A stretch of DNA of 11,080 nt from Candidatus Hermodarchaeota archaeon. Its GTDB lineage: Archaea > Asgardarchaeota > Thorarchaeia > Thorarchaeales > Thorarchaeaceae. How positions within the stretch are numbered: the stretch's first letter is position 1; the number at the start of each line of letters is the position of its first letter. The notes under the pieces are model-generated. The model did not search any database. It was not told the origin of the DNA and saw nothing but the letters and a program-made list of their open reading frames with translations. Both the position numbers and the translations under genes were made by a program. Where the stretch lies: positions 1-11,080 of the forward strand of contig JBHLLF010000072.1 of assembly GCA_048885865.1 (NCBI GenBank), in the 5' to 3' direction. Below are positions 1-11,080 of the stretch, piece by piece.

Positions 1-777
1 GTCCCTGCATGTTGCACGAGTGTTGTTCAGTCACTCTGGCCCAAGTCCGGTCTTGCCATTCCAGTACTAAACACAGCGTTCATGGCTGCTGCTGCTACTG
101 CATCTGGCGTCAAGGCTGCACTACGTGCAAAGGGCAACGACCATACTCAAGTAATGGTTTGGGCGGGAGATGGTGGTACCTTTGATATTGGCATTCAGGC
201 TCTGAGTGGTGCCTTTGAGAGACGGACAGACATTCTTTATGTCTGCTACAACAATCAGGTCTATTCCAATACAGGAACACAGCGATCAGGAGCCACACCA
301 CTTCATGCTGAAACGACCACGACATGGTATGGGAAGACTGAGCCCGAGAAGATGCTTGACCTGATAGTTGCAGCGCATGAGCCCGTATACCAGGCTACTG
401 CAAATTCATCCTACCCGCGAGACCTCTATGACAAGGTGAAAAGAGCGAGCGAACTTGAAGGCCCGAAGTTCATCCATATCTTCTTACCATGTCCTCAGGC
501 TTGGAACTATCCAGTTGAGCGAGGAGTTGAAGTTGGGAAACTAGCAGTAGAAACAGGCTATTGGATAATGTGGGAGCGCATAGGTGACGAGTTCAAACTA
601 GGTCGTGAGAGCAAGAGATTCCAAGATCCCGCCAAGCGAAAACCAATTGAAGAGTTCCTCCAACTGCAAGGTCGCTTCTCCAAGCTCTTCAAACCCACCA
701 AGGATGAGAAGAAGATCAAGGAGCTTCAGGACTTCGTTCAGCATAGATGGGACCTTGTGATGCGCACATTCACCTGA
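1..777 (+). CDS. porB: Pyruvate/2-oxoacid:ferredoxin oxidoreductase beta subunit (TPP-binding), 5'-truncated by window edge
   Basis: Frame 1 is open from base 1 (VPACCTSVVQSLWPKSGLAIPVLNTAFM...), so the gene starts upstream of the window, not at 82. TPP-binding motif WAGDGGTFDIG...ALSG...YNNQVYSNTGTQRS(G)ATP; conserved LPCP motif and LAVETGYW, FLQLQGRF segments typical of PorB. Substrate specificity (pyruvate vs other 2-oxoacids) cannot be determined. Confidence 0.9.
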   Translation, partial: VPACCTSVVQSLWPKSGLAIPVLNTAFMAAAATASGVKAALRAKGNDHTQVMVWAGDGGTFDIGIQALSGAFERRTDILYVCYNNQVYSNTGTQRSGATPLHAETTTTWYGKTEPEKMLDLIVAAHEPVYQATANSSYPRDLYDKVKRASELEGPKFIHIFLPCPQAWNYPVERGVEVGKLAVETGYWIMWERIGDEFKLGRESKRFQDPAKRKPIEEFLQLQGRFSKLFKPTKDEKKIKELQDFVQHRWDLVMRTFT

Positions 778-796
778 TTATCGACATAACGGCTTG

Positions 797-2779
797 TTAG
801 CCACCGAGATGGACCCAGTACTTCTGATAGTAGATGTACCCTCCAAAAATGACTGTGGCCACAATTCCTGCAACACTCATTACAATCACCATGGGGAAGT
901 CATAGTGATTTGGATTTGTGCCTCGAAGGTACTCATCGAGATTGTTGACTCCATCTTCATCCAAATCTCCTGAGGAATCATCCACCAAAGGATCGAGACC
1001 ATTCTCAATCTCATAATTATCAGGCATGGAATCTTGATCTGTGTCAGAGCTAATAGGTGATGTTCCGAGATTATACTCCACGATGTTCGTCAGGGTGTCT
1101 TCATCAGGGTCTTCATGAGAGTCTACAGCAAGCGGATCTAATCCATAGTCCACTTCCCATTTGTCATCCATGCCATCTCCCTCTGAATCTTTAACCTCAG
1201 GATCTGTGTTCGCATTGAACTCTTCTACATTTATGAGACCATCTCCATCAAGGTCGCCTGCAGAGTCATCGACTAGAGGGTTAAGACCATGATAGTATTC
1301 CCATCCATCCGGCATGGAATCTGAGTCAGAATCAGGATTCATGCTATCCGTTCCCAGAATCATCTCAACCCCATTTGTGAGAGAATCTTGGTCGGTGTCT
1401 TCTTCGAAAGAGGCTGGGAAGAACCACGGATAGTCCCTATCCGGGTAGCCATCCCCGTTGTAGTCCACATCATACTCCACGTCTATTGAATAGCCCATCA
1501 AAGAAGCGCTATCATGTTCTATTACTAATCTATAGAGACCCAATTGGCTTACAAACGTGTTAAATATCGTTTGCTGAGTGTTTGGATTCACATCCTCCGC
1601 TGAATCGACCAATGCTCCGTTAGGACCATAGAGGTAGAAATTAGCAATTCGGTCGCAGAAGGCATTAACCGTGATGTTGCTCGCGAGACTCATTGCGAAG
1701 AGGTATTCTGTTTCATAACTAGTGCTGTCAGCTCCCGAATAATGAATGGACTGCTTCTCTTCGAATTCCAGCGACATGATAAACGCCATGGCGGCCCCTA
1801 GACTAGCCACAAGCTCAGTAGCTACCTCATAATCATAGTCTGGATTGTCCCATGTATCGCTGGAAGTGTGGTAGGCGCTGTCCACTCCTGACTGATGCAC
1901 GAAAAGAGATCTTTGATATCCCCCTTGGATGAAGGCATAATGGTCAGACCTAGTCCATGCGCCGAAAGCATCTGATGGCACTGGTTTAATCATGTCACTG
2001 CCAACATTATTGCTCATCATCTGGGCAATCTCAGCCCAAAGCTTTCCCACATGATAGTCTTCAGTATGACCAGTTGGGTAAACGAGTAGGAGCTTTTCGT
2101 CAGGAGGACTATATTGATCCTGCACAAGTATCATGTCTATATTATAATGGACCAGTATCTCAATTCCTTGACTCATGAACTCGTCCGCAACCTCATAACT
2201 TCCGCGAAGTCCAATCTCCTCGGCATTCCAGAACCCGAAGTAGATGTCTAAAGGCCATTCAAACTGAGACATGACGCGTGCTAACTCCATGGCAGTGGCT
2301 ACACCCGATCCATCATCATTGGCACCTGGTGCACCAGCCACAGAATCGAAATGGCCCCCCACTAGCATGGCCGGTCCCTCTCCGAGATATCCTGGCAGAC
2401 GTCCGACAACTGACTGATACAATCCTATGACTTCAGTTTCTATACGTCCATCAGAAACTCTCTCTAGCTCACTGATTATCCAATTTCTTGCATAGGCATT
2501 TGCATCACTGTAATCTGTTGGCGACGAAATCCATCTTGAGCCATTTTCAGTTATCTTCTGCACATATCCGAGATAGGAACTCTGATCAACTAATGAATGA
2601 ATCAAATTAGAATAGTCGACTCCGTATACCATTGTGTCTGAAAGGTCTACTCCACTTTCTTGGATACCCATTTGATTCAGAGTTGGTGACTGGACTAGGG
2701 TTGAAATCCCAAAAATGAGAATGAATGCAAGTGAGAGAGTCCACAGTCGATTCATAGTTGTCCAACGAGCCGCAACCAT
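797..2779 (-). CDS. Exported, C-terminally membrane-anchored M28-family Zn metallopeptidase with beta-sandwich (PPC-like) linker and TSP3-like DxDxD Ca-binding repeats
   Basis: M28 motifs in order: GGHFDSV, PGANDDGSG, NAEEIGLRGS, NIDMI, RSDHYAF, YHTSSDT. Hydrophobic N-terminus (LWTLSLAFILIFGISTLV; alternative start ATG at 2755). Acidic repeats at residues 461-626, then a TM helix MVIVMSVAGIVATVIFGGYIYY and a short tail. Confidence 0.9.
   Translation of the reverse strand: MVAARWTTMNRLWTLSLAFILIFGISTLVQSPTLNQMGIQESGVDLSDTMVYGVDYSNLIHSLVDQSSYLGYVQKITENGSRWISSPTDYSDANAYARNWIISELERVSDGRIETEVIGLYQSVVGRLPGYLGEGPAMLVGGHFDSVAGAPGANDDGSGVATAMELARVMSQFEWPLDIYFGFWNAEEIGLRGSYEVADEFMSQGIEILVHYNIDMILVQDQYSPPDEKLLLVYPTGHTEDYHVGKLWAEIAQMMSNNVGSDMIKPVPSDAFGAWTRSDHYAFIQGGYQRSLFVHQSGVDSAYHTSSDTWDNPDYDYEVATELVASLGAAMAFIMSLEFEEKQSIHYSGADSTSYETEYLFAMSLASNITVNAFCDRIANFYLYGPNGALVDSAEDVNPNTQQTIFNTFVSQLGLYRLVIEHDSASLMGYSIDVEYDVDYNGDGYPDRDYPWFFPASFEEDTDQDSLTNGVEMILGTDSMNPDSDSDSMPDGWEYYHGLNPLVDDSAGDLDGDGLINVEEFNANTDPEVKDSEGDGMDDKWEVDYGLDPLAVDSHEDPDEDTLTNIVEYNLGTSPISSDTDQDSMPDNYEIENGLDPLVDDSSGDLDEDGVNNLDEYLRGTNPNHYDFPMVIVMSVAGIVATVIFGGYIYYQKYWVHLGG
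902..1399 (-). repeat. Protein-level tandem repeat: alternating 22-aa and 26-aa DxDxD units (3.5 x 48 aa) in the M28 peptidase
   Basis: A units: DTDQDSLTNGVEMILGTDSMNP, DLDGDGLINVEEFNANTDPEVK, DPDEDTLTNIVEYNLGTSPISS, DLDEDGVNNLDEYLRGTNPNHY. B units: DSDSDSMPDGWEYYHGLNPLVDDSAG, DSEGDGMDDKWEVDYGLDPLAVDSHE, DTDQDSMPDNYEIENGLDPLVDDSSG. Confidence 0.9.
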
Positions 2780-2913
2780 AGATGAACATTTTCATTTGTA
2801 TATTTGCTTTGAACCTGGAAGAAAGCATTTGCGCATTCCAGCCGCATCCCTAAATCATATTACACAGTTACTTACTTGATAACATTCCCAAGACGAAATG
2901 GCTGTGTCATATT

Positions 2914-4191
2914 ATGCCACTGACAGACTTTCCCAAAGTGGTTGAGATTAAAGATCCGCTGCATGGTTATGTAGCCCTCTCAGAAGTGGAGAAGGCGGTT
3001 ACAGACCTGCGGCTAACTCAGAGACTGAGGACCATTCGTTCACCTGCTGGAGTCTATATGGTCTTCTCGGGTGCTGACACTTCACTAATGGGAAAGCTTC
3101 TGGGATTCATGCACACCACTCACATCTTCATGGACTATCTGGGAGCCAATGAGGAAGAGATTCAGAATGCTCGCCTTGCCGCAATGTTTCTTACGCTTTC
3201 CACAGGTCCTTGGGAGAATGTAATCAACGAATATTTGGCAGTACGTGGACTCAATCGTAAGCAGCTTGCAGAACTAATCATTACGAAATCCCAAGCTGGC
3301 GAGGCGCTTGAACAGTGTGGATATTCCCAAGATGAAGTTGTGAGTTCCATCAAGCGCGGTGTGCAATTGAAGGGCGTTCGTTTTGATTTGGAAACTACTC
3401 CAATAAATCCTGAGCTCGTTGATCGGCTAGAACGAGATTCCTACTTCTCAGGGGTTGAATATGCTCAGCTCGAGTTCCGGAGACTGTTCCAATCTACCAG
3501 GGTTGCAAAGAACAAGATTGCCATAGAACGTGGTGCATTGTTCACCTTTGAGTCATATCTCTCAGCAGGAGCAAACATGTTCGATGCTGTCTATTACCAT
3601 AAAGCTGTGAGAGCCGCCGAACTCATGCTTCTCAGGATATTGGATGAAGCAGGGGCTGAACTCTTTCCTTCGCCTCGAGATGACATCAATGTCTACCTAA
3701 ATCTAGATGATATATCATTCCTGGATCAATTGCTTAATCCACCGGAGGATGCATCAGAAGAAATGCAAACTGCTTGCAAGCTCTTTGAAGACTTCAGCGC
3801 TAGATACCTAATCAAGATGGCAAGTGAACGTGCAATAAGCGATGTTGCGTTTTTAGATTCAGTCTCGACTCCAGATGGATTGTTCAATATCGAGAAAGAG
3901 ATTGCCGATGATGCTGGGATCGACCCAAGTAATGTCTTTGTTGATTACCCTGACAGGCAGTCTGTGAGCTTCTATCCAGGCAAATTTGACATTGAAGACC
4001 TTGTATTCTTCGAGCGAGGCTCCAAGGGCTATGAGTTCTGGCCGGTTGAGGATATCAGCTTGCTTGCGAGGAGCTTTGAGAGAAAAATCAAACTAATTCG
4101 AGTCTATACAACTCGTGGCTATCGTTCAAAGGTAAAGAAAGCCGCCGATGCCCTTCTGGAGAGCATCGATGCTCCTGGAACCACTGATTGA
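2914..4191 (+). CDS. HD-superfamily phosphohydrolase homologue (SAMHD1/COG1078 dNTP triphosphohydrolase-like) with degenerate active site
   Basis: Family scaffold is recognisable: IKDPLHGYV, QRLRTI, YMVFSGA, RLAA...GP, DRLERDSYFSGV, MFDAVYYHKAVRAAELML, YLNLDD. The catalytic HxRFEHSLG and HDxGHGPFSH motifs read TSLMGKLLG and LTLSTGPWEN. Intact 425-aa ORF. Confidence 0.85.
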   Translation: MPLTDFPKVVEIKDPLHGYVALSEVEKAVTDLRLTQRLRTIRSPAGVYMVFSGADTSLMGKLLGFMHTTHIFMDYLGANEEEIQNARLAAMFLTLSTGPWENVINEYLAVRGLNRKQLAELIITKSQAGEALEQCGYSQDEVVSSIKRGVQLKGVRFDLETTPINPELVDRLERDSYFSGVEYAQLEFRRLFQSTRVAKNKIAIERGALFTFESYLSAGANMFDAVYYHKAVRAAELMLLRILDEAGAELFPSPRDDINVYLNLDDISFLDQLLNPPEDASEEMQTACKLFEDFSARYLIKMASERAISDVAFLDSVSTPDGLFNIEKEIADDAGIDPSNVFVDYPDRQSVSFYPGKFDIEDLVFFERGSKGYEFWPVEDISLLARSFERKIKLIRVYTTRGYRSKVKKAADALLESIDAPGTTD

Positions 4192-4262
4192 ATTCTCGTT
4201 AGCATTACCGAGGGAAAAATAGAATAGCTCCTTTCATATTGGCCAAATCAGTTGTGGTCACC

Positions 4263-4712
4263 ATGAACGATGAAGTCACCTCTGAGATTGGTTTTGATGA
4301 TGTTGTGAGAGACCCCAATTTCCTAGCAATACTTCTAGGAGCGGTCCTGTGGCTCGTCGGAGCGTACATCCCCCTCATTGGCCCGCTCTTTATCACTGCT
4401 GGATTTGTCATCACAGTATTTGCTACAGCATCTACAGCTGCTATTCGACCTTCGAAAGGTGCCTGGCCAGGGCTAATTATAGGCTCTCTGATTTATCTAG
4501 TAGGCCTCTACCTGCGATGGTTTCCATTGGTGAGCTTGCTGGCTCCGCTTGTGGAAATTCCTGGGGCTGTGCTCATTCTCTTCTTCGCAATTCCTATTGC
4601 ACTACAATATAGTAATGCGCCTCTAATGGAAACATTCCAGAGTGAATGGGCTAAAAGGTCAAAAACAAGAACTGACGAATCGGAGGAAAAAGATACAGTA
4701 GCAAATGAATGA
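4263..4712 (+). CDS. Small integral membrane protein, about 4 TM segments, internal duplication, unknown function
   Basis: Two hydrophobic hairpins (FLAILLGAVLWLVGAYIPLIGPLFITAGFVITVFA and GLIIGSLIYLVGLYLRWFPLVSLLAPLVEIPGAVLILFFAIPIAL), an acidic N-terminus and a charged C-tail. ATG at 4263 preferred over TTG at 4239. Fills the gap between two + strand genes. Confidence 0.75.
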   Translation: MNDEVTSEIGFDDVVRDPNFLAILLGAVLWLVGAYIPLIGPLFITAGFVITVFATASTAAIRPSKGAWPGLIIGSLIYLVGLYLRWFPLVSLLAPLVEIPGAVLILFFAIPIALQYSNAPLMETFQSEWAKRSKTRTDESEEKDTVANE

Positions 4713-4763
4713 CCTACATGGTAATTTGCAGCATCTTAAAACTCTAGACGAAATACCTAATAG

Positions 4764-6665
4764 ATGGCAAGTATGAATGAAGGAGGCAAGGACCTCCACC
4801 CTGCACGCCACAGGAGAGGGAGTATAATGTTCACTTGTAGGAAATGCAGGGAGCCTTACTTTGTGCTAGCCGCCCAGATAAGGGGCAGGAATCTTAGGGT
4901 CTTTTTACAATGTATCAATGGTCACAAGGACAAAAGGGACCTGTCACAGTTTCAGGCCGACAACGCGGCATTTGAGTTGTTTAAGGGACTATTCAGCTGT
5001 GTACAATGTGGCTCGATAATGGATATCGCGAGCACCGATGCCCATCGAGACAAAGTTGAGTATATCTTTCTCTGTCCGATTCATGGTCCTCAGAGAAGGG
5101 TAGCACCAACCTTGTACCATCCAACGGTCAATCAGCTACGGACAGAAGTCAATGCAGCAAAATCAGTGCTTGATTCCATGAGCTGTCCACGCTGCGGCCA
5201 GGTGTTTGTAATCCATGAAATCGAGGAGAAGGGCGAGTTTCTAGAACTAAAATCGAAGTGTCCCAATGGCCATAGAGAGCTGCGATTCGTGACGCGAGAT
5301 GCCGATGAATCCATTCTGAAGACGGTTCTTAAGCGTCTGGTTCACTGTGATTCATGCGGTTTGCCTTGTAGCATCCAGGACAAGAGTGCTAAGCGGGATA
5401 AAATGCGATTGGAACTTGTGTGTCCGGTTCATGGGTCGCGCAAGAAGGAATTCCCAATAGCCTACGCCTCATTACTTGAAGATGTATCTCAAGCTGTGAC
5501 AGAGGGTTCACGCATTCGCACTACCTTGAAATGTGCTGACTGCGGCGGGGCCCTCTCGATTCGCAGTATTGAAGATTCAAGGGACGAGTACAAGATAAAG
5601 GCCAATTGTGCGGATGGCCACTCATTTGAAATGGTTCAACGCATTGACTGGAGTGATGAGGCTACTGAAGAGATTGCGAGGGCTATTCTGAAATGTGAAA
5701 AATGCGACCTACTAACTGAAATAGGTTCAAGGAAAGTTGATGGAACGAAAGCCGAAATTGAATTGTCCTGTCCTATCCATGGTTCCATGCGCAAAAACCT
5801 CACTGTTGATGCACTCAAGAACTTGGAGAGAATCGAAGAGCAGATTGATAGACAGCCATCTATTGATGAAAGCCTAAAGTGTGTAAGATGCGGGACTCCA
5901 GTCGTTATCAAGGAGTTCAAGATTGGCAAAGAAGCCGTAGAGGCGAAGATCGAATGTCAAAAAGGGCACAGCGATAATCGCTACTACCTCAATTCCCTCT
6001 CGCCAGCAGTTCTAACGACGGTATATGATAAGGCGTATGAATGTCATAAATGCCACCAGCCACTTACTCTCAAGGAAATCGAGCAAGAGGAATCAAAGAG
6101 CACAGTGAAGATGACTTGCGAAAAGCATGGAGAGCGAAAGCATGAGGTCCCTGTTGAACATAGTGCTGCTATAAGAGATGCATTCACCGCTAGGGCGACT
6201 ATGCCATATCTTGAGTCTGTGATGGAAACACTAGGGCATGAAGATATGTGTCAATTCCAGTTTGACGCTGCGGCTGATCCCGAAGAGTTGATTCAAACCG
6301 TAAAGAGTGTGATCGAGCAACATGACCTTCACTTTGTGTCCGAAGACAAATCAGAAACTATGACATCTGCTTGGTATTATGGCATGGGCTTTCGTGGCAG
6401 TCAGTTTGTAGTCGTGGGAACAGTATCGGAAGAGAATCGGGAAATAAAGATACGAGTATTCTCGGATAATGAGAAGAAGCTCAGCACAATTCTGGCGCAC
6501 ATGCGTGAAAATCTCCGAGAAGTACTACTCCGCATCCGTGCGGATGCAGACGATATTCAGCCACTTATCATACAGTGCGAGAAATGCGGTGCTGGACTAT
6601 CGAAGAGAGGGTTGCCCGGGGAAACTACGCTTTGTGAACACTGTGGAGTGCCATTACACTGGTGA
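4764..6665 (+). CDS. Multi-metal-finger repeat protein: 8 Cys3His fingers, alpha/beta C-terminal domain and terminal Cys4 zinc ribbon; unknown function
   Basis: Eight CxxC-x21-Cxx(GH/HG) motifs, then an alpha/beta domain containing AWYYG, then CEKC-x15-CEHC. No signal peptide or TM segment. Start is ATG 4764 or ATG 4827; the latter has a purine-rich AGGAGAGGGAG upstream and lies three codons before the first Cys. Confidence 0.85.
   Translation: MASMNEGGKDLHPARHRRGSIMFTCRKCREPYFVLAAQIRGRNLRVFLQCINGHKDKRDLSQFQADNAAFELFKGLFSCVQCGSIMDIASTDAHRDKVEYIFLCPIHGPQRRVAPTLYHPTVNQLRTEVNAAKSVLDSMSCPRCGQVFVIHEIEEKGEFLELKSKCPNGHRELRFVTRDADESILKTVLKRLVHCDSCGLPCSIQDKSAKRDKMRLELVCPVHGSRKKEFPIAYASLLEDVSQAVTEGSRIRTTLKCADCGGALSIRSIEDSRDEYKIKANCADGHSFEMVQRIDWSDEATEEIARAILKCEKCDLLTEIGSRKVDGTKAEIELSCPIHGSMRKNLTVDALKNLERIEEQIDRQPSIDESLKCVRCGTPVVIKEFKIGKEAVEAKIECQKGHSDNRYYLNSLSPAVLTTVYDKAYECHKCHQPLTLKEIEQEESKSTVKMTCEKHGERKHEVPVEHSAAIRDAFTARATMPYLESVMETLGHEDMCQFQFDAAADPEELIQTVKSVIEQHDLHFVSEDKSETMTSAWYYGMGFRGSQFVVVGTVSEENREIKIRVFSDNEKKLSTILAHMRENLREVLLRIRADADDIQPLIIQCEKCGAGLSKRGLPGETTLCEHCGVPLHW
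4836..6131 (+). repeat. Protein-level tandem repeat, 116-aa (348-nt) period x4, each unit a two-finger pair
   Basis: First Cys codons of the units at 4836, 5184, 5532 and 5880, exactly 348 nt apart. Unit = CxxC-x21-CxxGH-x24-CxxC-x21-CxxHG-x32; the fourth unit lacks a following finger. Confidence 0.95.
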
Positions 6666-6673
6666 ACTTGGCT

Positions 6674-7237
6674 TTATTCACCTGTCCATTCATTGGTGGG
6701 CTTCTCTAAGGCTCCGAGATGCACCATGATCCTCTCTACTAGGGAGCCAACCAGATCCTCAATCTTCTCGGGACGATGCCAAAATGCAGGGCTCGCCGGC
6801 ATCACCACCGCTCCTGCTTCCGTCACAGCAGCCATGTTACGAATATGAATAAGATTTAGAGGGGTTTCTCTAGGCACAATGACTAGCTTTCTGCGTTCCT
6901 TTAGTGTACAGTCGGCAGCTCTTGCGACTAGATTGTCTGCATATCCATGAGCAATGCCCGCCAGTGTCTTCATTGAACACGGGACTATGGCTACGGCATC
7001 TAGCGAAAAAGACCCGCTTGCAGGACCTGCAGCTAGATCATCCTCACGATATACCTTTTGCACTTCCTTCGCAAGAGTTGCAGCACTCAGACCTGTTTCA
7101 TGCTTGAGTGTTGCTTCTCCCCACTTCGTGACAACTAGATGCACTTCATGCCCCAGAGCTTTCAGCTGACGGATTAAATCCACTCCATAGACTGTTCCAC
7201 TTGCACCGGTAATGCATACAAGGATCCTCATACTCAT
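6674..7237 (-). CDS. ubiX: Flavin prenyltransferase UbiX/Pad1 (prFMN synthase)
   Basis: Motifs ITGASG, PASGSF, PCSMKTLA, DNLVARAAD, LKERRKLVIVPRETPL, PAFWHRP and a C-terminal Trp (WTGE). Likely start ATG 7237 (MSMRILV; or 7231) rather than the TTG at 7270. Confidence 0.93.
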   Translation of the reverse strand: MSMRILVCITGASGTVYGVDLIRQLKALGHEVHLVVTKWGEATLKHETGLSAATLAKEVQKVYREDDLAAGPASGSFSLDAVAIVPCSMKTLAGIAHGYADNLVARAADCTLKERRKLVIVPRETPLNLIHIRNMAAVTEAGAVVMPASPAFWHRPEKIEDLVGSLVERIMVHLGALEKPTNEWTGE

Positions 7238-7312
7238 TCCGTCATCTACTCCACTGGATGATATCTTCAAACCTGATGCTTGATTTGCCTTTCTGTTCTG
7301 ACACTTATGTTT

Positions 7313-9163
7313 CTAAAGCAGAAACGTGAGCAACAATGCAATCAGAAATGATGCTGCGCCAGCCCGGATTCCGACTTTTTTCGCAATCCCTGCAGCTTCG
7401 GCAATGTCCTGAGTCAGAATATCGAACCCTCTTTCACCGAATGTGCAAAGATCTTTGACTTCGCCAAATCCAAGACCTATCTTGACAGGAGTGACCTTCT
7501 CACGTGCCTTGTTTGCTGCAATGATGATTGCTTCCATAATCTCCTCAGGCTTATTCTGTCCGATCGGGGGATACCCTCGACTAGAGAGGGATATCGCATT
7601 AACTACGTGGGTGTCTGTAGTCAGAACCTCAGCATCATCAAATCCTTGTGTCTTCAGGATACGAATAGCCTCTTCTCGAAAGCCTGGTTCCATGTTGTTG
7701 CCATCAAGAGAAAGGAGGGCGAATTCACGCTCTGTCCCATTCAGGACAAGAGCCGTCACACCACCGGGTCCCATTCCCTCATCCGGACTTACATCTCGGG
7801 GAATCACTCGATAGATGCCAGCTGATACCCTCTTTCTTGGATTCTTGATTGTAGAGAAAACGGCACTCGAAACAGCACCGACGTATTCTCCAGCCTCCGA
7901 ATCTCCTGGCATCACAGAGACTGCTTCTCCGTCGATGCAGTTGTGGGCATCAACAATGGATACTCTCTGTATCTCAGGCATCCGTTTTCTAACCATTTCT
8001 GCCGCAGCACGTCCCACATCTAGTGATATGTCATCAGTAAACTCAGGTGCGCTGGTACTGATTGTAAGAACATCATTTCCTGTGAAAAGAGTCCAGACCT
8101 TGAACTTCCCAAGATCTGACCAATTAGGTCCAGAGATGGTGTCATGGACTTGTGTTTCTTCTATCAGTCGGTCAATTTCCTCCATTATGACTGGAAAATC
8201 CATTTTCGAAGTGAGATTCTGCTGATGGGTACAACTCCCATGCATGATAAATGCAGGTACTCCATGTTTTAGTTCAATGTGGTCAATAATCGCTGAGGGA
8301 AGACCACTACTTCCAATCTGTCGAAATGGTCCCGGGTGGACATACTCAACTACTCCTACTGCAACAAGACCATCATCATTCTTGATTACGAGAATCTCTA
8401 TCGGAATATCTTGCTTCTCTCCAATCTCAGACAGGGTTCTTTCCATCGGTTCTGAGTTGTCTGTGAGATAGTCATACCCAAACGCCCGAAGAAGCTCCGG
8501 CCCATCGATGCCAAGGTCTCTTTCAAATGGAACGCTTACCGCCCTGAAGATATAGTTGACGGCAAATGATAACACTAGAAACATAATAATTCCTGCAACT
8601 GGCCACCAAGTAGGGAGGACAAAGATTGCTCCTCCGTATCCTCCCAATGCAAAGACAATAAGATACCATAGGATAGGTATCATCATCGCTGCTGTGAAGT
8701 TACGGATTGGATGATGATCACTCAGTCCAGTAACCAGGAATGCAAACAGCATGTATGCTGCTCCAAGTCCTAATATCCAGAACCGCACCTCATAATACTC
8801 ATTACTAGTCAAGAAGCTGAGAATGCTGCCAATCACTCCGAAAGACACCCAGAAGAAGATGCCAAATTGGACAGAACCTGCCGTCCTTCTGGCATCAAGA
8901 GGTGAACCTTCCTTCCTGACAATTATGAAAAGAAGTCCTGTACCTGCAAAAGCGGGAATCGCAAGGATAAGATTGGATAGAAGAAATGTGGCGACAGCAT
9001 CGCTCCCAGACGAATAAGCAATTCTGAAAATTGCAGATACATTGGAACCAATCAATACTGCCAGGAGAATTCTTGTGATGATTCCTCGATAGGTCGGAAG
9101 CTGCCAGACCCTAGAGTAGAGTCTTACTGTTTCCTTTACCTTGGCTTTCTCACCCAAAGTCAA
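7313..9163 (-). CDS. DUF2070/COG3356 family archaeal membrane protein (predicted neutral-ceramidase-superfamily lipid hydrolase)
   Basis: About 6 N-terminal TM helices, then HPGPFRQIGSSGLP, HGSCTHQQN, DAHN, DGNN and TTDTH motifs and a C-terminal TM helix. Start probably TTG at 9163 or 9157; the extension to ATG 9259 runs into the padR promoter/operator. Confidence 0.85.
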   Translation of the reverse strand: MTLGEKAKVKETVRLYSRVWQLPTYRGIITRILLAVLIGSNVSAIFRIAYSSGSDAVATFLLSNLILAIPAFAGTGLLFIIVRKEGSPLDARRTAGSVQFGIFFWVSFGVIGSILSFLTSNEYYEVRFWILGLGAAYMLFAFLVTGLSDHHPIRNFTAAMMIPILWYLIVFALGGYGGAIFVLPTWWPVAGIIMFLVLSFAVNYIFRAVSVPFERDLGIDGPELLRAFGYDYLTDNSEPMERTLSEIGEKQDIPIEILVIKNDDGLVAVGVVEYVHPGPFRQIGSSGLPSAIIDHIELKHGVPAFIMHGSCTHQQNLTSKMDFPVIMEEIDRLIEETQVHDTISGPNWSDLGKFKVWTLFTGNDVLTISTSAPEFTDDISLDVGRAAAEMVRKRMPEIQRVSIVDAHNCIDGEAVSVMPGDSEAGEYVGAVSSAVFSTIKNPRKRVSAGIYRVIPRDVSPDEGMGPGGVTALVLNGTEREFALLSLDGNNMEPGFREEAIRILKTQGFDDAEVLTTDTHVVNAISLSSRGYPPIGQNKPEEIMEAIIIAANKAREKVTPVKIGLGFGEVKDLCTFGERGFDILTQDIAEAAGIAKKVGIRAGAASFLIALLLTFLL

Positions 9164-9247
9164 TCCATCCTGTGCCCTAGCACCTCGGTCAATACCTCTC
9201 TTATCAACATTATCGAAGTGACGATGTTTTCCGCCTGAACAACAACC

Positions 9248-9254
9248 TTTATAT
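9248..9254 (+). promoter_or_regulatory. Candidate archaeal TATA box for the padR-ABC exporter operon
   Basis: TTTATAT preceded by A-rich GAACAACAACC (BRE-like position), about 60 nt upstream of the padR TTG, overlapping the first operator box. Confidence 0.55.
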
Positions 9255-9304
9255 CGCATTCGATAATCGCATTCGATATTGAACTATATCATATTCGATA
9301 TTGA
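9252..9304. promoter_or_regulatory. Triple palindromic operator array (consensus TATCG-N4-CGATA), candidate PadR autoregulatory sites
   Basis: Box 1 TATCG-CATT-CGATA (9252-9265), box 2 aATCG-CATT-CGATA (9265-9278), box 3 ATATCa-TATT-CGATAT (9286-9301). Perfect 13-bp tandem ATCGCATTCGATA at 9253-9265 and 9266-9278; ATTCGATATTGA at 9271-9282 and 9293-9304. Confidence 0.7.
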
Positions 9305-9316
9305 GCGTGTGTAATT

Positions 9317-9859
9317 TTGCCAAAGCCTGAAGACAAAGAGCCTGAATGCGAGCCAATGAGGATGCCCCACTCAATACCCAGAGGTCTCTTGAGACATGTA
9401 ATCATCAGACTCCTCCAATCTACAGATATGACAGGATCTGAAATGATGAGAGTTATGAGTGAGCGGACTGGGGAACATTGGAGTCCTAGTCCTGGGTCCA
9501 TCTATCCTCTGCTTTCCCACTTGGAGGAGGAGGGAATCATTGAAGCGGTCAGAACTGAGGGGAGGAGTAAGACCTATTCCCTCACTGAGGAAGGTCGCGC
9601 TCGGTTCAGTGAGGTTCTTCACAAGCGGGGTGATGTGGAGCACAAGGCAAGGCTCAATCGAATGATGCTGTTGCAGCTTTTAGAACCATCAGACCGTGTT
9701 CATTTTCACATCAGCGCGTTCAATCATGCCATAGATCATATTGCTGATACGATTGAAGAAATATCTGCATCAGAGAAACGAAAGATTGGAACACGGCTAA
9801 AGAAGACATCCAAGAAACTGGACTCGCTAATAAAGCGGGTTGAACTAGGTGAAGCATAG
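9317..9859 (+). CDS. PadR-family winged-helix transcriptional regulator
   Basis: GLLRHVIIRLL...MTGSEMM...WSPSPGSIYPLLSHLEEEGII...KTYSLTEEGR signature, plus a helical C-terminal extension. Start could be TTG 9317 or ATG 9356/9362. Confidence 0.92.
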   Translation: MPKPEDKEPECEPMRMPHSIPRGLLRHVIIRLLQSTDMTGSEMMRVMSERTGEHWSPSPGSIYPLLSHLEEEGIIEAVRTEGRSKTYSLTEEGRARFSEVLHKRGDVEHKARLNRMMLLQLLEPSDRVHFHISAFNHAIDHIADTIEEISASEKRKIGTRLKKTSKKLDSLIKRVELGEA

Positions 9860-9860
9860 A

Positions 9861-11080
9861 ATGGCTAACGAAAACAACAATAAGAAGGGCCGTGGTGCCG
9901 CAATGCGATATATGCTGGGAGGTCTCGCCAGACATCCTGGAGCAATAGCATTTGCACTAACATTGACAGTAATCTCGACTTTGCTAGTGACGATACCTAG
10001 CGTCATCATAGGGATGGCTATTGACGAGCTTGAACTCTCAGGTCTCAGTGCTCAGTTTACGTTCCTGGTCTGGATTATTGTCCTTTTTGGCGTCGCCTAT
10101 TTAGCTATGTACTTCATTGTAGGCTACGTCTGGGCAATCGTAACTCTGAGGTGGGAACGCGACGCACGACAGGACTTCTTCGAGGATCTTCAAGATTTCA
10201 GCATGACTTTCCACGATGAAGTGGATAGTAAGCGCTTGCTCTCGGTCGCAATGCAAGACATCACCTGGGTTCGGTTTTCATTGAATCCTGCTTTGCGGAA
10301 TATATTTGGATCTCTCATCTCAATTGCCATTACAGGGATATACCTCGTTCTAGTAGATCAGACTCCTGGTTTGACTGGTCTGGTATCATTATTCGGTTAT
10401 CCGGTTCCTGTCCTCACGTTAATCATGTTGATAGGCACTCCAATCTATCTGGCATTCGCCTACCGCTATGCTAACGCCGTTGAGCCGGTTCGCAGGCAAC
10501 GTGCTGAGGACATGGAGAAGCTCACATCCATCTCACAGGGTGTATTCCAGGGTATTGAAGTAGTCAGAGCATTTGGTTCTGAAGACCGTGAGCAAGAGAA
10601 GTTCCATGACGCGAGTAAGGCATATGAGAAAATGGTTGCTCGAGAAGGTCAATTAGCTGCCTTCTACATTCCTGCATTAGTCTTGACTGGAATGACCACC
10701 CTAGCCTTTGCGTATGTGGGCTTTGCAGTATTGTACGAGGTACTCACCCCTGGCACAATGATTGCAGTGCTTGGCTTACTCCTTTCACTTGAGGGATTGA
10801 ATTTCCATTTGCCATTTATGCTGCTAATGCTGCGTGGTGGTTATGTGAATGCTCAGCGTATTGTAGACATCCTAAACTGGGAGGATCCATTAAAAGAGCC
10901 GTCCGAAGAGGTCAAAGAGGTCGATTGGTTGGGTGACATAGTATTCGACAATGTCACCTTTGGCTACAACACTAACAATGGAAACACTGAGCATTATGCT
11001 CTGAAGAACTTCAGTATCACAATACCTGGTGGGTCCAGAGTTGCTTTGATTGGAGGACCAGGAGGTGGAAAGAGCACCAT
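9861..11080 (+). CDS. ABC exporter, fused TMD+NBD (type IV, MsbA/MdlA-like), 3'-truncated by window edge; absent from the ORF track
   Basis: Manual translation from ATG 9861 (1 nt after the padR stop) is open to the window end: MANENNNKKGRGAAMRYML..., six hydrophobic segments, WERDARQDFFEDLQ, coupling-helix motif GIEVVRAFGSE, GDIVFDNVTFGY and Walker A GGPGGGKST at 11052-11078. Confidence 0.92.
   Translation, partial: MANENNNKKGRGAAMRYMLGGLARHPGAIAFALTLTVISTLLVTIPSVIIGMAIDELELSGLSAQFTFLVWIIVLFGVAYLAMYFIVGYVWAIVTLRWERDARQDFFEDLQDFSMTFHDEVDSKRLLSVAMQDITWVRFSLNPALRNIFGSLISIAITGIYLVLVDQTPGLTGLVSLFGYPVPVLTLIMLIGTPIYLAFAYRYANAVEPVRRQRAEDMEKLTSISQGVFQGIEVVRAFGSEDREQEKFHDASKAYEKMVAREGQLAAFYIPALVLTGMTTLAFAYVGFAVLYEVLTPGTMIAVLGLLLSLEGLNFHLPFMLLMLRGGYVNAQRIVDILNWEDPLKEPSEEVKEVDWLGDIVFDNVTFGYNTNNGNTEHYALKNFSITIPGGSRVALIGGPGGGKST

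Follow-up and report, generated by a model that had tools for sequence, protein, structure and literature searches.

We asked what a SAMHD1-like protein does once the residues for catalysis are gone, and whether it is maintained at all. The question is raised by a gene from Thorarchaeota (Asgard), located on a stretch of 11,080 nucleotides that is referred to here as the window. The initial annotation of positions 3004–3438, which are the codons D31 to D175 of the open reading frame at 2914–4191 on the plus strand, had proposed that the catalytic site was erased while allosteric guanine-nucleotide residues were kept. The frame was free of stops and frameshifts over all 425 amino acids, as the annotation had also stated. 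All features of the gene described below lie on the plus strand and are given in positions of the window.

The AF2 model of the protein was confident (pLDDT 88.1, pTM 0.87) and had a two-lobe, all-helical HD fold with a C-terminal HD-associated lobe. The best Foldseek matches were SAMHD1, 2hek and EF1143 (TM 0.69–0.77, E about 1e-16). The C-terminal lobe, residues 188–416 (3475–4161), was recognised as HD_assoc_2 (PF19276; E 1.5e-17, 64.3 bits, cut-off 23.1), and this was the sole Pfam match; the Pfam HD family (PF01966) did not match the protein even at E≤10. The NCBIfam search assigned it to no family, the PADLOC profile for the dGTPase of anti-phage defence did not match it, and nothing was found in the Rfam search of both strands of the window. 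In HMMER searches against solved structures the single sequence detected 2hek at E 3.5e-23, EF1143 (2o6i) at 6.6e-13 and human SAMHD1 at about 2e-4, and with the profile of the orthologues these values became 5.6e-35, 9.6e-26 and 5e-12, respectively. EF1143 of Enterococcus faecalis (PDB 2o6i, 3irh, 4lrl) and O67745 of Aquifex aeolicus (2hek), both tetrameric prokaryotic dNTP triphosphohydrolases consisting of HD and HD_assoc_2, were thus the best sequence matches among solved structures, and they share the two-lobe fold and the HD_assoc_2 lobe with our protein. The top structural matches were the core of human SAMHD1 (e.g. PDB 4bzb, 6txc, 7ujn) and fungal SAMHD1 (9mr6), with TM up to 0.77. Sequence similarity to SAMHD1 was detectable solely in the N-terminal 100 residues, and unlike human SAMHD1 the protein has no SAM domain. 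The numbering of human SAMHD1 was verified against the chain index (index + 106). Near the N-terminus lies the family motif DPLHG (D14–G18, 2953–2967), with D14, P15, H17 and G18 invariant in 63 orthologues. It is preceded by K13, which is K in 122 of 124 orthologues and stands in a column that is R or K in 109 of 143 canonical relatives. Both DPLHG and the second conserved stretch named by the annotation, VYYHKAVRAAE (residues 226–236), were present in the translation.

Alignments with HMMER and MAFFT placed K61, L93, T94 and E167 at the positions of the SAMHD1 metal ligands H167, H206, D207 and D311 (EF1143 H66, H110, D111 and D183), and the H...HD...D metal-binding motif is absent. Nearly all of the invariant catalytic and substrate residues of the SAMHD1/EF1143-type dNTPases (COG1078) are missing: Q149, R164, H210, H215, K312 and Y315 are replaced by S43, L58, T97, N102, L168 and R171, and D218, H233 and R366 by N105, R115 and G219, while F64 of the EF1143 dGTP pocket corresponds to M59. 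The HMMER alignments to solved structures reproduced every metal-ligand, catalytic and allosteric correspondence that the annotation had listed. As the H..HD..D ligands are missing, catalysis by this protein is not expected.

In the degenerate first His motif (T56-S-L58-M-G-K61, 3079–3096) H162, R164 and H167 of the canonical HxRFEH are lost; these columns are H, R and H in 94–100% of the canonical sequences and I/T, L and R/K in the orthologues. H206, D207, H210 and H215 of the canonical HDxGHxPFSH are lost in the degenerate HD motif (L93-T94...T97...N102, 3190–3219), within which W100 and N102 are invariant. N105 and R115-K116 (3226–3261) occupy the places of D218 and H233-E234, for which catalytic roles have been proposed, as for the acid-base dyad E122/H129 of EF1143 (PMC3190883, PMC7045340). 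The R115 column is H in 135 of 143 canonical sequences and R in 99 of 124 orthologues, and the column of K116, E in 130 of 143 canonical sequences, varies among the orthologues. Alignments and column counts for the degenerate last-Asp motif (N165-P-E167-L168-V-D170-R171...R174-D175, 3406–3438) revealed changes of D309 to N, D311 to E, K312 to L and Y315 to R, with D314, R318 and D319 kept. Between 3568 and 3603 R366 is lost at G219, and Y374, H376 and K377 are kept within Y227-Y-H229-K230. When a column was called invariant if at least 88% of 143 canonical relatives had the same residue, 16 of the 39 such columns were changed in the orthologue set, including all four metal ligands, R164, H210, H215, H233, E234, Q149, R366 and H162. 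The extent of the catalytic-residue loss is far beyond chance. A metal site rebuilt from H67 and H70, which the annotation had considered as compensating ligands, was ruled out by column counts: most canonical enzymes (91 of 143) likewise have His at the position of H67, and the H70 column is unconserved among the 124 orthologues (E 69, R 26, H 7).

More than one chain contributes to the allosteric pocket of the SAMHD1/EF1143 family (PMC3190883), and the roles of the residues in the guanine-nucleotide part of this pocket, allosteric site 1, have been described (PMC8177086, PMC7045340, PMC3190883). One half of it, the triad in D31...Q36-R37-L38-R39 (3004–3030), corresponds to D137/Q142/R145 of SAMHD1 and N36/Q41/R44 of EF1143, as the annotation had claimed for SAMHD1, with D31 found in 115 and both Q36 and R39 in all of the 124 orthologues. 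The half contributed by a second chain, R297-x3-K301 (3802–3816), corresponds to R451/K455 of SAMHD1 and, by motif and family conservation, to R326/K330 of EF1143; each of the two residues occurs in 124 of 124 orthologues. Alignment of the orthologue profile to fungal SAMHD1 (9mr6) paired both. Between the active paralogue and human SAMHD1, the HMMER alignment was shifted by four residues around R451/K455 because a gap lies next to them, and the mapping was therefore taken from the gap-free 9mr6 alignment together with the shared motif R-[DN]-L-[YF]-K-[FY]-V. E187, a conservative change of D330, and R190, equivalent to R333 (3472–3483), were assigned through the alignment of the active paralogue (PAR1) to SAMHD1 and are present in 124 and 121 of 124 orthologues, while H229 and K230 are present in 124 and 122. 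D137, Q142, R145, R451, K455, R333, H376 and K377 of SAMHD1 hence have identical counterparts in our protein, and at the level of sequence the inter-subunit motif, D/N-x4-Q-R-x-R on one chain and R-x3-K on another, is complete. The site-2 residues N119, D330 and R372 correspond to K13, E187 and A225. At the position of the phosphate-contacting lysine (SAMHD1 K116, EF1143 K14) no Lys but V10 was aligned, in an N-terminus that aligns poorly.

Retention of D31, Q36 and R39 alone is weak evidence, since D-x4-QRxR is kept throughout the family (DQR in 93 of 124 intact relatives), and with such family-wide conservation the retention of the pocket residues may be partly structural. The case is stronger because the trans half, R297/K301, is also invariant and yet was lost in the sister lineage. 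There R297 is changed to S, K301 to P, H229 to N and K230 to P in a reading frame that is still intact, so the fold tolerates the loss of these residues, and their retention in the orthologues is not a trivial structural constraint. The pocket is not always regulatory, as hydrolysis was unchanged in the allosteric-site-1 mutant D34A of fungal SAMHD1 (PMC12042053).

The 124 orthologues (50–94% identity; 119–124 depending on the comparison) all belong to one Asgard family and share the same catalytic losses. At a threshold of at least 50% identity they were confined to the family of the window, where 39 of 43 other genomes had one, and below this set identity fell sharply to about 28–33%. The sister family has a strongly diverged orthologue at the corresponding position that shares these losses, and intact HD motifs were found in neither close nor distant orthologues. 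The check on dN/dS suggested in the annotation gave values far below 1, namely 0.051–0.078 overall and 0.056–0.113 in residues 1–185, the former HD core (three unsaturated pairs for the overall values). Almost every genome of the family had a full-length intact reading frame, at divergences down to 50% identity, and 81 columns were invariant across the orthologues. An apparent internal TAG in two orthologues turned out to be their natural stop codon, at query positions 422–423. The catalytic loss is not recent decay; homology, loss of essential residues, purifying selection and conservation of the losses in orthologues, which together define a pseudoenzyme, were all found here.

The search for an active paralogue, likewise suggested in the annotation, yielded two genes with intact H..HD..D motifs in the same genome, one coding for 431 amino acids (L002, 1492–2787, contig C12) and one for 495 (L003, 1003–2490, minus strand). 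Both match Pfam HD (PF01966), share family, length class and HD_assoc_2 with the pseudoenzyme, and are 26–28% identical to it. The 431-aa paralogue has the allosteric triad in the N/Q/R form of EF1143 and the R-x3-K pair; the 495-aa paralogue is without the guanine triad and has S/L/R instead. The PADLOC dGTPase profile matched the two weakly (E 2e-4 and 5e-5).

Because the catalytic pocket is lost, both halves of the regulatory pocket are kept, selection is strong and two intact paralogues are present, we consider it fairly likely that this member of the tetrameric SAMHD1/EF1143-type dNTPase family is a maintained pseudoenzyme, acting as a non-catalytic, oligomeric regulator or sensor that binds (d)GTP. 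The shared losses, the low dN/dS, the lack of compensating ligands and the paralogues support the annotation's proposal of a retained and repurposed protein that is not a dNTPase, which withstood all the computational attempts at refutation named there. Judged from its residues, the protein is probably able to bind nucleotides but not to cleave them. With dNTP hydrolysis presumably lost, it would still oligomerise and hold GTP or dGTP between its subunits. The protein would then act through binding, as a regulator or sensor that responds to nucleotides. Its output could run through a conserved surface specific to the clade, or through mixed oligomers with the active paralogue. For the former, the beta-hairpin E367-R-G-S-x-G-Y-E-F-W376 (4012–4041; strands 363–369 and 372–377 in the model), which column comparison found invariant in the clade and unconserved among canonical relatives, is a candidate new interface.

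The latter route leads to a more specific explanation, in which the dead protein is a dedicated regulatory subunit that forms mixed tetramers with the 431-aa paralogue to tune or dampen the dNTPase activity of the latter, contributing allosteric but no active sites. Wherever the pseudoenzyme occurred in the family, the genome also had a canonical copy, about 30% identical to it; the allosteric-site residue sets are complete on both proteins, and a pocket spanning more than one chain would suit such an arrangement. However, the two genes are unlinked and lie on different contigs, and with 28% identity after long separate evolution a shared interface may not have been retained. We regard a dedicated subunit as rather unlikely.

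The conserved residues E167, N165, D170, D175, E187, N102 and E106 could in principle hold Mg2+, and a pocket rebuilt from them might support a different, possibly Mg-dependent, reaction. Some changes are conservative and then fixed (D311 to E in about 93%, D309 to N in 123 of 124, D330 to E in 124 of 124, H215 to N invariant), which argues for selection rather than free drift at these columns. A new enzyme is nevertheless improbable: the three His ligands, H210, H233, R164 and R366 were changed mostly to residues that vary between orthologues, and the substitutions of D207 by M/T/S, H210 by N/T/F and Q149 by G/S/A at the centre of the pocket are typical of relaxed constraint. Moreover, no chemistry is known in the HD superfamily without the H..HD..D ligands (PMC8177086).

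Downstream of the pseudoenzyme gene follow the co-oriented genes for a 4-TM protein and a protein with an array of zinc ribbons, with 47 and 51 nt between successive genes. Of 11 family loci examined, 8 had the trio again or the pair lacking the small membrane gene, and the guanine pocket of SAMHD1 can accommodate G-containing ssDNA or ssRNA (PMC10711556, PMC7854603). A nucleic-acid-binding or scaffold protein forming a fixed module with these two neighbours is, however, very doubtful. In three genomes of 97–98% completeness that retain the pseudoenzyme the zinc-ribbon protein was not found with this query, and the pseudoenzyme gene directly adjoins a flavoprotein gene; the sister family has its zinc-ribbon homologue about 40 kb from the pseudoenzyme orthologue. 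With a pI of 4.83 (clade median 5.5) the protein is also acidic, and general nucleic-acid binding is thereby less likely. An obligatory module of the three genes was rejected, as the pseudoenzyme persists in those three genomes, and its two downstream neighbours, the membrane gene and the zinc-ribbon gene, are dispensable. Selection, distribution, the invariant columns and the confident fold effectively refute a functionless relic on its way to loss, even though in one family genome the copy is broken in two near residue 203 and in four others the query matched the canonical paralogue alone, these four being fragmented assemblies of 74–92% completeness.

Returning to the maintained pseudoenzyme, its locus is the site of the single canonical enzyme in some other Asgard families, and the ancestral Asgard locus would have been next to the genes for a TPP-enzyme, a flavoprotein and a DUF2070 protein. 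In a quick ML tree the pseudoenzyme clade was monophyletic (SH-aLRT 99). Two constrained groupings of this clade were compared by AU test and neither was rejected: p was 0.73 (lnL +14.6) for the main Asgard canonical clade as its partner and 0.76 (lnL +25.7) for the canonical clade of the Thorarchaeota. Both constrained trees scored above the quick free search. As a tentative scenario, the dNTPase at the ancestral locus may have gone dead in the ancestor of the order once a second active copy was present, surviving as the former allosteric site only, a stand-alone oligomerising (d)GTP sensor with the ERGSxGYEFW hairpin as a new output surface.

Regulatory or sensory roles are ascribed to two degenerate HD folds, HDOD (PF08668) and the hydrolase domain of RelA, which is inactive. 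The HD-GYP protein Bd1817 is inactive toward c-di-GMP (PMC8177086). Like our protein, all three have inactive or degenerate folds of the HD superfamily, but they belong to other subfamilies, and a dead protein from the SAMHD1/EF1143 dNTPase branch that preserves the nucleotide pocket between subunits is not among them; the Pfam search of the pseudoenzyme gave no HDOD or RelA/SpoT match. A full-text literature search found no description of a dead member of the HD dNTPase branch, to which the pseudoenzyme now adds one. The gain is moderate, since pseudoenzymes are no rarity and the function of this one is deduced. SAMHD1-type enzymes are studied for the control of tetramer assembly and activity by allosteric nucleotides, and a lineage-wide protein without active site but with the guanine-pocket parts of both chains would separate sensing and oligomerisation from catalysis, offering a clean system for the stand-alone role of the guanine pocket. 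If only the allosteric site was indeed kept, the protein would be a natural experiment in which a SAMHD1-type regulatory site outlived its enzyme. The gene would also illustrate how dNTP control came to be divided among three paralogues in an Asgard lineage.

The span 3004-3438 singled out in the initial annotation covered codons D31-D175 of an ORF of 425 aa on the + strand (2914-4191). The window comes from an Asgard archaeon, and public entries for orthologues of the protein carry the label Candidatus Thorarchaeota. The only Pfam match of the protein was HD_assoc_2 (PF19276, residues 188-416, E 1.5e-17); the Pfam HD domain was not found in it even at E<=10, NCBIfam gave no match, and an Rfam search of both strands of the window returned nothing. 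Searched against PDB sequences with phmmer, the protein matched Aquifex O67745 (2hek, 3.5e-23), the Enterococcus faecalis dNTP triphosphohydrolase EF1143 (2o6i, 6.6e-13), human SAMHD1 (about 2e-4), 2q14 and the fungal SAMHD1 9mr6. A profile of 63 orthologues improved these matches to 5.6e-35 (2hek), 9.6e-26 (EF1143) and 5e-12 (human SAMHD1). The AlphaFold2 model from the orthologue alignment reached a pLDDT of 88.1 and a pTM of 0.87, and Foldseek aligned it over its full length to PDB structures of fungal and human SAMHD1, 2hek and EF1143 (E about 1e-16, TM 0.69-0.77). We concluded that the protein is predicted to be a complete, well-folded member of the SAMHD1/EF1143 structural family, belonging to it by homology and modelled fold without the family's defining catalytic features.

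The proposed replacement of the metal ligands H167/H206/D207/D311 (human SAMHD1 numbering, checked from the chain index as index + 106) by K61/L93/T94/E167 was borne out exactly by the HMMER alignments. These agreed equally on the other losses that had been claimed (R164, H210, H215, K312, Y315 and Q149 to L58, T97, N102, L168, R171 and S43) and on the retention of D137/Q142/R145 as D31/Q36/R39. Further catalytic residues, with roles described in PMC8177086, PMC7045340 and PMC3190883, were replaced: D218 (EF1143 E122) by N105, H233 (EF1143 H129) by R115, E234 by K116 and R366 by G219. When 124 orthologues were compared column by column with 143 canonical relatives, 39 columns held one residue in at least 88% of the canonical proteins; in the orthologues 16 of these were replaced, 19 kept and 4 intermediate. 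The replaced columns of the catalytic pocket include Q149, H162, R164, H167, H206, D207, G209, H210, H215, H233, E234, D311 and R366, and L150, F165 and D330 were likewise replaced; D14, Q36, R37, R39, D170, R174, D175, R190, Y227, H229 and R297 were among those kept. D330 was conservatively replaced by E187, which is invariant in the orthologues, and D309 by N165. A carboxylate-based Mg site in the pseudoenzyme is conceivable.

A word-index protein search yielded 203 relatives; the top 120 had 57-92% identity, were nearly all about 424 aa long and without exception carried PF19276 alone. The check proposed in the initial annotation showed that the orthologues share the losses: 119 full-length sequences read R/K, L, M/T/S and E at the ligand positions, with N102, L168 and D175 invariant. 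When 1.84 billion representatives were searched exhaustively with HMMER, the window's own clade ranked first (most distant full-length representative 55% identity), followed after a sharp gap by a lone 413-aa protein (31% identity), also without the HD ligands, and then by canonical relatives at 28-35% identity. Among 134 aligned representatives 124 were intact; the others were only the two dead lineages and the N-terminally incomplete P0200. A survey of 200 genomes from the phylum found orthologues with at least 50% identity solely in the window's own family, where 39 of the 43 other genomes had one; the four genomes lacking such an orthologue were 74-92% complete. The dN/dS was below 1 in three unsaturated pairs (Nei-Gojobori 0.078, 0.051 and 0.069) and also within the former HD core, residues 1-185 (0.056-0.113). 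Recent decay of the gene was ruled out by these low values and the common losses. In one genome of the family the orthologue (L059, G155:C4:160300-162000) was interrupted at about residue 203, its two parts lying in different frames, and is thus a frameshifted pseudogene or the product of an assembly error; another genome, G158, carried two copies on separate contigs.

Retention of D-x4-QRxR alone proves little, because the motif is family-wide (DQR in 93/124 intact relatives). The other half of the guanine-nucleotide pocket is supplied by the neighbouring chain, through R326/K330 in EF1143 (PMC3190883) and R451/K455 in SAMHD1. The equivalent R297 and K301, placed by a gap-free profile alignment to fungal SAMHD1 and by the shared R-x-L-[YF]-K motif, with human numbering from the SAMHD1 chain index, were each present in 124/124 orthologues. 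In the dead sister lineage (P0125, G112 gene) D/Q/R were kept and the R297, K301, H229 and K230 positions read S, P, N and P in an intact ORF. The fold thus tolerates these changes, so that retention in the window's clade would reflect selection on the pocket itself. As judged from sequence, the invariance of the trans half, together with the sister lineage's loss of it, strengthens the case for the pocket. This reading is limited by a fungal SAMHD1 in which hydrolysis does not need site 1 (PMC12042053); a Lys equivalent to SAMHD1 K116/EF1143 K14 was not evident in the pseudoenzyme.

The active paralogues suspected in the initial annotation were present in the genome: one of 431 aa (contig C12, 28% identity) and one of 495 aa (contig C4), both matching Pfam HD with the HxRFxH, HDxGH..SH and DxDKxDY motifs intact. 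The 495-aa paralogue (L003, 1003-2490, - strand) retained these motifs and had S/L/R in place of the guanine triad, so that each of the genome's three paralogues has a different combination of catalysis and allosteric-site residues. The 431-aa copy had its own conserved context (L002, L054): it was preceded by a GPN-loop GTPase and an HTH protein and followed by a 315-aa protein, which also lies downstream in the sister family. A quick tree placed this copy separately from the main Asgard canonical clade.

The dead proteins formed one clade in the quick tree (SH-aLRT 99), comprising the window family's subclade and a long-branched sister-family subclade. The substitutions H162->I, H233->R, R366->A, D330->E and L150->P are common to both as derived states, whereas their HD ligands differ (L, M/T/S, E versus S, E, N) and H167 is still H in the sister. 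This suggests a single ancestral inactivation that would have been followed by separate erosion. AU tests of the dead clade's grouping with the main Asgard or the Thorarchaeota canonical clade rejected neither. The family gene order was TPP_C, [M28], dead HD, [157-aa membrane protein, 633-aa zinc-ribbon array], flavoprotein, DUF2070, PadR, ABC; the copy in the sister family is flanked by DUF2070 and TPP_C and is therefore a positional orthologue. Most other Asgard families gave one match, the canonical enzyme, whose gene adjoined TPP_C near DUF2070 in one family and in two others was no more than 3-4 kb from the flavoprotein gene; such a context was seen at 4 of the 9 loci inspected. The Thorarchaeota active copy had a different, separately conserved context. 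Together these contexts hint that the ancestral Asgard locus of the canonical enzyme is now occupied by the dead gene.

Among the neighbouring genes in the window, Pfam identified a DUF2070 archaeal membrane protein, a flavoprotein, an ABC transporter accompanied by a PadR regulator, an M28 peptidase and a TPP-enzyme C-terminal domain. Downstream of the dead HD gene, co-oriented with it at gaps of 47 and 51 nt, were a predicted multi-pass membrane protein of 157 aa (4239-4712, +), which tblastn placed next to it in 5 of the 11 family loci, and the zinc-ribbon protein P0272 (633 aa, 4764-6665, +). In P0272, paired zinc-ribbon motifs (CxxC ... CPxHG) recur about six times and are followed by a distinct C-terminal domain and a last zinc ribbon, with sub-threshold Pfam matches only (DUF7830, Trm112p); its sister-family homologue lay 40 kb from that family's dead HD gene. 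An obligatory three-gene module was rejected: in three 97-98% complete genomes the pseudoenzyme gene directly adjoined the flavoprotein gene and the window's zinc-ribbon protein had no match, so the association is optional. The M28 peptidase (797-2779, -), with a bacterial TSP3-repeat match, was a divergent insertion separating TPP_C from the dead HD gene; it was missing at this position in two genomes of one genus, in which the HD gene comes straight after TPP_C. The PadR-family regulator (9317-9859, +) overlapped the ABC-transporter membrane gene (9849-11078, +) by 11 nt and the pair was conserved across the family, therefore they probably form one operon.

Full-text literature searches turned up no account of an archaeal clade of dead SAMHD1-type proteins. 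The analysis showed that the protein keeps the family fold, has lost the HD site, retains the pocket residues of both chains, is under purifying selection and coexists with active paralogues. The pseudoenzyme would still form oligomers, bind GTP or dGTP at the subunit interface and act through binding. It could be a stand-alone nucleotide-responsive regulator, with its output through the clade-specific conserved surface, to which the invariant E367-W376 hairpin and several Arg residues specific to the clade belong, or a non-catalytic subunit of mixed oligomers with an active paralogue. General nucleic-acid binding is weakly disfavoured by its acidic pI of 4.83. The protein is best classified as a pseudoenzyme offshoot of the SAMHD1/EF1143 family and not as a dNTPase.
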